Assembly: GCF_054482525.1 (NCBI RefSeq)
Contig: NZ_CM137006.1
Strand: one strand, 5' to 3'
DNA: 64,000 bases
In this document: piece after piece, positions 1 through 64,000 of the stretch
Position numbering within the stretch: the stretch's first letter is position 1
How the letters are laid out: the number at the start of each line of letters is the position of its first letter
The notes under the pieces: generated by a model
The model's input: the letters and a program-made list of their open reading frames with translations, nothing else
What the model was told of the DNA's origin: nothing
Databases searched by the model: none
Program-made: the position numbers and the translations under genes

Positions 1-1100
1 ACCGTCTCGAAACGTTACCGCTGAAAAAATCCGCAACCATTGCGGTGGTTGGCCCGCTGGCAGACAGCAAGCGTGACGTGATGGGCAGCTGGTCGGCGGC
101 AGGGGTTGCCGATCAATCCGTGACCGTGCTGACCGGGATTAAAAATGCCGTCGGTGAAAACGGTAAAGTGCTGTATGCCAAAGGGGCGAACGTTACCAGT
201 GACAAAGGCATTATCGACTTCCTGAATCAGTATGAAGAAGCGGTAAAAGTCGATCCGCGCTCGCCGCAAGAGATGATTGATGAAGCGGTGCAAACCGCGA
301 AACAATCTGATGTGGTGGTGGCTGTGGTCGGTGAAGCTCAGGGGATGGCGCACGAGGCTTCCAGCCGTACCGATATTACTATTCCGCAAAGCCAACGTGA
401 CTTGATTGCGGCGTTGAAAGCCACTGGTAAACCGCTGGTTCTGGTGCTGATGAACGGGCGTCCGCTGGCGATGGTGAAAGAAGATCAGCAGGCTGATGCG
501 ATTCTGGAAACCTGGTTTGCGGGTACGGAAGGGGGGAATGCAATTGCCGATGTATTGTTTGGCGATTACAACCCGTCCGGCAAGCTGCCGATGTCCTTCC
601 CGCGTTCTGTCGGGCAGATCCCGGTGTACTACAGCCATCTGAACACCGGGCGTCCGTATAACGCCGATAAGCCGAACAAATACACGTCGCGTTATTTTGA
701 TGAAGCTAACGGGGCGCTTTATCCGTTCGGCTATGGTCTGAGCTACACCACTTTCACCGTCTCTGATGTGAAACTTTCCGCGCCGACCATGAAGCGTGAC
801 GGCAAAGTGACCGCCAGTGTGCAGGTGACGAACACCGGTAAGCGCGAAGGGGCGACGGTAGTCCAGATGTACCTGCAGGATGTGACGGCTTCTATGAGTC
901 GCCCGGTGAAACAACTGAAAGGTTTTGAGAAAATCACCCTGAAACCGGGCGAAACTCAGACCGTCAGCTTCCCGATTGATATCGAGGCGCTGAAGTTCTG
1001 GAATCAACAGATGAAATATGACGCCGAGCCTGGCAAGTTCAATGTCTTTATCGGCACTGATTCCGCACGCGTTAAGAAAGGCGAGTTTGAGTTGCTGTAA
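1..1100 (+). CDS. bglX: periplasmic beta-glucosidase BglX, C-terminal part (5' end outside window)
   Basis: Open frame runs from the window edge to the stop at 1100. The GH3 C-terminal domain sequence ending ...KGEFELL matches my recollection of BglX, and osmF follows downstream as in E. coli. Confidence 0.85.
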   Translation, partial: RLETLPLKKSATIAVVGPLADSKRDVMGSWSAAGVADQSVTVLTGIKNAVGENGKVLYAKGANVTSDKGIIDFLNQYEEAVKVDPRSPQEMIDEAVQTAKQSDVVVAVVGEAQGMAHEASSRTDITIPQSQRDLIAALKATGKPLVLVLMNGRPLAMVKEDQQADAILETWFAGTEGGNAIADVLFGDYNPSGKLPMSFPRSVGQIPVYYSHLNTGRPYNADKPNKYTSRYFDEANGALYPFGYGLSYTTFTVSDVKLSAPTMKRDGKVTASVQVTNTGKREGATVVQMYLQDVTASMSRPVKQLKGFEKITLKPGETQTVSFPIDIEALKFWNQQMKYDAEPGKFNVFIGTDSARVKKGEFELL

Positions 1101-1248
1101 TGCTTTAGTAAGGGCGCGACGTCTGCGCCATTTAAGTATTTATCTGATTCTGCAACTGAATCCGCCCAGACAGGCTAACCCTGTCATTATCAACTATGCT
1201 TTTCTCTTAATTCGCTGAAAACAACAGTAAAAGAATGAGGAAAGCATC

Positions 1249-2166
1249 ATGCCACTCTCAAAGCTCTGGGCAGGTTCACTGGTTATGTTGGCAGCCGTGA
1301 GCCTGCCGCTACAGGCGGCTTCCCCCGTTAAGGTCGGTTCAAAAATCGATACCGAAGGCGCGCTGCTCGGCAATATCATTTTGCAGGTGCTGGAAAGCCA
1401 CGGCGTTCCTACGGTAAATAAAGTGCAATTGGGAACGACTCCTGTGGTGCGCGGGGCGATTACTTCCGGTGAACTGGATATCTATCCGGAATATACCGGC
1501 AATGGCGCGTTTTTCTTTAAAGATGAAAACGATGCGGCGTGGAAAAATGCCGGGCAGGGCTACGAGAAAGTCAAAAAGCTCGATGCAGAGCAAAACAAGT
1601 TAATCTGGCTGACGCCCGCACCTGCGAATAACACTTGGACCATCGCCGTGCGTCAGGATGTGGCAGAGAAAAACAAACTCACTTCGCTTGCTGACCTGAG
1701 TCGTTATCTGAAAGACGGTGGCACCTTCAAACTGGCTGCCTCAGCAGAATTTATTGAACGCGCCGATGCGTTACCCGCGTTTGAAAAAGCCTATGGCTTT
1801 AAGCTCGGTCAGGATCAGTTGCTGTCACTGGCGGGCGGCGATACGGCAGTGACGATCAAAGCCGCTGCTCAGCAAACCTCTGGCGTTAATGCCGCAATGG
1901 CTTACGGTACCGACGGTCCGGTCGCGGCGCTGGGGCTGCAAACCTTAAGCGATCCGCAAGGCGTGCAACCTATCTACGCGCCTGCACCAGTGGTGCGTGA
2001 GTCGGTGTTGAAAGAGTATCCGCAAATGGCACAGTGGTTACAGCCAGTCTTCGCCAGCCTCGATGAAAAAACATTGCAGCAACTGAATGCCAGCATTGCT
2101 GTGGAAGGACTGGATGCCAAAAAAGTGGCTGCCGACTACCTGAAACAAAAAGGGTGGACGAAGTAA
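1249..2166 (+). CDS. osmF: osmoprotectant (glycine betaine) ABC transporter periplasmic binding protein
   Basis: 305-aa ORF with an N-terminal signal peptide and RBS aggaaagcatcATG. It is the first gene of a 4-gene ABC operon, matching the yehZYXW order. Confidence 0.85.
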   Translation: MPLSKLWAGSLVMLAAVSLPLQAASPVKVGSKIDTEGALLGNIILQVLESHGVPTVNKVQLGTTPVVRGAITSGELDIYPEYTGNGAFFFKDENDAAWKNAGQGYEKVKKLDAEQNKLIWLTPAPANNTWTIAVRQDVAEKNKLTSLADLSRYLKDGGTFKLAASAEFIERADALPAFEKAYGFKLGQDQLLSLAGGDTAVTIKAAAQQTSGVNAAMAYGTDGPVAALGLQTLSDPQGVQPIYAPAPVVRESVLKEYPQMAQWLQPVFASLDEKTLQQLNASIAVEGLDAKKVAADYLKQKGWTK

Positions 2167-2172
2167 TTTCCC

Positions 2173-3330
2173 GTGACTTATTTCCGTATTAATCCTGTTC
2201 TGGCGCTGCTGCTGTTGCTGACGGCAATCGCAGCGGCGCTGCCGTTTATCAGTTACGCGCCTAATCGTTTAGTTTCGGGTGAGGGGCGTCATCTCTGGCA
2301 GCTGTGGCCGCAAACGATCTGGATGCTGGTGGGCGTTGGTTGCGCCTGGATGACAGCCTGTTTTATTCCCGCTAAAAAAGGCAGCATTTTTGCACTCATT
2401 CTGGCGCAATTCGTCTTCGTATTGCTGGTGTGGGGAGCAGGAAAGGCGGCGACACAACTGGCACAAAATGGCAGTGCGCTGGCGCGTACCAGCCTCGGCA
2501 GTGGTTTCTGGCTGGCTGCGGCGCTGGCATTGCTGGCCTGTAGCGATGCCATCCGCCGAATATCCACGCATCCGCTGTGGCGCTGGTTGTTGCATATGCA
2601 GATTGCCATTATTCCGCTGTGGTTGCTGTACGCCGGCACGCTTAACGATCTCTCGCTAATGAAAGAATACGCCAACCGTCAGGATGTGTTTGACGACGCG
2701 CTGGCACAACATCTGACGTTGCTGTTTGGTGCGGTGCTGCCTGCGTTAGTGATTGGTGTGCCGTTGGGCATCTGGTGCTACTTTTCCACTGCGCGGCAGG
2801 GGGCGATTTTTTCGCTACTCAATGTCATTCAGACCGTGCCTTCGGTAGCGCTCTTTGGCCTGTTGATTGCGCCGCTTGCCGCGCTGGTTACGGCCTTTCC
2901 GTGGCTGGGTAAGCTCGGCATAGCAGGAACAGGCATGACACCCGCACTGATTGCGCTGGTGCTCTATGCCTTGCTGCCGCTGGTGCGCGGCGTTGTAGTC
3001 GGCTTGAACCAGATCCCGCGCGATGTGCTGGAGAGCGCCAGAGCGATGGGCATGAGCGGGGCGCAGCGATTCCTGCATGTTCAGTTACCGCTGGCGTTAC
3101 CGGTATTTCTGCGTAGCCTGCGGGTGGTGATGGTGCAAACCGTCGGCATGGCGGTGATTGCGGCGTTAATCGGCGCAGGCGGTTTTGGTGCGCTGGTTTT
3201 CCAGGGGCTGCTAAGCAGTGCCATTGATTTAGTGTTGCTGGGGGTGATCCCGGTAATTGTTCTGGCGGTGCTGATCGATGCGCTGTTCGATTTGCTTATC
3301 GCACTGCTGAAGGTGAAACGTAATGATTGA
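2173..3330 (+). CDS. yehY: ABC transporter permease
   Basis: 385-aa polytopic membrane protein. It overlaps the next gene, consistent with translational coupling. Confidence 0.85.
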
Positions 3331-4249
3331 ATTTAGCCATGTCAGCAAACTGTTCGGCGCACAAAAAGCCGTTAACGATCTCAATCTCAATTTTCAGGAG
3401 GGGAGTTTTTCGGTGCTGATTGGTACATCAGGCTCCGGTAAATCCACCACTCTGAAAATGATTAACCGCCTGGTGGAGCATGACAGTGGCGTGATCCGCT
3501 TTGCCGGAGAAGAAATTCGCTCGCTGCCAGTGCTGGAGTTGCGCCGCCGGATGGGCTATGCCATTCAATCTATTGGCCTGTTTCCCCACTGGAGCGTGGC
3601 GCAAAACATCGCTACCGTGCCGCAATTACAAAAATGGTCACGGGCGCGGATCGACGATCGTATCGACGAATTAATGGCGCTACTGGGGCTGGAGCCAAAT
3701 TTGCGTGAGCGTTATCCGCATCAGCTTTCTGGCGGTCAGCAGCAACGTGTGGGAGTGGCGCGCGCACTGGCTGCCGATCCGCAAGTCTTACTGATGGATG
3801 AACCTTTTGGCGCACTGGACCCGGTAACGCGCGGCGCGTTGCAACAAGAGATGACGCGCATTCACCGTTTGCTGGGGCGCACTATTGTGCTGGTCACTCA
3901 TGATATTGATGAGGCGCTACGGCTGGCAGAACATCTGGTATTGATGGATCACGGTGAAGTGGTGCAGCAGGGCAATCCGCTGACGATGCTGACTCGTCCG
4001 GCGAATGATTTTGTCCGCCAGTTTTTTGGGCATAGTGAACTGGGTGTCCGCCTGCTTTCGTTACGTAGTGTGGCGGATTACGTGCGTCGCGAAGAACGGG
4101 CAGAAGGTGAGGCACTGGCAGAAGAGATGACGCTACGCGATGCGCTCTCCCTGTTTGTCGCGCGGGGATGCGAGGTGCTGCCGGTGGTGAACACGCAGGG
4201 CCAGCCTTGCGGCACGCTGCATTTTCAGGATCTGCTGGTGGAGGCGTAA
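3323..4249 (+). CDS. yehX: ABC transporter ATP-binding protein
   Basis: Walker A motif [12 protein letters not shown] signature LSGGQQQRV, and a C-terminal CBS-like tail. Confidence 0.85.
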
Positions 4250-4253
4250 GCGT

Positions 4254-4985
4254 ATGAAGATGTTGCGCGATCCGCTGTTCTGGCTCATTGCTTTGTTTGT
4301 GGCACTGCTTTTCTGGCTGCCTTACAGCCAGCCGCTGTTTGCTGCCTTGTTCCCACAACTGCCACGACCCGTTTATCAGCAGGAAAGCTTTGCAGCTCTG
4401 GCACTGGCTCATTTCTGGCTGGTGGGAATTTCGAGTTTGTTTGCGGTGATCATTGGTACTGGTGCCGGAATTATTGTTACTCGCCCGTGGGGCGCGGAAT
4501 TTCGCCCACTGGTGGAAACTATTGCCGCCGTTGGGCAGACTTTTCCGCCCGTTGCGGTGCTGGCGATTGCCGTTCCGGTGATCGGCTTTGGTCTGCAACC
4601 CGCGATTATCGCCTTGATCCTTTACGGCGTGCTGCCCGTCCTGCAGGCGACACTTGCCGGGCTGGGAGCGATTGATGTCAGCGTGACAGAAGTTGCGAAA
4701 GGTATGGGAATGAGCCGTGGTCAGCGACTGCGTAAGGTCGAGCTACCGCTGGCGGCTCCGGTGATTCTGGCGGGCGTGCGAACTTCGGTGATTATCAACA
4801 TTGGTACGGCGACGATCGCCTCAACGGTAGGGGCCAGCACGCTGGGTACGCCCATCATCATCGGGCTTAGCGGATTTAATACCGCGTATGTGATCCAGGG
4901 GGCGTTACTGGTGGCACTGGCGGCGATCATTGCAGACCGCCTGTTTGAAAGGCTGGTGCAGGCGCTTAGCCAGCACGCAAAATAA
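4254..4985 (+). CDS. yehW: ABC transporter permease
   Basis: 243-aa membrane protein and last gene of the operon. Confidence 0.85.
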
Positions 4986-5073
4986 AGGTATAACCTGCGA
5001 GCATGACGCCACCAATTCCGCCTAACGCCATAAACAGGAACAGGGCGATGACCCCAATTTTAGCTATGCGCAT
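4966..5073 (-). CDS. yohO: small (35 aa) single-TM membrane protein, [35 protein letters not shown]
   Basis: Short hydrophobic ORF on the minus strand that overlaps the 3' end of yehW by 20 nt. Position and sequence match my recollection of YohO, but it is a small protein and therefore uncertain. Confidence 0.45.
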
Positions 5074-5132
5074 AATGCACTCCTTATGTTAACGAAAGGA
5101 TTGTACAGTAAAGCGCATTTGTTAACGAATGA

Positions 5133-5864
5133 TTAAATGCCGAGTGGGAAAATATCATGGCCTTGTTCCTGCCAACTGGTAAGTTGCTGCTGTTGGGCAG
5201 AGGTTCGATTTTCACCGCACCACACCAGCAATGTACGGCCTTCGAACAGTTCAGGGCGTAGTTGATTGAGCGAGTGGGCGAGGACATCAATGCGCCATCC
5301 TTGTTGACTGGCAATCCAGCCCTCCAGCCACAGACGGGTGGTATCGTGAATATTCCAGCCAACCACCAGCGCATCTTTACCCTGTTTTTTACGTGCCGAA
5401 GCCAGACAAATGGCGATGTAGTTGATCAGTACGCCGTCGAGGATCGCCAGCAGCGCCTGGAGAGTCGGTTGTTGGCACTGAAGTCGTCGGCGCAGAGGAA
5501 TAAACAGATGCGTGGTGAGTGTCTGGGCGGGGTAATCCTGACCGCGCTCTTTGATCCACGTTCGCAGGCTATGCAGATTGCCGCTTTGCAGGTAAGTCAG
5601 TAATGTTTCTTGCTGATCGCGCCAGCCGTTCTGCACATCAACATTTTCATTACTGAGCAGCATTTTAACTTTGCTGACCTGCACGCCGTTGTCGATCCAG
5701 CGTTTGATCTCGCGGATCCGGTCAATATCGGCATCGTTGAACAGCCGATGGCCGCCGTCTGTTCGTTGCGGTTTCAGCAATCCGTAACGCCTCTGCCACG
5801 CGCGTAACGTGACAGGGTTAATATCACAAAGCAACGCCACTTCACCAATTGTGTAAAGCGCCAT
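5133..5864 (-). CDS. mlrA: MerR-family transcriptional regulator (curli/csgD activator)
   Basis: 243-aa protein with an N-terminal MerR HTH (YTIGEVALLCDINPVTLRAWQRRYGL). The position between yehW and yehU fits. Confidence 0.85.
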   Translation of the reverse strand: MALYTIGEVALLCDINPVTLRAWQRRYGLLKPQRTDGGHRLFNDADIDRIREIKRWIDNGVQVSKVKMLLSNENVDVQNGWRDQQETLLTYLQSGNLHSLRTWIKERGQDYPAQTLTTHLFIPLRRRLQCQQPTLQALLAILDGVLINYIAICLASARKKQGKDALVVGWNIHDTTRLWLEGWIASQQGWRIDVLAHSLNQLRPELFEGRTLLVWCGENRTSAQQQQLTSWQEQGHDIFPLGI

Positions 5865-6085
5865 CGTCTCACCCTTGCTCGCGAGGTCCCGGTTTAACTT
5901 TAGACGCAGTTTTGCGAACCAGGTAGTTTTGCCCGTTTTTTGTGCATCTATAGGGTGATTTTATTTTTGCCAGGCGATTTTGAGTGATCGTACTCACGAA
6001 TTCTCATTTTTCTGCAAGAGTTCAAAGAAAGTTAAACGCAGGCAATGTATGTTACGCGTTTTAAAGGGAAGTGTGGTTTGCGGGT

Positions 6086-7771
6086 ATGTACGATTTTAAT
6101 CTGGTGTTGCTGCTGCTTCAGCAGATGTGCGTTTTTTTAGTCATTGCGTGGTTAATGAGTAAAACGCCATTATTCATACCGTTAATGCAGGTCACGGTTC
6201 GTCTGCCGCATAAATTTCTCTGCTACATCGTCTTTTCCATCTTCTGCATCATGGGCACCTGGTTTGGGTTGCACATTGACGATTCTATTGCCAATACCCG
6301 TGCGATAGGCGCGGTAATGGGCGGCTTGCTCGGCGGTCCGGTCGTCGGTGGGCTGGTTGGTCTGACCGGCGGGTTACATCGATATTCGATGGGGGGCATG
6401 ACCGCGCTAAGTTGCATGATCTCGACCATCGTTGAAGGATTGCTCGGCGGCCTGGTACACAGCATCCTGATCCGTCGCGGGCGCACTGATAAAGTCTTTA
6501 ACCCCATTACCGCCGGTGCCGTCACGTTCGTCGCTGAAATGGTGCAAATGTTGATCATCCTGGCGATCGCCCGACCTTATGAAGATGCGGTGCGTCTGGT
6601 GAGTAATATTGCTGCGCCAATGATGGTTACCAATACCGTCGGCGCGGCGCTGTTTATGCGTATATTGCTCGATAAACGCGCGATGTTTGAAAAATACACT
6701 TCGGCTTTTTCTGCCACTGCGCTAAAAGTGGCTGCCTCGACGGAAGGCATTTTGCGCCAGGGGTTTAACGAAGTTAACAGCATGAAAGTGGCACAGGTGC
6801 TGTATCAGGAGCTGGATATTGGTGCAGTCGCGATTACCGATCGAGAGAAATTGCTGGCCTTTACCGGAATTGGTGACGATCACCATTTACCCGGCAAACC
6901 GATTTCTTCGACTTACACCTTAAAAGCGATTGAAACCGGTGAAGTGGTCTACGCTGATGGCAACGAAGTACCTTATCGTTGCTCTTTGCATCCGCAATGC
7001 AAACTGGGGTCGACGCTGGTAATTCCGTTGCGTGGTGAAAATCAGCGGGTGATGGGCACCATCAAATTGTATGAAGCCAAAAACCGTTTATTCAGTTCAA
7101 TCAACCGCACGCTGGGCGAGGGGATTGCGCAACTGCTTTCGGCGCAGATCCTCGCCGGGCAATATGAGCGGCAAAAAGCGATGCTCACCCAGTCAGAGAT
7201 CAAACTGCTTCACGCCCAGGTGAACCCCCATTTTTTGTTTAATGCGCTTAACACCATTAAAGCGGTGATCCGCCGCGACAGCGAACAGGCCAGCCAGCTG
7301 GTCCAGTATCTTTCCACTTTTTTCCGCAAAAACTTAAAGCGGCCTTCGGAGTTTGTTACTCTCGCAGACGAAATTGAACATGTGAACGCTTATCTGCAAA
7401 TTGAAAAGGCGCGCTTCCAGTCGCGGTTGCAGGTCAACATTGCTATTCCGCAAGAATTATCCCAGCAGCAATTGCCCGCGTTTACCCTGCAACCGATAGT
7501 GGAAAACGCCATTAAACATGGGACATCACAACTGCTCGATACAGGGCGAGTGGCAATCAGCGCCCGACGTGAGGGGCAACATTTGATGCTGGAGATCGAA
7601 GACAATGCCGGTTTGTATCAACCGGTAACCAATGCCAGTGGGCTGGGGATGAATCTGGTGGATAAGCGTTTACGTGAACGGTTTGGCGATGACTATGGGA
7701 TAAGCGTCGCCTGTGAGCCTGATAGTTACACCCGAATAACGTTACGACTACCATGGAGGGACGAGGCATGA
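6086..7771 (+). CDS. btsS: LytS-type sensor histidine kinase (pyruvate sensing)
   Basis: 561 aa from the internal Met [10 protein letters not shown]. It has a 5TM-LytS N-terminus, a GAF domain and a His-kinase C-terminus, and is followed by the LytTR regulator. Confidence 0.85.
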
Positions 7772-8487
7772 TTAAAGTCTTAATTGTCGATGATGAACCG
7801 TTAGCACGGGAGAACCTGCGCGTATTTTTGCAGGAGCAGAGCGATATTGAAATTGTTGGAGAGTGTTCAAACGCCGTGGAAGGGATCGGCGCGGTGCATA
7901 AACTGCGCCCGGATGTGCTGTTTCTCGATATCCAGATGCCGCGCATCAGTGGTCTGGAAATGGTGGGGATGCTCGACCCGGAACATCGTCCGTATATTGT
8001 TTTTCTCACCGCGTTTGACGAATACGCTATTAAAGCCTTTGAAGAACATGCCTTTGATTATCTGCTGAAGCCAATTGATGAAGCGCGACTGGAGAAAACG
8101 CTGGCGCGATTGCGTCAGGAGCGCAGCAAGCAGGATGTTTCGCTGTTACCGGAAAATCAACAGGCGCTGAAATTTATCCCTTGTACGGGGCATAGTCGGA
8201 TTTATTTGCTGCAAATGAAAGATGTGGCATTTGTCAGCAGTCGGATGAGCGGTGTCTACGTTACGAGTCACGAAGGGAAAGAGGGCTTTACCGAACTGAC
8301 ATTACGTACCCTGGAGAGTCGTACACCACTACTACGCTGCCATCGTCAGTATCTGGTTAACCTCGCGCATTTACAGGAGATTCGTCTGGAAGATAACGGC
8401 CAGGCCGAGTTGATTTTGCGTAATGGCTTAACCGTGCCGGTCAGCCGTCGTTATCTGAAAAGCTTAAAAGAGGCGATTGGCCTGTAA
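7768..8487 (+). CDS. btsR: LytTR-family response regulator
   Basis: 239 aa starting [11 protein letters not shown], with a receiver domain plus LytTR domain. RBS is ggaggg. The 4-nt overlap with btsS implies coupling. Confidence 0.85.
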
Positions 8488-8533
8488 AAGACTGCTAAAA
8501 TGGCTTTTTGCCTCATCAACACCTGAAGGCCTC

Positions 8534-9004
8534 ATGCTAAGTAACGATATTCTGCGCAGCGTGCGCTACATTTTGAAAGCCAATAATAATGACCTGGTGC
8601 GTATTCTGGCGCTGGGTAATGTCGAAGCCACCGCGGAACAGATCGCCGTCTGGCTACGTAAAGAAGACGAAGAGGGTTTTCAGCGTTGTCCGGACATTGT
8701 TTTGTCTTCCTTCCTCAATGGCCTGATTTATGAAAAACGCGGCAAGGATGAGTCTGCTCCGGCACTGGAGCCGGAACGTCGCATTAATAACAACATCGTG
8801 CTGAAAAAATTACGCATCGCGTTTTCGCTGAAAACCGATGACATTCTGGCGATCCTCACCGAACAGCAGTTCCGCGTTTCGATGCCGGAAATTACGGCGA
8901 TGATGCGTGCACCGGATCATAAAAACTTCCGCGAATGCGGCGATCAATTTTTACGTTATTTTCTGCGTGGACTGGCAGCGCGCCAGCATGTGAAGAAAAG
9001 CTAA
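8534..9004 (+). CDS. yehS: DUF1456 family protein
   Basis: 156 aa from MLSNDILRSVRYILK. Gene order supports the call. Confidence 0.7.
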   Translation: MLSNDILRSVRYILKANNNDLVRILALGNVEATAEQIAVWLRKEDEEGFQRCPDIVLSSFLNGLIYEKRGKDESAPALEPERRINNNIVLKKLRIAFSLKTDDILAILTEQQFRVSMPEITAMMRAPDHKNFRECGDQFLRYFLRGLAARQHVKKS

Positions 9005-9013
9005 GACGGGTAT

Positions 9014-9038
9014 GGCGGCCATGCGAAACATGGCCGCC
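9014..9038. terminator. GC-rich hairpin (ggcggccatg-cgaaa-catggccgcc) between convergent yehS and yehR
   Basis: Perfect 10-bp stem seen in the sequence. Neither strand has a clear U-run, so its role as a terminator is uncertain. Confidence 0.35.
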
Positions 9039-9044
9039 GACAGA

Positions 9045-9506
9045 TTATTTCACTTCTTTAAAACCAGCGGCTTTCATCACCAGTTCCATTTGCGCCATAG
9101 TGATACCTTTTTTGGCATCTTCAGCAGAAACGTTGATTCCTGAAATACCCTGCAGGGCTTTAAAATCCACTTTTTCCATATCGATAGTCACGTTTTCCTG
9201 CGCGTAGGTATCGGTATAGGTTAATTTTTCTTCAACACCCGCGATATTTTTGTATTTGGCGCTTAACGGCTCAAGTGTCTTGGCAGCGTCTTCTTTGGTG
9301 GTTGCACCAATGGAGGCAAATTGAATTTTGGTTTCAGAAGATTGCTTAAGCACCTTGTCACCTTTGTAGACATAGGTAATGGCAATTTCAGTACCGTTCA
9401 GATTGGCGCTGAATTTTTTCGATTCTTCTTTGTCACCGCAGCCAGCAAGAGAGAAAACCAGAACAGATGCAACAACGAGGGAAAACAGCTTATTGAAAGC
9501 CTTCAT
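9045..9506 (-). CDS. yehR: lipoprotein (DUF1307)
   Basis: Starts MKAFNKLFSLVVASVLVFSLAGC and has a lipobox (LAGC). Confidence 0.75.
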   Translation of the reverse strand: MKAFNKLFSLVVASVLVFSLAGCGDKEESKKFSANLNGTEIAITYVYKGDKVLKQSSETKIQFASIGATTKEDAAKTLEPLSAKYKNIAGVEEKLTYTDTYAQENVTIDMEKVDFKALQGISGINVSAEDAKKGITMAQMELVMKAAGFKEVK

Positions 9507-9630
9507 GTAAAACTCCATTTTATTTAATCAAGAAACTGGTGACTCTCACCAGGGGCTATATAGGATATGCCTAATACCGTGGCGTGAGCAGTCCGGAACT
9601 GGAGTAGAACTCTTAGTAAAAAGCACTATT

Positions 9631-11631
9631 TCATCCTTGTTGCTGAAGCATGTGGAATAATTGTTCGCAAAGCAAAACACCGTTATTCATTGCTTCTACC
9701 CGTGCCTCGCTTTCTGTATTACAAAATTGTGCCAACACATGTGCCAGCCGATAAAAACCGACCGCGGTGAGGTCATTCGCCAGCAACTCTGCCTGACCAA
9801 TAGCACTCTGTTCCTGATAGCGCCAGCCGTTATGGAGCAGTTGAATAAGTAACGCCTGGCAGCGCATCAGCAACTGATGAGCGGTAGACGGCACAGGCAG
9901 AACGCTGGCAGAAGGTAGCGGTGCCACAGGCGCAGTTTCTGCGTCCAGCGCCCAGGCGCGGGTTTTGGTCATCATTACCCGTGGTTCCAGTGTCAATTGC
10001 CCCTCAACAAAACTGACAAAGCCAGAAACCAGACTCACGGGGTCGTCTGTGTGTTGCAAAAGTGCCGCCATGCGTTCAACGGCAAAAGGCGCGCTGGCTG
10101 AGGCTGGCAGTGATAAAGTCAGCAGATTATCTTCACCTTCGCCGCTGATTACCTGCGCATCCAGCGTCTGGCGGCTGCTATCCCAACCGAGTGAAATACA
10201 CTCAGCGACTGGCAGAATAAATAAGTTATCCACCTGATTAAGAGGCCGTATGCAGGCGGGGGGACGCTGGCGTAAATATTCCCGCAAAGCCACAATGCCC
10301 GACTGGCGCAATGGCGCGCTCAACATTTGCCAGGCGTCTGGCGACAGCGGCACAACGCTGCTTAAGCGGTTGCGGGTAGCTAACAACAGCTCGCCATCGG
10401 CACTGCGTTTTGCTGCTTGTGAAACAATTTGCCCACCTGCCAGTGCGCCAGCCAGAAAACTAAACAGCCGACGCGTCGCTGCCGGTGAGTTTTCCTGTTC
10501 GCTTCTCGGCCAACTACGCGAAAGATGCAAAATACTGCCAGTGTCGGGATCGGTAAACCAGATGCGTAAACCATAATGCTCAATATCCTGCCAGCAACGC
10601 ATACCTAAAGACACCAGCCGCAGATGATCAAGCTTTGCTTCTCCGGCAATGCCAGAGCCAACGACCGTGCGCCACGGCACAGGAGGAACTTCACCAACAC
10701 TGTCGCGCCGGGCCATCTCTTGTGCGCAATTTAATCGACTGTTTAATGCCGCAAGCTGACGTAAGCATTCTCCGACATGATAGTGGCTGGCGCGGGCGTG
10801 GAAGGCATCAACGCTGGCGCGCAGTTGCCGTAGCGATTCACTCACCCAGCGCCAGTTGCAGCGTTCCGCCGCTTGCTGCGCGCGGCTGAAAGCAGCCTTG
10901 TAATGAATAAGCGGCTGGCTGATGCCGCCAAGCCATAACGCCTGGCTTAATTGCTGAACATATTGACGACACGCGTCGCCCTCATCGTTGGCAAACGGAT
11001 CGTCAGATGATGTGACGTGTTCGCTGCGCATCTGCCAGATTAAATGAGTAAATTCCGCTTGCTGCGCTTTGGCCTGGACAAAGGCCTGTACTGCCAGTAC
11101 GACATGTTCGCAAAGTGTGCCGTCAATACAATCACAGCGTGCGAAACGAATGCTGCTGCGGGAATAAAAACGTACATCGCTCATCGGTAAGCGGGCAGAG
11201 GGAATTTCGCCCGGCGTACAGAACAACTCAATGGTGATGCCTTTAGCGACCAGTGTCTGTGCGCGTTTGCGGGTGGCATCGGGCAGGGTAGCCAGTTCTT
11301 CCAGCCAGATTGCCGGATCCCACTCTTCTTCTTTTTCCGTAGGCTGGGTGGTGGCGCAAAGTCGCTGATAACTTAAAACCAGCATCACGCGATGGCGGCA
11401 CATGCCGCTGGCCCCGCAGCTGCATTGAGCCTCTTTCAGTGCCTGACCGTTCGCCAGCTGGGTGCGGACACCGTCACTGAAGGTGGCGATTAAAGCGCCG
11501 TTCTCATGGCTGATTTCCGGGACGTTGCCATTTTCCAGTTCTTTAAGGCTGCGCTTAACAAAACCGGCATTGCTTAACGCCGTCAAAGCTTGTGGTGTCA
11601 GTTCTAATAATTCCGGCCGTAGTGAATTCAT
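9631..11631 (-). CDS. yehQ: SWIM zinc-finger protein
   Basis: Two CxCx(n)CxH SWIM-like motifs (CSCGASGMCRHRV, CDCIDGTLCEHVV). It is the last gene of the yehLMPQ cluster, and its start overlaps the yehP stop (ATGA). Confidence 0.7.
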   Translation of the reverse strand: MNSLRPELLELTPQALTALSNAGFVKRSLKELENGNVPEISHENGALIATFSDGVRTQLANGQALKEAQCSCGASGMCRHRVMLVLSYQRLCATTQPTEKEEEWDPAIWLEELATLPDATRKRAQTLVAKGITIELFCTPGEIPSARLPMSDVRFYSRSSIRFARCDCIDGTLCEHVVLAVQAFVQAKAQQAEFTHLIWQMRSEHVTSSDDPFANDEGDACRQYVQQLSQALWLGGISQPLIHYKAAFSRAQQAAERCNWRWVSESLRQLRASVDAFHARASHYHVGECLRQLAALNSRLNCAQEMARRDSVGEVPPVPWRTVVGSGIAGEAKLDHLRLVSLGMRCWQDIEHYGLRIWFTDPDTGSILHLSRSWPRSEQENSPAATRRLFSFLAGALAGGQIVSQAAKRSADGELLLATRNRLSSVVPLSPDAWQMLSAPLRQSGIVALREYLRQRPPACIRPLNQVDNLFILPVAECISLGWDSSRQTLDAQVISGEGEDNLLTLSLPASASAPFAVERMAALLQHTDDPVSLVSGFVSFVEGQLTLEPRVMMTKTRAWALDAETAPVAPLPSASVLPVPSTAHQLLMRCQALLIQLLHNGWRYQEQSAIGQAELLANDLTAVGFYRLAHVLAQFCNTESEARVEAMNNGVLLCEQLFHMLQQQG

Positions 11632-12764
11632 GACTGAAGATTCTCCGCAAGCCAGGTCGCCAGTTCGCCCGGCGTCATGGCGGCTATTTGTGCGCCGACA
11701 TTAACCAGCGCCTGGGCCGTATCGTGGTCATAGCAAGGTGTTGCGGTGCTATCGAGCGCCGCCAGTCCCAGTACTTTGATGCCGCTCTGGACACACTTTT
11801 TCACCTGATGCGTCAGTAATGATGATGAACCCCCTTCGTAAAAATCGCTCACGAGGATAATGACGCTTTTCGCTGGTTGTTCAATAAGTTGCCGACCATA
11901 TTCCATGGCACTGGCGATATTGGTTCCGCCGCCTAATTGCACTTTCATTAATAACTCTACCGGATCGGCAACGTCTGCCGTGAGATCAACCACGCTGGTG
12001 TCAAACGCCACCAGATGGGTACGAATACCGGGTAACTGCCATAAACAGGTCGCCATCACCGCTGAGTGGATCACCGAGTCCACCATTGATCCGCTTTGAT
12101 CAACCAGTAAGACCAGTTGCCATTGTTCACTGTGGCGCTTAATGCGGCTGTTAAAGCGGGGGGATTCGATATACAACTTGCCGTGTTGCGGATGCCAGTG
12201 TTGCAGGTTGGCGCGCAGCGTACTTTTGAAATCAAAGTTTCGCGCCAGTGGAATAAATGAGCGGCGACGGCGATCGCGGACACCAGAAAAAGCCTGACGA
12301 ACTTCCTTTGCCAGTCGCGCCATAATCTCTTCAACAACCTGGTGCACTATCCGGCGGGCGGCAGCCAGCACTTCGGGATTCATCAGATGTTTAGTGTGCA
12401 AAACGGCGCGTAGCAGGCTTTCAGAAGGCTGCATACGTTCCAGCACGTCGAGATTCGTCACCACATCTTCAATGCCGTAGCGCAGTACGGCATCGCTTTC
12501 CAGCCGCTCGATCACCTGTTGCGGAAACAGCGTGTGAATACTGTTGATCCACTTAGGGGTGGTGAGATTTGAGTCACCTAATCCACCGGAGCGTTCACCA
12601 CGCTGGAGCCGTTCAGGATCGCGCCCATACAGCCACTCCAGCGCGTGGTCTATCTGCCGGGCATTGTCATCCAGCCCACAAAGGGTCGTTTCTGCCGCTT
12701 CGCCAAGAATTAATCGCCAGCGATGTAGCTCACGGGTGGTCAGAAGATCGTTCAGTTCAGACAT
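11628..12764 (-). CDS. yehP: von Willebrand factor A (VWA) domain protein
   Basis: 378 aa from the internal Met MSELNDLL. The VWA MIDAS-like motif LVLLVDQSGSM is present. The longer 454-aa frame lies inside yehM and was rejected. Confidence 0.75.
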   Translation of the reverse strand: MSELNDLLTTRELHRWRLILGEAAETTLCGLDDNARQIDHALEWLYGRDPERLQRGERSGGLGDSNLTTPKWINSIHTLFPQQVIERLESDAVLRYGIEDVVTNLDVLERMQPSESLLRAVLHTKHLMNPEVLAAARRIVHQVVEEIMARLAKEVRQAFSGVRDRRRRSFIPLARNFDFKSTLRANLQHWHPQHGKLYIESPRFNSRIKRHSEQWQLVLLVDQSGSMVDSVIHSAVMATCLWQLPGIRTHLVAFDTSVVDLTADVADPVELLMKVQLGGGTNIASAMEYGRQLIEQPAKSVIILVSDFYEGGSSSLLTHQVKKCVQSGIKVLGLAALDSTATPCYDHDTAQALVNVGAQIAAMTPGELATWLAENLQS

Positions 12765-15036
12765 GGAAAACTCCCCAGTGTTGCAGCGATGCCAGTGCCT
12801 GCTGTTCGAGTTGTTGATGATGTGCAATGGCTTGCGGTGGACAATGCAACGGCATTTGCAGCGCTGAAACGGGAAGCTGTGCGAGCTGGTAATGCTCAAG
12901 CACCTGATGCGCCAGCGTCCCGCGTTCTCGTGGTGGTAGCCAGGCCATCGCCGCACGCAAATCGGGCAGGGCGTTAATAAAATCGTCGTCACTCAGTTGA
13001 TTTAAATGACTACTGAAACCGGCGATAAATGCCGGCTGACAGGCCAGTTGATGGCGGGCCAGCGCCAGCAAACCGTGCAGTGCCTCGCCGGATTGTGCCG
13101 GGGATAATTGCGCCAGCATCGTCAGCGCCGCTTCGGCACTGGCGTTGGGATGTTCCAGACGCATCAGTGCGCCAAGAGCCGCGCCGCGATCCAGCGCCGA
13201 GGCATGAATCGCCTGACTGCGGCGCTCAAGTAAGGCTACCGCCGCAGAAAGCGAAACGCCGGGTAAATTAACGCCGCTATGTAGATCGCGCAGGATATGG
13301 CAAAGCGCCTGCCAGCTATGCAGGTGAGCGTGAAACTCCTTTTCCTCCGGTCTGCCGTTGGATTCACACAGCCAGAGTGTGCGATCGATAGCCGCGCATA
13401 ACGTCGTCTGTAATATCTGCGCGCCTTGCATACCGCTAATTTCATCCAGCCGCCATAAGGCGTATAGCACTTCCAGCGCCTGGCCCATTTCGGCAAACTG
13501 ATTTTCCTGGGCGATTAATAATGTAAGTTGCTCCAGTAATTGTTGACTGAAGGACGCCAGACCCGCTAACGCCGCCTGGCTAAGACATGTGGTGATACTG
13601 CCGATTCCACCCGCGTCCAGCATATCGGCTTCTAATTTATTGCGTGCGGCTTCCTGGAGTGTGGCACCAAAGCAGGCGGCCTCAATTAATGCCGCATGTT
13701 GGCTAAGCGGGCGGGTTAATTTCCAGCGTTCTTCACCGTTGCCTGCAAGTGTCAGTGTACTTCCCTGCTGGCGCACAACCCCTGGGATCTCCAGTATTGC
13801 CAGCCGATGTAACACCTGACTTTGCGCTAGTCCATTGGGGTTAAAGCGATTTAAGGTAAGCTCCGCCGGAAGAGAGATTGCGGTACGTTCCAGTTCGCAG
13901 GTGACATCTTTTGGCAGAGGCGGTTGTGGCGTAGAAGGGGCAAGTTTACCGAATCCGTCACCCGCTAATGTGTCTATCAACGTTAGCAGAATCGGATCGG
14001 TATCGGGATGAATAACGCCGCGATAGCTCCACGGCAACGGCGCATTCAGGGCTTCTTTAATCAGCGAGCCTGCTATGGCATCCAGCCAGTCAGTGCGTAA
14101 CGGTAGTGTATGACCGCGCAACTGTGCCAGTGCCATCGCATGCAGATGAGCGGCAGCCATATCCGCTGTTGAAGCAGGCAAGTGGTGCTGGCGCAAACGG
14201 GTAAGAACCGTTTTCAGCAGTTGTTCACCTGCCTGCTGCAAGCCCCACCGCCAGCACCAGTTTTGCCAGACCGGGGCAGGCATACCGGAAAGGTATCCTG
14301 CCAGCACATCAAGGCGCTTTTCACTGTAGGGTGTGAGATAACAACCTGTAACGGCATCATCCAGTAAGAGCAATTCTGGCGTGTTAATTACCTGCGGACA
14401 TTCGCGCCACATTTTTGCCAGTGCCGGAGCGTGCCAGCCACCGCAGACAACTAACACGTCGCCATTATTTTGCTGCATCGCCCATCCAATCCAGCGGGCC
14501 ATAAAGGCTTCGCGCTGACGATTGAGAGCATCTCCGGGGGAGTCGCCCCGCAGTTGGGCAAAATAGTGCGCAAGTGCAGAGGGTAATGCAGTTTGCTGCC
14601 TTTCATCTTCGAACAAGTGATCCCACAGGGTGTCGCTGTTATCCATGCGGGTGGCACGCAGCAGCAAGGTCTGGCTTTCCTCTTGCGTATCAGGCGAATC
14701 GTCCTCTTCTTCACTCTGCGCCCAGCAAGGCAAATCGATGAAGTAAGTTTGTGCCTGAATACGACGAGCGGCTTGTAGCGCCTGCCACTCCGGCGAAAAT
14801 TCAGCAAATGGCGTCCAGGCACCACGCCCGGGGGCCGCACCGTCCTGATACTGGCAATAACTGTAAATAGCTACCGGAAGCTGGTGGGCTAACAACAGTT
14901 CGTCTACCCGGTCATTAAAATCAGCCGGGCCTTCAATCAACACATATCGTGGCCGCTGGCTTTCGATTAACGATTTCACCAGCCGGGCGCAGGCCGGACT
15001 ATGATGCCGGATGCCGACAATTAACGGCTCGCTCAT
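12757..15036 (-). CDS. yehM: large uncharacterized protein (DUF5682-like)
   Basis: 759 aa from MSEPLIVGIRHH. The start is chosen by spacing to yehL. It overlaps yehP by 8 nt. Confidence 0.7.
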   Translation of the reverse strand: MSEPLIVGIRHHSPACARLVKSLIESQRPRYVLIEGPADFNDRVDELLLAHQLPVAIYSYCQYQDGAAPGRGAWTPFAEFSPEWQALQAARRIQAQTYFIDLPCWAQSEEEDDSPDTQEESQTLLLRATRMDNSDTLWDHLFEDERQQTALPSALAHYFAQLRGDSPGDALNRQREAFMARWIGWAMQQNNGDVLVVCGGWHAPALAKMWRECPQVINTPELLLLDDAVTGCYLTPYSEKRLDVLAGYLSGMPAPVWQNWCWRWGLQQAGEQLLKTVLTRLRQHHLPASTADMAAAHLHAMALAQLRGHTLPLRTDWLDAIAGSLIKEALNAPLPWSYRGVIHPDTDPILLTLIDTLAGDGFGKLAPSTPQPPLPKDVTCELERTAISLPAELTLNRFNPNGLAQSQVLHRLAILEIPGVVRQQGSTLTLAGNGEERWKLTRPLSQHAALIEAACFGATLQEAARNKLEADMLDAGGIGSITTCLSQAALAGLASFSQQLLEQLTLLIAQENQFAEMGQALEVLYALWRLDEISGMQGAQILQTTLCAAIDRTLWLCESNGRPEEKEFHAHLHSWQALCHILRDLHSGVNLPGVSLSAAVALLERRSQAIHASALDRGAALGALMRLEHPNASAEAALTMLAQLSPAQSGEALHGLLALARHQLACQPAFIAGFSSHLNQLSDDDFINALPDLRAAMAWLPPRERGTLAHQVLEHYQLAQLPVSALQMPLHCPPQAIAHHQQLEQQALASLQHWGVFHV

Positions 15037-15046
15037 GCATCTTTCC

Positions 15047-16135
15047 TCACGGCAGGCGGTGGCGAGCTTGATAATAAGCCTGCCAGTGAGCTTCTTTATG
15101 TGTGGCGACGCGCTGTTCGAAGTAACGGCGCAGACGCGCGCGATCTTCTTCGTTATCTTTGACGATGGTTCCGGCAATACAGTCCACCAGGTCGGCAGGC
15201 TCCCCCGCGCGATTCGCTAAAAACCAGGCGCGGACACCCACAGCATGGGCCACGTTAACGGCTTCAGCGGTGGACATAATCGCTGTCAGTGTATCCATTG
15301 ACGTTTTCTTTTCGCCGTTGGCACGCAGATCGCGGAACGTGCGCACCAGTAATTCCAGTACCGTGTCAGGCACTTTATGCGGAATACCGCTATGGGCCAG
15401 CAAACGCGCCGAAGCACTGGCGACCAGTTCCAGCTCCTGGGCGAAATCCATAATCGGAAAGACAGTTTCAAAATCGAAGCGACGCTTTAGCGCAGCACTC
15501 ATTTCATTGACGCCGCGATCGCGGGTATTGGCAGTGGCAATAATATTAAAGCCTTCTCGCGCATAGAGCTGACTGGCTTCACCAGTGAGTTCCGGCACCG
15601 TCATTACCCTGTCAGAAAGCATACCTAACAGACAGTCTTGTACTTCCAGCGGTGTACGCGTTATCTCTTCAAAACGGACAATTTTGCCGTCGCGCATTCC
15701 CTGGTAAAGCGGGGCTGGGACCAGCGCTTCCGTTGACGGACCATGGTTGATAAGCAGGGCGTAGTTCCAGCCGTACTTGATTTGATCTTCAGTGGTAGAT
15801 GCGCCGCCCTGGATGGTTAACCCGGCATCGCCGCTAATAGCGGTTGCCAGTAATTCAGACAGGAGAGATTTTGCGGTGCCAGGTTCCCCCACCAACATCA
15901 AACCGCGCCCGGTTGCGAGAGTGACTAACATGCGTTCGACAGCGGAGGGGCTAATCACGACTTTACGGCTAATATTTTGTGCTTCGTCGCCAAGGATAAA
16001 AGCGCGGGCCGCAGGCAAACTTAACTGCCAACCTGGCGGGCAAGGTGCGTTATCATTTTGTTTTAATTTTGCCAGTTCATCGGCGTATAACACAGCGGCA
16101 GGCGGACGCTGCAGATGATTATTCTGCGGTGACAT
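15047..16135 (-). CDS. yehL: MoxR-like AAA+ ATPase
   Basis: 362 aa from MSPQNNHL. Walker A motif LMLVGEPGTAKS. The RBS aggga lies upstream. Confidence 0.8.
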   Translation of the reverse strand: MSPQNNHLQRPPAAVLYADELAKLKQNDNAPCPPGWQLSLPAARAFILGDEAQNISRKVVISPSAVERMLVTLATGRGLMLVGEPGTAKSLLSELLATAISGDAGLTIQGGASTTEDQIKYGWNYALLINHGPSTEALVPAPLYQGMRDGKIVRFEEITRTPLEVQDCLLGMLSDRVMTVPELTGEASQLYAREGFNIIATANTRDRGVNEMSAALKRRFDFETVFPIMDFAQELELVASASARLLAHSGIPHKVPDTVLELLVRTFRDLRANGEKKTSMDTLTAIMSTAEAVNVAHAVGVRAWFLANRAGEPADLVDCIAGTIVKDNEEDRARLRRYFEQRVATHKEAHWQAYYQARHRLP

Positions 16136-16242
16136 ATATTCATCCCTGAAATGTATTAATGAAATAAACGATATTTTACGCGCAATAAATGTTTGGCGCA
16201 TTAGTTGTTTGAGCGAAAAATATCTGGAAAGCAGATCACAGT

Positions 16243-16335
16243 AAATAAAAAAACCTGCTGGTGAGGCAGGTTCTTTGATTTACTACTTTCAGGCCTAACA
16301 CCACGGCCTGTGCAACATCGTGTTCCAACGAACGA
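16243..16335 (-). ncRNA. orzO: candidate OrzO antitoxin sRNA (antisense to the zorO 5' UTR region)
   Basis: A minus-strand intrinsic terminator (stem cctgcctcaccagcagg plus U-run ending near 16246) sits upstream of and divergent from zorO. This is the architecture described for zor-orz loci. The ends given are approximate. Confidence 0.35.
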
Positions 16336-16567
16336 ATTATAACCATCGGTGGACCCCGTTGCAATTAAGATAATGAGATTTATAATCCTGACTGTTGGGA
16401 CGTTGCGCCGGATCGAACCCATTTCAAGTCCTGGCTACCGGACGGGTGGTGCCGCAGGTAGTGCCCTGATCCGGAGTGCAACATCGTGGTCCAACATACG
16501 TAAACCAGTATCGACAGGCAGTGTAAGGGTAAGGTGCTGGTGTTGCGCTCCTTAATAAGGAGAGCGA

Positions 16568-16657
16568 ATGGACACGCTGACACAAAAGTTAACCGTGCTC
16601 ATTGCTGTACTGGAGCTATTAGTGGCTCTGTTACGGTTGATTGATTTGTTGAAGTAA
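16568..16657 (+). CDS. zorO: type I toxin, 29-aa hydrophobic peptide MDTLTQKLTVLIAVLELLVALLRLIDLLK
   Basis: Short ORF with RBS aggagag, immediately followed by a strong intrinsic terminator. The peptide matches my recollection of ZorO from E. coli O157:H7. Confidence 0.7.
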   Translation: MDTLTQKLTVLIAVLELLVALLRLIDLLK

Positions 16658-16678
16658 TGGGCAAATTGAAACGCAACT

Positions 16679-16709
16679 AAGGGGGAAAACCGCTTCCCCC
16701 TTTAATAAA
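16679..16709 (+). terminator. rho-independent terminator after zorO (gggggaaaaccgcttccccc + T-run)
   Basis: Perfect GC stem and U-run seen in the sequence. Confidence 0.75.
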
Positions 16710-16852
16710 ATGATTACATCTTCCATTAATTCACCCGATAACTTTTTTCATATTTATAAATTCATCGATTTTATAATCAACGTACTATTTGGCCGGGATG
16801 TGAATAATCATGGTGGGCTATTGGCGAAAAATATCTGGAAAGTAGATCGTAG

Positions 16853-16945
16853 AAAATAAAAGAACCTGCTGGTGAGGCAGGTTCTTTTATTTACTACTTT
16901 GATGTTAAGTTACTGATAGTGCAACATGGCATCTCAACGAACGAA
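16853..16945 (-). ncRNA. orzP: candidate OrzP antitoxin sRNA
   Basis: Counterpart of orzO in repeat unit 2. The terminator stem is conserved but the U-run is weaker. Confidence 0.3.
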
Positions 16946-17176
16946 TTATAACCACCGCTGGACCGTGTTGCAATTAAGATAATGAGATTTATAATCCTGA
17001 CTGTTGGGAAGTTGCGCCGGATCGAACCCATTTCAAGTCCTGGCTACCGGACGGGTGGTGCCGCAGGTAGTGCTCTGATCCGGAGTGCAACATGGCGACT
17101 CAACATACGTAAACCAGTATCGACAGGCAGTGTAAGGGTAAGGTGCTGGTGTTGCGCTCCTTAATAAGGAGAGCGG

Positions 17177-17266
17177 ATGGACACGCTGACACAAAAGTTA
17201 ACCGTGCTCATTGCCGTACTGGAGCTATTAGTGGCTCTGTTACGGTTGATTGATTTGTTGAAGTAA
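17177..17266 (+). CDS. zorP: type I toxin paralog, identical 29-aa peptide
   Basis: Second copy. Same ORF, RBS and terminator. Confidence 0.7.
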   Translation: MDTLTQKLTVLIAVLELLVALLRLIDLLK

Positions 17267-17287
17267 TGGGCAAATTGAAACGCAACT

Positions 17288-17318
17288 AAGGGGGAAAACC
17301 GCTTCCCCCTTTAATAAA
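17288..17318 (+). terminator. rho-independent terminator after zorP
   Basis: Same hairpin and T-run as in copy 1. Confidence 0.75.
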
Positions 17319-17387
17319 GTAATATTCTATTAGTTGGTTGAATATATTCTGTAGTTTACGATTAAAAATTGCTATTACAGTTTCAGG

Positions 17388-17639
17388 TTATTCACCTCGT
17401 AATTTCCGCTCATCAATACACTCATCTCTTATATAAATCAACGCATCATTTATTAGCGGGTCAACATCCTCTCGATCACGTTGATGAAATGTTGGACGTA
17501 GCCGGAACCGTTCCAGTCGGTAAACGGAACCTGTAAATAATTCAGAGCATTTATGGATCTCAAGTCTGAAGGAAAACGGATCTTCAGGTACAGGGACCTC
17601 ATAATTGTAAATAGCGACCAGCTCTTTTTGCACGCTCAT
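17388..17639 (-). CDS. yehK: small hypothetical protein at the position of yehK
   Basis: 83-aa ORF between the zor repeats and yehI. Assignment rests on position only. Confidence 0.35.
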   Translation of the reverse strand: MSVQKELVAIYNYEVPVPEDPFSFRLEIHKCSELFTGSVYRLERFRLRPTFHQRDREDVDPLINDALIYIRDECIDERKLRGE

Positions 17640-17699
17640 CGCTTTTCCCGATGGTAAGTCGTGTTGATAACGGGCAGTCGCATCACTGCCCGTTGTGTT

Positions 17700-20600
17700 T
17701 TAATGGAAAATGACGTCGGGTGCGCTTAACGCCTCACTCAAATCAAACACATCAAGTTCGGCAAAAGTGACAGATTTATTGTCACGGTATACATGAAGAG
17801 AACGGAAGCTCATTAGCGCTTTGCTATCAACATTGTAGTGGTTAAAACCGGATGAAAACTTAAGGACCAGCCGGTACTCGCCCAGGTCATAGACAAATGC
17901 GTTCTCATAGCCTGACTCCCAGCCTTTGTATCGCATTCCCATAAGTTGCCCAACGGTAGCAGATTTACCTTCCCAGCGATTCAAACTATTACTGGCTGAC
18001 TCGTCAGGCGTGAGCAGTACTGTGCGCCGTGCCAATTGGCGAAAAGGCGGCATAATTTCGTAATCGGCAAAAAGCTGTGCAAACTCACTGCGCATTTCTG
18101 CTGCCATTTCTAACGGGTGGGCAATGCCAATCAGAGCATCGGCAGGCAGGTCAATTGGCTCATCTTGCTCATTGCAGAACTCCCCCTCAGCGGCCACACG
18201 AAAGGCGTTGAGTAAACGACGCGGTTCATTTGCCGGATAAACACCCCATATTAATCGCTGAGTAACCAGACGGGTAAAGGGATGATTAACAAACAGAGAA
18301 TGAAAATCTGCCAGCGACCAGCGTCGGGTGGTGCGCAGGGCAGTTTCAAGACGCGGGAGCAGGTTTTTGCTCACCTGAGTGGCATCTTTTTTTAGCCCTT
18401 TTAGTCGGGCCAGTGCCTCGGGTGCTTTCAGTTGATCGTCATCGGCGCGCAACCGGGGAACGCTTTTCTGGCGAACGTTTTGCTGATCAAAGATAACCGG
18501 GTTAAGGTTTTCATCGAAGCGAACGGTAAATTGCCGTGGACCAAAATCAAAAATCAACGCCTGCGGATCATCAAGACCCAGTGTTGGGACTAATCTGTCC
18601 GCTAACTGTTCCTGGCTTAGCCCTCGATTTTCTGCGACCACCTGAAGAAATTCCGCCGCGTTATCACGTAAGGGGCGGGATTTCGCCCGTTGCGATATAT
18701 GATGCAGCTGTATCAGTGCCATATCATTATTCATCTGAGTAAGGATGTTCAGGCCGCTGACGGCACGGGCAGATTTGCCTTCCTGTGGCCAGGCAAGGAT
18801 CTGTGTTGTTAGATCCCGTGCCGTGCTTTCGTCGCCAAAGAGACTTAACGCCAGAAATGCCCAGTTGTCTTTTGCGGGAGCACCAGCTTGTTGCCACGCG
18901 GTGAAAAGATCCCAGGCAAAGGCTGCCAGCGTTTGCGGCTGGCAAAACGTTTTCAGCTGTTCCAGTCCGCTATAAAAACGTCCGCCCTGGGTAAAGCGCA
19001 GCATTTCGCCGATAATTTCCAGAGCGTCATCAGTAACAGGTTGATTATTCGTGATAAGGCGCGGCCTGGACCACATTGCCGGCTGCCAGAAATCAGGGGC
19101 TTTTGGAATGCGTGTCGGGTAAATCTCTATTGGACTCTGTTTAAGTAATTGCTCCAGGGCAGGCCATACATCTTTACGCTGCCAGCGGTTTGCCACGGTT
19201 TGCAGTAACTCGCCATGTCCCTGTTCGTAAAGTAAACGCAGGGCAAGTAATGCAGCTTCGCTATTATCGCTGGATTTGGTGAAGACAAGAGGGATAAGTG
19301 CAGTAGCTGTATGTTCCGGCCATTGTAAAATCCACTGGCGGGCCAGATCTCGCTGCGCCGCGAAACGTCGCCAGACGCGGGCAACGGGCAGGGCCAGTTC
19401 GGTTGCGCCGAAATTTAAAATTAACGGAAATGTTTCTTTTGGACGATGTGAAAAAGCCAACAGCAGACCTGGTAGAGCATCCAATCCGAAGATACTGAGA
19501 AAATAGTCCTCACCCGCAGACAGATGCTTTTTCTCATTGATACGTAGCCAGAAAGTCAAAGCCATCTCACGCGGCAACTGCGCCAATAAATACAGGTTCC
19601 AGATACTCTTTTCCCGACGATAGCGTGAGTAGCTGTCATTTTCCCATATGTTAATTAACACTTCTACGTGACCGCTGTGAAGCGCCTGTTCTGCTAATTG
19701 AGCTTCCGGGGAGCTCCAGCCATTCATGATCTCTTCAACCCGCCCTGGGTAGTAATGCCACTGAACAATGAGTGAATTGCGTGCAGCATCCAGTTTTCCG
19801 GGGAGTATATAATTCAAAAACAGCCATACATCATCTCCAAAACCCAGCTCCTGTAGTACAACTCGTCCACTTTTTTGTTCCATGCGTTCCGCAAGAGATT
19901 CCGTGCTGAAATAACGGGCAGACGCAGTGGCGGCAAGCCTCTCTCGTTCGCCTGGTTGCCAGTAAACTTGCGGCGTTAATTCGAACGGTGCCAAATCAAG
20001 ACGTGGAACTGTCATTTTTTTCTTACTACGCCACGGTGGTGAAACGAGGATTTCAGGCATTTGGCTGTTATCGGTGCTATCAATAACCGTTTTGGACGGT
20101 GCCGATAAATAACTATTCAGCATTGCCCGGGCTTGAGTACTTAACCACGGCATCACCTCTTCTGCCAGTTGTGGCTGCGATGCCATCAGCGTTTGTAACA
20201 GCGTACGCCAGTATTCATCGCGTGCTTTTTGCTGTGCAGGCAGCTTTTTGTCTTCAATGATTGGATAACCAGGGCGCGCAGGTGGTTCTTTTAACGCCAG
20301 CAGTTCTGCTAATGCGGCGAGCGTCGCATGGGGGAAGTTTTTACTGTATTTAGCCACACGTTGCAGGCTGGGTTTGTTTTTATCAGCAACTAACAGCAAG
20401 GTGCGGATGACTTGCGGATGGTTAATTTGTACCAGCAGACTGCCGCAATCTTCTTTATGGGCATACATCGCGAGGCGCGGAACGGCTGCCAGTCCTTGTT
20501 CGCGCAAAAGGGCGGCGCAGGCCGCGTAGCCGAAGCGGTTTTCTTGTGACATGTAGCTGGCTTCGCGATCGCTAAATACGTCCAGGCCCCAGTATCGTTC

Positions 20601-21332
20601 GAGTTTTTTTACCGCCGTATTATCAGTAGCAACGACCTTTAACCACTCCTTTGAATGGAGACTTGACCGGGAGCTTTCAAAACTGGCGAGTTCATTGGCT
20701 ATTTCAGGTTTTTCCGGGAGGATCAGCGCAATAAAAGGACGGCGAATTTTGGGTATTCCTGGCAGTGCGGCAATGAGTTTATCGGCACAACGCTGCCAGC
20801 AACTTTCCTCTGCCAGCGACAGATGCTTACGCAAACGGAGATCGAAATCGTTATAGGTCGCGGAGCCATAACCGTAGCTATAGTCCTCGTCCTGATACTG
20901 CAAAGTGACGACCAGTGAGTCACTCTCATAACGCCGCGCAATGCACTGACGCGATATCACTACATCCGTCGCATATTCCAGCCCCTCTTGTTGCACGATT
21001 TCATCAAGTAACTGCTGGCTGTCATTTTGCGCGATACAGATCAGAGCCGCCATGGTAAGGGCTGGGATTGACGGTTTATGCTCGCCAGTCAAATTGATTG
21101 CCTGCTGGATGGCGGACTGCCACTCCAGTGAGCATTTATCATAATTCCAGGTGATATTTTCCTTCTGGCCTGCTTGTTGTAGTAATTCATCTCCCAATGT
21201 CTGGATGAGACTTCCAGTGATAACGGACACTGGTTCGCCCGGCCAGCGACGATGACTGAGCGGCGTTTTGCCTTTTTTATATTTCAGTTCCAGTTGGGCG
21301 TTATCCGCCAGCCACGGTAATTCCTTGTCCAT
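17700..21332 (-). CDS. yehI: large DUF4132-family protein
   Basis: 1210 aa. Its C-terminal region is homologous to molR (shared segments such as LDD..L..DFGPRQFTV.FDE). It lies immediately downstream of molR with a 9-nt gap and RBS. Confidence 0.8.
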   Translation of the reverse strand: MDKELPWLADNAQLELKYKKGKTPLSHRRWPGEPVSVITGSLIQTLGDELLQQAGQKENITWNYDKCSLEWQSAIQQAINLTGEHKPSIPALTMAALICIAQNDSQQLLDEIVQQEGLEYATDVVISRQCIARRYESDSLVVTLQYQDEDYSYGYGSATYNDFDLRLRKHLSLAEESCWQRCADKLIAALPGIPKIRRPFIALILPEKPEIANELASFESSRSSLHSKEWLKVVATDNTAVKKLERYWGLDVFSDREASYMSQENRFGYAACAALLREQGLAAVPRLAMYAHKEDCGSLLVQINHPQVIRTLLLVADKNKPSLQRVAKYSKNFPHATLAALAELLALKEPPARPGYPIIEDKKLPAQQKARDEYWRTLLQTLMASQPQLAEEVMPWLSTQARAMLNSYLSAPSKTVIDSTDNSQMPEILVSPPWRSKKKMTVPRLDLAPFELTPQVYWQPGERERLAATASARYFSTESLAERMEQKSGRVVLQELGFGDDVWLFLNYILPGKLDAARNSLIVQWHYYPGRVEEIMNGWSSPEAQLAEQALHSGHVEVLINIWENDSYSRYRREKSIWNLYLLAQLPREMALTFWLRINEKKHLSAGEDYFLSIFGLDALPGLLLAFSHRPKETFPLILNFGATELALPVARVWRRFAAQRDLARQWILQWPEHTATALIPLVFTKSSDNSEAALLALRLLYEQGHGELLQTVANRWQRKDVWPALEQLLKQSPIEIYPTRIPKAPDFWQPAMWSRPRLITNNQPVTDDALEIIGEMLRFTQGGRFYSGLEQLKTFCQPQTLAAFAWDLFTAWQQAGAPAKDNWAFLALSLFGDESTARDLTTQILAWPQEGKSARAVSGLNILTQMNNDMALIQLHHISQRAKSRPLRDNAAEFLQVVAENRGLSQEQLADRLVPTLGLDDPQALIFDFGPRQFTVRFDENLNPVIFDQQNVRQKSVPRLRADDDQLKAPEALARLKGLKKDATQVSKNLLPRLETALRTTRRWSLADFHSLFVNHPFTRLVTQRLIWGVYPANEPRRLLNAFRVAAEGEFCNEQDEPIDLPADALIGIAHPLEMAAEMRSEFAQLFADYEIMPPFRQLARRTVLLTPDESASNSLNRWEGKSATVGQLMGMRYKGWESGYENAFVYDLGEYRLVLKFSSGFNHYNVDSKALMSFRSLHVYRDNKSVTFAELDVFDLSEALSAPDVIFH

Positions 21333-21341
21333 GCTCTTTCC

Positions 21342-24300
21342 TTATTCAAACAGGGCTTCAATATCGTTAATTAGCTCGCTGGCGGTGATGGCATCGAGTA
21401 CGGAGAGCTGCGCTTCCTGTGTTGAATTACTCCTCCAGCCATAGCTTTCTGCTTTGCCTTCCCATAGCCACAGCTTGCTTAAGATTTGCTCGGCACTCAG
21501 TTCGGCTGGTGACATACCCACCGCAAAACCTTCATCGATTTCCATGATTAACGACCAGCGGCCCAGAGGTTTGATCATCCAGCCGATCCAGCCTGCATCC
21601 AGCGGGGTGCCCTTTATCCAACCTTTATTCGCCAGTCCCATGACCCGACCGCTCGGGCATTTTCTGCCTGCCCAGCGGATCAATTCGCTGGCATTGCGCT
21701 CGGTTTCTGTCAGGGCGTAACTGTTACGGTCGAGCTGGCGAAACGGCGGTAGCAGTTCGTAGTCGGCAAAAAGCTGACCAAAGGCGGCAGCATCCGTGGG
21801 TGATATTTCCAGAACGTGAGGAATACCAACAGAGATATCGCCTTCCGGCGGGGTGAAAAGATCATCGTCAGCGGTGCTGTAGCTGTTATCTTCCGCCACG
21901 CGAAAGCAAGCCAGTAGCTCGTTTTCGGCGCTATAAACGCCCCAAATCAGACGGCGGGTTAAGTGACGAACCAGCGGATGCTCAACCAGGAAGAGCTGAA
22001 AGTTTTCCGGCGACCAGCGGCGGCGCAGGCACATGGCGGATTCCAGCCTTGCTACCTGCTGGGCGGCGACGGTACGCGCATCTTTTTTCAGCAATTTGTA
22101 GCGGTTAACAGCATCGTTCGCCTGTGATTCATCATCGCTTTTATTGGGTTTAGGTAAGTCTTTCAGGCGGCTGCCGGAAACATCGCGCACAAACGGTTTT
22201 AAGGTTTCATCAAAGCTGACGGTGAACTGCCGTGGGCCAAAATCCAGCAGCAGCGAACCGTTATCATCCAGACCGAGATCCGGTGCTAACCGGTCTTCAA
22301 GTTCCGCCACCGTGAGTTCGCGGCTCTCGGCAATGTCGGCAATTTTTTCTTTCGCCCGCTCCTGTAAGGCTTTGAATTTCAGTTTCTGGGCGATGCCGTT
22401 AAGCTGCATCAGGGCGATATCGCTGCCGATAGCAGCGAGAATATCCAACCCAACGGTGGCACGTTTATGCTGAGATTCGCCAGGCCAGGCGCGGATTAAT
22501 GGCGTCAGTTTGCGGGCGGCGTCATCGTTACCGAGAACGCCTAACGCAGTGAACGCCCAACTCTCTTTCGACGGCGCGCCAGCGGTCTGCCAGGCGGTAA
22601 ACAGATCCCAGGCAAATTCAGCCAGTGAGTCGGCGGTACAGGCATCTTTCACCTGCAATAATCCCGGATACAGCGCCTCCTCCTGATGGAAGCGGAGCAT
22701 TTCACCGAGGTGCTGGAGTGCGCTATCGGGCAGTGATTGGGCGCTTGCTTTTAATACCGGGCGGTTCCAGAGCGATGGCTGATAAAAGGCCGGAAGAGTG
22801 GGGATTTTTGTCGGGTGATTATCTAAGGGATCGAGCGCAAGCAGAGCGTTCACCGCGTCTGTTACTTCCGGCTGGTTATAACGCCGGGCGATTTCTTGCA
22901 GTAATGGCTGATGACCGTTTTCGGTAAGCATACGCAAGGCAGCGCGGGCGTTATCCTGTGCTTCACCGGATTTGCCGAGCGCCGAAGGTAGCAGGCCGGT
23001 AATGGCGTGTTCCGGGTATTTCAGCAGCCAGGTGCGGGCGTCTTGTCGTAGGGTTTTGAGTTTGTTGAAGGCGCGGGCGATCAGTGGCGCTAATTCGATA
23101 GCCGCAAAATATTGTGCTACAGGCAGAGCTTCTTGTGGATAGCGTGAAAAGGAGTGAATAAAACCCTGTAACCCAGTGAGTTGCAGGTGCGTCATGACAA
23201 ACTCGACACCGACGTGTGGCTCTTTACTGAGGACATTCCACGCCTGCGCTGTCTTTTCGATAGGCAGGGTGGCTAACATGTAAAGCTGCCATTCCCGTTG
23301 ATAGGAGTGCCAGAAGGTTTTAAATTCGCTGATCAGCGCGGAATAATGTCCCCTTTGCCAGAGATCTATAGCAGCATCAGGCGCTTTCATATACTGGCCA
23401 TTATTCCAGCGATTGAAACCCAGACGTGCCAGGTAGTTCTGAATATCCTCTTTTTGGCCGATGTCTATTTGATGTGCGTGCCAGCGATGCCTTGCATGAA
23501 TCTCTTTTTCTGCCGTCTCGGTCAATGTGCAGCATGACTCCAACGATAATGGCGTTAAATCCAATACCGGTATAACAGATTTTTTCTTTTTCGAAAGCCA
23601 GGGCGGTGAGACTAATACGGCAGGCAGTAGATCGGCGCAGGCATGGTTTGAGGGCTGTGTCAGTTGTTGCAGGCATGCTTTCAGCACTGCAACTGCGGGT
23701 GTTGAGAGCCAGGGAGTGACCTGTTCTGCTAGTGCCGGTTGCGAGATAAGCATCGTCATTAGCATAATGCGCCAACTATTCTCTTCTTTTTGCGCAAGAA
23801 GTTCCGCCAGTGCCGCCAGTGCCGTGTGTGGGAACGCAGCGCAAGCCTTAGTCATTCGTTCATGGCAGCGTTTAGTTTTGCCAGACACACGTATAAGTAG
23901 CATTAATGCTTGTGGGTGATTGATCTCTGCGAGAATACTTCCGCAAAGATCAGCATAAGCATAGGGGGCGAAGCGAGCGATTCCGGCAATCCCTTGCTCC
24001 TGCAAAACGGTGACATTCCAGATGCAACCATGGTAATAGTCATTAAAAAGGTCGTACGCGCAATAAGATTCCAGTGCTTTGAGCAAGGAAGATTCTTGTA
24101 CAACAAGTTTCAGCCATTCAACAGTTTGGATATTTTTCTGCTCCAGTAACCGTCGTGCGATTTCTTCTGCAATCTCCGGGCGTTCCGGTAGCATTAGCGC
24201 TACCATCGGTTGTTGAACGGGAGGAATATCAGGCAAAGCTGTAATGAATTTATCTACACAGCGTTGCCACAAAGTTTCTTCTGCTAGAGCCAAATGTTTA

Positions 24301-25091
24301 CGCAGTCGAACGTCAAAGGGGGTAACACAATGTGCATGGTTTAATAATGGCTGAAAAGTAATGTGTATGCTTATTCTGTGATAAGTGCAATCGAACGAGA
24401 TATATTGCATGGCAATAAACATATCCACGGCAAATTCTAGTCCGTAGACATAGACAATTTCATCCATGAGTTCAGGGCATTCGTCCCAGAATTTACGTGA
24501 AACCAGAACAACCTGTACAGCCAACGCAGCAGGAGAAAGTGGACCATTAGCGAGAGCTTCATTGATATTCTGCTGCCAGTTAGCAGAACATGCACTGAAA
24601 TCGTATGTTGTTATTTTTCCTGATAGATTATGAATATCCTGACCTAAATTCATAAGGAGGCTGTCTTGTGGTTCGCTTACAGCATCCCCAGGAAAACGTC
24701 GGGAAGGTAAGGCCTCCTGAGACTTTTTCTCCGATAGATGGATAGTGGAATCATCTGTCAGCCACGGGCATGGTGTCTCAGCAGGTTCAGCAACCATACT
24801 TTGGTCAAATACGACTGTGGTTTCTGCCACGCCAGTTGTATCTACTTCGATCGTTTCTATTTTGATTGCGGGTTGGGATGGCGAAGATAATTCTTCCACA
24901 TACCCCTTCTTCACCTTCTCCGCAATCAGCTTCAGTCCCGCTTTTTCCGCCGCTGCTGCATCCGCAAAGCTTTTTACCTGGTTTTGCCCTTTGGTGCCAA
25001 CTTTTCCCCAACAGATATGCAACTCGTTTCCCTGTTGCTCCACCGCCCAGAATTTATGTGATTTTTCGTCCTGAAAGATAAAGTGCCTCAT
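21342..25091 (-). CDS. molR: WGR-domain plus DUF4132 protein (historical name: molybdate metabolism regulator), apparently intact
   Basis: 1249-aa uninterrupted ORF. The N-terminal WGR-like domain reads MRHFIFQDEKSHKFWAVEQQGNELHICWGKVGTKGQ. It is a paralog of yehI. Confidence 0.75.
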   Translation of the reverse strand: MRHFIFQDEKSHKFWAVEQQGNELHICWGKVGTKGQNQVKSFADAAAAEKAGLKLIAEKVKKGYVEELSSPSQPAIKIETIEVDTTGVAETTVVFDQSMVAEPAETPCPWLTDDSTIHLSEKKSQEALPSRRFPGDAVSEPQDSLLMNLGQDIHNLSGKITTYDFSACSANWQQNINEALANGPLSPAALAVQVVLVSRKFWDECPELMDEIVYVYGLEFAVDMFIAMQYISFDCTYHRISIHITFQPLLNHAHCVTPFDVRLRKHLALAEETLWQRCVDKFITALPDIPPVQQPMVALMLPERPEIAEEIARRLLEQKNIQTVEWLKLVVQESSLLKALESYCAYDLFNDYYHGCIWNVTVLQEQGIAGIARFAPYAYADLCGSILAEINHPQALMLLIRVSGKTKRCHERMTKACAAFPHTALAALAELLAQKEENSWRIMLMTMLISQPALAEQVTPWLSTPAVAVLKACLQQLTQPSNHACADLLPAVLVSPPWLSKKKKSVIPVLDLTPLSLESCCTLTETAEKEIHARHRWHAHQIDIGQKEDIQNYLARLGFNRWNNGQYMKAPDAAIDLWQRGHYSALISEFKTFWHSYQREWQLYMLATLPIEKTAQAWNVLSKEPHVGVEFVMTHLQLTGLQGFIHSFSRYPQEALPVAQYFAAIELAPLIARAFNKLKTLRQDARTWLLKYPEHAITGLLPSALGKSGEAQDNARAALRMLTENGHQPLLQEIARRYNQPEVTDAVNALLALDPLDNHPTKIPTLPAFYQPSLWNRPVLKASAQSLPDSALQHLGEMLRFHQEEALYPGLLQVKDACTADSLAEFAWDLFTAWQTAGAPSKESWAFTALGVLGNDDAARKLTPLIRAWPGESQHKRATVGLDILAAIGSDIALMQLNGIAQKLKFKALQERAKEKIADIAESRELTVAELEDRLAPDLGLDDNGSLLLDFGPRQFTVSFDETLKPFVRDVSGSRLKDLPKPNKSDDESQANDAVNRYKLLKKDARTVAAQQVARLESAMCLRRRWSPENFQLFLVEHPLVRHLTRRLIWGVYSAENELLACFRVAEDNSYSTADDDLFTPPEGDISVGIPHVLEISPTDAAAFGQLFADYELLPPFRQLDRNSYALTETERNASELIRWAGRKCPSGRVMGLANKGWIKGTPLDAGWIGWMIKPLGRWSLIMEIDEGFAVGMSPAELSAEQILSKLWLWEGKAESYGWRSNSTQEAQLSVLDAITASELINDIEALFE

Positions 25092-25180
25092 TCTGCATCC
25101 CTGTAATTTTATCCAGTTGAATGCTGATGCTACCAGTATTTATGCGGGTTAGAGAGAGACAAAATCGCAAGAAAACAACT

Positions 25181-25210
25181 TTAGGAATTTATAAAGAAAA
25201 GGCGCTGTCG
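25181..25210 (-). terminator. rho-independent terminator downstream of metG
   Basis: Minus-strand hairpin ggcgctgt-atcg-acagcgcc followed by uuuucuuuau. Confidence 0.55.
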
Positions 25211-25231
25211 ATACAGCGCCTTGAAAGGAGA

Positions 25232-27265
25232 TTATTTCACCTGATGACCCGGTTTAGCACCGGCATCCGGGCTTAGCAGGAAAATATCTTTCCCGCCAGG
25301 ACCGGCAGCCATCACCATGCCTTCGGAGATACCGAAGCGCATTTTACGTGGTGCCAGGTTAGCCACCATAATGGTGTGACGACCAATCAGTGCCTGCGGA
25401 TCCGGGTAAGCAGAACGAATGCCGGAGAAGACATTGCGTTTTTCACCGCCGAGATCCAGCGTCAGGCGCAGCAGTTTGTCAGAACCTTCAACAAACTCTG
25501 CGTTTTCAATCAGTGCCACGCGCAGGTCAACTTTGGCGAAGTCATCAAAGGTGATAGTTTCCTGGATTGGATCGTCAGCCAGCGGGCCAGTTACCGGCGC
25601 GGCAGCGGCTTTTACTTCTTCTTTAGATGCTTCCACCAGTGCTTCAACCTGCTTCATATCGATGCGGTTATACAGCGCCTTGAACGGATTCACTTTATGG
25701 CCCAACAGCGGTTGCTGGATACCATGCCAGGTCAGTTCTGTATTGAGGAATGCTTCTGCACGCTCGGTCAGTTTCGGCAGTACCGGCTTCAGGTAAGTCA
25801 TCAGCACGCGGAACAGGTTGATGCCCATCGAGCAAATTGCCTGCAGGTCGGCATCGCGGTCTTCCTGTTTCGCCACCACCCACGGAGCCTGTTCATCGAC
25901 ATAGCGGTTAGCCAGATCAGCCAGCGCCATAATTTCGCGTACTGCTTTACCAAATTCGCGGCTTTCCCACGCTTCACCAATCACTTCAGCGGCATCAGTG
26001 AAGGTTTTGTACAGTTGCGGGTCAGCCAGTTCGCTTGCCAGCACACCGTCAAAACGCTTGTTGATAAAGCCAGCGTTACGGGAGGCCAGGTTAACCACTT
26101 TATTCACGATATCGGCATTCACGCGCTGAACGAAATCTTCCAGGTTGAGATCGATATCATCAATGCGCGAAGAGAGTTTCGCAGTGTAGTAGTAACGCAG
26201 GCTGTCAGCGTCAAAATGATTCAGCCAGGTGCTGGCTTTAATAAAGGTGCCGCGAGACTTGGACATCTTCGCGCCGTTCACCGTCACATAGCCATGAACA
26301 AACAGGTTAGTCGGCTTGCGGAAGTTGCTGCCTTCCAGCATGGCAGGCCAGAACAGGCTGTGGAAGTAAACGATATCTTTACCGATGAAGTGGTACAGCT
26401 CGGCGGTGGAATCTTTCTTCCAGTATTCATCGAAGCTGGTGGTGTCGCCGCGTTTGTCGCACAGATTCTTGAAGGAACCCATGTAGCCAATCGGCGCGTC
26501 CAGCCAGACGTAGAAATATTTGCCCGGTGCGTTCGGAATTTCAAAACCGAAGTACGGCGCATCGCGGGAGATATCCCACTGTTGCAGGCCAGATTCAAAC
26601 CACTCCTGCATTTTGTTTGCCACCTGCTCCTGCAACGCACCGCTGCGGGTCCATGCCTGCAACATTTCGCTGAAAGAGGGCAGATCAAAGAAGAAGTGTT
26701 CAGAATCACGCATTACCGGCGTAGCACCAGAAACCACCGATTTCGGCTCGATCAATTCAGTCGGGCTGTAGGTCGCGCCGCAGACTTCGCAGTTATCGCC
26801 GTATTGATCCGGGGATTTACATTTCGGGCAGGTGCCTTTCACAAAACGGTCCGGTAGGAACATGCCTTTTTCCGGATCGTACAGCTGAGAAATAGTGCGG
26901 TTTTTAATAAAACCGTTTTCTTTCAGGCGAGAGTAGATAAGTTCTGACAACTGGCGGTTCTCTTCGCTGTGCGTCGAGTGATAGTTGTCATAGCTGATGT
27001 TAAAGCCTGCGAAATCAGTCTGATGCTCCTGACTCATTTCGCCAATCATCTGCTCCGGGGTGATACCGAGCTGCTGAGCTTTCAGCATGATCGGTGTACC
27101 GTGGGCATCGTCGGCGCAGATGAAGTTGACCTCGTGGCCGCGCATTCGCTGGTAACGGACCCAGACATCAGCCTGGATGTGCTCCAGCATATGGCCGAGG
27201 TGGATTGAGCCGTTAGCGTACGGCAGTGCGCACGTCACCAGAATTTTCTTCGCGACTTGAGTCAT
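25232..27265 (-). CDS. metG: methionyl-tRNA synthetase
   Basis: 677 aa from [25 protein letters not shown] (HIGH motif). KMSKS is present. The C-terminal tRNA-binding domain is there. Confidence 0.92.
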
Positions 27266-27396
27266 AGTAGGCATTACTTCTTAATAGTGAAAAGGGGTTA
27301 GATAGTACCAAATGGGAAAATGTTAAGTAAGTACTTCTCTATATTCTTCAGGTAAACTATCAGCTGATGGTTTATCTATACAAAAAAGGAGTCGGG

Positions 27397-28506
27397 ATGA
27401 ACGAACAATCCCAGGCCAAATCACCAGAAGCCTTGCGCGCAATGGTCGCCGGGACACTGGCCAATTTTCAGCACCCAACCCTGAAGCATAACCTCACCAC
27501 GCTGAAAGCGTTGCACCATGTCGCCTGGATGGACGACACGTTGCATGTGGAACTGGTTATGCCATTCGTCTGGCATAGCGCGTTCGAAGAGTTAAAAGAG
27601 CAATGTAGCGCCGAACTGCTGCGCATCACCGGGGCGAAAGCTATCGACTGGAAACTGTCGCACAATATCGCCACCTTAAAACGCGTGAAGAATCAGCCGG
27701 GAATTAACGGCGTGAAGAACATCATTGCGGTCAGCTCCGGTAAAGGCGGCGTGGGTAAATCCTCCACGGCGGTAAACCTGGCGCTGGCACTGGCGGCGGA
27801 AGGGGCGAAAGTCGGCATTCTGGACGCCGATATCTACGGCCCATCAATCCCCACCATGCTGGGCGCAGAAAATCAGCGTCCAACTTCGCCGGACGGTACC
27901 CATATGGCACCGATTATGTCTCATGGACTGGCAACCAATTCAATTGGTTATCTGGTCACTGACGACAATGCGATGGTGTGGCGTGGTCCGATGGCGAGCA
28001 AGGCGTTAATGCAGATGTTGCAGGAAACCTTGTGGCCGGATCTCGACTATCTGGTGCTTGATATGCCGCCAGGCACCGGTGACATTCAATTGACACTGGC
28101 ACAAAACATTCCAGTAACTGGCGCGGTAGTGGTCACCACCCCGCAGGACATTGCGTTGATCGATGCGAAAAAAGGCATTGTGATGTTCGAGAAAGTCGAG
28201 GTTCCGGTGCTCGGTATTGTCGAGAACATGAGTGTGCATATTTGCAGTAACTGTGGTCACCATGAACCGATTTTCGGTACCGGTGGTGCAGAGAAACTGG
28301 CCGAGAAATACCACACGCAGTTGCTGGGGCAGATGCCGTTACACATCTCCTTACGTGAAGATCTCGATAAAGGCACGCCAACGGTTATCAGCCGTCCGGA
28401 GAGCGAATTTACCGCTATCTACCGCCAGCTGGCTGACCGCGTTGCAGCCCAGCTTTATTGGCAGGGAGAAGTCATTCCTGGCGAGATTTCCTTCCGCGCG
28501 GTCTGA
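27397..28506 (+). CDS. apbC: Fe-S cluster carrier ATPase (Mrp/NBP35 family)
   Basis: 369 aa from MNEQSQAK. P-loop GKGGVGKS. CxxC motif (CSNCGHH). RBS aaggag. Divergent from metG. Confidence 0.9.
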   Translation: MNEQSQAKSPEALRAMVAGTLANFQHPTLKHNLTTLKALHHVAWMDDTLHVELVMPFVWHSAFEELKEQCSAELLRITGAKAIDWKLSHNIATLKRVKNQPGINGVKNIIAVSSGKGGVGKSSTAVNLALALAAEGAKVGILDADIYGPSIPTMLGAENQRPTSPDGTHMAPIMSHGLATNSIGYLVTDDNAMVWRGPMASKALMQMLQETLWPDLDYLVLDMPPGTGDIQLTLAQNIPVTGAVVVTTPQDIALIDAKKGIVMFEKVEVPVLGIVENMSVHICSNCGHHEPIFGTGGAEKLAEKYHTQLLGQMPLHISLREDLDKGTPTVISRPESEFTAIYRQLADRVAAQLYWQGEVIPGEISFRAV

Positions 28507-28768
28507 CGCGCATTAACCTTTTTGGTTGTTTTTCATACACCGCAGAGATGTTACATTGATGCGGTGTATTTGTTTTTGCCGCATTAATGAACACTTATTT
28601 AATGCTGTGAATATTCTGCGGACCTTCGTCCGAAACTCTATAAAGTCGATTGATCGTACAGGCAATGCTTCATTATCATCCTTCGTGGCTGTGTAGTGGA
28701 TGTACAGCTATAGTTTGTTATGCACTCATTCTATCCAGGCATAACCTTTACTACAGGGATAACGTTCA

Positions 28769-29050
28769 ATGAATAAGTACTGGCTGTCAGGAATTATTTT
28801 TCTTGCCTATGGAATGGCTTCTCCCGCGTTCTCTTCACAGACTGCCACATTAACGATTAATGGCAGGATCAGTCCCCCAACATGCAGTATGGTTATGGTT
28901 AATGGTCAACCTCAACAGCATTGTGGTCAGTTAACGTATGATGTTGATACCCGTCATCAGGTTTCTTCGCCAGTCAAAGGTGTAACGACAGAAGTGGTTG
29001 TTGCAGGTAGCGATAGCAAACGTCGAATCGTGTTAAATCGCTACGATTAA
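28769..29050 (+). CDS. yehE: small secreted protein upstream of the yeh fimbrial operon
   Basis: 93 aa with a signal peptide. Position supports the call. Confidence 0.65.
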   Translation: MNKYWLSGIIFLAYGMASPAFSSQTATLTINGRISPPTCSMVMVNGQPQQHCGQLTYDVDTRHQVSSPVKGVTTEVVVAGSDSKRRIVLNRYD

Positions 29051-29081
29051 TTTGCCACCCTGGTTTTTTAATCGGATTTAG

Positions 29082-29121
29082 AAAGCTGAAATCATTCGTG
29101 TGAATGATTTCAGCTTTTTTA
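29082..29121 (+). terminator. rho-independent terminator after yehE
   Basis: 16-bp perfect stem aaagctgaaatcattc / gaatgatttcagcttt followed by a T-run. Confidence 0.65.
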
Positions 29122-29345
29122 TTGATATCAATAATACCATTTACAAAAATCTGCATTAATTAATAGATGTGATAAATATTTAATATGCTTAAGTATTTGT
29201 TGTATTTATATTGCAATAGTTAATTTGTTTTAAATCAATAAAACAATATGTTTACATTGCGGCAACTTTTTTGATGTGAGAAATTTGTTTCCAAGAGATA
29301 CAGACTCTTAACAACCAAAAAATAAATTTTATTAAGGAACATATT

Positions 29346-29888
29346 ATGAAACGTTCAATTATTGCTGCCGCTGTCTTTTCTTCTTTTTTTATGAGCGCTG
29401 GGGTATTTGCCGCAGACGTTGATACCGGAACATTAACCATTAAAGGGAATATTGCAGAATCTCCGTGTAAATTCGAAGCGGGTGGCGACTCAGTAAGTAT
29501 TAATATGCCAACTGTACCAACCACTGTCTTTGAAGGTAAAGCTAAATACTCGACCTATGATGATGCAGTCGGTGTAACCAGCAGCATGTTAAAAATTAGC
29601 TGTCCGAAAGAAGTTGCTGGTGTAAAACTCTCGTTGATTACCAACGATAAAATAACCGGAAACGATAAGGCGATAGCCAGTAGCAACGATACCGTGGGGT
29701 ACTATCTCTATTTAGGTGATAACAGCGATGTCCTGGATGTTTCTGCACCTTTTAACATTGAGAGTTATAAAACAGCGGAAGGTCAATATGCTATTCCGTT
29801 TAAAGCAAAATACCTGAAGCTGACAGATAATTCAGTGCAATCAGGTGATGTGTTATCTTCTCTGGTTATGCGTGTGGCGCAGGATTAA
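29346..29888 (+). CDS. yehD: fimbrial major subunit (chaperone–usher pathway)
   Basis: 180 aa with a signal peptide, a Cys pair, and the C-terminal beta-strand motif typical of pilins. It sits after a long AT-rich regulatory region. Confidence 0.8.
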   Translation: MKRSIIAAAVFSSFFMSAGVFAADVDTGTLTIKGNIAESPCKFEAGGDSVSINMPTVPTTVFEGKAKYSTYDDAVGVTSSMLKISCPKEVAGVKLSLITNDKITGNDKAIASSNDTVGYYLYLGDNSDVLDVSAPFNIESYKTAEGQYAIPFKAKYLKLTDNSVQSGDVLSSLVMRVAQD

Positions 29889-29924
29889 TAAATAAAATTT
29901 CAAGTTTCTCCAGGTAATAAACAT

Positions 29925-29950
29925 GGCCGCTATCCCCATGGCGGCCTTTT
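29925..29950 (+). terminator. hairpin plus T-run between the pilin and chaperone genes (likely partial terminator/attenuator)
   Basis: ggccgc-N10-gcggcc followed by tttt. Such an element is typical of fimbrial operons, where it tunes subunit to chaperone ratios. Confidence 0.4.
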
Positions 29951-29968
29951 AATTTAAGAGGCATTAAG

Positions 29969-30643
29969 ATGAAAGGATTATTAGCTTTACTCATTTCTTC
30001 TATGGTCCTTCCTGCACATGCCGGTATTGTTATCTACGGGACGCGTATTATTTACCCGGCAGAAAATAAAGAAGTGATGGTGCAGTTGATGAATCAGGGA
30101 AACCGTTCTTCGCTGCTGCAGGCGTGGATTGATGATGGTGATACGTCGTTACCACCAGAAAAAATTCAGGTTCCTTTCATGTTAACGCCACCAGTGGCAA
30201 AAATAGGGGCAAATTCCGGGCAGCAAGTAAAAATCAAAATTATGCCGAATAAACTGCCCACTAATAAAGAGAGCATTTTTTATCTGAATGTTCTGGATAT
30301 TCCACCAAATAGTCCAGAGCAAGAGGGCAAGAATGCACTGAAATTTGCAATGCAAAACAGAATAAAATTGTTTTACCGGCCTGCGGGTATTGCACCGGTA
30401 AATAAAGCGACATTTAAAAAGTTACTGGTAAATCGCAGTGGCAATGGATTGGTGATAAAAAATGACGCAGCAAATTGGGTGACGATTTCGGATGTCAAAG
30501 CTAATAATGTCAAAGTCAATTATGAAACTATTATGATTGCCCCCTTAGAAAGTCAGAGTATTAATGTCAAAAGTAATAATGCGAATAACTGGTATCTGAC
30601 CATTATCGATGACCATGGCAACTATATTAGTGACAAAATTTAA
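29969..30643 (+). CDS. yehC: periplasmic pilus chaperone (PapD-like)
   Basis: 224 aa with a signal peptide and PapD fold motifs. RBS aagagg. Confidence 0.8.
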   Translation: MKGLLALLISSMVLPAHAGIVIYGTRIIYPAENKEVMVQLMNQGNRSSLLQAWIDDGDTSLPPEKIQVPFMLTPPVAKIGANSGQQVKIKIMPNKLPTNKESIFYLNVLDIPPNSPEQEGKNALKFAMQNRIKLFYRPAGIAPVNKATFKKLLVNRSGNGLVIKNDAANWVTISDVKANNVKVNYETIMIAPLESQSINVKSNNANNWYLTIIDDHGNYISDKI

Positions 30644-30658
30644 TTGCAGGAGCTGCCT

Positions 30659-33139
30659 ATGTTGAGAATGACCCCACTTGCATCAGCAATCGTAGCGTTA
30701 TTGCTCGGCATTGAAGCTTATGCAGCTGAAGAAACCTTTGATACCCATTTTATGATAGGTGCAGTGAAAGATCAGCAGGTTGCAAATATTCGTCTTGATG
30801 ATAATCAACCCTTGCCGGGGCAGTATGACATCGATATTTATGTCAATAAGCAATGGCGCGGGAAATATGAGATTATTGTTAAAGACAACCCGCAAGAAAC
30901 ATGTTTATCAAGGGAAATTATCAAGCGGTTAGGCATTAATACCGATAACTTTGCCAGCGGTAAGCAATGTTTAACATTTGAGCAACTTGTTCAGGGTGGG
31001 AGCTATACCTGGGATATCGGAGTTTTTCGTCTCGATTTCAGTGTCCCGCAGGCGTGGGTGGAAGAACTGGAAAGTGGCTATGTTCCACCGGAAAACTGGG
31101 AGCGGGGTATTAATGCGTTTTATACCTCTTATTATGTGAGTCAGTATTACAGCGACTATAAAGCGTCGGGTAATAGTAAGAGTACATATGTACGTTTTAA
31201 CAGCGGGTTAAACTTACTGGGGTGGCAACTGCATTCTGATGCCAGTTTCAGTAAAACAAATAGCAATCCAGGGGTGTGGAAAAGCAATACCCTGTATCTG
31301 GAACGTGGATTTGCCCAACTTCTCGGCACGCTTCGCGTGGGTGATATGTACACATCAAGCGATATTTTTGATTCTGTTCGCTTCAGCGGTGTGCGGTTGT
31401 TTCGTGATATGCAGATGTTGCCTAACTCGAAACAAAATTTTACTCCACGGGTGCAGGGGATTGCTCAGAGTAACGCGCTGGTAACTATTGAACAGAATGG
31501 TTTTGTGGTTTATCAGAAAGAGGTTCCTCCTGGCCCGTTTGCGATTACAGATTTGCAGTTGGCCGGGGGTGGAGCGGATCTTGATGTCAGCGTGAAAGAG
31601 GCGGACGGTTCGGTAACCACCTATCTGGTGCCTTATGCAGCGGTGCCGAATATGCTGCAACCTGGCGTGTCGAAATATGATTTTGCGGCGGGTCGTAGCC
31701 ATATTGAAGGGGCGAGCAAACAAAGTGATTTTGTCCAGGCGGGTTATCAGTATGGTTTTAATAACTTATTGACGCTGTATGGTGGATCGATGGTCGCGAA
31801 TAATTATTACGCGTTCACTTTGGGGACTGGCTGGAATACACGCATTGGTGCCATTTCCGTCGATGCCACGAAGTCGCATAGTAAACAAGACAACGGCGAT
31901 GTGTTTGACGGGCAAAGTTATCAAATTGCCTACAACAAATTTGTGAGCCAAACGTCGACGCGTTTTGGTCTGGCGGCCTGGCGTTATTCGTCGCGTGATT
32001 ACCGGACATTTAACGATCACGTTTGGGCAAACAATAAAGATAATTATCGCCGTGATGAAAACGATATCTATGACATTGCCGATTATTACCAGAACGATTT
32101 TGGCCGTAAAAATAGCTTTTCTGCCAATATGAGCCAGTCATTGCCAGAAGGCTGGGGTTCTGTGTCCTTAAGTACGTTATGGCGAGATTACTGGGGGCGT
32201 AGCGGCAGCAGTAAGGATTATCAGTTGAGTTATTCCTACAACCTGCGACAGATAAGCTATACCCTCGCGGCAAGCCAGGCTTATGACGAGAATCATCATG
32301 AAGAGAAACGTTTTAATATTTTTATATCGATTCCCTTTGATTGGGGTGATGACGTTACGACGCCTCGTCGGCAAATATATATGTCTAACTCAACGACGTT
32401 TGATGATCAGGGTTTTGCCTCAAATAATACGGGATTATCAGGAACCGTTGGAAGCCGGTATCAATTTAACTATGGGGTCAACCTGAGTCATCAGCATCAG
32501 GGAAATGAAACGACAGCTGGAGCGAATTTAACCTGGAACGCGCCGGTGGCAACGGTGAATGGCAGTTATAGTCAGTCGAGTACTTATCGACAGGCTGGAG
32601 CCAGTGTTTCAGGGGGCATTGTCGCCTGGTCGGGTGGCGTTAATCTGGCGAACCGTCTTTCCGAAACGTTTGCTGTGATGAATGCGCCAGGAATTAAAGA
32701 TGCTTATGTCAATGGGCAAAAATATCGCACAACAAACCGTAATGGAGTGGTGGTATACGACGGAATGACACCTTATCGGGAAAATCACCTGATGCTGGAT
32801 GTGTCGCAAAGCGATAGCGAAGCAGAATTACGTGGCAACCGGAAAATTGCCGCCCCTTTTCGCGGCGCGGTTGTACTGGTTAATTTTGATACCGATCAGC
32901 GCAAGCCCTGGTTTATAAAAGCGTTAAGAACGGATGGGCAACCATTAACGTTTGGTTATGAAGTCAATGATATCCATGGTCATAATATTGGCGTTGTCGG
33001 CCAGGGAAGCCAGTTATTTATTCGCACCAATGAAGTACCGCCATCGGTTAATGTAGCAATTGATAAGCAACAAGGACTTTCATGCACAATCACCTTCGGT
33101 AAAGAGATTGATGAAAGTAGAAATTATATTTGCCAGTAA
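30659..33139 (+). CDS. yehB: outer-membrane fimbrial usher
   Basis: 826 aa from MLRMTPLAS. Usher family. RBS aggag. Confidence 0.85.
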   Translation: MLRMTPLASAIVALLLGIEAYAAEETFDTHFMIGAVKDQQVANIRLDDNQPLPGQYDIDIYVNKQWRGKYEIIVKDNPQETCLSREIIKRLGINTDNFASGKQCLTFEQLVQGGSYTWDIGVFRLDFSVPQAWVEELESGYVPPENWERGINAFYTSYYVSQYYSDYKASGNSKSTYVRFNSGLNLLGWQLHSDASFSKTNSNPGVWKSNTLYLERGFAQLLGTLRVGDMYTSSDIFDSVRFSGVRLFRDMQMLPNSKQNFTPRVQGIAQSNALVTIEQNGFVVYQKEVPPGPFAITDLQLAGGGADLDVSVKEADGSVTTYLVPYAAVPNMLQPGVSKYDFAAGRSHIEGASKQSDFVQAGYQYGFNNLLTLYGGSMVANNYYAFTLGTGWNTRIGAISVDATKSHSKQDNGDVFDGQSYQIAYNKFVSQTSTRFGLAAWRYSSRDYRTFNDHVWANNKDNYRRDENDIYDIADYYQNDFGRKNSFSANMSQSLPEGWGSVSLSTLWRDYWGRSGSSKDYQLSYSYNLRQISYTLAASQAYDENHHEEKRFNIFISIPFDWGDDVTTPRRQIYMSNSTTFDDQGFASNNTGLSGTVGSRYQFNYGVNLSHQHQGNETTAGANLTWNAPVATVNGSYSQSSTYRQAGASVSGGIVAWSGGVNLANRLSETFAVMNAPGIKDAYVNGQKYRTTNRNGVVVYDGMTPYRENHLMLDVSQSDSEAELRGNRKIAAPFRGAVVLVNFDTDQRKPWFIKALRTDGQPLTFGYEVNDIHGHNIGVVGQGSQLFIRTNEVPPSVNVAIDKQQGLSCTITFGKEIDESRNYICQ

Positions 33140-33154
33140 TAGTCAGGTGGTTCT

Positions 33155-34189
33155 ATGAAAATTCGCATAATGCTATTTATATTAATGATGATAGTTATGC
33201 CTGTGAGCTATGCGGCATGTTATAGTGAGTTATCTGTTCAGCACAATTTGGTTGTTCAGGGGGATTTTGCACTTAGTCAAACACAAATAGCGACATATGA
33301 GCATAATTTTAATGATTCGTCATGCGTGAGTACAAATACTATCACCCCTATGAGCCCATCGGATATTATTGTTGGACTTTATAACGATACCATTAAATTA
33401 AATTTACATTTTGAATGGACCAATAAAAACAACATCACGTTGTCAAATAATCAGACCAGTTTCACCAGTGGTTATTCGGTAACGGTGACACCTGCGGCCA
33501 GTAATGCAAAAGTGAATGTTTCTGCGGGGGGCGGCGGTTCAGTGATGATTAATGGTGTTGCGACATTATCCAGTGCTTCATCATCGACACGCGGGAGTGC
33601 TGCAGTACAATTTTTACTGTGTTTATTAGGTGGCAAGTCATGGGATGCATGTGTAAATAGCTACAGAAATGCATTGGCACAAAATGCAGGTGTCTATTCC
33701 TTTAATCTGGCATTGTCATATAACCCGATAACCACAACCTGCAAACCGGACGATTTATTAATTACTTTAGAGAGTATTCCCGTTTCACAATTACCAGTCA
33801 CAGGTAACAAAGCAACAATAAATAGTAACAAAGGGGATATTGTTCTGCGTTGTAAAAACTTATTAGGTCAACAAAATCAAACATCACGGAAAATGCAGGT
33901 GTATTTATCAAGTTCTGACTTGTTAAACAACAGCAACACGATACTTAAAGGTGCAAAAGATAATGGCGTAGAATTTGTTCTTGAAAGTAATGGTTCGCCA
34001 GTCACACTTTTAAATATCACTGACAGCAGTAAAGGATACACAAATTTAAAAGAAATTGCGGCGAAGTCAAAACTTACAGATACAACGGTTTCAATTCCGA
34101 TAACAGCCAGTTACTACGTCTACGATACAAACAAAGTTAAATCCGGCGCACTGGAGACAACCGCATTAATCAACGTGAAATACGACTAA
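33155..34189 (+). CDS. yehA: fimbrial adhesin-like tip protein
   Basis: 344 aa with a signal peptide. It is the last gene of the operon. Confidence 0.75.
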   Translation: MKIRIMLFILMMIVMPVSYAACYSELSVQHNLVVQGDFALSQTQIATYEHNFNDSSCVSTNTITPMSPSDIIVGLYNDTIKLNLHFEWTNKNNITLSNNQTSFTSGYSVTVTPAASNAKVNVSAGGGGSVMINGVATLSSASSSTRGSAAVQFLLCLLGGKSWDACVNSYRNALAQNAGVYSFNLALSYNPITTTCKPDDLLITLESIPVSQLPVTGNKATINSNKGDIVLRCKNLLGQQNQTSRKMQVYLSSSDLLNNSNTILKGAKDNGVEFVLESNGSPVTLLNITDSSKGYTNLKEIAAKSKLTDTTVSIPITASYYVYDTNKVKSGALETTALINVKYD

Positions 34190-34245
34190 TAACAAGCAAG
34201 ACGAGCAAGTGGTTAATAATAAAAAATAATAAGGTGTCTGCATTT

Positions 34246-34272
34246 CCCCCTCATGATGAGGGGGCTTTTTTT
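34246..34272 (+). terminator. rho-independent terminator after yehA
   Basis: ccccctcatgatgaggggg followed by ttttttt. Confidence 0.7.
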
Positions 34273-34609
34273 AGCGATGATAAAAAATCTCACCGTCGTA
34301 GGCTTTAACGATTTTACCGTCGGTGTCGCTGATCAACACATATGCGCCACCCATATAGGTCCAGTGCGTCCCGGCATCAGGCGCGGGCAGGTTACGTAAC
34401 TGCCACTGCTTAATGTTGTACTCATCGGTGCGGTACATCTCTGGGACGGTATCGCCTGGTTTGAAATGCTTAAAGTCAGCAATGAAACTACTTAACTCAT
34501 ACTTAGAAATTCCCGAGGTATTGGTCGAACCCGCGGTGGCTGGTGCGGCCCAGGCGGCACTGGTAACCAGCAAAAGCGCACCCAGCAACATCTTATTTTT
34601 AATGGTCAT
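34271..34609 (-). CDS. rcnB: periplasmic Ni/Co homeostasis protein
   Basis: 112 aa from MTIKNKMLLGALLLVTSAAWA (signal peptide). RBS ggagag. The longer 172-aa frame was rejected. Confidence 0.8.
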   Translation of the reverse strand: MTIKNKMLLGALLLVTSAAWAAPATAGSTNTSGISKYELSSFIADFKHFKPGDTVPEMYRTDEYNIKQWQLRNLPAPDAGTHWTYMGGAYVLISDTDGKIVKAYDGEIFYHR

Positions 34610-34827
34610 AAACTCTCCACTTTGGGGATCTGTAATATCAGTCGCATATCTTTCCTGCCATACAATATAACTGACAAGCGATATTTTGTTAGTGATCCCA
34701 TGATTTCGTAAAAAGTGTAAATGAAAGGATGCCCTAAAAGCATCCTTAGCGAGCAGAGAGTCAGCGGAAATAGCTGATTTAAGAATCATCCTGGGCTGAA
34801 GATAACATGCAAGCCTAAAGGATAGAG

Positions 34828-35661
34828 TTATCGCATTATGCCCATAAAGCCATGCACACCCATATACACACCAACTAAGCCAATCAACAGACTGGAAAAA
34901 TAGGGGGCGCGTTTAGCGAGAGTGTTAAATCCGCTCCAGCGTTTTGCGACCTGCTGAACGCTGATTGCTGCGCCAACGCCTACGGTGACCAGCGTTAACG
35001 CCAGGCCGATGCTGAAACTGACGACCAGTGTTGCGCCCAGTGTCAGGGCTTTCAACTGAATGCAAATCAACAGCACGGTAATTGCTGCCGGGCAGGGGAT
35101 AAGGCCACCGGTTAAGCCAAATAACAAAATTTGCCAGTTGGTGACCTCTCTACCATCAAAGCGTCGTTTAATGTCATTGGCATGGGCTCGTGCATGAGCA
35201 TCCTGATACTCCCCATGTTCGTGATGGTGATGATGTCCATGGTCGTGGTGATCTTCGTGATCGTGATGATGATGGTGATGATGCTCATGATCATGCCCGT
35301 GCATATTCTCCAGCCAGTTGCGTTCGCCGCGCCAGGTACGCCAGAACATCCAGAACGCGGTGCCAATAATGATCACCGCGGAAATCAACTGGAGCCACGG
35401 TTCTGCTGATTGAGCAGTAAAGCGCTTACTGATCACCATCCCGCCAAAGGCAATCAACCAGACCACCGCGGTATGCGAAATGGTTGCTGCCAGTCCGAGC
35501 ATCACCGCCTGTTTAATGGTGCCTTTGATGGCGATGATAAACGCCGCCATCATCGTTTTTGAGTGCCCTGGTTCCAGGCCATGAAGCGCACCAAGTAAGA
35601 TGGCGCTGGGGATGAAGAACCAGGCGTTTCCTTGCTGAAGAAGAGTGGTAAATTCGGTCAT
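34828..35661 (-). CDS. rcnA: nickel/cobalt efflux permease with His-rich loop
   Basis: 277 aa. Poly-His loop HEHHHHHHHDHEDHHDHGHHHHHEH. NicO family. Confidence 0.85.
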   Translation of the reverse strand: MTEFTTLLQQGNAWFFIPSAILLGALHGLEPGHSKTMMAAFIIAIKGTIKQAVMLGLAATISHTAVVWLIAFGGMVISKRFTAQSAEPWLQLISAVIIIGTAFWMFWRTWRGERNWLENMHGHDHEHHHHHHHDHEDHHDHGHHHHHEHGEYQDAHARAHANDIKRRFDGREVTNWQILLFGLTGGLIPCPAAITVLLICIQLKALTLGATLVVSFSIGLALTLVTVGVGAAISVQQVAKRWSGFNTLAKRAPYFSSLLIGLVGVYMGVHGFMGIMR

Positions 35662-35698
35662 GATAATAATTCTTAGTATTAATTCGGCAATCCGATTC

Positions 35699-35733
35699 TA
35701 CTCCCCCCCAGTACCTGATACTACCCCCCAGTA
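35699..35733. promoter_or_regulatory. two RcnR operator sites (TACT-C7-AGTA and TACT-AC6-AGTA) in the rcnA–rcnR divergent intergenic region
   Basis: tactcccccccagta and tactaccccccagta match the published TACT-G6-N-AGTA RcnR operator type on the opposite strand. Confidence 0.7.
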
Positions 35734-35781
35734 GATTAATAGTGCTATGATTTTTCATGTTCTTGTTAACCAGGTGTTGCC

Positions 35782-36054
35782 ATGTCTCATACCATCCGTG
35801 ATAAACAGAAACTGAAAGCGCGTGCCAGTAAGATTCAGGGCCAGGTCGTGGCGCTCAAGAAAATGCTCGACGAGCCGCACGAATGCGCTGCAGTTTTACA
35901 ACAGATTGCTGCTATCCGTGGCGCGGTAAACGGTCTGATGCGGGAAGTGATTAAAGGTCATCTGACGGAACACATCGTTCACCAGGGGGATGAGCTAAAA
36001 CGTGAAGAAGATCTGGATGTCGTTCTGAAGGTGCTGGATTCTTATATCAAATAA
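35782..36054 (+). CDS. rcnR: Ni/Co-responsive repressor (CsoR/RcnR family)
   Basis: 90 aa, [35 protein letters not shown]... Confidence 0.85.
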
Positions 36055-36142
36055 TTTATTAACGCTATTGTAAAACTGCCGTTTTTCCTCGTTTACAACG
36101 GGTGCGCTGGACATTACCATCCTCCTCTGCGATTTATCATCG

Positions 36143-36224
36143 CAACCAAACGACTCGGGGTGCCCTTCTGCGTGAAGGCTGAGAAATACCCGTATCACCT
36201 GATCTGGATAATGCCAGCGTAGGG
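36143..36224. repeat. attL-like 82-bp direct repeat: duplicated 5' part of the thiM TPP-riboswitch aptamer
   Basis: Identical to 44033..44114. It lies between rcnR and an integrase gene. Confidence 0.85.
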
Positions 36225-36307
36225 GGCCAAAATAGTCTTGAAAATTATGTGGTTGTATCTCTTTTTGACCATAAATCATGCTGTTAAGGTACAAAAAGGG
36301 GTCGTTT

Positions 36308-37615
36308 ATGAGGTCAAGAACTCTCCCATACACATTTCAGCGAAACGGTAATTACTATCTACAAATCCGGCTTTCGGATGGTCGGATATACAAAAAATCA
36401 CTTTTTACTGACAGTTATCGCGAAGCATCGGCGTTGATGATTGGCCTTACTCCGCACATTCCTTTCGTTAAATCACTCGCTACTCCGTTGCCGCAATTTA
36501 ATAAGTTTGTTTCAAACTTGATCGCTTCGTCACGTAACGTAATGATTCCGTTGCCACTCCCTCAGCAATTGAACAATATTTCTAAAGAAGTTTTGCAGCT
36601 TCAACCACCAGCCAAACCGGAAAAGGTACTAACACTTGCTGATGCGTGGGCTATGTACAAGGAGGAAAGAGGTCGAAATTGGACAAAATCGATCTCAATA
36701 GCAAATGAGCGTTATATGGAGGTATTGCTTGTTGTCTTGGGAAAAGAAACAGACGTAACGGCAATCACCAAACAAGATATTAAGCGAGTAATGGAAACTG
36801 TCGAAAACTTACCAAAGCGTGTAGTGCAACCGTATAGGTCAATGACTATTCAGCAACTAATCGAATGTGATGATGTGCTGCCAGAGGATTTAGTTGGTGC
36901 TGAGGCTGTACATAAGCACCTTAAAATCTACAAATCGTTATTCAAAACATTTCTGACTGAAAACAAAGATATTCTATCTAAGTCTCCGACTGATGGAATA
37001 GTAGCGGCACCATCCAAAGCTAGGTTTGGTGCATACAGTGCAGCAGAAATGAAAAAATTTGTAGGATGGGCACTAAAGCAGCCTGATGGATGGCAGAAGT
37101 GGATCACTTTGTTGTTGGCGTACACAGGAGCCAGAAGAGGTGAGATTGCTAAACTGGAGAAGTCGCAGATCAAATTTGATGAAGATAGCCAGCGGCACTA
37201 TCTTCTGATCGCGGAAAGAAGGCTGGGTAAAACTGAGAATGCTACAAGACAGGTAGTGATTCATCCCAAACTGATTGAGTGGGGGTTTCTGGATTTTGTT
37301 AACCGCCAATGGAAAGAGAAAATCTTTTCGGAAGTCTCAGGTCGAAATATGTCAAAGATAGGTAAAGTTCTTTCAGATGTTCGTGATCAGCTTGATATTC
37401 CTTATCTTGATGATTATGGGCAGCGGCGCTTGGTGCATAGTTTCCGGCATACTATGATTTCTACTTGTTTAGCTGGTTGGGTGAGTAATTTGGCGCATCT
37501 GCAACAGGTGGTAGGTCATGAAAAGAGTGGAGTAGGGATTACCCAGCGTTATCTGCACACATTCCCACTTTCCACCGTTTGTTATGTGATCGATGGTCTT
37601 TGTTGGGAGACTTAG
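36308..37615 (+). CDS. tyrosine-type site-specific integrase
   Basis: 435 aa from MRSRTL, using the start downstream of RBS aaaagggg; the alternative start is at 36278. The C-terminal catalytic region has R...HSFRHT...Y (VHSFRHTMIS, ITQRYLH) and sits next to an att repeat. Confidence 0.8.
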   Translation: MRSRTLPYTFQRNGNYYLQIRLSDGRIYKKSLFTDSYREASALMIGLTPHIPFVKSLATPLPQFNKFVSNLIASSRNVMIPLPLPQQLNNISKEVLQLQPPAKPEKVLTLADAWAMYKEERGRNWTKSISIANERYMEVLLVVLGKETDVTAITKQDIKRVMETVENLPKRVVQPYRSMTIQQLIECDDVLPEDLVGAEAVHKHLKIYKSLFKTFLTENKDILSKSPTDGIVAAPSKARFGAYSAAEMKKFVGWALKQPDGWQKWITLLLAYTGARRGEIAKLEKSQIKFDEDSQRHYLLIAERRLGKTENATRQVVIHPKLIEWGFLDFVNRQWKEKIFSEVSGRNMSKIGKVLSDVRDQLDIPYLDDYGQRRLVHSFRHTMISTCLAGWVSNLAHLQQVVGHEKSGVGITQRYLHTFPLSTVCYVIDGLCWET

Positions 37616-37743
37616 TTATTCGTGTATCCTTCTTAGTGTATAACCAGCTAATAATTTGTAGATTTTTATTGTCTGAGATCAAAAATTTTCACAACTAATT
37701 TACAATAATAACTTAAGATGAATTTAGGCTTAGTGAGTCTTCT

Positions 37744-38469
37744 ATGGTTAAAAATTTAGGCAAAAAATACAAGTATGGCGATCAACCGATAAGAGCTATT
37801 ACCATACAGATAATTGCTAATCAGTTTGGTGGGGCTGCAACGGCTAAGCAGGTAGATGATTATCTTAGAAAGCTATTTCCATCTTATAAAGATAATACTT
37901 GGCTCAATTTAATTGCTAATACAGTTAATTGTAAGCGGAGCTACTGGAGTTTCAACAAAACTGCCCGACGAACTGATGATGTAACTCATCGGCATCATAA
38001 GTATGACCGATTGTTCAAGCGTGGAAATATTTTTGAAATCTATCAACCATCTGTGCACGGTATTTGGGAATTATACCAGGATTTAGAAGGGATGTGGCGT
38101 TATCGTCAAGTAAAATCGGTTTTCGAAGAAGCTGTTGAGACGGCTGCAAAATTATCTTCAGTGGAACGAAAGCAAATTTTAGCGACAGAAAGTAAAATCC
38201 CGGAACTAATCGAAGTAACAACACGAGTTTATAAACGAAGCCCATATGTAGTTGCTGAAGTTCTTTTGAGAGCAAATGGAAAATGTCAATATTGTAAGCG
38301 AGATGCTCCTTTTCTAAAGGAAGATGGTACTCCATTTCTAGAAGTTCATCATATTGAGTGGCTTTCAAAGGGGGGGGAGGACTCTGTGGAAAATGCTATT
38401 GCATTATGTCCTAATTGCCATAGACAAGCCCATTATGGCGATCTGACATTACTACCTGTTAATAAATAG
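37744..38469 (+). CDS. McrA-like HNH endonuclease (putative type IV modification-dependent restriction enzyme)
   Basis: The C-terminal motif CQYCKRDAPFLKEDGTPFLEVHHIEWLSKGGEDSVENAIALCPNCHRQAHYGD is a close pattern match to the McrA HNH region. The N-terminal roughly 150 aa are unrelated to any family I recognise. Confidence 0.55.
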   Translation: MVKNLGKKYKYGDQPIRAITIQIIANQFGGAATAKQVDDYLRKLFPSYKDNTWLNLIANTVNCKRSYWSFNKTARRTDDVTHRHHKYDRLFKRGNIFEIYQPSVHGIWELYQDLEGMWRYRQVKSVFEEAVETAAKLSSVERKQILATESKIPELIEVTTRVYKRSPYVVAEVLLRANGKCQYCKRDAPFLKEDGTPFLEVHHIEWLSKGGEDSVENAIALCPNCHRQAHYGDLTLLPVNK

Positions 38470-38546
38470 GCTTGATGAAAGTTCTATTTCTATATTTTTC
38501 AATATACAAATTTCCCCAAAAACGGCGTGAATATCACGCCGATCAA

Positions 38547-38894
38547 TCATACTTCAGAACACATACTCAATGTGTAAACAGCCATCTCCCCATCGGGATT
38601 AGAAGGGCGTAATACAAATATCGGTATACTGCCATTGTCAATGTATGTGGCTGCAACCCCTCCGTCAGGTGTAGCATACATCTTTGCGATGCTTTTTTGA
38701 CCTACAAAATCAAGTCTCCAAGTTTTACCGCCAAGATTTATGGTCATTTTTTTATCTTGTATATCAAAAGTTGAATCTACAGAAACTTTCTGACTTCCCG
38801 AGTCAATATGACCTTCCTGTATTGCTTTACAGGAAAAGGTTGTGGCGTGGCCCATCACTGGAATTAACAAAGCGGCAAATACTAGTTTTTTCAT
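38547..38894 (-). CDS. small secreted protein (signal peptide MKKLVFAALLIPVMGHA)
   Basis: 115 aa from MKKL. RBS aagggagacaa. Convergent with the HNH gene. Confidence 0.5.
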   Translation of the reverse strand: MKKLVFAALLIPVMGHATTFSCKAIQEGHIDSGSQKVSVDSTFDIQDKKMTINLGGKTWRLDFVGQKSIAKMYATPDGGVAATYIDNGSIPIFVLRPSNPDGEMAVYTLSMCSEV

Positions 38895-39004
38895 TTGTCT
38901 CCCTTGGTGTGTCAAATGGATGGTGATGCTAATAATACATGATTGATTCAAAATGTCACGATTAGTGCGTGGTTAATTGGTGCGTCAAATTGCATCTTTG
39001 TGCC

Positions 39005-39469
39005 ATGCGAAAGAATCTGAGATACCTTTTTGGACAACGAGTAAAAGAGTTCCGTATAGCTATTGGCTTAAGCCAAGAGGCCTTTGCAGATCGGTGTGGT
39101 TTTGCACGTAGTTATATGAGTCGAATTGAGCGTGGTTGCTCTAATGCATCTCTTGATGCAATTGAGGTTCTGGCTGACGCTTTGCGTATTGAGCCTTGGC
39201 AGTTACTGGCTTCTGATTCAAGGAAACCTGATGATCAGGAGGTACTTGTTCCTTATGCTGCAGATGGGTCGTGTTTTCATCCAGGATTGGCAAGTACTCG
39301 CGATGGTTCGTTTAGAGTAGGGGAAAAATCAGCCCAGAAACGTTTCAGTTCGTTCAATGAAGCTCTCGAATACCTTCGTGGAATGGAAACCGCGAAGTGG
39401 CGTAGGCCTAATGCTAGTGGTAATTGGGGAATTGTATCTGCGGTTAAATGGGATCGACTGAATCAATAA
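39005..39469 (+). CDS. XRE-family HTH transcriptional regulator with a C-terminal extension
   Basis: HTH reads LRYLFGQRVKEFRIAIGLSQEAFADRCGFARSYMSRIERG. 154 aa. Confidence 0.65.
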   Translation: MRKNLRYLFGQRVKEFRIAIGLSQEAFADRCGFARSYMSRIERGCSNASLDAIEVLADALRIEPWQLLASDSRKPDDQEVLVPYAADGSCFHPGLASTRDGSFRVGEKSAQKRFSSFNEALEYLRGMETAKWRRPNASGNWGIVSAVKWDRLNQ

Positions 39470-39635
39470 GATATCAGTAATTTTCGGGCCACTCCACAAG
39501 GCAATAAGTGGCTTAGTGGTGATTATCGAAGGGGAATACAAGCGAGCACCTAGGCACCATTGCAAGAACCGCTCAACGCTGAGATCAGCAAGCCCCGATT
39601 TTTGCCGACCGTCCCTGTCAAATATCAAGGAGGCA

Positions 39636-40187
39636 TTACGCCACCTGCTCTTTCTTGATACGTTGCACCGTCTGCGTGCTGACACTGAAATCTTTTGCTA
39701 CGCTCCGAATTGAGCCACCATTCGCGAGAGCGGCAGCAATTCCCGCTCGATCAATTGCTTTTCCATTACCACGTTTTGCTATACGTCCAGCGGCCTTGGC
39801 TGCGGCGATCCCTTCACGTTGACGCTCAAGCATCATTTCACGTTCCATTTGTGCCACTGCTGCAAGAACTGTGAGCATCATATTCCCTGCGGGAGAGTTC
39901 TTTCCTGTCTTAAAGTCTTCTTTATGGAAATGCACAGACACGCCGCGCTTTGTTAATTGCTCTACAGTTGCCAGAAGGTCGGCTGTATTACGACAAAGGC
40001 GATCAATACTATGGACGTGTAACACGTCACCCTCCCGCACATAGTTCATCATTGCCTCAAACTGTGGGCGCTGAGTGTTCTTGCCTGACGCTTTATCTTC
40101 AAAGACTTTATCAAGAGTTACTCCTGCTAATTGACGGTCTGTGTTTTGTTGCACAGTCGATACCCTAATGTATCCAATATTAGCCAT
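39636..40187 (-). CDS. small serine recombinase (resolvase/invertase family)
   Basis: N-terminal catalytic motif IGYIRVSTVQQNTDRQ with the active-site Ser. The C-terminal HTH reads SIRSVAKDFSVSTQTVQRI. 183 aa. Confidence 0.8.
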   Translation of the reverse strand: MANIGYIRVSTVQQNTDRQLAGVTLDKVFEDKASGKNTQRPQFEAMMNYVREGDVLHVHSIDRLCRNTADLLATVEQLTKRGVSVHFHKEDFKTGKNSPAGNMMLTVLAAVAQMEREMMLERQREGIAAAKAAGRIAKRGNGKAIDRAGIAAALANGGSIRSVAKDFSVSTQTVQRIKKEQVA

Positions 40188-40219
40188 CTTCTTTTTTCTT
40201 CTGTATTGATTTGTGTGTA

Positions 40220-40325
40220 GTGATTATTGAACGTGTTGATTAGGTGTGTAAAGTACTTTTTTCACTACGAAATTCGAAGTTTTTTAGTGTGGTGATTTAG
40301 CCTGCCTTATCACTACACTTCTTGC
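40220..40325. promoter_or_regulatory. candidate res/recombination site: clustered inverted copies of GTGTAGTGAT(T/A)A just upstream of the serine recombinase gene
   Basis: Motifs found at about 40226 (gtgtagtgatta), 40262 (tcactacg, inverted), 40283 (agtgtggtgatt) and 40309 (atcactacac, inverted). The arrangement resembles multi-subsite res sites. Confidence 0.3.
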
Positions 40326-40571
40326 ATGAGAATCATGTAGTTACATTTTGGTAAAATTAGCAAGCTATTAAATTGTGTGTTTATTTTGAAAAAATAATTT
40401 TTGTTGCATTAAAGAAAACTTGTTCGACAAATAATAGGTTGATTTTTGATCAATAATTTCTGATAGTGCTCTGTAAGCCGCATTACACAAGGCGCAGCGA
40501 AAGTGATGTAAAAGTGAAGAAAGCTAACATTGCACTTTTAAACTACTTTTCATTGAATTTTTTAGTATGGA

Positions 40572-40644
40572 ATTACACAGGAATAAGTTAGGGATATTCT
40601 ATGATTTACACAGGGAATATAGGGGGATTATGGTATTACACAGA
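40572..40644. repeat. three spaced (a/t)ttacacag motifs, 33 and 31 bp apart, upstream of the iterons
   Basis: attacacagg at 40572, tttacacagg at 40605 and attacacaga at 40636. Possible protein-binding array (DnaA- or IHF-like sites or Rep auxiliary sites). Confidence 0.35.
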
Positions 40645-40673
40645 GTGAGTGCTATGTGATGATTGGTAGTAAC

Positions 40674-40783
40674 GGTAGGTCACTGTGAACTAGGGGGGTA
40701 GGTCACTGTGAACTAGGGGGGTAGGTCACTGTGAGCTAGGGGGTAGGTCACTGTGAACTAGGGGGTAGGTCACTGTGAACTAC
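40674..40783. repeat. five tandem 22/23-bp iterons (TAGGTCACTGTGAACTAGGGGG), putative replication origin
   Basis: Copies start at 40676, 40699, 40722, 40744 and 40766. They are directly followed by an AT-rich tract of about 90 bp (40784..40870) made of ataataagactat-type repeats, a candidate DNA-unwinding element. There are no spacers, so this is not CRISPR. Confidence 0.85.
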
Positions 40784-41884
40784 AATAAGACTATAATAAG
40801 ACTATTAATAAAACTATATTAGATTATTAATTAGATCATAATAATAATATTCTTTATATCTATATATATATGATCTTTTGCCTTCCGGCGTTAGCTTCAC
40901 TCTCTGGCAAGCAGCCTTACTCCGCTACCTTTCGGGCTACGTTGGCTGGCCCGTTCCGCTCACACCGAAAGCAAAGCGTTACTTTCTTCGTGTAACTTCG
41001 TTGGCGGTAACGCCCACGAAGGAATACTATTGCGCTGTGCGCAGTAAGAGTAATCACCTAACCAATCATCTGATTGCTTACGTGTTAACTCTCTCTAACT
41101 CTTAATTACCCTCCTACATTTAATAACTCTCGTTATTCTCTGTAGTTGTGTAATTACTCGAAGAGAGAGCGGCTAAAGCTCAATTACACTCTGCTTTCCT
41201 CGTGTAATTTCACTAAGCCTCAATACAATTTCACTTCCTACATTCTGTAGTCGTGTAATTGTTTTCGGTGGAAAAGCCAGAGGCGACACCGAAAGAGAAT
41301 TCTGATCTTATTAATCTTATCTATCTTAGTTATCTTACTTACTTTATCTACTTTATTATTAATAATAGCTTTATAAGCTCTCTGTGTAGCTCTCTGACGC
41401 AAGAAACAGAGTTCAGGAAGGGAATCACCTTAGAAAAGTGTTCTTTGCGTCATAATGTGTTTTATGAAGGATTCAGAGGTGTTTCATAACAGAGATGTAT
41501 AGAGGATACTTTAGGTAATTAAAAATAAGGGGTCTAAATGCTTCTCTAACAGCATTAAGCAGGGTAGAGAATGGAAACCGCTTTGCCTACATATATAAAC
41601 TCACTACAGGGCTTTACAGAGCGTTTTATAAAGTGACTCTCTGTTTTATATCTACCATCACCTTTTCATATACCTAACAAATACAAAATAAGCCCCTTAA
41701 ATAAGCCTCTGGCGAGCTAAACAGCCATTACATAAGAGAATGTATTGCTTTTATCAAAACCTCGTTAGAACGCGTTTTAGAGCGTTTTAGCGGATAATGA
41801 AGAATAGCACTACACAGGAGAGCACGAATTGCTAAGAAAAAATGTAACTACATGAAAAAGATCAGATTTTTTGTGAAAAGGTAT

Positions 41885-41913
41885 TGACAAACGTCTCTTT
41901 CTGTGCAATAATA
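41885..41913 (+). promoter_or_regulatory. sigma70-like promoter (TTGACA-17-AATAAT) for the small-gene operon
   Basis: Consensus -35, 17-bp spacer and an A/T-rich -10, located about 125 bp upstream of the first ORF. Confidence 0.4.
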
Positions 41914-42038
41914 GGTATTAGAGGGACAGGAATAGATTCTTATCCTCTAAATAATTAAACCAATGCACCGCACTTTGAAGCCCAAGGCTTGTAAGGTGTG
42001 TTTTTTCTTTTAACCAAATAGAATAAGGAGGCTAATTA

Positions 42039-42227
42039 ATGAAATATTTTACTCCACAGGATGTAGTAGAAGCCTGGAAACGTGGTGAGATCAACCGCTT
42101 TAAAGTAAGGATGTATAGAAACACCGCTCGCCGTTGTGGTTATCCAGAGCGTGAAAAATGTTTTGACGATGCACTAAAAATTATTGATGAACTGCGTAAA
42201 GCTGAGAAAGAAGCAGAGAAAAAATAA
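42039..42227 (+). CDS. hypothetical 62-aa basic protein
   Basis: Strong RBS aaggagg. It is the first gene of a tightly packed 4-gene operon. Confidence 0.45.
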   Translation: MKYFTPQDVVEAWKRGEINRFKVRMYRNTARRCGYPEREKCFDDALKIIDELRKAEKEAEKK

Positions 42228-42249
42228 TAGACAAGAGAAGGAGAAAACT

Positions 42250-42417
42250 ATGAGCGAAACTAAGAAACCAATTCCGCGCACTTACCTACACGTTGACCCT
42301 GAAATCTTCAAGGTTTTATTTGCTGAAGCCAAGAAAAGGCAAATTATGGTCAGTGATTTGATGTTAGAAATCATTACTGAAGCAGCAGAGAACATCAAAC
42401 AAAAAAAGGGTAAGTGA
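42250..42417 (+). CDS. 55-aa putative ribbon-helix-helix (CopG/Arc-like) DNA-binding protein
   Basis: RBS aggag. Its size and the N-terminal beta-strand (PRTYLHVDPEIF) followed by two helices look RHH-like. This is an inference from sequence pattern only. Confidence 0.35.
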   Translation: MSETKKPIPRTYLHVDPEIFKVLFAEAKKRQIMVSDLMLEIITEAAENIKQKKGK

Positions 42418-42468
42418 TCCTCATTCACTTTAGTAGCGCATTAAGCGTGATTTATAAGGAGATTTTTA

Positions 42469-43158
42469 ATGATTAATCAACTAACTTTTACAAAACACTA
42501 TGACACGTTTGATAATGTATCAAAGATTTATTCTGATAAATTCCCTCAAGGAAAAGATTTAGATCTATTACATATTGTGCTTTATTTTCGATTCCTTAGT
42601 TATCAGGAAAACAACCTTAATTGTTATGAAAGTCACGAAACATTAGCTAAGATTTTTAAGTCTTCAGCGTCAACAATTAAACGTAAGATAAACGATCTTA
42701 AAGAGATGGGATTATTAGAAACATCCCCACATCCTGATCCGTATATTTCATCTTTGATTTACAATGCTCTCCCTCTCACAGATGCACATATTACTCCCCC
42801 AGGAGAATCATCACTCTCTGATCTTTCTGAGGCAGAAGAAGCACAGGAACAACCTAAAGGCCATAAACAGCCTTCTTTTGATGTTCTTGATGATTGGGAT
42901 ACGCCTTTACCCTGGGAGACGGAAGAAACACCTGTTTCATCAAGTGAAAAAGTAGCTAATGATAATGAGGAGGATGTGTTAGAGAATTTTGCCTCTCTTA
43001 TCATCCAGGAGAAACACACAAGAACAGGAGGAGCATCATTTATTGAGTTTGCAAATTCACTAGCTTGTAGATACGGGCTAAAACGACCAAATGGTATTGA
43101 GGCATATTTTTCTAAGAATTACCCAAATATATACGATGACTTTGATATTCCATTTTAA
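42469..43158 (+). CDS. 229-aa winged-helix protein with an acidic disordered C-terminal half, candidate replication initiator
   Basis: HTH-like segment HETLAKIFKSSASTIKRKINDLKEMGLLE. Strong RBS taaggag. It is encoded downstream of the iteron array. No recognised family without a search. Confidence 0.4.
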   Translation: MINQLTFTKHYDTFDNVSKIYSDKFPQGKDLDLLHIVLYFRFLSYQENNLNCYESHETLAKIFKSSASTIKRKINDLKEMGLLETSPHPDPYISSLIYNALPLTDAHITPPGESSLSDLSEAEEAQEQPKGHKQPSFDVLDDWDTPLPWETEETPVSSSEKVANDNEEDVLENFASLIIQEKHTRTGGASFIEFANSLACRYGLKRPNGIEAYFSKNYPNIYDDFDIPF

Positions 43159-43169
43159 TAAGGAGGGTT

Positions 43170-43415
43170 ATGATTCAATATTTAGTAAAAAATCAAGTAG
43201 ACAGAATTCAGTGTAATGACACAGGAAAACGCATCTACGAGACACTTGTTTACCTCTATAAAGGAAAGCCAACACCGCTAAAATATAGCGATGTGTTACA
43301 TCGAGCAGGTTGCTCTGAGTCAGGTTTAAAATTCTGGCTGAAACAGCTATCAAATTTCGGTGTTATTGAAATGAAAGAGCTGTCTTTTTCTACATTCAAC
43401 CTCAAGAAGTTATAG
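43170..43415 (+). CDS. 81-aa putative winged-helix DNA-binding protein
   Basis: RBS aaggaggg. The segment DVLHRAGCSESGLKFWLKQLSNFGVIE resembles a wHTH. Confidence 0.4.
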   Translation: MIQYLVKNQVDRIQCNDTGKRIYETLVYLYKGKPTPLKYSDVLHRAGCSESGLKFWLKQLSNFGVIEMKELSFSTFNLKKL

Positions 43416-43580
43416 AAAATAGAATTCATCTATTCCACGCTCTAATTCTATTTCTCTGTTTAATATAAAAGGAAAACATTATTATGGTAATAGCTATGTG
43501 GTGGTTGTTGTTTTTTATGCTCGTAGAAACATATGCAAGTAAGTCTGGAAAACAAAAATAATATATTGATGATTTGTTTT

Positions 43581-43820
43581 TTATAACTTCGTGGTGTCAA
43601 GTCCAGCAGCTTTGAGTCGCTCGGTAAGATTTCTCATTTTGCTGAACTCTGTACCAAAGCTGGCTTTAAGTCCTACACCTTCACAAAACTCTTTTGCCGT
43701 AACCTTTTTCAGATGGTCAGCATATTTGATCATCTGGAGGTGCATTTCCATCGTTTGGCTATTTCGTGGTGCGCTGCTAATGGCTTGCTTAATGTTCTCG
43801 TAGATCTGGGTTTCTGTCAT
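43581..43820 (-). CDS. 79-aa hypothetical protein, convergent with the operon, at the island right end
   Basis: RBS ggtgag. No recognised family. Confidence 0.4.
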   Translation of the reverse strand: MTETQIYENIKQAISSAPRNSQTMEMHLQMIKYADHLKKVTAKEFCEGVGLKASFGTEFSKMRNLTERLKAAGLDTTKL

Positions 43821-44032
43821 TTTTTATCTCACCTATCAAATTTAGATAAATAATATAAATTAGCAAATTAAGATAATCAATAGTTTTTATCATCTGAATG
43901 ATAGATGTTAAATGTTTCTTTTTCATTTCTGATATGGGGTACAAAATGGGGTACACAGAGAAGAAGCAATTAATGGAGGCGAGCTTGCATCTGCAAGCCA
44001 CTTCCCCTAAGCTGGCACAAAATATAGAGATT

Positions 44033-44114
44033 CAACCAAACGACTCGGGGTGCCCTTCTGCGTGAAGGCTGAGAAATACCCGTATCACCTGATCTGGATA
44101 ATGCCAGCGTAGGG
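44033..44114. repeat. attR-like 82-bp direct repeat (5' part of the native thiM riboswitch)
   Basis: Identical to 36143..36224. It is contiguous with the remainder of the thiM leader. Confidence 0.85.
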
Positions 44115-44166
44115 AAGTCACGGACCACCAGGTCATTGCTTCTTCACGTTATGGCAGGAGCAAACT
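44033..44166 (+). ncRNA. TPP (thi-box) riboswitch in the thiM 5' leader
   Basis: The sequence ...ACGACTCGGGGTGCCCTTCTGCGTGAAGGCTGAGAAATACCCGTATCACCTGATCTGGATAATGCCAGCGTAGGGAAGTCACGGACCACCAGGTCATTGCTTCTTCACGTTATGGCAGGAGCAAACTATG matches the well-studied E. coli thiM riboswitch, both aptamer and expression platform. Confidence 0.9.
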
Positions 44167-44955
44167 ATGCAAGTCGACCTGCTGAGTTCCGCGCAATCTG
44201 CGCACGCGTTACACCTTTTTCACCAACATTCCCCTCTTGTGCACTGCATGACCAACGATGTGGTGCAAACCTTTACTGCCAATACCTTGCTGGCGCTCGG
44301 TGCATCGCCAGCGATGGTTATCGAAACCGAAGAGGCCAGTCAGTTTGCGGCTATCGCCAGTGCGTTGCTGATTAACGTTGGCACGCTGACGCAGCCACGC
44401 GCACAGGCGATGCGTGCCGCCGTTGAACAGGCAAAACGCTCTCAAACACCCTGGATGCTTGATCCAGTAGCGGTGGGTGCACTCGATTATCGCCGCCGTT
44501 TTTGTCTGGAACTTCTGTCTCATAAGCCAACCGCCATACGTGGTAATGCTTCGGAAATCATGGCATTAGCTGGCGTTGCTAATGGTGGACGGGGAGTGGA
44601 TACCACTGACGCCGCAGCTAACGCGATACCCGCTGCACAAACACTGGCACGGGAAACTGGCGCAATCGTCGTGGTCACTGGCGAGATGGATTATGTTACC
44701 GATGGACATCGTATCATTGGTATTCACGGTGGCGATCCGTTAATGACCAAAGTGGTAGGAACTGGCTGTGCATTATCGGCGGTTGTCGCTGCCTGTTGTG
44801 CGTTACCAGGCGATATGCTGGAAAATGTCGCATCTGCCTGTCACTGGATGAAACAAGCCGGAGAACGCGCAGTCGCCAGAAGCGAGGGGCCAGGCAGTTT
44901 TGTTCCACATTTCCTTGATGCGCTCTGGCAATTGACGCAGGAGGTGCAGGCATGA
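44167..44955 (+). CDS. thiM: hydroxyethylthiazole kinase
   Basis: 262 aa, [30 protein letters not shown]... Confidence 0.9.
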
Positions 44956-45752
44956 AACGAATTAACGCTCTGACGATTGCCGGTACTGATCCGAGTGGTG
45001 GTGCGGGGATTCAGGCCGATCTTAAAACCTTCTCGGCACTTGGCGCTTATGGTTGCTCAGTGATTACTGCACTGGTGGCGCAAAATACCCGTGGCGTACA
45101 GTCGGTGTATCGCATTGAGCCTGATTTTGTCGCCGCCCAGCTCGATTCGGTGTTCAGCGATGTGCGAATCGACACCACTAAAATCGGTATGTTGGCGGAA
45201 ACCGATATTGTTGAAGCGGTGGCAGAACGGTTGCAACGTTATCAGATCCAAAACGTGGTACTCGACACCGTTATGCTGGCAAAAAGCGGCGACCCGCTGC
45301 TTTCACCTTCGGCGGTTGCTACGCTGCGCAGTCGATTATTGCCACAGGTTTCATTAATAACGCCAAACTTGCCCGAAGCTGCTGCCTTGCTCGACGCGCC
45401 ACACGCGCGCACCGAACAGGAAATGCTGGAACAAGGGCGATCGCTGTTGGCGATGGGCTGTGGCGCAGTGCTAATGAAAGGTGGTCATCTGGATGATGAA
45501 CAAAGCCCGGACTGGCTGTTTACCCGCGAGGGTGAACAACGGTTTACGGCACCGCGCATTATGACCAAAAACACCCACGGCACTGGTTGTACACTCTCTG
45601 CGGCGTTGGCTGCACTACGCCCGCGCCATACAAACTGGGCAGACACCGTCCAGGAGGCAAAAAGCTGGCTTTCATCGGCGTTAGCCCAGGCCGACACGCT
45701 GGAAGTTGGTCACGGTATTGGTCCGGTTCACCACTTCCACGCCTGGTGGTGA
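44952..45752 (+). CDS. thiD: hydroxymethylpyrimidine/phosphomethylpyrimidine kinase
   Basis: 266 aa. Overlaps thiM by 4 nt. PfkB-like fold motifs. Confidence 0.9.
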
Positions 45753-45807
45753 GCACCTTACTATAGCTGCTTTGGTTATTGTCAGCCTTTGGCGCTGACA
45801 TTCAGGG

Positions 45808-46635
45808 ATGAAACCAATGCAGCTGAAAATCACCAGTCGAAAAAAATTCACCGCTTTATTATGCTCTCTTGGGCTAATTTCCATCGTTGCAATTTATCCG
45901 CGTCAGACGGTGAATTTTTTCTATTCGACAGCAGTTCAGATTAAAGACTACATCCACTTCTACGGTTATCGCCCGGTTAAATCTTTCGCTATTCGCATTC
46001 CTGCCAGTTACACCATTCATGGTATTGATGTTTCACGCTGGCAGGAGCGAATCGACTGGCAGCGGGTGGCAAAAATGCGCGATAACGGTATTCGCTTGCA
46101 GTTTGCCTTTATCAAGGCGACGGAAGGCGAAAAGCTGGTGGACCCCTATTTTTCGCGTAACTGGCAACTAAGCCGCGAAAATGGCCTGCTGCGCGGGGCG
46201 TATCATTATTTTTCCCCGTCGGTATCCGCTTCAGTTCAGGCGAGATTATTTCTGCAAACGGTGGATTTCTCACAAGGCGATTTCCCTGCCGTGCTGGACG
46301 TAGAAGAACGGGGAAAATTATCGGCAAAAGAATTACGCAAGCGGGTAAGTCAGTGGCTAAAAATGGTCGAAAAAAGTACGGGGAAAAAGCCGATTATTTA
46401 CTCAGGAGCCGTTTTTTATCACACGAATCTGGCGGGCTATTTCAATGAATATCCGTGGTGGGTGGCTCACTACTATCAACGTCGTCCGGACAATGACGGA
46501 ATGGCCTGGCGCTTCTGGCAGCATTCCGACCGTGGACAGGTAGATGGCATCAATGGTCCGGTGGATTTTAATGTATTTAATGGCACGGTGGAGGAGTTGC
46601 AGGCATTCGTTGATGGGATTAAAGAAACGCCTTAA
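45808..46635 (+). CDS. yegX: GH25-family lysozyme-like protein with N-terminal membrane anchor
   Basis: 275-aa ORF. Family and position support the call. The start is uncertain. Confidence 0.7.
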   Translation: MKPMQLKITSRKKFTALLCSLGLISIVAIYPRQTVNFFYSTAVQIKDYIHFYGYRPVKSFAIRIPASYTIHGIDVSRWQERIDWQRVAKMRDNGIRLQFAFIKATEGEKLVDPYFSRNWQLSRENGLLRGAYHYFSPSVSASVQARLFLQTVDFSQGDFPAVLDVEERGKLSAKELRKRVSQWLKMVEKSTGKKPIIYSGAVFYHTNLAGYFNEYPWWVAHYYQRRPDNDGMAWRFWQHSDRGQVDGINGPVDFNVFNGTVEELQAFVDGIKETP

Positions 46636-46686
46636 ATAAGAAGCAGTGATATACTCCCACCAGACTCCCTGGCAGGAAAAAGACAA

Positions 46687-47433
46687 ATGGAACAAGCGCA
46701 TACCCAGCTGATTGCCCAACTGAACGAACGTATTTTAGCGGCGGATAACACGCCGCTTTATATTAAGTTTGCCGAAACGGTAAAAAATGCCGTGCGCAGC
46801 GGGGTGCTGGAGCATGGCAATATTTTGCCCGGTGAGCGTGATTTAAGTCAGTTAACCGGCGTTTCGCGCATTACGGTGCGCAAGGCGATGCAGGCGCTGG
46901 AAGAAGAGGGCGTGGTGACGCGTTCGCGTGGTTACGGTACGCAGATCAACAACATCTTCGAATACTCGTTGAAAGAAGCGCGAGGTTTTTCTCAGCAGGT
47001 GGTATTGCGCGGGAAAAAGCCCGATACACTATGGGTTAACAAGCGTGTCGTGAAATGTCCCGAAGAAGTCGCGCAGCAGCTAGCGGTCGAAGCAGGAAGT
47101 AATGTCTTTTTGCTTAAGCGTATTCGCTATGTCGATGAAGAAGCGGTATCAATTGAGGAATCGTGGGTTCCTGCGCATTTAATTCATGATGTTGATGCCA
47201 TCGGAATTTCTCTTTATGACTACTTCCGCAGCCAGCACATTTACCCACAACGTACGCGTTCCCGCGTTAGCGCCCGGATGCCGGATGCCGAGTTTCAGTC
47301 ACATATTCAGTTAGATAGCAAAATACCGGTGCTGGTGATCAAGCAAGTGGCGCTTGACCAACAGCAACGGCCTATTGAGTACAGCATCAGCCACTGTCGC
47401 AGCGATCTATACGTTTTTGTGTGCGAGGAGTAG
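46687..47433 (+). CDS. yegW: GntR/HutC-family transcriptional regulator
   Basis: N-terminal GntR HTH (LPGERDLSQLTGVSRITVRKAMQALEEEGVV) plus a UTRA domain. Confidence 0.75.
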   Translation: MEQAHTQLIAQLNERILAADNTPLYIKFAETVKNAVRSGVLEHGNILPGERDLSQLTGVSRITVRKAMQALEEEGVVTRSRGYGTQINNIFEYSLKEARGFSQQVVLRGKKPDTLWVNKRVVKCPEEVAQQLAVEAGSNVFLLKRIRYVDEEAVSIEESWVPAHLIHDVDAIGISLYDYFRSQHIYPQRTRSRVSARMPDAEFQSHIQLDSKIPVLVIKQVALDQQQRPIEYSISHCRSDLYVFVCEE

Positions 47434-48372
47434 TTCCTCGCGCGTTGGCGCACAATCACCGCCCCGATGCCCGACAACCCACGACGCCACTGCATTGCCC
47501 AGTAATACGGCATCCGCCAGTGGCAGACCAGAGGCTAGCCCGGCAAGTACGCCACCTGCATGACTGTCGCCCGCCCCAATGGTGTCTACAACTTGCGTTG
47601 GAAATGCCGGAATGCAGCCAGAAGCGTCGTTGCTGAAATACCATGCGCCCTCTTTATCGAGACGAATGATCAACGGCGCGGCAAATTTCTCCTGCCATTG
47701 CTTGCCAAGTGTTGTTATCTCTGCGGATAAAGCAAAACGTTCGGCGGCAATCTCAGCCTCCTGACGATTGAGTGACACTAAAGGTCGACAGGTCATGATC
47801 CGCGCCAGCAATGCATCCGGGATATCGCCAATACGTGGGCCAAAATCGATAAACGGCGTCACGTCTTGCAGCTTTTCCAGCCATTCCACTAATAATTCGC
47901 CGCAGGGCGAGGCCAGTTGATAACCGGAAAAATAGAGCAGGCTGCCAGGCGCAACGGTTAATCGCGCCAGCCACTGGCGATTCCACTGATTTTCCACACC
48001 GCTGAATGACATAAAAGTGCGTTCGCCATCCGGCTCAACCAGCGCCAGACACCAGCCGTTATCACCTTCGGCGTTATCGATCAGGCTGATTAAGTCCTCT
48101 TTTGCCATCCGGTTGCGAATAATCTCCGCCCACACCCCCTGACCGAGCGGCAAGGCATTACCCGCTTCGATGCCGAGGCGCTTTAATGCCACGGCAATAT
48201 TCAGTGCACAGCCGCCAACGTTAACGCTCTGCTGTTTCAGTTCGATATCGCACCCACGCCAGGGGAGGGCATAAGCGTCGGCGATCACATCAATGACCGC
48301 CGCGCCGACGACCATCACCGGCTGACGCGTGGCTAATTCAGGCAGCAGCGTGTGTAATCGAGCGCCGCTCAT
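47407..48372 (-). CDS. yegV: PfkB-family sugar/nucleoside kinase
   Basis: 321 aa. Motif DTIGAGDSHAGG. Confidence 0.75.
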   Translation of the reverse strand: MSGARLHTLLPELATRQPVMVVGAAVIDVIADAYALPWRGCDIELKQQSVNVGGCALNIAVALKRLGIEAGNALPLGQGVWAEIIRNRMAKEDLISLIDNAEGDNGWCLALVEPDGERTFMSFSGVENQWNRQWLARLTVAPGSLLYFSGYQLASPCGELLVEWLEKLQDVTPFIDFGPRIGDIPDALLARIMTCRPLVSLNRQEAEIAAERFALSAEITTLGKQWQEKFAAPLIIRLDKEGAWYFSNDASGCIPAFPTQVVDTIGAGDSHAGGVLAGLASGLPLADAVLLGNAVASWVVGHRGGDCAPTREELLLAHKNV

Positions 48373-49373
48373 ATCGCCTCCCGTTGTTGGCGATACTTCG
48401 CCAGCGCCGTGGCATAGCGGTTGAAATCAAGCTGATTTACTGCATCCAGTTCCGCCTTTAACGCAGGATCGATAGCGTTAACGCCATGCAACGCGCCACA
48501 AATTGCCGTCGCCATAGCACCGATGGTGTCTGTGTCGCCGCCAAGGTTAGCGCACAGGACGGCGCAACGGTTCGGGTCGGTTTGTGCCAGTTCAACCAGC
48601 GCAATGGCGCACGGAACGGACTCAATAGTGCTGGTACCTGCGCCAACGACCTGGTAAAGCTGTTCGCTGGCGGATTCGGTGCCGTCGGCATTGCGCACAA
48701 TTTTCAGCGCAATCTCCAGACGTGCTGCCAGTGAGGCGCTGAAGGTAGTGATGCGTTTTTGTTGAGCATGTCGCGCAATTGAAGGCAGTGAATCAACAAT
48801 TGCTGACCAGCTTTCTCCGTCAATGGCACGAGAAATCGCCCATGCGATGACTACCGCCCCCGCAACCGCCAGATCGGATTTATGTGTCGGGCTGGAGGCC
48901 AGCGCCACATCATCAATAAAGGAATCAACATCACGCGCCGGAAGCAAACAACCTAATGGCGAGACGCGCATCGCTGCGCCGTTGGTCACGCCGTTATTTT
49001 CCAGTTCAGCAACGGGTTTACCGTCGCGAATGGCGTTAAGCGCAATCTTCGAGGTCGGACCTAGTACGTTTTTGTTAAAGGCGTCGAAACGCAGCGCCCA
49101 GTCGAGAATATTACGCCCAATCAGATCCGGATCGATCTTGCCTTCACGTTCCAGTAACGCATCCGCCAGACACAGCGCCATCGAGGTATCGTCGGTGAAT
49201 TCGGCGCGGTTAAAATAACAGGCTGCGTTATTCTCCTTTGGCCCAGGCAGAAAACGGTCAATCCAGCCAAAGTGCGCTTTGACGCGACTGCGCGGCCAAA
49301 GCTCGGAGGGCATCCCCATCGCATCCCCTAACGCCTGCCCATAAAGAGCACCGAGAATACGTTCTGTTTTCAT
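48369..49373 (-). CDS. yegU: ADP-ribosylglycohydrolase family protein
   Basis: 334 aa. Overlaps yegV by 4 nt. Confidence 0.75.
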   Translation of the reverse strand: MKTERILGALYGQALGDAMGMPSELWPRSRVKAHFGWIDRFLPGPKENNAACYFNRAEFTDDTSMALCLADALLEREGKIDPDLIGRNILDWALRFDAFNKNVLGPTSKIALNAIRDGKPVAELENNGVTNGAAMRVSPLGCLLPARDVDSFIDDVALASSPTHKSDLAVAGAVVIAWAISRAIDGESWSAIVDSLPSIARHAQQKRITTFSASLAARLEIALKIVRNADGTESASEQLYQVVGAGTSTIESVPCAIALVELAQTDPNRCAVLCANLGGDTDTIGAMATAICGALHGVNAIDPALKAELDAVNQLDFNRYATALAKYRQQREAI

Positions 49374-50647
49374 TTAACTTCCCCTTGTGTCAACGCAATA
49401 TCGCGATCATCGACCTTGATAGCCGTAATTTCGTTGTCGGATTCGCGGAAAAAAATCATGAACAGCACGGCGATAATGGCAATCATCACCGCGCCAAAAG
49501 TCCACATCCCGGACCAGTTGAAAGTCAGTCCGTTTACCGGTTCCTGATAAGCGAACATCTTTTCCATCATCACACCGCCAAGACGATAGCCGAGCAAACT
49601 GCCGAAGCCCTGGCAGCAGAGCGTGATCAGCCCCTGCGCGGCGGTACGCATATGCACGGGGGCTTTTTTATCGACATAGATGTAAGCGGTAACGTAGTAA
49701 AAATCGTAACTTACGCCGTGAAGCAAAATGCCGAGGAACAGTAACGCGTAGGTGAAATATTCATCCGCACTACCGTAAATAAAGAAGCCATAGCGGATCG
49801 CAGCGGTGACCAGACCAAGTAATAATACCTTTTTGATACCAAAGCGTTTGGTAAAAAACGGCAATGCCAGCATAAAGAAGATTTCAGAGAACTGGCCGAG
49901 CGTCATCCAGCCAGTGGCGTTTTTCATGCCAACTTCGGTCAGATAACCGTTGGCAAAGATGTAATAGAACGCCAGTGGCATTGCAAACAGAAATGAACAG
50001 AAGAAAAAGACGAGGAAGTTTTTATCGCGCAGCAGGATCAGCGCATCCAGGCCGAGCATGACTTTAATGTCCATTTTGCCGGTGCTTTTTGGCGGCGTGT
50101 CGGGCAGGAAAAACGCAAACACACCGAGCAGAGCAGAACTTCCGGCGGTAATCAGCAGCGGGATGTTAGTCGGAGAGATATCGGCATAACCCAGCATTTG
50201 CGGCAAAAATCCACATGCCAGACCAGAGGCAATCCAGCCGATAGTGCCCATCACACGAATGCGTGGGAAATCACGCTCCACATCCGGCACGTTGGCAAAA
50301 GCGATACTGTTAGTCAGCGCAATGGTCGGCATATAGGTTAGCGAGTAGGCCAGCAGTAACGGGAAGAACCCGGCAAAAGTGGTCTGTTGCGCAGCGAAAT
50401 ACATCAGTACCGCGCCAGCGAACATCAATACCGCCAGCACTTTCTGCGCCGAGAAAAAGCGGTCAGTGATGGAGCCAACCAGAATTGGCGACAGGATCGC
50501 CGCAATGGCGGTACAGGCATACGACCAGCCAATTTCTCCGGCACTAAAACCACTTTTACTTAACCACAGCCACAATGGCACAAACCACGCGCCCCAGATA
50601 AACCATTCAACAAACATCATGAACGACAGCTTTGCTGTTGTTTTCAT
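49370..50647 (-). CDS. yegT: MFS nucleoside permease (NupG/XapB family)
   Basis: 425 aa with 12 TM segments. It is the first gene of the yegTUV operon. Confidence 0.8.
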   Translation of the reverse strand: MKTTAKLSFMMFVEWFIWGAWFVPLWLWLSKSGFSAGEIGWSYACTAIAAILSPILVGSITDRFFSAQKVLAVLMFAGAVLMYFAAQQTTFAGFFPLLLAYSLTYMPTIALTNSIAFANVPDVERDFPRIRVMGTIGWIASGLACGFLPQMLGYADISPTNIPLLITAGSSALLGVFAFFLPDTPPKSTGKMDIKVMLGLDALILLRDKNFLVFFFCSFLFAMPLAFYYIFANGYLTEVGMKNATGWMTLGQFSEIFFMLALPFFTKRFGIKKVLLLGLVTAAIRYGFFIYGSADEYFTYALLFLGILLHGVSYDFYYVTAYIYVDKKAPVHMRTAAQGLITLCCQGFGSLLGYRLGGVMMEKMFAYQEPVNGLTFNWSGMWTFGAVMIAIIAVLFMIFFRESDNEITAIKVDDRDIALTQGEVK

Positions 50648-50903
50648 CTTTTAATTCCTTCATGACAGGTAATGTAAGGTACGCGATGACAATACCATTT
50701 AATAATACCTTTTAAATACCTTTGCGGTGAAAACTTGACCGCGCTAACATTTTTTCTGATGAATCGAGCCAACAGAAAACGCTGAAAAAACATCCAAAAG
50801 ATGGAAAAACTCGCCTGTAACGACCAGGATTATGATTGCCCGCAAAAGGTGGGCCAGGACAATCCATAGCCGATATCCAATCGGAATTTACGGGAGCATA
50901 GTA

Positions 50904-51956
50904 ATGACAGATATTGCGCAGTTGCTTGGCAAAGACGCCGACAACCTTTTACAGCACCGTTGTATGACTATTCCTTCTGACCAGCTTTATCTCCCCGGAC
51001 ATGACTACGTAGACCGCGTGATGATTGACAATAATCGCCCGCCAGCGGTGTTACGTAATATGCAGACGTTGTACAACACCGGGCGTCTGGCTGGCACAGG
51101 ATATCTTTCTATTCTGCCGGTTGACCAGGGCGTTGAGCACTCTGCCGGAGCTTCATTTGCCGCTAACCCGCTCTACTTTGACCCGAAAAACATTGTTGAA
51201 CTGGCGATCGAAGCGGGCTGTAACTGTGTGGCGTCAACTTACGGCGTGCTGGCATCGGTATCGCGGCGTTACGCGCATCGCATTCCATTCCTCGTCAAAC
51301 TTAATCACAACGAGACGCTAAGTTACCCGAATACCTACGATCAAACGCTGTATGCCAGCGTGGAGCAGGCGTTCAACATGGGCGCGGTGGCGGTTGGTGC
51401 GACTATCTATTTTGGCTCGGAAGAGTCACGTCGCCAGATTGAAGAAATTTCTGCGGCTTTTGAACGTGCGCACGAGCTGGGCATGGTGACAGTGCTGTGG
51501 GCCTATTTGCGTAACTCCGCCTTTAAGAAAGATGGCGTTGATTACCATGTTTCCGCCGACCTGACTGGTCAGGCGAACCATCTGGCGGCAACCATAGGTG
51601 CAGATATCGTCAAACAAAAAATGGCGGAAAATAACGGCGGCTATAAAGCGATTAATTACGGTTATACCGACGATCGCGTGTACAGCAAGTTGACCAGCGA
51701 AAACCCGATTGATCTGGTGCGTTATCAGTTAGCTAACTGCTATATGGGCCGCGCAGGGTTGATAAACTCCGGCGGTGCTGCAGGCGGTGAAACTGACCTC
51801 AGCGATGCAGTGCGTACTGCGGTTATCAACAAACGCGCTGGCGGAATGGGGCTGATTCTTGGACGTAAGGCGTTCAAGAAATCGATGGCTGACGGCGTGA
51901 AACTGATTAACGCCGTGCAGGACGTTTATCTCGATAGCAAAATTACTATCGCCTGA
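50904..51956 (+). CDS. fbaB: class I fructose-bisphosphate aldolase
   Basis: 350 aa from [16 protein letters not shown]. Confidence 0.85.
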
Positions 51957-52041
51957 TACGCCTTATACGAACAGCACTACCCCGTATGACGGAAAAGGCG
52001 TTTACGTCGCATCCGGCATAAAAACACGCGCACTTTGCTAC

Positions 52042-52069
52042 GGCTTCCCTATCGGGAGGCCGTTTTTTT
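52042..52069 (+). terminator. rho-independent terminator after fbaB
   Basis: Stem ggcttccc-tatc-gggaggcc (one G·U pair) followed by gttttttt. Confidence 0.5.
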
Positions 52070-52129
52070 GCCTGTCATTCTGATTAATTTTCGAATTGTC
52101 GTTTTTGTGATCGTTATCTCGACATTTAA

Positions 52130-53065
<936 letters not shown>

Positions 53066-53066
53066 T

Positions 53067-54329
<1,263 letters not shown>

Positions 54330-54338
54330 GGACGGTAT

Positions 54339-54791
54339 ATGACTAACCTGTTTGTTCGTAGCGGAATTTCTTTTGTCGATCGTAGCGAAGTTTTAACCCA
54401 TATCGGTAATGAGATGCTCGCGAAAGGTGTGGTTCATGATACCTGGCCACAGGCATTAATTGCCAGAGAAGCAGAATTCCCTACCGGGATAATGCTTGAG
54501 CAGCACGCCATTGCAATACCGCATTGTGAGGCGATTCATGCTAAGTCGTCAGCCATTTATCTGTTAAGGCCAACAAATAAAGTTCATTTTCAGCAAGCGG
54601 ATGATGATAACGACGTGGCGGTATCGTTGGTTATTGCGTTAATTGTGGAAAATCCGCAGCAGCAATTGAAACTTTTACGCTGTTTATTTGGCAAGTTACA
54701 ACAGCCCGATATCGTCGAGACACTAATCACTCTTCCTGAAACCCAGTTAAAGGAATACTTCACAAAGTATGTTTTAGATTCAGACGAATAA
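54339..54791 (+). CDS. gatA: galactitol PTS enzyme IIA
   Basis: 150 aa. Confidence 0.85.
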   Translation: MTNLFVRSGISFVDRSEVLTHIGNEMLAKGVVHDTWPQALIAREAEFPTGIMLEQHAIAIPHCEAIHAKSSAIYLLRPTNKVHFQQADDDNDVAVSLVIALIVENPQQQLKLLRCLFGKLQQPDIVETLITLPETQLKEYFTKYVLDSDE

Positions 54792-54821
54792 ATCCCTCTG
54801 TAACAATAAAAAGGACTATTT

Positions 54822-55106
54822 ATGAAACGCAAGATTATTGTCGCTTGCGGAGGCGCGGTTGCGACCTCCACGATGGCGGCGGAAGAAATTAAAGAGTTGT
54901 GTCAGAGTCATAATATTCCTGTTGAATTAATCCAGTGTCGGGTTAATGAAATAGAGACCTATATGGATGGCGTGCATTTGATATGTACTACCGCCAAAGT
55001 TGACCGTAGTTTTGGCGATATTCCGTTAGTTCACGGCATGCCTTTTGTTTCTGGTGTCGGTATCGAAGCATTACAAAATAAAATTCTGACTATCTTACAG
55101 GGGTGA
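54822..55106 (+). CDS. gatB: galactitol PTS enzyme IIB
   Basis: 94 aa. Active-site Cys near the N-terminus ([10 protein letters not shown]). Confidence 0.85.
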
Positions 55107-55109
55107 CCT

Positions 55110-56465
55110 ATGTTTTCAGAAGTCATGCGTTATATTCTCGACCTCGGCCCTACGGTGATGCTGCCGATTGTCATCATTATTTTTTCTAAAATATTAGGCA
55201 TGAAGGCAGGCGATTGCTTTAAAGCGGGTCTGCATATCGGGATTGGCTTTGTTGGCATTGGCCTTGTGATTGGCTTAATGCTGGATTCCATTGGTCCGGC
55301 GGCGAAAGCGATGGCGGAAAATTTCGACCTGAATCTGCATGTGGTCGATGTCGGTTGGCCGGGCTCTTCACCAATGACCTGGGCGTCGCAAATTGCGCTG
55401 GTGGCGATTCCGATTGCGATTCTGGTTAACGTGGCGATGCTACTGACCCGTATGACGCGGGTGGTAAATGTTGATATCTGGAATATCTGGCATATGACCT
55501 TCACCGGCGCATTGCTGCATCTGGCAACCGGTTCATGGATGATAGGGATGGCGGGTGTGGTAATTCACGCGGCGTTTGTTTATAAGCTCGGCGACTGGTT
55601 TGCCCGCGATACCCGAAATTTCTTTGAGCTGGAAGGCATTGCTATCCCGCACGGTACGTCGGCGTATCTGGGGCCGATTGCGGTGCTGGTGGATGCTATC
55701 ATCGAAAAAATCCCAGGCGTTAACCGTATTAAATTTAGCGCCGACGATATTCAGCGCAAATTTGGCCCATTTGGCGAACCTGTCACCGTGGGCTTTGTGA
55801 TGGGGCTGATTATCGGCATCCTCGCGGGTTACGATGTCAAAGGTGTATTGCAGCTGGCGGTAAAAACGGCGGCAGTTATGCTGCTGATGCCACGGGTGAT
55901 TAAACCCATCATGGATGGTTTAACGCCTATCGCTAAGCAGGCCCGTAGTCGTTTACAGGCGAAGTTCGGCGGTCAGGAGTTCCTGATTGGCCTTGATCCG
56001 GCGTTGCTGCTGGGGCATACGGCGGTGGTATCGGCAAGCCTGATTTTTATCCCGCTCACCATTTTTATTGCTGTTTGTGTGCCGGGTAATCAGGTGCTGC
56101 CGTTTGGCGATCTTGCCACCATCGGCTTCTTTGTGGCGATGGCAGTTGCCGTGCATCGAGGAAATCTGTTCCGCACCTTAATCTCGGGTGTCATCATTAT
56201 GAGCATCACCCTGTGGATCGCGACGCAAACTATTGGTTTGCACACCCAACTGGCGGCTAATGCTGGGGCGTTAAAAGCCGGAGGTATGGTGGCTTCAATG
56301 GATCAGGGCGGTTCTCCCATTACCTGGTTACTGATTCAGCTTTTCTCCCCGCAAAATATTCCCGGTTTCATTATTATCGGCGCAATTTATCTTACCGGTA
56401 TTTTCATGACCTGGCGTAGAGCGCGTGGTTTTATTAAACAAGAGAAAGCCGTTCTCGCAGAATAA
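55110..56465 (+). CDS. gatC: galactitol PTS enzyme IIC
   Basis: 451 aa polytopic membrane protein. Confidence 0.85.
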   Translation: MFSEVMRYILDLGPTVMLPIVIIIFSKILGMKAGDCFKAGLHIGIGFVGIGLVIGLMLDSIGPAAKAMAENFDLNLHVVDVGWPGSSPMTWASQIALVAIPIAILVNVAMLLTRMTRVVNVDIWNIWHMTFTGALLHLATGSWMIGMAGVVIHAAFVYKLGDWFARDTRNFFELEGIAIPHGTSAYLGPIAVLVDAIIEKIPGVNRIKFSADDIQRKFGPFGEPVTVGFVMGLIIGILAGYDVKGVLQLAVKTAAVMLLMPRVIKPIMDGLTPIAKQARSRLQAKFGGQEFLIGLDPALLLGHTAVVSASLIFIPLTIFIAVCVPGNQVLPFGDLATIGFFVAMAVAVHRGNLFRTLISGVIIMSITLWIATQTIGLHTQLAANAGALKAGGMVASMDQGGSPITWLLIQLFSPQNIPGFIIIGAIYLTGIFMTWRRARGFIKQEKAVLAE

Positions 56466-56512
56466 TTTTTACCTGAGGGGGAGTTTATCCCCCTTAACAA
56501 TCAGGAGTTTTT

Positions 56513-57553
56513 ATGAAATCAGTGGTGAATGATACTGATGGTATCGTGCGCATTGCAGAAAGCGTCATTCCTGAAATTAAACATCAGGATGAGGTACGGG
56601 TAAAAATTGCCAGCTCGGGCTTATGTGGTTCCGATTTACCCAGGATATTTAAAAATGGTGCACATTATTATCCAATAACGTTAGGCCATGAATTTAGCGG
56701 CTATATTGATGCGGTGGGATCCGGTGTTGATGATTTACACCCTGGCGATGCGGTTGCCTGTGTGCCGTTATTACCCTGTTTTACTTGTCCAGAGTGTTTG
56801 AAAGGGTTTTATTCCCAGTGCGCAAAATATGATTTTATTGGCTCGCGGCGTGATGGTGGATTTGCTGAATATATTGTCGTTAAGCGAAAAAATGTCTTTG
56901 CTCTACCCACGGATATGTCTATTGAGGATGGGGCTTTTATTGAGCCGATTACCGTTGGCCTGCATGCTTTTCATTTAGCGCAAGGTTGTGAGAATAAAAA
57001 CGTTATTATTATTGGTGCCGGAACCATTGGCCTGCTGGCTATTCAGTGCGCTGTCGCGCTGGGAGCAAAGAGTGTGACGGCTATCGACATTAGCTCAGAA
57101 AAACTGGCACTGGCAAAATCTTTCGGTGCGATGCAAACATTTAACAGCCTTGAAATGAGCGCGCCGCAAATGCAGGGCGTTTTACGCGAGCTGCGCTTTA
57201 ATCAGCTTATCCTCGAGACGGCTGGCGTCCCGCAAACCGTCGAACTGGCGGTAGAGATTGCCGGGCCTCATGCCCAGCTGGCGCTGGTGGGCACGTTGCA
57301 TCAGGATTTGCATTTAACATCGGCAACGTTTGGCAAAATATTACGTAAAGAGCTGACGGTTATCGGCAGTTGGATGAACTACTCCAGCCCTTGGCCGGGG
57401 CAGGAGTGGGAAACGGCGAGCCGGTTGCTGACAGAACGTAAGTTAAGCCTGGAGCCATTAATCGCTCACCGTGGAAGCTTTGAAAGCTTCGCCCAGGCGG
57501 TGCGTGACATCGCTCGTAATGCTATGCCGGGCAAAGTGTTGCTCATTCCCTGA
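56513..57553 (+). CDS. gatD: galactitol-1-phosphate 5-dehydrogenase (Zn-dependent MDR)
   Basis: 346 aa. Motif GHEFSG. NAD-binding GAGTIG. Confidence 0.85.
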   Translation: MKSVVNDTDGIVRIAESVIPEIKHQDEVRVKIASSGLCGSDLPRIFKNGAHYYPITLGHEFSGYIDAVGSGVDDLHPGDAVACVPLLPCFTCPECLKGFYSQCAKYDFIGSRRDGGFAEYIVVKRKNVFALPTDMSIEDGAFIEPITVGLHAFHLAQGCENKNVIIIGAGTIGLLAIQCAVALGAKSVTAIDISSEKLALAKSFGAMQTFNSLEMSAPQMQGVLRELRFNQLILETAGVPQTVELAVEIAGPHAQLALVGTLHQDLHLTSATFGKILRKELTVIGSWMNYSSPWPGQEWETASRLLTERKLSLEPLIAHRGSFESFAQAVRDIARNAMPGKVLLIP

Positions 57554-57658
57554 AACTGCGGGCCAGCGTGATGCTGGCCCGGTATTGTGCAAAACAGATC
57601 ATTCACCAATGGTCCCCCTTCGTTTACACTAGCCACAATTGAATATGGGTAAATGACG

Positions 57659-58432
57659 ATGAATTCATTCGAGCGAAGGAATAAGATCATCCAATTAGTG
57701 AATGAACAGGGAACCGTGCTTGTTCAGGATCTGGCGGGAGTATTTGCTGCCTCGGAAGCGACAATCCGTGCCGATTTGCGCTTTCTCGAACAAAAAGGCG
57801 TAGTTACGCGCTTTCATGGCGGTGCGGCGAAAATAATGTCCGGTAATAGTGAAACCGAGACCCAGGAAGTTGGGTTTAAAGAGCGATTTCAGCTCGCCAG
57901 TGCGCCAAAAAACAGAATAGCGCAGGCGGCAGTCAAAATGATCCACGAAGGGATGACCGTTATTCTCGACAGCGGAAGTACCACAATGCTTATCGCCGAA
58001 GGTTTAATGACCGCCAAAAATATCACGGTGATTACCAACAGTCTCCCGGCGGCGTTTGCCCTTTCCGAAAATAAAGACATTACTCTGGTCGTCTGTGGTG
58101 GCACCGTCCGCCATAAAACGCGCTCGATGCATGGTTCCATTGCCGAGCGTTCATTGCAGGATATTAATGCCGATTTAATGTTTGTCGGTGCTGATGGTAT
58201 TGATGCGGTTAATGGTATTACGACCTTTAATGAAGGTTATTCGATTAGCGGGGCGATGGTCACAGCCGCAAATAAAGTGATTGCCGTTCTCGATTCATCG
58301 AAATTTAATCGTCGCGGTTTTAATCAGGTACTGCCAATCGAAAAAATCGACATTATTATTACCGACGATGCTGTGTCAGAGGTGGATAAACTGGCATTGC
58401 AGAAGACACGGGTGAAATTAATTACGGTGTAG
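57659..58432 (+). CDS. gatR: DeoR-family repressor of the gat operon, apparently intact
   Basis: 257 aa from MNSFERRNKIIQLVNEQGTV. The ORF is uninterrupted. Confidence 0.8.
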   Translation: MNSFERRNKIIQLVNEQGTVLVQDLAGVFAASEATIRADLRFLEQKGVVTRFHGGAAKIMSGNSETETQEVGFKERFQLASAPKNRIAQAAVKMIHEGMTVILDSGSTTMLIAEGLMTAKNITVITNSLPAAFALSENKDITLVVCGGTVRHKTRSMHGSIAERSLQDINADLMFVGADGIDAVNGITTFNEGYSISGAMVTAANKVIAVLDSSKFNRRGFNQVLPIEKIDIIITDDAVSEVDKLALQKTRVKLITV

Positions 58433-58444
58433 TATTGCTCTGTA

Positions 58445-58474
58445 TGCCGGATAAAGTTTTTACACCGCATCCGG
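58445..58474. repeat. REP (repetitive extragenic palindrome) element
   Basis: tgccggataaag...gcatccggca imperfect palindrome of the canonical REP type. Confidence 0.5.
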
Positions 58475-58513
58475 CATTACGGATTCTCCCTGGTTCAAGA
58501 GAGAATAGTGTGA

Positions 58514-59413
58514 TTAACGCAACAATGGGCAATCTGGTGGTAATCGACAACGCAACGCCGCCGGAAGTATTTCAATATGAAAGTTTTGCCCACTCAACGG
58601 TTCGCCATCAAGATTAAAAGTGATTTCGTGTGGGGCTTGTATATCAAACCACGACGAAGCACCTTCGATAATATTCGGGTTATCTTCGTCAGATTTTAAG
58701 GTTGATACGAGAGCTGGAAGAATTTCATCGCCGGTAAAAATGCGCAGTTGCAGCAGGCCATCGTTAATTAACGCGTTCGGGCACAATTGCTGACCGCCAC
58801 CGGCCTGACGCCCGTTACCAATACCAATGACCAGGGCGTCACCTTGCCAGTGAAAGTTTTCACCGCGGATCTCACAACGGTCCGGTTGCAGAGTATCCAT
58901 GCGCATTAAGCCATGAATGATGTAAGAGACGCCACCCAGCGCGGCTTTTAATTTTTCCGGCGTTTCTGTGGTAATACGCGTCCCAAATCCGCCTGTCGCC
59001 ATATTAATAAAACAGGTTTGTTTATTGACCTGCGCCATATCTATCGCAATGGCGTTACCGGCAATTGCCAGTTTCAGCGCCTTATCCAGTGCCTCAGGAA
59101 TCCCTACACTGGTGGCAAAATCATTGGCGGTTCCTAATGGTAAAATTCCCAGCGCGGGTATGTCATCCCCCTCACACTGAATCAACGCCGTAGAAACTTC
59201 ATTAATGGTGCCATCGCCACCACCGGCAATCACCGTTGCGACGCCCAACTTCCGTGCCTCCTCTACATATCGTGCGGCATCGCCTTTCTCCCAGGTGACC
59301 CGCACATGGATCGTCATTCCTTCCTCACGCAACAGCATAATTGCTTCGCGCAAGGGTAGATTGTCAGTACTTTTGCCATTAAGAATCAGTAAGCTGGCGG
59401 GAAATTCTGCCAT
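58514..59413 (-). CDS. yegS: lipid kinase (DAGK_cat family)
   Basis: 299 aa. GGDGT motif ([11 protein letters not shown]). Confidence 0.8.
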
Positions 59414-59827
59414 GATCGTATGTGCCTTTATGATTGGTCTGTAGACAGTGTAGAGCAGAAAACAAAAGGTGGAGTCAGAACAGGATGAAAATCGGAGGAT
59501 AAAAAGTCAGTTCAAGTATGGAGGATTCAGTGGTTACCACCAGGAGCTTGCAATGGGAACATCGAATATTAACGGTAGCCACCAGTAAATTTCAAAAAAG
59601 AGCAAATACCTAATATTCAACTAAACAGTGGCATCTTCAATATCTTATTCTAAATATATTAAAGCCCTCATGGGGATACCTGGGCAGGGCTTCATGTTTG
59701 TAATTCCTACTTATGTAGGAAATGTTGTACAGAACATTTATTATAATCCTATTCAATTATAATAATCATGCCATTATTATATTTTAACACCAGAGCGTGT
59801 CGTTGGTATTTAATGGGGGAAGGTGAG

Positions 59828-60145
59828 ATGAAAAAGATAGCTGCTATATCATTAATTAGTGTTTTTCTTATGTCTGGGTGTGCTGTACATAATGATGAGA
59901 CAAGTATCGGTAAATTTGGTCTTGCATATAAAAGTAATATTCAGCGTAAACTCGATAACCAATACTACACCGAAGCCGAAGCTTCTTTAGCCAGGGGCAG
60001 AATTTCTGGTGCAGAAAATATAGTAAAAAATGATGCAGCTCATTTCTGTGTTACTCAGGGCAAAAAAATGCAGATAGTTGACCTGAAGACAGAAGGTGCA
60101 GGATTACATGGCGTCGCTCGTCTGACATTCAAATGTGGAGAGTGA
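59828..60145 (+). CDS. yegR: small lipoprotein
   Basis: 105 aa from MKKIAAISLISVFLMSGC (lipobox). RBS gaaggtgag. Confidence 0.6.
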   Translation: MKKIAAISLISVFLMSGCAVHNDETSIGKFGLAYKSNIQRKLDNQYYTEAEASLARGRISGAENIVKNDAAHFCVTQGKKMQIVDLKTEGAGLHGVARLTFKCGE

Positions 60146-60315
60146 GAATATTTTTTGGTAAGCGTCAAACATCCGCGTTCTGGTTGTGCTTAGCCGGAAC
60201 CTGTGCGAGCACGATGCCGTTACGTGAAAGGCATCGTGCTATGAAGGGAGATTCTATCGATGTGGTCAATGGAAGACGGTCACCTGGGATCAATCCGTCT
60301 CTATGGTTTATGCAC

Positions 60316-60342
60316 AAAAAATAAGCCCGTGTAAGGGAGATT
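60316..60342. other. P2-type attachment core (AAAAAATAAGCCCGTGTAAGGGAGATT)
   Basis: Matches the 27-bp P2 att core I recall. It lies between yegR and the P2-like int. Confidence 0.6.
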
Positions 60343-60421
60343 TAGGGTGTCACCAGTAGGGGCTTTCAACGGTACAATGCGGGTTTGAGCGGCATAAATT
60401 ACCACTGAAAGCCCTTAAACG

Positions 60422-61435
60422 TTACTCTACTGTGGACACTGTGTGGACACTCTCGGCCTCAGTACCACCTCTTAGCGGATTAAGAGAAATGGCGTCCTGA
60501 AGGTACTCTGGCGCAAAATGAGCGTAAACCATAGTTTGTTCAATCCGCGTGTGACCTAGTATCCGTTGTAGCGTGATAATACTTCCTCCATTAATCATGA
60601 AATGAGTGGCAAAGCTGTGCCTTAGTGCATGTGTGGCTTGCCCCATTGGCAAATCCGGTTTTATTGCTTTCATTGTTCGTCTGAAGCGAGGGTAATCAGC
60701 ATCAGGGAATAAAAAACCTCGTTTGTTATCCGCGATCATTTTGGCAACAGCCTCTGAGATCGGGACGGTGCGTGGTTTGTTTGTTTTCGTTTTAACAAAC
60801 GTGACGCGGTTATGGATGATATTTTCTGCTTTCAAACGAGCTGCTTCTCCCCAACGTGCGCCTGTACTCAGGCAAAGAATCGCAATCTTTTTGTTGTCGC
60901 CGTCAAGTGCTGCAAGCAGTAAGGCAATTTCTTCCTGTGTGAGATAGCCTGTTTCTGGTTTTTCCTCCTTAAGCCTCTTTGTCCCTCTGATAGGGTGCTC
61001 ACCAAAGAATAACTCCGCTTCAATCAGGGCTGTAAACATGCCGCTAATACATGTTAAATCACGATTGATACTCGAAGGTTTAATACCCTGACTTCTTCGG
61101 GTGGCGCAGTACTGGCTGATAAGGGATTTCGTGATTTGAAATGCGCATGGGTCATTCGTTATTTTTGTGAAGATTTCAATTTTTCCAAGATTAGATTTCC
61201 CATGCTCTTCGTGTTTACCCTTTAAATCCCACCAGATCTGTGTCAGTTCCGACAGACGTCGTTTGTCTGTTGGTTTTGATAGCCATTCTTTATTGTGGTG
61301 GTTGTACAACGTGTATTTTTCGAAAGCGACAGCTTCGCTTTTCTTATCAAACTTCCTACGGATGCGTTTTCCGTTACGTCCAGTAGGGCGGATGTCCACT
61401 TCATATCGACCATCATCGAGTTTTTTGATTGCCAT
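60422..61435 (-). CDS. int: P2-type tyrosine integrase
   Basis: 337 aa, MAIKKLDDGRYEVDIRPTGRNGKRIRRKFDKKSEAVAFEKY, recalled as P2 Int. Tandem arm-type sites tgtggacac x2 lie at 60431..60450. Confidence 0.9.
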   Translation of the reverse strand: MAIKKLDDGRYEVDIRPTGRNGKRIRRKFDKKSEAVAFEKYTLYNHHNKEWLSKPTDKRRLSELTQIWWDLKGKHEEHGKSNLGKIEIFTKITNDPCAFQITKSLISQYCATRRSQGIKPSSINRDLTCISGMFTALIEAELFFGEHPIRGTKRLKEEKPETGYLTQEEIALLLAALDGDNKKIAILCLSTGARWGEAARLKAENIIHNRVTFVKTKTNKPRTVPISEAVAKMIADNKRGFLFPDADYPRFRRTMKAIKPDLPMGQATHALRHSFATHFMINGGSIITLQRILGHTRIEQTMVYAHFAPEYLQDAISLNPLRGGTEAESVHTVSTVE

Positions 61436-61550
61436 CAGAAAACCCTCCGAGTGGTACTTTTTTTTGCTACTACTAATCGCTTTTTTCGTGGTGGCTGAAA
61501 TTTAGCCACCAATAGTAGGCACTTGTGATGAATATATTCACGATAAATTG

Positions 61551-61850
61551 TTAACCAGTCTTTTGACCGGAGTGGGGCGACGTTGTTTCGTTTTGCCCAA
61601 AGTGTGCGAGAGCGGGCGCAATTTGCCCGGCTTCTGGAGCTACCTGATCAGTCATGAACCACAAAGTATATTTAGTAAATCTGGGATGTTGTAAGACCTT
61701 CATTATGGCTTCAACTCCAGCGTTTTTTGACCGGCTCTCATAGCTCGAAAGTGAGCTGTAGGCTACACCAGTTAATTCACTGAATTCTTTACGGTTTAAC
61801 CTTTCAGATTCACGGATTAGCTTCAACTTCTCCGAAACGTCTATTGACAT
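61551..61850 (-). CDS. C: P2-type immunity repressor C
   Basis: 99 aa from MSIDVSEK. The C-terminal part (...FTKYTLWFMTDQVAPEAGQIAPALAHFGQNETTSPHSGQKTG) matches P2 C. Confidence 0.85.
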   Translation of the reverse strand: MSIDVSEKLKLIRESERLNRKEFSELTGVAYSSLSSYESRSKNAGVEAIMKVLQHPRFTKYTLWFMTDQVAPEAGQIAPALAHFGQNETTSPHSGQKTG

Positions 61851-61971
61851 AATTACTCCGATTGCGTAATTTCTTGCTGATAGTGTGAAATATTGTGCTT
61901 CTGGAGTTATCCTTTTAGGCAATAATTAGCCATTAGGAGCCATTAGAAGCACTAAGGGAGAATCGTAGCAG

Positions 61972-62247
61972 ATGAATAGACAGCTTGTAAGCGTGACTGA
62001 TGCCGTGCCTTATCAGGAGTTTGCAAAACTCATTGGTAAAACTCCAAGAGCTGTAAGAGGCATGATTGAGAAAGGGAAATTACCAGTTATTGAGATTACT
62101 GACCCTCAGTCAGTATCGGGGCGTGCTGGTGAATATTGGGTATACCTTCCGGCATGGAATAACGGACTAAAACTGGCTTATGAAAGCCGTCCTAAAGAAA
62201 TTCGTGACGGCTGGTTGATGTGGTTAGGTCTCGGTGAACCACGTTAA
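61972..62247 (+). CDS. cox: P2 Cox (excisionase / repressor of Pc)
   Basis: 91 aa, ...LPVIEITDPQSVSGRAGEYWVYLPAWNNGLKLAYESRPKEIRDGWLMWLGLGEPR. Confidence 0.85.
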   Translation: MNRQLVSVTDAVPYQEFAKLIGKTPRAVRGMIEKGKLPVIEITDPQSVSGRAGEYWVYLPAWNNGLKLAYESRPKEIRDGWLMWLGLGEPR

Positions 62248-62257
62248 GGAGAACCGT

Positions 62258-62428
62258 ATGAATGAGCCTCGTTGTATTGCTCAGTTATTGCGTAACGAAA
62301 GCCCTAGGGCGATTGACTTCACCATCACCCACGGTAAGGGGCGTAAGGGAATCATTATCCGCACCAAAAAACAGAGTCCGTTAAAAAAGGCTCTGACCTT
62401 TCTGAAAAGCCGGAGGGTCTGGAAATGA
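62258..62428 (+). CDS. P2 orf78-like small protein
   Basis: 56 aa. RBS aaggag. Position supports the call. Confidence 0.55.
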   Translation: MNEPRCIAQLLRNESPRAIDFTITHGKGRKGIIIRTKKQSPLKKALTFLKSRRVWK

Positions 62429-62925
62429 CAGTGATGACGCTCAATCTCGTTGAAAAACAGCCAGCAGCTATGCGCCGGATAATTGGTAAGCATCTGGCCG
62501 TCCCTCGCTGGCAGGAGACATGCGATTATTATAATCAGATGATGGAACGCGAACGGCTAACGGTTTGCTTCCATGCGCAGTTAAAACAGCGTCACGCAAC
62601 GATGCGTTTTGAAGAAATGAACGACGTCGAACGTGAACGGCTGGTTTGTGCAATTGATGAACTGCGTGGGGCATTCTCAAAACGCCGTCAGGTCGGTGCA
62701 AGTGAGTATGCATATATTAGCTTTTTAACTGTCAGTCAGCGCCGTACTTTATTTATGCATGCCGGATTGACTGAAAAAGAATTCAACCAGCCATACTGGC
62801 GAATTAATGAAGAATCATGTTACTGGCGTGATGCCTTATTCCGTGCATTACGTGAATTATTCAGCCTGTTTGAGTATGCACCGACAATTCTGACGTCGGT
62901 AAAACCAGAGCAATATCTGCATTAA
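62425..62925 (+). CDS. B: P2 B (replication, helicase-loader-like)
   Basis: 166 aa, MTVMTLNLVEKQPAAMRRIIGKHL... Confidence 0.85.
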   Translation: MTVMTLNLVEKQPAAMRRIIGKHLAVPRWQETCDYYNQMMERERLTVCFHAQLKQRHATMRFEEMNDVERERLVCAIDELRGAFSKRRQVGASEYAYISFLTVSQRRTLFMHAGLTEKEFNQPYWRINEESCYWRDALFRALRELFSLFEYAPTILTSVKPEQYLH

Positions 62926-62988
62926 GTAATTAACCAGAGTTTTTAACGCACTTAATTGTGCGGGGCTTCTTTTTGCCTGGAGAAAGTC

Positions 62989-63213
62989 ATGCATACAGTT
63001 TCTGAAAATCAGTGCGGTAAATACGCATTACTGCTGCAACAGGCCAGAACCGAAGCACAGGCCGACGCAGCGACGCGCTTTTCTTCTCATCTTGACGCCA
63101 TGATTCGCCACATCACAAAGGCGGAGTTATCCCGCGTAGAGATAGTCGAGCTGCTCAGTCAGGAGTCGGAAAAATTTCACAATATCGGATTGTCTCGCGG
63201 GGAGGTGCTTTGA
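62989..63213 (+). CDS. P2 orf80-like
   Basis: 74 aa from [11 protein letters not shown] ggaga. Confidence 0.5.
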
Positions 63214-63512
63214 TGTCCTGTTCTCATTCAGTTGTATTACTGAATAACGCCTTAAAAATCGCCGTTATGAAAAATGGCGATTTGTCTCTTATTCAACTTT
63301 GTCTTGATAAAGAAAAACGCGACATCACTGAATCTGTTATCGCGATTTATCAGAATGAATTAAACCTCCTGTCTGATGTGGTCAATTTACTTGTTAAACG
63401 CGCTGTATTCCACAAGCAAATTTCCTCAGTGGATGAACTGACAAAATTAACGACAGAACTTGCCAGTTATTGCGCTGATGTATCCAGGAAACTTAACGAT
63501 AAAAGGAGCTGA
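63210..63512 (+). CDS. P2 orf81-like
   Basis: 100 aa. Overlaps its neighbour by 4 nt. Confidence 0.55.
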
Positions 63513-63514
63513 TA

Positions 63515-63739
63515 ATGCCGGATAACGTAGATTTTATTCAGGAACAACAGGCTGAATTACTGGAGCGCCAGATTAACGCGGCAAGGGTAAAACATTGCGG
63601 TGCTTCTGCGCTGGTTTGCGAAGAGTGTGACGCGCCAATACCTGCTGCCCGTCGTGCGGCTTATCCGTCAGCCACGCGTTGTGTTTCCTGTCAGTCAGTC
63701 TTTGAAGCAAAAAACAAACATTACCGGAGAACGGCATGA
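63515..63739 (+). CDS. P2 orf82-like, DksA/TraR C4 zinc-finger protein
   Basis: 74 aa. CxxC...CxxC (CEECDAPIPAARRAAYPSATRCVSC). Confidence 0.6.
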   Translation: MPDNVDFIQEQQAELLERQINAARVKHCGASALVCEECDAPIPAARRAAYPSATRCVSCQSVFEAKNKHYRRTA

Positions 63740-64000
63740 GTATTCGTATTGAAATTGGCGAACGTTATGTCGTTACCAGTGACAGCTTTCAGTTTATTCT
63801 CCACGAGAAAAAGAGAGCGGAAAGCGGTAAAAACGCCGGTCAGGAATGGCTGTCGGTGGTTGGTTATTACCCGAAATTAAGCCAGCTCGTTTCCGGCCTG
63901 ATGCATCACGATATTCTGACCGGAAGCGCAAAGTCTTTTGCTGATTTAAACGTGCAGGTTGAGCAACTCAGCAAGCGTTGTTCAGAGGCTTTTGGCTCAT
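63736..64000 (+). CDS. P2 orf83-like, 3' end outside window
   Basis: MSIRIEIGERYVVTSDSFQFILHEK... The frame is open to the window end. Confidence 0.5.
   Translation, partial: MSIRIEIGERYVVTSDSFQFILHEKKRAESGKNAGQEWLSVVGYYPKLSQLVSGLMHHDILTGSAKSFADLNVQVEQLSKRCSEAFGS

Follow-up and report, generated by a model that had tools for sequence, protein, structure and literature searches.

The small serine recombinase gene at 39636–40187 (minus strand) and the repeats directly upstream of it probably make up a self-regulated res/resolvase cassette of about 0.69 kb, which would resolve multimers of the 7.9-kb integrative island that carries it and that appears to have an iteron origin of its own. The island is inserted in the thiM leader of an E. 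coli chromosome and lies within the window, i.e. the whole 64-kb stretch of DNA that was analysed. Upstream of the gene, six copies of a 10-bp half-site, nnGTnnTGAT, are packed into 119 bp (40201–40319). The layout of these copies is kept, with changed half-site sequences, in homologues with 60–81% identity from Rahnella, Buttiauxella, Citrobacter, Yokenella, Leclercia and small plasmids.

The gene is intact and encodes a resolvase-type protein of 183 residues. In the domain search, residues 4–135 match the Pfam Resolvase domain (PF00239, E = 1.1e-38), and there are weak matches to HTH_23 and HTH_Tnp_ISL3 at the C-terminus (residues 144–179). Among PDB entries, Tn3 and gamma-delta resolvase align with the protein over residues 4–181, with the DNA-binding domain included (E = 3e-27), and this end-to-end alignment confirms that the gene was correctly called a small serine recombinase in the initial annotation. 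The residues Y6, R8, S10, R40, R63 and R66 are invariant in 16 homologues. By sequence, the Tn21-subgroup TnpR resolvases are its nearest characterised relatives among those compared: full-length identity is 51% (168 bits) to the Tn21-subgroup TnpR that adjoins a Tn3-family transposase in locus L091, and the plasmid matches that are 57–58% identical over the catalytic domain are tnpR genes beside Tn21-subgroup Tn3-family transposases. Five E. coli alleles of the gene were translated and all are intact; their dN/dS ratios of 0.03–0.05, with dS up to 0.25, indicate strong purifying selection. The four main half-sites (D, C, B and A, described below) are identical across the five alleles, and the whole region upstream of the gene diverges far less than the synonymous sites.

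The initial annotation had named four motif copies upstream of the gene. All four are present: motif A (GTGTAGTGAT, 40215–40224, plus strand), motif B (TCGTAGTGAA, 40261–40270, minus), motif C (GTGTGGTGAT, 40287–40296, plus) and motif D (GTGTAGTGAT, 40309–40318, minus). The count was too low, as reading the sense strand beside that of the homologues adds two degenerate half-sites, CTGTATTGAT at 40201–40210 and ACGTGTTGAT at 40231–40240 (both plus). With at most one mismatch, the 10-mer has 7 matches in the window, where 2.26 are expected; three of the 7 lie in the cluster. A half-site weight matrix was trained only on three other loci (L015, L023 and L005) to avoid circularity. On both strands of the whole 64 kb it gives 44 matches of at least 9 bits, 6 of which lie within 40201–40318, and the largest cluster of such matches in 200 simulated windows is three. 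The cluster of six half-sites thus exceeds chance.

The half-sites can be parsed into three subsites, all given here in the sense of the gene (minus strand). Putative site I, the crossover site, consists of motifs D and C (40287–40318), an inverted 10-12-10 pair whose arms differ by 1 mismatch; it reads GTGTAGTGAT-AAGGCAGGCTAA-ATCACCACAC, with AAGGCAGGCTAA as the 12-bp spacer, and lies at -131. Putative site II (40231–40270) would pair motif B with ACGTGTTGAT in inverted orientation, 20 bp apart, with a -35 hexamer inside; with the matrix trained on other loci, both of its half-sites reach 9 bits or more. Putative site III (40201–40224) would pair GTGTAGTGAT (motif A) with CTGTATTGAT as a direct repeat, 4 bp apart. 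The grouping into sites II and III is a parse of the sequence. The order along the sense strand is then GTGTAGTGAT-(12)-ATCACCACAC, 16 nt, TCGTAGTGAA-(20, with TTTACA)-ATCAACACGT, 6 nt, ATCACTACAC-(4)-ATCAATACAG, 13 nt, ATG. The promoter-like site of the gene (40223–40252, minus strand) has TTTACA (40252–40247) and AATAAT (40228–40223) separated by an 18-nt spacer and agrees with the consensus at 10 of 12 positions. Site III covers the edge of the -10 hexamer, the likely transcription start and the 5'UTR. Judging from the positions of the half-sites and of the -35 and -10 calls, the four proximal half-sites thus enclose or overlie both hexamers and the likely start, and about 50 bp separate the distal inverted pair, site I, from the -35 downstream of it.

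Recombinase homologues are numbered in thousands in the protein search, and the genome scan returned 80 loci. The layout common to the family is site I (10-12-10), a gap, site II (10-15..21-10, with the -35 inside), a gap, site III (10-4/5-10), 13–16 nt and the ATG. In most homologues the 10-12-10 of site I begins 129–157 nt before the ATG, and its spacer has the consensus tAaGCAnnCTaa. The equivalent of site II starts near -83 as an F-(15..21)-R pair that encloses a -35 of TTGAyw or TTTACA, and the direct 10-4(5)-10 proximal pair is kept in L015, L017–L020, L023 and L005. Two Pseudomonas homologues with 55–57% identity have sites I and II at unchanged offsets. The half-site core changes together with the predicted recognition helix: STQTVQRI goes with GTAGTGAT, STNTISRI with GTAGCGAT, STRTVMNI with TTGTAAT, APSTVQRI with GTATyCAT and STRTVQNI with GTAGTAAT. 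This is the pattern to be expected if the recombinase itself binds the repeats. The res-like reading first proposed for the cluster is thus supported by the shared geometry, the tracking of the recognition helix by the core, the purifying selection and the invariance of the main half-sites.

The same data bear on the possibility that the repeats are an operator and nothing else, through which either the recombinase, as a pure repressor, or the XRE protein encoded nearby controls transcription, with no recombination involved. Such a role would suit the position of four of the six half-sites, beside or across the -35, the -10 and the start, and resolvases are known autorepressors, the res sites analysed containing promoters under resolvase control (PMC7157771). 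It is nonetheless improbable. All catalytic-domain residues are invariant and the gene is under strong purifying selection, and site I, although well upstream of the -35, is the most conserved feature of the cluster in both geometry and spacer. The XRE protein is disfavoured as the ligand, a possibility that the initial annotation had raised, because its gene is convergent with the recombinase gene and lies on its far side, and because the layout is kept on the plasmids L004 and L005, which have no annotated XRE counterpart and one of which has no other annotated gene at all. A core that follows the recombinase's own helix is also hard to reconcile with an XRE operator.

The extent of the cassette can be read from pairs of divergent loci in unrelated contexts. 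In 8 of 13 such pairs, homology runs from between -135 and -156, the outer edge of site I, to the stop codon, which defines a cassette of 0.69 kb to which nothing beyond site I belongs. Among these locus pairs, homology breaks at the centre of site I, which would be a trace of past resolvase-mediated exchange, were not found; the breaks are at its outer edge. In Enterobacter sp. Cy-643 (L013, at about 100–140), a transposase C-terminal coding sequence replaces everything to the left of the right half-site of site I; the junction thus falls within the site I spacer, which could reflect chance or targeting of res. Homologues of the recombinase also occur on plasmids of 2–6 kb, one of them ColE1-like with an RNAI gene. 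On pDETEC86 (L004, NZ_CP116175.1; 1985 bp), the homologue, accompanied by its res, is the only annotated gene; elsewhere this plasmid is rich in GGGTTACTCA-like repeats and shows neither a convincing second gene nor an RNAI match. Records of 1952 and 2000 bp with a recombinase homologue exist in E. coli and Salmonella.

Could the recombinase instead operate a switch, inverting a promoter-bearing non-coding segment between the upstream site and a second, inverted site? The protein scores leave room for this idea: the Tn3 resolvase match of 98.8 bits (about 99) is close to the Gin invertase match of 90, so that the PDB scores separate resolvases from invertases poorly for this protein, and its best PHROG family carries the label "DNA invertase". 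An ORF-free stretch of 1.85 kb also adjoins the site. The search for a partner covered the window and 19 related loci (15 other chromosomal loci and four small plasmids or plasmid-sized contigs), using the 10-mer with mismatches and paired half-sites with spacers of 10–14 bp, and found no second site I in either orientation; the paired search gave chance-level matches alone, with at least 4 mismatches. At 41806, a further match to the 10-mer with 1 mismatch stands without a partner half-site, and it is kept in the island of E. coli NC101, whose recombinase has a different upstream motif. The 18 listed E. coli matches that contain the recombinase are colinear through the site, the other 22 listed lying wholly beyond it, and six half-sites in three subsites are the layout of res and not that of a 26-bp hix or gix site. 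In the window and the 19 related loci there is a single res per replicon, beside the resolvase gene. One multi-subsite locus per replicon fits the needs of resolution, whereas an inversion system cannot work with it. The inversion alternative offered by the initial annotation is therefore very unlikely.

The island is bounded by two direct repeats of 82 identical bases. The left repeat (att; 36143–36224, plus strand) lies inside a duplicated TPP riboswitch aptamer, and the right one (44033–44114, plus strand) is part of the thiM TPP riboswitch. Rfam places TPP riboswitches at 36146–36241 and 44036–44132, and RefSeq also annotates both, flanking the island beside thiM; the other Rfam result in the window is one sub-threshold tmRNA match. 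The left TPP copy scores above the Rfam threshold, yet the gene that comes next is that of the integrase and not thiM. To our knowledge, a riboswitch has not been described as an integration target. Read from its left end, the island encodes a tyrosine integrase, an HNH protein, a small hypothetical gene, an XRE-type HTH protein and the recombinase (minus strand), followed by the 1.85-kb ORF-free stretch, a small operon with a winged-helix initiator-like protein, and an HTH_73 protein. The integrase (36278–37615, plus strand; PF00589, E = 8e-7) is annotated as a tyrosine-type recombinase/integrase, in agreement with the earlier statement that both kinds of recombinase are present in one island. 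The HNH protein (37744–38469) matches a PADLOC model for type IV methyl-directed restriction enzymes (E = 1.3e-23) and the XRE protein (38969–39469) matches models of restriction-modification "control proteins" (E = 6.6e-17); these two genes between the integrase and the recombinase may be anti-phage cargo. The segment 39500–40900 is 100% identical to E. coli strain SCU-102.

Given the relationship to Tn21-subgroup TnpR and the same res geometry by parse, the cassette might be the remnant of a Tn21-subgroup Tn3-family transposon, a res-tnpR unit that has lost tnpA and plays no present role in the island. This origin seems unlikely. No transposase domain was detected between 36000 and 44000, RefSeq annotates no transposase there, and no ORF exceeds 445 aa, so that no Tn3-family transposase is present in this interval. 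The cassette occupies the same place in islands of three integration sites (thiM, tRNA-Gly and tRNA-Thr), and two specificity alleles of it are found at this position. Of 5426 complete E. coli genomes, about 291 contain most of the recombinase-plus-upstream query and about 12% contain part of the query, while about 654 have part of the adjoining non-coding region. The intact state of all five translated alleles and their low dN/dS also argue against a relic.

About 350 bp from the res site are five 22–23-bp direct repeats (GGTAGGTCACTGTGAACTAGGGG, 40671–40787), and with the adjacent AT-rich stretch these iterons form a putative replication origin (40671–40870). At the same place, related islands carry unrelated iterons, for example repeats of CCCCCACAGAATTCTGTTA in the NC101 island (L003, 9300–9450), which suggests specificity groups of origin and initiator. 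The candidate initiator is a 229-aa protein with a winged-helix HTH_36 domain (42469–43158, plus strand; PF13730, E = 2.6e-5, just under the Pfam cut-off). In the NC101 island a 217-aa protein, paired with it by position and not by alignment, matches PHROG families labelled "replication initiation O-like" (E = 2.6e-11). The tRNA-Gly and tRNA-Thr islands have the same order of recombinase, long non-coding region and replication genes. We infer from the iterons and the initiator-like gene that the excised island may pass through a replicative circle phase. No episomal form of the island was found; two contigs with homologues gave chromosomal or truncated contexts. The proposal of a plasmid ancestry or a plasmid phase, made in the initial annotation, holds in part: the recombinase family does occur on small plasmids, but the search found no real plasmid or phage relatives of the Rep-like protein, its only "plasmid" match being a record of 4.9 Mb, so that a plasmid ancestry of the replication module is not supported.

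Non-coding DNA surrounds the putative origin on both sides. The block at 40405–40644 holds four copies of GnATTACACAGG (at 40480, 40570, 40603 and 40633) and is kept in about 360 further E. coli genomes that do not have this recombinase allele. Beyond the iterons, the ORF-free 40870–42038 (about 1.2 kb) is 94% identical in the NC101 island even though the iterons and the res/recombinase allele differ there; across islands it is mosaic, and the part that is widely shared is the last 400 nt or so alone. Four GTGTAATT motifs are found in it, and a strong promoter-like site (41884–41912) precedes the small-ORF/replication operon. The GTGTAATT and ATTACACAGG repeats (40480–41260) were considered as recombinase sites and not counted, as they score below 9 bits with the half-site matrix and are also conserved in the NC101 island despite its different res specificity.

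Members of the wider island family share a mosaic non-coding region of 1.8–2.3 kb. Relatives of 10–12 kb at tRNA-Gly and tRNA-Thr (L003 at 10650–17760, L002, L007–L009 and L096) have an integrase as well as genes for a lambda-E-like major capsid protein, a tape-measure-like protein of 612 aa and a Dit-like protein; with such genes, the larger members look like phage satellites. These islands were absent from the phage collection searched. In one variant of the related islands, a large serine integrase replaces the tyrosine integrase. A copy of the island family with a 98% identical recombinase lies beside sopAB on the 166-kb conjugative IncF plasmid of APEC E19019 (L100, NZ_CP126938.1, 1–8300), its non-coding region interrupted by an IS3 element. 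In the literature searched, whose coverage was incomplete, no description of the island family was found. It is conceivable, as a tentative proposal, that these are an undescribed family of integrative, iteron-replicating elements of Enterobacteriaceae, 8–12 kb in size, in which the resolvase provides the monomerisation step of an episomal phase and res has a new architecture of two inverted subsites and one direct-repeat subsite.

For the cassette itself, we infer DNA binding, the grouping into subsites, autoregulation, resolution activity and the natural substrate, and these may be combined as follows. Dimers of the recombinase would bind the three subsites in front of their own gene, site I at 40287–40318, site II at 40231–40270 and site III at 40201–40224. 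Binding to sites II and III, which overlap both promoter hexamers and the transcription start, would repress the recombinase gene. Two directly repeated copies of the 119-bp site on the same supercoiled DNA would allow the accessory sites to form the synapse; such DNA could arise by tandem insertion, or by dimer or multimer formation of the excised island as it replicates. Ser10 would then cut the centre of site I, and strand exchange would free the monomers. Should packaging of the related islands start from concatemers, there would be no evident need for a resolvase at that step.

Taken alone, the cassette is routine mobile-DNA housekeeping and adds little beyond annotation. It is probably one further example of a known system, possibly with a variant third subsite, and the island family may be the more novel part. 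The analysis does provide a precise predicted res (40201–40319, with the crossover at the centre of 40287–40318) for an uncharacterised branch of resolvases related to the Tn21 type, and the matched sets of recognition helices and half-sites could serve the engineering of orthogonal serine recombinases. That an intact resolvase adjoins an iteron origin speaks for a life cycle in which this island and its capsid-bearing relatives exist for some of the time as free, replicating circles.

Comparison with characterised systems places the cassette among the resolvases. The invertases Hin, Gin, Cin and Pin belong to the same superfamily and are of the same size as the recombinase, the Gin match being the 90-bit one given above. 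DNA invertases act on a segment between two inverted 26-bp sites and also require a Fis-bound enhancer. The cassette differs from them in having one multi-subsite locus, for which no partner site was found in the window or the 19 related loci. The Sin/beta recombinases of Gram-positive plasmids are much more distant proteins (68.5 bits to this recombinase). The Sin res has two subsites with a host bending protein between them. The points of likeness are a role in resolving multimers, of plasmids there and presumably of the island here, and an accessory site with direct-repeat half-sites (PMC9943657), as proposed here for site III.

The Tn3/gamma-delta resolvases have the same fold and length as the recombinase and align with it over the full length, the Tn3 and gamma-delta proteins having five extra residues after Q19. 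The residues R2, R32, K54 and E56, which we take to form the regulatory interface of Tn3 resolvase, are A, K, Y and R in the alignment, and since they differ, inter-dimer contacts as in Tn3 cannot be assumed. In Tn3, res lies between the divergent tnpR and tnpA genes. By our parse, the spacer of site II here (20 bp; 15–21 bp in the family) is longer than in the res of Tn3/gamma-delta. An inverted pair is not found in all three subsites, since sites I and II have one here and the proximal pair does not. Three subsites over about 120 bp, a crossover in site I and autoregulation characterise the Tn3/gamma-delta systems (PMC9943657, PMC7157771).

The closest comparison is with the Tn21 subgroup. 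In Tn501, which belongs to this subgroup, tnpR is preceded by res; site III is the proximal subsite, and the crossover takes place in site I (PMC7157771). As in the res/TnpR systems of Tn21, Tn501, Tn1721 and TnAs3 (PMC7157771), the site here immediately precedes the gene, the predicted crossover being distal and site III nearest to the gene. Measured with the same ruler, the region upstream of tnpR in L091 reads CCGTCAGGTT-(12)-AACTTGATGT at -137, a 10-17-10 inverted pair, a 10-4-10 pair, 16 nt and the ATG; these subsites are a parse from sequence and not a footprint. The spacings match those of our cluster, a promoter-like site lies within the cluster in both, and the site I spacers are related, that of L091 (GAGGCATACCCT) having 9 of 12 bases in common with the spacer of the NC101 island (TAGGCATACCAA). 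The differences lie in the half-site, GTAGTGAT here and the unrelated GTCAGG in the Tn21 subgroup; in the site II spacer, which is 20 bp here and 17 bp in the L091 parse; and in site III, a direct pair here and throughout the close family but inverted, by the parse, in L091. Without tnpA, the island does not qualify as a transposon, and a transposition cointegrate is excluded as the substrate. In view of the shared geometry and the layout known from the Tn501 literature, the cluster is best read as a homologue of the Tn21-subgroup res.

Follow-up and report, generated by a model that had tools for sequence, protein, structure and literature searches.

A candidate lambda-type replication origin in a gene-free region of an integrative satellite-like island of Escherichia coli

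Results

A gene-free interval within an integrative island

Here, we analysed a 1.85 kb gene-free stretch (40188-42038) of the Escherichia coli chromosome, within a window of 64,000 nucleotides, and conclude, with a probability of roughly 80%, that it represents the cis-acting control region of an integrative satellite-like island of ~7.9 kb, the core of which (40674-40870) would be a lambda-type replication origin. Comparative evidence strongly supports this reading, most directly the co-variation of the putative initiator with the repeats that it would bind. The origin would be of a familiar kind, in an element family that is apparently undescribed so far; our literature search for this family returned nothing.

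The island sits within the thiM TPP riboswitch, which Rfam detects at both island ends, and combines a tyrosine integrase with its own 82-bp att repeats at either end, as is typical of satellite-type islands. Its features relevant to the present analysis are as follows.

36143..36224, + strand: attL, left copy of the 82-bp direct repeat, 100% identical to 44033-44114, inside a TPP riboswitch copy (36146-36241)
36308..37615, + strand: tyrosine integrase of the island (Pfam Phage_integrase, phrog_1; annotated as integrase in RefSeq)
39636..40187, - strand: small serine recombinase (183 aa), directly next to the non-coding region (Pfam Resolvase, E = 1e-38; PHROG DNA invertase, E = 2e-61)
40200..40330: recombinase promoter and putative res-like site cluster (GTGTAGTGAT at 40215, GTGTGGTGAT at 40287, ATCACTACAC at 40309)
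40333..40349: left copy of a perfect 17-bp inverted repeat (TCATGTAGTTACATTTT; partner at 41839-41855)
40482..40641, + strand: four (A/T)TTACAC motifs left of the iterons, a local enrichment, the last three phased
40674..40783, + strand: five 22/23-bp iterons, TAGGTCACTGTGAACTAGGGGG, each with an internal dyad TCAC-T-GTGA; putative binding sites of the 229-aa initiator
40784..40870: AT-rich tract, 87 bp, 88.5% AT, with 11-bp periodic repeats and two GATC sites; putative DNA-unwinding element
40877..41296: hairpin-dense domain of ~420 nt, with long-range closing pairing of 40877-40905 with 41266-41296
41299..41383: array of AT-rich, ATCTTATT-like repeats of 9-13 bp, variable in copy number
41610..41883, + strand: conserved block upstream of the promoter, with AAATAAGCC and GCGTTTTAGA repeats, GTGTAGTGCT at 41806 and the right 17-mer at 41839-41855
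41884..41912, + strand: sigma-70 promoter of the four-ORF operon, TTGACA-17-AATAAT, matching the consensus at 11/12 positions, with TG before the -10
41918..42038, + strand: 5' leader with two hairpins, the second (~41969-42001) followed by a U-run and terminator-like
42039..42417, + strand: two small ORFs (62 and 55 aa) preceding the initiator gene (RefSeq annotation)
42469..43158, + strand: 229-aa initiator with an N-terminal winged-helix domain (HTH_36), a conserved linker LP(L/F)TDAHITPP and a C-terminal domain ending in DDFDIPF
43170..43415, + strand: 81-aa ORF (RefSeq annotation), last gene of the shared module, which ends near 43533
44033..44114, + strand: attR, right-hand copy of the 82-bp repeat, within the functional thiM TPP riboswitch

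An earlier note, made from the letters of the window, had described the interval as devoid of ORFs above ~75 aa and had listed seven features in it. The longest ORFs are indeed of 75-76 aa, with TTG starts, and hidden coding is unlikely because homologues carry several 1-nt indels in this region. All seven features lie where the note had placed them, each beyond chance. The consensus promoter is among them, and the conserved block that precedes it (41610..41883) is common even to elements with a different middle segment. In the leader, one base has been lost from each arm of a stem together in relatives.

As cargo, the island has a type IV restriction-like HNH nuclease, and relatives located at tRNA-Thr are found in ~13% of complete E. 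coli genomes. Searched at the DNA level, plasmids yielded a single real match, an integrated, IS3-disrupted copy on an IncF plasmid, whereas blastn of the whole region, including both versions of its middle segment, against 50,697 phage records returned no meaningful similarity even at E up to 1. PIME integrative mobilisable elements were considered as relatives and rejected, their gene set being different, as were the Sakai prophages Sp1 and Sp2 at thrW, which are unrelated elements. Among 68 metagenome stretches with the hairpin-core pattern, only some of which are full-length contigs, none showed the terminal overlap expected of circular episomal contigs, and a scan of viral contigs with a 15-base pattern returned mostly unrelated loci matched by chance.

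The iterons and the AT-rich tract form a single cassette

The five tandem iterons occupy 40671-40787, with spacings of 23, 23, 22 and 22 bp, and are scored by TRF as 4.8 copies with 96% matches (score 197), in line with the original description. They are followed by the AT-rich tract, the 3' end of which is TATATATATATATG and the 11-bp period of which bears out the earlier reading of this segment as repetitive. The arrangement of iterons plus AT tract is the same in every relative, and in composite slots the two travel as one cassette; dyad arms of 4-6 bp are present in all six iteron types, including an extra type F seen in L078. Thus delimited, the origin proper accounts for only ~200 of the 1851 bp. 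In two relatives (L006 and L007), a type A initiator is intact and only two iterons are left, so that many copies of the element may be decaying.

To the left of the iterons, the motif TTACACAG occurs at 40572, 40605 and 40635, spaced by 33 and 30 bp as the earlier note had observed, with an extra ATTACAC at 40482; the last (A/T)TTACAC motif is conserved in all loci, where it anchors the iteron slot on its left. These motifs were considered as weak DnaA boxes, a possibility that the DnaA-box scan does not support: there is no perfect TTWTNCACA in 40188-42038, and one-mismatch matches across the window do not exceed those in shuffled sequence.

Initiator and iteron types co-vary

Across 20 distinct loci, including one contig with just ~75% DNA identity, five N-terminal types of the initiator pair with five iteron types (A, 10 loci; B, 2; C, 4; D, 2; E, 2), with 0 exceptions, suggesting that the initiator N-terminus sets iteron specificity. 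Where slots are composite, it is in every case the cognate cassette that adjoins both the AT tract and the conserved flank on the right. The iteron slot is swapped while the flanking non-coding DNA remains 90-100% identical, and N-terminal type E is found with either of two C-terminal domains and either of two middle segments, in each case with the same iteron. Furthermore, the same iteron/initiator pair is found with two unrelated integrases at two att sites. Because iteron type does not follow the integrase, the iterons are not integrase arm sites. A recombinase gene flanks the region in every case, being of the tyrosine rather than the serine type in one lineage.

The core claim of the earlier note, namely that iterons, an unwinding element and a winged-helix gene make up the origin of an excisable island, is supported by the co-variation at 20/20 loci, the family matches of the initiator, the integrase and the 82-bp att repeats. 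As to the small RHH-like gene that the note had placed beside the origin, the 55-aa protein has no family match and an RHH fold is not established. Family searches returned no match for the 62-aa protein or for the 81-aa ORF downstream of the initiator either.

The initiator resembles replication initiators but carries no enzymatic domain

The 229-aa protein matches PHROG replication-initiator families of the O-like and DnaD-like kinds (E = 2e-9; for the L004 allele, about 1e-10), and all of its PHROG matches are replication initiators or helicase loaders. Its match to Pfam HTH_36 is weak (24.4 bits, below the gathering cut-off of 25), a sequence search of PDB gave no significant match, and an AlphaFold model built from the single sequence reached a pLDDT of just 49 and was uninformative. 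Neither Pfam nor PHROG detects a primase or helicase domain in it, and the island contains no helicase-loader gene; given an initiator devoid of helicase and primase domains, host replication proteins would have to be recruited. The C-terminus, DDFDIPF, resembles the C-terminal tip of SSB, and a terminal PF is shared by 12 of 15 distant relatives; a literature search on the DFDIPF motif found nothing.

The recombinase flank

The GTGTAGTGAT cluster next to the serine recombinase gene, described in the earlier note as inverted motifs abutting that gene, holds up statistically: allowing at most one mismatch, 4 of the 7 matches in the window fall in the interval (40215+, 40287+, 40309- and 41806-), and only 1 of 100 shuffles contains at least 7 matches. 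The cluster overlaps the recombinase promoter on the minus strand (-35 at 40252-40247, -10 at 40228-40223), and the block 40200..40330 is kept beside the recombinase gene in three other loci (L002, L020 and L021). In PDB, the recombinase has Tn3/gamma-delta resolvase (3e-27) and Gin (1.6e-24) as about equally close matches. Further to the right, the left 17-mer of the inverted repeat is conserved in all recombinase-bearing loci, and a perfect right copy is confined to 4 of ~80 loci.

The hairpin-dense domain

The earlier note had reported a GC-richer, hairpin-bearing segment of ~200 bp beyond the AT tract. This domain is real and larger than described, spanning 40877-41296; within it are stems formed by GTGTAATT and by CCTACA/TGTAGG, loops of the GNRA type and the core CCGCTCACACCGAA...TGCGCTGTGCGC. 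Compared with shuffled sequences, its folds are exceptionally stable both as RNA (z = -6.4 on the plus strand and -8.8 on the minus strand) and as DNA (z = -5.8 and -6.9). The repeated motifs that the note had listed as a separate feature are present, with 7 of the 9 ATTACAC/GTGTAAT matches in the window clustered in 40482-41259 compared with ~7 expected over the whole 64 kb, but they do not form an array of separate protein-binding sites on the right-hand side, where the GTGTAATT copies, like the CCTACA/TGTAGG pairs, form opposite arms of hairpin stems. One relative, L020, has a second sequence version at the same place that is also structured. The possibility of a MITE or other multicopy repeat was rejected on copy number: the median per genome is one, and every copy lies within the element.

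Discussion

Proposed mechanism

From the observed sequence features, co-variation and family matches, we infer that the island can replicate autonomously after excision, as the earlier note had suggested, in the following manner. Dimers of the initiator would bind the five dyad-symmetric iterons via the N-terminal winged-helix domain, and the adjacent 87-bp, 88.5% AT tract would then melt. Host replication proteins would be recruited, possibly by the conserved acidic ...IPF C-terminus of the initiator with its likeness to the SSB tip, and replication would start. The hairpin domain, which may act as RNA or as single-stranded DNA, probably helps with priming or with the loading of helicase, or else codes for a structured RNA. 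At the left edge, the serine recombinase and the GTGTAGTGAT sites probably resolve multimers that the excised circle forms and place the recombinase gene under autoregulation, whereas the promoter at 41884, with its terminator-like leader, would control the supply of the initiator.

A bolder version of this scheme, which we consider rather unlikely, invokes a DnaA-independent start of a new kind, whereby a minimal winged-helix initiator melts the AT tract and a mimic of the SSB tip (...DDFDIPF-COOH) recruits SSB-partner proteins such as PriA, PriC, DnaG or the clamp-loader chi subunit, acting on the 420-nt hairpin platform as a primosome-assembly or priming site, or as structured primer RNA; such would then be the replicon of an as yet uncharacterised satellite family, widespread in E. 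coli, that swaps origin-specificity cassettes.

A working origin would make the island a self-replicating integrative element, not a dead remnant, with a bearing on the spread of defence genes and on the amplification of satellites after induction. The family provides five or six matched initiator/iteron pairs in a near-identical backbone, well suited to studies of origin specificity and incompatibility. The SSB-tip-like C-terminus, together with the conserved hairpin domain, could show how a loader-less replicon engages the host replisome.

Alternative interpretations

One alternative concerns the hairpin domain and can coexist with an origin. It holds that a large structured non-coding RNA, serving as a primer, in immunity or in regulation, is the main product of 40877-41900. 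The very strong fold z-scores fit this view, as do the predicted long-range closing helix, the greater stability of the minus strand than of the plus strand as RNA (by ~25 kcal/mol) and the second, unrelated-looking sequence version, which is structured as well and keeps a hairpin between two conserved anchors. However, the hairpins fold equally well as DNA, the structure is confined to 40950-41300, with 41300-41900 being unstructured, Rfam searches at gathering thresholds and at E up to 1 returned no match, and no convincing promoter was found on either strand. Compensatory pairs number 0 both in 14 and in 38 sequences, which are too similar to one another to give this comparison power, and in the 38 sequences broken pairs are as many as wobble-preserved ones. 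We regard an RNA as the main product as rather unlikely.

Alternatively, the 229-aa protein could be a transcription factor only, with the iterons forming an operator or a centromere-like array for regulation or partition, devoid of origin function. RefSeq names the protein a transcriptional regulator, its best PDB matches, albeit insignificant (E about 0.5-0.8), are to winged-helix regulators and TubR, and co-variation as such attests specific binding, not replication. Against this interpretation, the iterons are always fused to an AT tract of 80-100 bp with which they move as one cassette, the PHROG matches are exclusively to replication initiators or helicase loaders, the nearest promoter that the array could regulate is 1.7 kb off, and a ParA, ParM or TubZ partner is absent, so that we deem it improbable. 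Nor does it seem probable that the conserved non-coding DNA is a cos or pac packaging site copied from a helper phage. The tRNA-Thr relatives do encode a lambda-E-type capsid protein, with no portal or terminase recognised among the ten ORFs scanned, and accordingly would need the packaging machinery of a helper, but neither version of the middle segment resembles any of the phage records at E up to 1. Finally, the 1489 bp between the 17-bp repeats could be an invertible segment that the serine recombinase flips, switching the context of the origin or the promoter. An invertase gene does adjoin a segment bounded by inverted sites, as in such systems: the repeat is perfect in the window and palindromic in its arms, with GT/AC as the central dinucleotide, the Hin/Gin-like recombinase is its neighbour, and the probability of a chance 17-mer match is negligible. 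Yet a search of 5,426 E. coli genomes with a synthetic inverted junction found the flipped form in 0 of the ~680 that carry the sequence, a test of low power for perfect pairs, which only 3-4 genomes carry; all fetched loci are colinear, and in most relatives the right copy has 2 mismatches, including in the central dinucleotide. Inversion is accordingly the least probable of these interpretations, and very improbable in absolute terms.

Comparison with known systems

Viewed against known systems, the organisation of the candidate origin supports a lambda-O or PICI-like grammar, rather than that of Rep_3 plasmids, because the iterons are dyad-symmetric; rolling-circle replication is unsupported because no island protein returned a match to a rolling-circle HUH or Rep_trans family. 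Of the theta or rolling-circle plasmid grammar proposed in the earlier note, the iteron origin is supported by the co-variation, whereas no Rep_3 or HUH Rep match speaks for a Rep_3 theta type or a rolling-circle type, respectively.

The recombinase flank recalls the res sites of Tn3/gamma-delta and the multimer resolution systems of plasmids in that a 183-aa serine recombinase gene is transcribed away from inverted 10-bp motifs overlapping its own promoter. The res sites of Tn3/gamma-delta consist of three subsites. In the island, by contrast, the recombinase is equally close to the Gin and Hin invertases, and one copy of the motif is found 1.5 kb from the others, close to the operon promoter.

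Iteron plasmids of the Rep_3 type, such as pSC101, R6K, F, P1 and RK2, have tandem iterons of 17-22 bp adjoined by DnaA boxes, an AT-rich unwinding element and a Rep_3-family initiator with two winged-helix domains. With these plasmids, the island shares tandem iterons, an AT-rich unwinding element, an initiator encoded on the same replicon and a multimer-resolution recombinase nearby. Unlike the asymmetric monomer sites of the plasmids, the iterons of the island are dyad-symmetric; no DnaA box adjoins them, a Rep_3 domain is absent from the island proteins (Pfam, NCBIfam), and the only plasmid homologue at the DNA level is the integrated IncF copy.

The PICI/SaPI islands, for instance EcCICFT073 (PMC6092414), are likewise integrase-bearing islands of ~8-15 kb that encode an initiator of their own, combine short iterons with an AT-rich melting region and carry defence or accessory cargo; their induction, replication and packaging depend on a helper phage. 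Relatives of the present island have a capsid-protein homologue, as does EcCICFT073. For E. coli PICI origins, plasmid maintenance experiments support the logic of iterons plus an AT-rich region, and in these origins two iteron sets flank the AT tract, 3' of a pri-rep gene that encodes primase and helicase domains (PMC6092414). The island, by contrast, has a single iteron array on one side of the tract and, in place of pri-rep, an initiator with no enzymatic domain, lacks alpA and the Stl-type layout, and has its candidate origin 1.6-1.7 kb from the initiator gene.

The closest parallel appears to be phage lambda. The lambda ori comprises 4-6 tandem, dyad-symmetric iterons of ~20 bp beside an AT-rich tract, with palindromic DNA beyond, and lies inside the O gene. 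In the O protein, iteron specificity resides in an N-terminal winged-helix domain and recruitment in a separate C-terminal domain, and lambdoid phages swap modules consisting of the N-terminus and the iteron specificity between relatives. The island follows the same plan, with tandem iterons in the range of ~18-23 bp that contain an internal dyad, an adjoining AT-rich tract and palindromic DNA beyond, an initiator composed of an N-terminal winged helix and a separate C-terminal domain, and cassettes that are swapped. A possible homology of the initiator to lambda O is suggested by the PHROG O-like and DnaD-like matches (E from 2e-9 to 4e-10), which are weak, as is the HTH_36 match that falls just short of its cut-off, and there is no PDB match. 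The island departs from lambda in that the iterons lie 1.6-1.7 kb upstream of the initiator gene, in non-coding DNA, rather than inside it, in that no P-type helicase loader is encoded downstream, in the smaller initiator with its SSB-like ...DDFDIPF tip, and in the 420-nt hairpin domain that follows the AT tract.

An island in the thiM riboswitch

The island, about 7.9 kb long, is inserted between rcnR and thiM in the E. coli chromosome and carries the following features, with the genes in their order along the window:

36143-36224 and 44033-44114: 82-bp perfect direct repeat forming the island ends, with a TPP riboswitch in each copy
tyrosine integrase gene
37744-38469: HNH nuclease, with a match to type IV methyl-directed restriction enzymes
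hypothetical protein (115-aa ORF) beside the HNH nuclease
XRE-type HTH protein (XRE/control-protein-like), also beside the HNH nuclease
183-aa serine recombinase, minus strand, ending at 40187
40188-42038: 1.85 kb non-coding region
operon of 62-aa, 55-aa, 229-aa and 81-aa ORFs
43138-43158: DDFDIPF tip, the C-terminus of the 229-aa protein
small HTH_73 ORF

Integration occurred inside the thiM TPP riboswitch, and the 82-bp duplication leaves a full riboswitch copy at both ends, the left one now lying upstream of the integrase gene. The match of the HNH nuclease cargo is to PADLOC enzymes (E = 1e-23). Elsewhere in the window, the minus strand holds two copies (16247-16322 and 16858-16931) of the OrzO-P antitoxin RNA of the zor-orz type I toxin-antitoxin system.

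All seven sequence features that the earlier note described in the non-coding region were recovered in place. The longest ORFs, with TTG starts, reach 75-76 aa, in keeping with the claim that none exceeds about 75 aa, and these stretches carry 1-nt indels among relatives. Repeat analysis agrees on five iterons of 22/23 bp (40674-40783), and the AT-rich tract that follows them, a putative DNA-unwinding element, spans 87 bp, is 88.5% AT and has an 11-bp periodic repeat. Seven of the nine window matches to ATTACAC/GTGTAAT cluster inside 778 bp, 4 of 7 near-matches to GTGTAGTGAT fall within the region, and the proposed consensus promoter at 41884-41912 retains 11 of 12 consensus positions.

Iterons co-vary with the N-terminal domain of the putative initiator

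Every relative has an "iteron slot" bounded by conserved anchors, TTACACAG...GTGCTATGTGA on the left and, on the right, either GATCTTTTGCCTTCCGGCGTTAGC (window-like version) or GGGATACCCGTTAGGGAG (second version), the right anchor always being ~1.5-1.7 kb upstream of the gene for the 229-aa protein, the putative initiator. The contents of the slot vary sharply among loci, the DNA on either side being 90-100% identical, and the slot type follows the N-terminal domain of the 229-aa protein without exception.

Iteron types and the N-termini that accompany them
Type A: N-terminus MINQLTFTKHYD...; iteron TAGGTCACTGTGAACTAGGGGG; 10 distinct loci
Type B: N-terminus MIKHTKPFLG...; iteron TGATACCCCTATCA; 2 distinct loci
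Type C: N-terminus M..TKTIAEAKA...; iteron TAGGAAATGAGTTCC; 4 distinct loci, one of them a contig about 75% identical
Type D: N-terminus MINEEQFVKV...; iteron ACAGAATTCTGT; 2 distinct loci
Type E: N-terminus ..SKIKLIREKYQY...; iteron GTAACGAnAnGTTAC; 2 distinct loci

Several slots are composite: further to the left they also hold cassettes of other types, either entire or as remnants, and the one adjoining the AT tract and the conserved right flank is in every case of the cognate type. Composite slots in three related loci (L010 1950-2280, L011 6030-6345 and L078 3790-4050) hold two or three different iteron and AT-tract cassettes in tandem, which look like a record of past swaps of origin specificity; L078 also has a sixth iteron type, TCGGTCACGATGACTG, the matching initiator being absent from that contig. 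The type E N-terminus is combined with either of two C-terminal domains and either of two middle segments while its iteron stays unchanged, which places iteron specificity, as read from these sequences, in the N-terminal domain.

Every iteron type contains an internal dyad with 4-6-bp arms, suggesting that the initiator binds as a dimer, as lambda O does. The 229-aa protein matches the PHROG replication-initiator, O-like and DnaD-like families (the window allele with E = 2e-9, that of the related locus L004 with E of about 1e-10), and its match to Pfam HTH_36 falls slightly below the cut-off.

All initiator alleles end in DDFDIPF, EDFDLPF or YDS(I/L)PF, regardless of the preceding C-terminal domain. 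Among 1.84 billion representative proteins, searched exhaustively, only 39 related clusters were found, and an acidic stretch with an [I/V/L/D/T]-P-F ending is present in 12 of the 15 diverse members that are full-length among the retrieved sequences (P0127-P0157). This end resembles the tip of E. coli SSB, MDFDDDIPF, the docking site for at least 17 partner proteins, PriA included (PMC7145534, PMC10018359, PMC5531588). We found no literature on recruitment of SSB partners by an initiator tip; by analogy, the tip described here might act in this way.

A structured domain next to the AT tract

The iterons and AT tract account for only ~200 bp of the region. Directly to their right, a hairpin domain (40877-41296) folds far better than shuffled controls, both as RNA (z = -6.4 for the plus strand and -8.8 for the minus strand) and as DNA (z = -5.8 and -6.9), with the signal restricted to ~40950-41300 and the domain ends paired by a predicted long-range helix. 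The copies of GTGTAATT and the CCTACA...CTGTAG pairs, previously listed as separate motifs, are indeed present but form, as paired arms, three related hairpins of the domain. Other lineages have, at the same position, a second, largely unrelated sequence version that is also structured (z = -4.1 and -4.5); common to both versions are a core, CCGCTCACAnCGAA, then 54-62 nt with a hairpin of different sequence, and then TGCGCTGTGCGC. The domain has no match in Rfam, and no convincing promoter for it was seen. It might function as RNA or as single-stranded DNA, readings between which covariation does not decide: the 38 sequences compared, 88-100% identical, show 0 compensatory pairs.

The structure of the adjoining 41300-41900 segment is not unusual. 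Within the window-like lineage, its conservation equals or exceeds that of the downstream small ORFs, a contrast to which allelic mosaicism of the genes contributes, and the final ~290 bp upstream of the promoter are common to all lineages. At 41299-41383, ATCTTATT-like repeats of 9-13 bp form an AT-rich array, with copy numbers that differ among relatives. The operon leader (41969-42010) carries a terminator-like hairpin with a U-run. In relatives the two arms of its stem are each shorter by one base, lost jointly, and this suggests that a conserved attenuator controls initiator expression.

The recombinase edge

The stretch 40188-40390 travels with the serine recombinase gene and contains its promoter, which is overlapped by inverted pairs of GTGTAGTGAT-type motifs, an arrangement that recalls the autoregulation of res sites; the recombinase itself is equally close to Tn3/gamma-delta resolvases and to Gin. 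The 1489 bp between the copies of a 17-bp perfect inverted repeat (40333-40349 and 41839-41855) include the candidate origin. Both copies of this repeat have palindromic arms around a central GT/AC; an A(T/G)CACTACAC motif precedes each by 14-23 bp, and each has an outward-facing promoter downstream of it. A perfect match between the copies is confined to this lineage and was seen in 4 of about 80 loci. An invertible segment is unlikely: a synthetic inverted junction occurs in 0 of about 680 genomes, and all fetched loci are colinear across the segment. The two copies of the repeat may serve as operators ahead of the outward-facing promoters, or else as crossover sites.

Distribution of the element family

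The whole region or parts of it are found in 726 of 5,426 complete E. coli genomes, almost always in the chromosome (strain SCU-102 shows 100% identity), and a search of phage records found it in none. The sole real plasmid match is an integrated copy broken by IS3; in this locus (L077, NZ_CP126938.1, 4448-10398), the recombinase, non-coding region and operon reside on a conjugative IncF plasmid, with IS3 interrupting the non-coding region.

The shared module, ~40391 to 43533, comprises most of the non-coding DNA and the four-ORF operon. The same module occurs in a ~12 kb element at tRNA-Thr (thrW), beside proA, with a different tyrosine integrase and, in addition, genes for a lambda-E-type major capsid protein, a tape-measure-like protein (611 aa) and a Dit-like tail protein; such relatives are L004 (1-11361), L003, L020, L078 and L103. 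Of the ten ORFs of L004 that were scanned, none was recognised as encoding a portal or terminase. In some thrW elements, the non-coding DNA is flanked by the same serine recombinase, which in L078, a metagenomic relative (roughly 75%-diverged), is replaced by a small tyrosine-recombinase-like ORF (224 aa, 2432-3106) adjoining the non-coding region. A relative at tRNA-Gly (L021, 7500-8240) has a longer non-coding region of ~2.5 kb, in which a 60-bp unit is duplicated and GTGAGCGnnnAGCGAA hairpin motifs occur several times; its operon is interrupted by an IS1. The thrW relatives, carried by about 13% of complete E. coli genomes, look like a satellite-like family that has not been described. The element family is distinct from PIMEs and from classical E. 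coli PICIs, and no description of it was found in the searchable literature.

Nature of the origin

The co-variation of iterons and initiator, the dyads and the PHROG initiator matches together form the pattern of lambdoid phages and PICI and SaPI islands, in which similar origins are experimentally functional (PMC6092414). This pattern supports the interpretation of the region as a replication origin, a reading that is well supported albeit not proven. The iterons cannot be integrase arm sites, because unrelated integrases, at different att sites, accompany the same iteron/initiator pair. The two plasmid models put forward in the earlier note did not hold up. Family profile searches found no Rep_3 domain among the island proteins, and the region contains no DnaA box; a classical iteron theta plasmid origin was therefore dismissed. 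Nor did any island protein match the HUH or Rep_trans Rep families, which leaves rolling-circle replication without support. Instead, the evidence supports classification as a lambda- or PICI-like, initiator-specified iteron origin, and the satellite-like element family to which it belongs is uncharacterised.

Neither a helicase nor a primase domain is present in the initiator. Its SSB-tip-like end is unusual, as are the lack of a P-like loader encoded by the island and the large, conserved hairpin domain that adjoins the putative unwinding element. With these features, a more novel mode of initiation is conceivable. Unlike the lambda and PICI origins, the one proposed here lies in non-coding DNA, far from the initiator gene, and thus fails two defining features of those origins, although it would work in the same way.

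What the first reader, a model, noticed from the sequence alone, without database searches (positions are those of the whole stretch)
42039..43415. Compact four-gene operon (62, 55, 229 and 81 aa) downstream of the iterons resembles a cop–rep replication/control module
All four ORFs have strong, correctly spaced Shine–Dalgarno sites (aaggagg, aggag, taaggag, aaggaggg). They are separated by 10–50 nt and follow a TTGACA-17-AATAAT promoter. The 55-aa protein has the size and the beta-strand-then-helix layout of CopG/Arc ribbon-helix-helix repressors. The 229-aa protein has an N-terminal winged-helix-like segment and a long acidic, low-complexity C-terminal half. The 81-aa protein again looks like a wHTH. 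I do not recognise any of them as a named family.
Basis: inference. Interest (0 to 1): 0.55.

Follow-up and report, generated by a model that had tools for sequence, protein, structure and literature searches.

The report
Replication module of an integrated island
The four small genes are real and form the replication-and-control module of a common but apparently undescribed family of small E. coli chromosomal islands; the replication starter protein ends in a tail that copies the tail of the host's single-strand DNA-binding protein.

Summary
Observation confirmed. The four ORFs are 42039-42227, 42250-42417, 42469-43158 and 43170-43415. Their Shine-Dalgarno sites and the TTGACA-17-(TG)AATAAT promoter are present. 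Gene order is conserved across Enterobacterales.

The ORFs lie in a 7.9-kb island inserted in the thiM TPP riboswitch of E. coli.

Gene 3 (229 aa) is most likely an iteron-specific replication initiator:
- It has a winged-helix N-domain, a disordered acidic linker and a small helical C-domain.
- It matches phage replication-initiator families.
- In relatives its N-domain changes together with the 22-bp iterons 1.7 kb upstream, while genes 1 and 2 stay the same.
- Its last residues (DFDIPF-COOH) resemble the SSB tip (MDFDDDIPF). This suggests, without proof, that it recruits SSB-binding host replication proteins.

Gene 2 is a probable ribbon-helix-helix repressor, but not a CopG family member by sequence. 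Gene 1 belongs to an orphan family. Gene 4 is a small winged-helix protein cut short here by a stop codon.

The "cop-rep-like" reading is largely right in function. None of Rep_3, RepA_N, RepL or CopG membership is met. The verdict is a new variant of a known kind. Replication itself is untested.

The parts
36143..36224 (+). attL: left copy of the 82-bp direct repeat, part of the thiM TPP riboswitch
   Evidence: Identical 82-bp stretch in both copies. Rfam TPP hits at 36146-36241 and 44036-44132. RefSeq annotates two riboswitches.
36278..37615 (+). Tyrosine integrase of the island
   Evidence: RefSeq annotation. 77-79% identical integrases next to thiM in Enterobacter, Serratia and Erwinia islands that carry the same module.
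39636..40187 (-). Serine recombinase (resolvase/invertase family) beside the origin region; possibly resolves multimers
   Evidence: Pfam Resolvase 1.1e-38. PHROG DNA invertase 2.2e-61. Found left of the iteron region in most related islands.
40671..40787 (+). Five tandem 22-23-bp iterons, GGTAGGTCACTGTGAACTAGGGG
   Evidence: the repeat finder family D1. TRF period 22, 4.8 copies, 96% match. The sequence class changes with the gene-3 N-domain class in relatives.
40784..40870 (.). AT-rich stretch (13.8% GC in 40780-40859); candidate DNA-unwinding element
   Evidence: Composition profile. The same iteron-then-AT-rich order is seen in L002-L006.
40866..41000 (.). Highly conserved, structured, non-coding GC-rich block of unknown role (candidate priming site or other cis site)
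   Evidence: 96-100% identical in 11 E. coli copies whatever the Rep type, and 87-94% in Enterobacter and Serratia. A 2-nt indel rules out coding. DNA fold z-scores -3.0 and -4.3. No match in plasmids or phages.
41839..41855 (.). 17-bp site AAAATGTAACTACATGA just upstream of the promoter; a perfect inverted copy lies at 40333-40349 upstream of the recombinase gene; candidate shared operator
   Evidence: Inverted repeat I3, 17/17. The right copy is present in L012-L020. No genome shows the inverted junction.
41884..41912 (+). Operon promoter TTGACA-17-AATAAT with extended -10 TG
   Evidence: 11 of 12 matches. -35, TG and -10 invariant in 13 E. coli copies. Equivalent TTGACA-17-TATTAT promoters in other genera.
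41918..41950 (+). Inverted repeat or hairpin just downstream of the -10 (TTAGAGGG...CCTCTAA); candidate operator or RNA hairpin
   Evidence: RNAfold of 10 leader variants. Other genera carry a different palindrome, TGATAAnnnTTATCA, at the same place (read directly).
41969..42011 (+). Intrinsic terminator in the 5' leader: 13-14-bp stem plus a T tract
   Evidence: Folds in all 10 E. coli variants. L007 has a paired deletion, one base on each arm. A non-homologous GC-rich hairpin plus T6 sits at the same position in Enterobacter, Serratia and Erwinia.
42039..42227 (+). Gene 1: 62-aa basic protein of an orphan family; function unknown
   Evidence: Ten invariant columns between the two subfamilies, including M1, Y3, F4, G16 and R20. 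58 clusters, all Enterobacterales, none with a Pfam domain. 10 synonymous versus 3 non-synonymous differences to L007.
42250..42417 (+). Gene 2: 55-aa probable ribbon-helix-helix DNA-binding protein; candidate repressor of the operon
   Evidence: Family profile versus PDB: AvtR 4.5e-5, MazE7, ParG. Weak Pfam RHH families in members. Discrete allele: 215 genomes, all at least 95% identical.
42469..43158 (+). Gene 3: 229-aa initiator (Rep) made of wHTH 10-112, disordered acidic linker 115-165, helical domain 166-224 and an SSB-like tip ...YDDFDIPF
   Evidence: PHROG replication-initiator hits. AF2 model with pLDDT 73. BFVD hits. Iteron co-variation. Conserved C-terminus.
43170..43415 (+). Gene 4: small wHTH protein, cut to 81 aa by a TAG codon (family length 92 aa)
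   Evidence: Alignment A4. Read-through translation gives ...KKL*KIEFIYSTL*. 3-nt deletion plus stop relative to L002 and L013. PefI and ArsR wHTH hits at E 0.012-0.019.
43581..43820 (-). 79-aa HTH_73 protein, conserved at the right end of most related thiM-integrated islands
   Evidence: Pfam HTH_73 9.9e-31. 94% identical in L003, L005 and L009.
44033..44114 (+). attR: right copy of the 82-bp direct repeat, within the functional TPP riboswitch in front of thiM

Best explanation
The operon is the replication and control module of a small integrative element. The element is a 7.9-kb island inserted in the thiM TPP riboswitch.

Shown or strongly indicated:
- The four genes are real and are arranged as one transcription unit.
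- Gene 3 encodes a modular DNA-binding protein of the phage O-like/HTH_36 initiator kind.
- The N-terminal winged helix of gene 3 determines which 22-bp iterons go with it.
- The iterons are followed by an AT-rich stretch.
- The island encodes no helicase, primase or loader.
- No DnaA box lies in the non-coding region.

Inferred mechanism:
1. After excision the element replicates as a circle.
2. Rep binds the five iterons and opens the AT-rich region.
3. Its C-terminal half brings in host replication proteins. That half is an acidic disordered linker, a small helical domain and the free C-terminal ...DFDIPF. The tip mimics the SSB tip that binds PriA, chi, PriC, DnaG and others.

Inferred control:
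- Gene 2, a ribbon-helix-helix protein, represses the strong promoter. This makes it a functional analogue of CopG or CopB.
- The conserved intrinsic terminator in the leader keeps the operon low until read-through is induced.
- The roles of gene 1 (basic orphan protein) and gene 4 (small wHTH, truncated here) are unknown.
- The neighbouring serine recombinase would resolve multimers.
For: Context:
- The window is 100% identical to E. coli PCN033. The island is flanked by a duplicated TPP riboswitch and begins with an integrase.

Gene 3 as initiator:
- PHROG replication initiation protein phrog_270 at 1.9e-9, plus O-like and DnaD-like families.
- The E. coli variant with an unrelated N-domain hits the same families (4.5e-11; O-like 8.7e-8).
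- The AF2 model built with an alignment shows wHTH, a disordered linker and a helical C-domain.
- BFVD gives 30 matches at E <= 1e-3. The named ones include replication protein, replication initiator, replisome organizer and gpO N-terminal.

Co-variation of gene 3 with the iterons:
- Iterons with period 22-23 bp followed by AT-rich DNA lie about 1.4-1.8 kb upstream of gene 3 in the window, in relatives from four other genera, and in most but not all E. coli copies (details under evidence against). Their sequence class follows the Rep N-domain class.
- L006 has a Rep 43% identical to the window's, and related iterons.
- Window versus L007: 94.8% identity over 39620-40584 and 91.6% over 41611-42471, but no similarity across the iteron region, and a 37%-identical Rep. 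Genes 1 and 2 are 98-100% identical.

Dependence on the host:
- No helicase or primase among the island proteins.
- No DnaA box within one mismatch in 40188-42038.

SSB-like tip:
- The window protein ends in YDDFDIPF. SSB ends in MDFDDDIPF, and that peptide binds PriA, chi, PriC and RecO (PMC7145534; PMC5872125).
- 10 of 11 locus Reps end in [IL]PF. 15 of about 17 full-length representatives end in xPF or a similar x-x-F ending (IKF, IAF), despite 25-45% overall identity.
- 8 of 27 also carry an internal D[FLW]DD[LIV]P[FC] motif in the linker, and two more, including the window's Rep, a looser FDVLDDWDTPLPW version.
- The C-terminal half is kept when the N-domain is swapped.

Gene 2 as RHH.

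Leader terminator, conserved in position with two unrelated sequences.
Against: - No experiment shows excision, replication or DNA binding.
- The window Rep scores just under Pfam's HTH_36 cut-off (24.4 versus 25) and matches no curated plasmid Rep family.
- PDB fold matches are generic winged helices at E >= 0.02.
- NCBI annotates the protein as a transcriptional regulator.
- The Rep-iteron correlation is imperfect. L012 has the F-type Rep with other repeats. L015 and L020 have no clear iterons. L019 carries both iteron types.
- The iterons lie about 1.7 kb from the rep gene, farther than in most iteron plasmids.
- The SSB-tip resemblance covers only about 7 residues. Binding to any host protein is untested. 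An acidic tail could instead fold back on the protein's own DNA-binding domain.
- The RHH assignment rests on E 4.5e-5 to a single PDB protein, with no structure model.
- Gene 4 is truncated and the capsid genes found in relatives are absent, so this copy may be decaying.
Confidence: 0.68

Rival explanations
1. Gene 3 is a transcription factor, as annotated, and the 22-bp repeats are an operator or enhancer array. In this reading the operon is a purely regulatory cassette. For example it could be the lysis-lysogeny or induction switch of a satellite that controls downstream morphogenetic genes. Replication would be left to a helper phage.
For: - NCBI names the protein 'transcriptional regulator' or 'HTH domain-containing'.
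- PDB sequence and fold hits are MarR, ArsR and GntR-type regulators.
- In most E. coli relatives the operon sits directly upstream of capsid-like and tail-like genes.
- Three of the four products are small DNA-binding proteins.
Against: - Two unrelated N-domain variants both hit phage replication-initiator families rather than regulator families.
- Named BFVD matches are replication proteins.
- The repeats are tandem and in phase, are followed by a 13.8% GC stretch, and lie 1.25 kb from the only strong promoter.
- No iteron copies occur near the capsid genes.
- The conserved acidic tail with a free IPF end is not a feature of regulators.
Confidence: 0.14
2. Gene 3 is a packaging-specificity or centromere-binding protein. 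It would bind the repeats as a pac or cos-like site, or as a partition site. Its C-terminal tail would recruit a helper phage terminase or another phage or partition partner. Gene 2 would be a ParG-like RHH partner.
For: - Relatives of the island carry capsid, tape-measure-like and Dit-like genes, which suggests a phage-satellite lifestyle needing a packaging signal.
- Small terminase subunits and centromere-binding proteins also combine an N-terminal HTH with a C-terminal partner-binding tail.
- ParG is among the RHH hits of gene 2.
Against: - No terminase or ParA/ParF-type ATPase family is hit by any island protein.
- PHROG and BFVD hits for gene 3 are all in the replication category.
- The thiM-type islands, including this one, have no structural genes yet keep the module.
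Confidence: 0.07
3. The SSB-like tail is not used for recruitment at the island's own origin. Instead it acts as a competitor. On this reading gene 3 titrates SSB-interacting proteins of the host or of an infecting phage, so it would be an interference or defence function. Alternatively the tail is an intramolecular autoinhibitory DNA mimic, as in T7 gp2.5 and T4 gp32.
For: - The island carries defence cargo: a type IV restriction HNH endonuclease at 1.3e-23 and a C-protein-like regulator.
- The linker is strongly acidic and predicted disordered.
- Some relatives have two SSB-tip-like motifs.
- From established knowledge, acidic C-tails of phage SSBs regulate their own DNA binding.
Against: - The tail is fused to an iteron-specific DNA-binding domain and is retained when that domain is swapped. 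This fits delivery of a partner to a DNA site better than free competition.
- The operon appears to be kept at a low level by a leader terminator.
Confidence: 0.08

Closest known systems
Phage lambda O-like / HTH_36-type replication initiators (PHROGs 270, 428, 391, 678; Pfam PF13730)
   Same: - N-terminal winged helix that binds tandem repeats in the origin.
- A flexible linker and a C-terminal part that contacts the replication machinery.
- Sequence hits at 1e-9 to 1e-11 and structural hits in BFVD.
   Different: - Much shorter: 229 aa against roughly 300-380 aa profiles.
- The iterons lie outside the gene, about 1.7 kb away. In lambda, ori lies inside the O gene (established knowledge).
- There is no P-like helicase loader next to it.
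- It ends in an SSB-like tip.
- The window protein misses Pfam's HTH_36 cut-off by 0.6 bit.
RepA_N initiators of staphylococcal plasmids (pSK41 RepA; PDB 4pql, 4pt7, 5kbj) and the DnaD N-domain (2v79)
   Same: - Two-domain plan: an N-terminal DnaD-like winged helix that binds iterons, and a C-terminal host-specific domain that engages host replication proteins (established knowledge).
- These are the top Foldseek PDB hits, with 116-120 aligned columns.
   Different: - The E-value is only 0.02-0.08 and TM about 0.28-0.46.
- There is no Pfam RepA_N hit.
- RepA_N iterons lie inside the rep gene (established knowledge).
- The phylum and the element type differ.
cop-rep control modules of plasmids: pMV158 copG-repB and R1 copB-copA-repA
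   Same: - A small RHH-type or other small repressor gene lies just upstream of rep in one operon behind a strong promoter.
   Different: - Gene 2 is not a CopG family member by sequence.
- RepB is a rolling-circle nuclease and RepA of R1 does not use iterons (established knowledge).
- No antisense RNA is demonstrated here. A candidate minus-strand promoter and terminator are weak (my reading).
- This module has an extra upstream gene and a leader terminator.
E. coli SSB C-terminal tip (SSB-Ct, MDFDDDIPF)
   Same: - A free C-terminal ...D-I-P-F preceded by acidic residues and a Phe.
- It sits at the end of a long disordered acidic, Pro-rich linker.
   Different: - It is attached to a sequence-specific double-strand DNA-binding winged helix, not an OB fold.
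- A small folded helical domain lies between the linker and the tip.
- Binding to SSB partners is untested.
Known phage satellites of E. coli (P4-like, PICI, cfPICI) and satellite P4 immunity by premature termination
   Same: - A small integrase-bearing island with its own replication module.
- Relatives carry a capsid gene.
- A constitutive-looking promoter is followed by a leader terminator, which recalls P4's termination-based immunity (established knowledge; analogy only).
   Different: - There is no AlpA, Pri-Rep helicase-primase, alpha primase, Sid/Psu/Delta, terminase small subunit, portal or protease.
- Induction and packaging are not shown.
- The window copy has no structural genes at all.

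Membership tests
Iteron-type theta replicon (Rep plus iterons plus DUE) | Tandem direct repeats of about 17-22 bp, in helical phase | tested here: met
   Five copies, spacing 22-23 bp, 81-100% identity to the reference copy. TRF 96% match.
Iteron-type theta replicon (Rep plus iterons plus DUE) | AT-rich unwinding region adjacent to the iterons | tested here: met
   GC is 13.8% in 40780-40859. The same order is seen in relatives.
Iteron-type theta replicon (Rep plus iterons plus DUE) | Cognate initiator encoded in cis whose specificity matches the iterons | tested here: met
   The iteron class follows the Rep N-domain class across window/L002, L003-5, L006, L007/L010, L009 and L013/18/19. Exceptions are L012, L015 and L020.
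Iteron-type theta replicon (Rep plus iterons plus DUE) | DnaA boxes in the origin (usual in enterobacterial iteron plasmids) | tested here: not met
   No TTATCCACA within one mismatch between 40188 and 42038.
Iteron-type theta replicon (Rep plus iterons plus DUE) | Autonomous replication that depends on Rep and the iterons | not testable with these tools
   Needs a mini-replicon experiment.
Rep_3 / RepA_N / RepL plasmid initiators (Pfam) | Score above the family's gathering threshold | tested here: not met
   No hit to these families at E <= 1 for the window protein, or at E <= 0.01 for five relatives. Foldseek to RepA_N structures gives E 0.02.
HTH_36 / phage O-like replication initiators | Sequence match to the family models | tested here: inconclusive
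   Pfam HTH_36 scores 24.4 bits against a cut-off of 25 for the window protein; the L006 relative scores 26.3 and passes. PHROG replication-initiator families hit at 1.9e-9 and 4.5e-11.
Ribbon-helix-helix repressors (CopG/Arc/MetJ superfamily), gene 2 | N-terminal beta strand followed by two helices with a turn; detectable homology to RHH proteins | tested here: inconclusive
   The family profile hits AvtR at 4.5e-5, then MazE7 and ParG. Weak member hits to NikA-like, HicB, FitA-like RHH and RHH_4.
CopG family proper (Pfam RHH_1) | Score above the gathering threshold | tested here: not met
   No RHH_1 hit in the window protein or in 26 family members at E <= 1.
SSB-Ct-type interaction tip | Free C-terminal ...D-[IL]-P-F preceded by acidic residues at the end of a disordered segment | tested here: met
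   The protein ends in YDDFDIPF-COOH. Residues 115-165 have pLDDT below 50. The ending is conserved in 10 of 11 locus Reps. The SSB sequence comes from PMC7145534.
SSB-Ct-type interaction tip | Binds the SSB-Ct pocket of PriA, chi, PriC, DnaG or similar partners | not testable with these tools
   Needs binding assays or complex prediction.
PICI / cfPICI / P4-like phage satellites | Hallmark genes: AlpA and Pri-Rep (PICI); capsid, portal, protease and TerS (cfPICI); alpha primase, Sid, Psu and Delta (P4) | tested here: not met
   None were found among the window island proteins or in the capsid-type relative L002. That relative has only a gpE-like capsid protein, a tape-measure-like protein and a Dit-like protein.

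The most novel reading that the evidence does not exclude
A family of small integrative elements is present in roughly one in eight complete E. coli genomes, and I found no description of it. On this reading it starts replication without DnaA boxes and without its own helicase, primase or loader. Its iteron-binding initiator carries a copy of the SSB C-terminal tip. That tip delivers PriA, PriC, chi or DnaG directly to a double-stranded origin. This would be a way of assembling a replisome that is not known for any plasmid or phage initiator. The operon would be held off by a leader terminator until a helper or stress signal allows read-through.
Probability: 0.3. Interest if true: 0.8.

Novelty: new variant of a known kind. 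Interest (0 to 1): 0.58.

Why it matters
If the model holds, it gives a simple and testable answer to how a minimal mobile element with one replication protein recruits the host replisome. The element would borrow the universal "address label" of SSB.

The work also defines the core module of a very common set of E. coli islands, which RefSeq currently annotates only as hypothetical proteins:
- DNA similar to the module occurs in 711 of 5,426 complete genomes.
- The exact 55-aa protein occurs in more than 14,000 assembly blocks.
- The islands carry either anti-phage cargo or capsid-like and tail-like genes.

Swappable N-domain and iteron pairs on a constant C-terminal half would explain how several such islands coexist in one genome. 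They also offer a natural set of orthogonal mini-replicons.

Tried and rejected
1. Plasmid or phage origin of the module. tblastn of the 229-aa protein found only 2 weak partial hits in 72,556 plasmids and 1 in 50,697 phages. The module is specific to chromosomal islands.
2. Single-sequence AF2 model of gene 3. The model was poor (pLDDT 48.8). It was replaced by a model built from a 19-sequence alignment.
3. Invertible origin segment. A perfect 17-bp inverted repeat at 40333 and 41839 lies next to an invertase-like gene. All 12 related loci have the same orientation. A synthetic inverted-junction query was covered at 80% or more in 0 of 5,426 genomes. A shared operator is therefore more likely.
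4. "Ultra-conservation" of gene 2 as evidence for an antisense RNA.
   - The block 42240-42468 has 2 variable columns of 219 in 13 copies.
   - An unbiased search shows it is a discrete allele: 215 genomes all at 95% identity or more, against a continuous 60-100% spread for gene 1 in 636 genomes.
   - The minus-strand terminator-like hairpin at 42277-42254 is weak (3 GC pairs). The only candidate promoter, TTGATT-18-TATAAA, has its -35 in variable DNA.
   - An antisense RNA is neither supported nor excluded.
5. Coding potential of the conserved GC-rich block. It is rejected by a 2-nt indel among copies. There is also no useful covariation for an RNA or ssDNA structure and no Rfam family.
6. 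Identity with Sakai prophage Sp1 at thrW. Rejected, because Sp1 is lambda-like.
7. Literature. Eight full-text searches found no description of these proteins, of a thiM-riboswitch island, or of an initiator with an SSB-like tail. One search searched six RefSeq accessions. The library is incomplete.
8. Toxin-antitoxin reading of genes 1 and 2. There is no HicA-like or other toxin family hit, and the RHH protein is too short to carry a neutralising domain. I kept this only as a remote possibility.
Full report
WHERE THIS IS

The window is E. coli chromosome, 100% identical over the query to strain PCN033. RefSeq annotation of that genome and Rfam show two TPP riboswitch copies, at 36146-36241 and 44036-44132. 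The two copies share an identical 82-bp stretch, 36143-36224 and 44033-44114. Between them lies a 7.9-kb island inserted in the leader of thiM. Its content, in order:
- a tyrosine integrase (36278-37615)
- an HNH endonuclease (37744-38469) that matches type IV methyl-directed restriction enzymes at 1.3e-23
- a secreted-looking 134-aa protein
- an XRE/C-protein-like regulator
- a serine recombinase (39636-40187, minus strand)
- 1.85 kb with no credible gene (40188-42038)
- the four ORFs of the finding
- a 79-aa HTH_73 protein on the minus strand

The ORFs, their Shine-Dalgarno sites, the 22, 51 and 11-nt gaps and the promoter are all as described. One correction: the 55-aa ORF starts at 42250.

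The promoter's -35, TG and -10 are invariant in 13 E. coli copies whose flanks vary. The same gene order recurs in Enterobacter, Serratia, Buttiauxella, Erwinia and Citrobacter at 23-45% protein identity. Differences between E. coli copies are mostly synonymous. These are real genes.

Three details were missed:
- The iterons lie 1.25 kb upstream of gene 1 (40671-40787).
- Gene 4 is a 92-aa gene cut to 81 aa by a 3-nt deletion plus a TAG codon.
- The leader contains a terminator.

GENE 3 IS MOST LIKELY THE INITIATOR

Family matches. Pfam gives only a near-threshold HTH_36 match (24.4 versus 25 bits). PHROGs place the protein in replication-initiator families: phrog_270 at 1.9e-9, others including O-like, and a DnaD-like loader.

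Family size. The family is tiny. Only 39 representatives at E <= 1e-3 were found among 1.84 billion proteins.

Conserved parts. An alignment of distant members shows four features:
- an N-terminal winged helix
- a nearly invariant ALPLTDAHxxPP motif
- a variable acidic, Pro-rich linker
- a small C-terminal domain

Structure. An AlphaFold model built from that alignment (pLDDT 73) agrees: wHTH at 10-112, disordered 115-165, helices 166-224. Foldseek against PDB gives only generic winged helices. The top hits are RepA_N plasmid initiators and the DnaD N-domain, at E 0.02. Against viral models there are 30 hits at E <= 1e-3. The named ones are replication proteins, replisome organizers and gpO N-terminal domains.

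Comparative evidence is the strongest argument. About 1.4-1.8 kb upstream of gene 3, arrays of 22-23-bp direct repeats followed by AT-rich DNA occur in the window, in the relatives from four other genera and in most E. coli copies. The exceptions are listed after the table. Here the AT-rich stretch is 13.8% GC. The repeat sequence follows the class of the Rep N-domain:

| Loci | Repeat sequence |
|---|---|
| window, L002 and other A-type copies | GGTAGGTCACTGTGAACTAGGGG |
| L006 (Rep 43% identical) | GGGTCGGTCAGAGTGACGTAGG, a related repeat |
| L003, L004, L005 | TCAGGCACTATACCGGAGGGGG |
| L007, L010 | palindromic GTAACG...GTTAC units |
| L009 | GGCAATGATT..CC units |
| L013, L018, L019 (217-aa Rep with unrelated N-domain) | ACAGAATTCTGTTA units |

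The comparison of the window with L007 is the cleanest test:
- The recombinase side is 94.8% identical.
- The promoter, gene 1 and gene 2 are 91.6% identical at the DNA level, and the proteins are 98-100% identical.
- The iteron region has no similarity.
- Rep is only 37% identical.

So iteron type tracks gene 3, not genes 1 or 2.

The correlation is not perfect. L012 has other repeats, L015 and L020 have none, and L019 carries both types. This is expected for decaying chromosomal copies, but it is a caveat.

Other points on the origin:
- No iteron copies lie elsewhere in the capsid-bearing relatives.
- No DnaA box within one mismatch lies in the non-coding region.
- The island encodes no helicase, primase or loader.

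THE SSB-LIKE TAIL

The protein ends in ...NIYDDFDIPF. The last nine residues of E. coli SSB are MDFDDDIPF. That peptive-sized segment alone binds PriA, chi, PriC and RecO (PMC7145534; also PMC5872125 and PMC3632105).

Conservation of the ending:
- 10 of 11 Reps from the loci end in [IL]PF.
- 15 of about 17 full-length representatives end in xPF or a similar x-x-F ending (13 in xPF, plus IKF and IAF), although the proteins are only 25-45% identical.
- 8 of 27 members have a second, internal copy in the linker, such as PDFDDLPFVWD. Two more, including the window's own Rep, have a looser version, FDVLDDWDTPLPW.

When E. coli elements swap the N-domain (A-type 230 aa versus F-type 217 aa), the linker, C-domain and tip stay about 90% identical.

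This is the architecture expected if the N-domain reads the origin and the C-half talks to a constant partner. I infer that the partner is one or more SSB-interacting host proteins. This has not been tested. I found no paper describing an initiator with such a tail.

THE OTHER THREE GENES

Gene 2. A 26-member family profile hits the RHH protein AvtR at 4.5e-5, followed by the RHH proteins MazE7 and ParG. Individual members give weak hits to NikA-like, HicB, FitA-like and RHH_4 models. No CopG/RHH_1 hit is obtained. An RHH fold is probable. CopG membership is not met.

The DNA of gene 2 plus the spacer to gene 3 behaves as a discrete allele. It occurs in 215 genomes, all at 95% identity or more. 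The neighbouring gene-1 segment is found in 636 genomes, spread from 60 to 100%.

Gene 1 belongs to an orphan family of 58 clusters, all in Enterobacterales. It has ten invariant columns, including M1, Y3, F4, G16 and R20, and no family or PDB match.

Gene 4 looks like a small winged helix. It hits PefI and ArsR at E 0.012-0.019 and resembles the Rep N-domain by hhalign at 59% probability. It is missing in the thiM-type islands of other genera.

CONTROL

Between the promoter and gene 1 there are two elements:
- An inverted repeat lies immediately after the -10 (41918-41950).
- A 13-14-bp hairpin followed by a T tract lies at 41969-42011.

Both fold in all ten E. coli variants. L007 has lost one base on each arm of the terminator stem. 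In Enterobacter, Serratia and Erwinia an unrelated GC-rich hairpin plus T6 occupies the same place. A different palindrome, TGATAAnnnTTATCA, follows the -10 there.

A leader terminator conserved in position but not in sequence argues for control by termination and read-through. The palindrome at the start of the transcript suggests an operator. Which protein acts on which site is unknown.

WHAT KIND OF ELEMENT

DNA similar to 41000-43600 occurs in 711 of 5,426 complete E. coli genomes, almost always on the chromosome.

Most copies lie in 11-12-kb islands at tRNA genes and other sites. Those islands add a lambda gpE-like capsid protein, a tape-measure-like protein, a Dit-like protein and a different integrase. 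Some genomes hold two islands with different Rep types.

Islands integrated at thiM and carrying the module occur in several genera: L003, L004, L005, L009 and L010. Except for L004, they carry an integrase about 79% identical to the window's. They lack structural genes and carry variable cargo.

None of the hallmark genes of P4-like, PICI or cfPICI satellites were found. No publication was found. The searchable library is incomplete.

VERDICT

The family assignments it proposed to test are not met.

The module is a new variant of the iteron and initiator theme, and it sits in an integrative element. Two features are worth an experiment: an SSB-tip-like tail on the initiator, and a conserved leader terminator. 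Everything about function rests on sequence and comparative inference.

Noticed in passing
window 37744-39469: The island's cargo looks like anti-phage defence. A 241-aa HNH endonuclease matches type IV methyl-directed restriction enzymes (PADLOC 1.3e-23). A 166-aa XRE protein matches restriction-modification 'control' (C) proteins (6.6e-17) and has an extra C-terminal domain. A 134-aa protein with a signal-peptide-like N-terminus lies between them and is conserved in thiM-integrated islands of other genera.
   Followed up: partly
L002 16584-23495; L011-L020: Most E. coli relatives of the module sit in 11-12-kb islands at several chromosomal sites: next to a tRNA-Gly gene beside actS in L002, and downstream of proA or yggE in other loci. 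They encode a gpE-like major capsid protein (Pfam 8e-15), a 609-aa protein matching a tape-measure PHROG (1.1e-54) and a Dit-like tail protein (1.4e-29). They have no portal, protease or terminase. This looks like an undescribed satellite-like element.
   Followed up: partly
window 40866-41000: A non-coding GC-rich block lies immediately right of the AT-rich stretch. It is 96-100% identical in 11 E. coli copies whatever the Rep or iteron type, and 87-94% identical in Enterobacter and Serratia. It is absent from plasmid and phage collections. It folds strongly as single-stranded DNA (z -3.0 and -4.3) but shows no covariation. Its role is unknown; a priming or assembly site is a guess.
   Followed up: partly
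window 40333-40349 and 41839-41855: A perfect 17-bp inverted repeat, TCATGTAGTTACATTTT / AAAATGTAACTACATGA, has one copy upstream of the recombinase gene and one just upstream of the operon promoter. No genome shows the intervening 1.5 kb inverted.
   Followed up: yes
window 40479-40645 (+) and 40988-41260 (-): Short ATTACAC(A/G)G motifs occur 4-5 times left of the iterons. Their complements, GTGTAAT, occur about 4 times to the right, so oppositely oriented arrays flank the iteron and AT-rich core. A further palindromic repeat, TACCCCTATCAAnnTTGATACCC, occurs in several relatives (L002, L011, L012, L016, L017). The binding proteins are unknown.
   Followed up: no
window 42240-42468: Gene 2 plus the spacer to gene 3 is a sharply bounded low-diversity block. 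Only 2 of 219 columns vary among 13 copies, and all 215 genome hits are at 95% identity or more. The adjacent gene 1 varies continuously from 60 to 100% in 636 genomes. This suggests cassette-like alleles, or a nucleotide-level constraint such as a regulatory RNA.
   Followed up: partly
window 43482-43559: A short ORF with a Shine-Dalgarno site follows gene 4. It encodes a 25-aa hydrophobic peptide, MVIAMWWLLFFMLVETYASKSGKQK. Relatives have a called 38-aa gene at the same place.
   Followed up: no
window 36143-36224 and 44033-44114: The integrase targets the thiM TPP riboswitch and duplicates 82 bp of it, so an intact riboswitch is kept in front of thiM. Islands at the same site occur in Enterobacter, Serratia, Buttiauxella and Erwinia. 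Erwinia L009 has a second integrase copy beside the riboswitch repeat, which suggests tandem insertion.
   Followed up: partly
gene 3 residues 99-112 (window 42763-42804): The motif ALPLTDAHxxPP follows the wing of the winged helix. It is nearly invariant across otherwise 25-45% identical Reps (D105, H107 and P111 are invariant). Its DNA is the only part of gene 3 still alignable between the window and L007. It is absent from the F-type N-domain. Its function is unknown.
   Followed up: no
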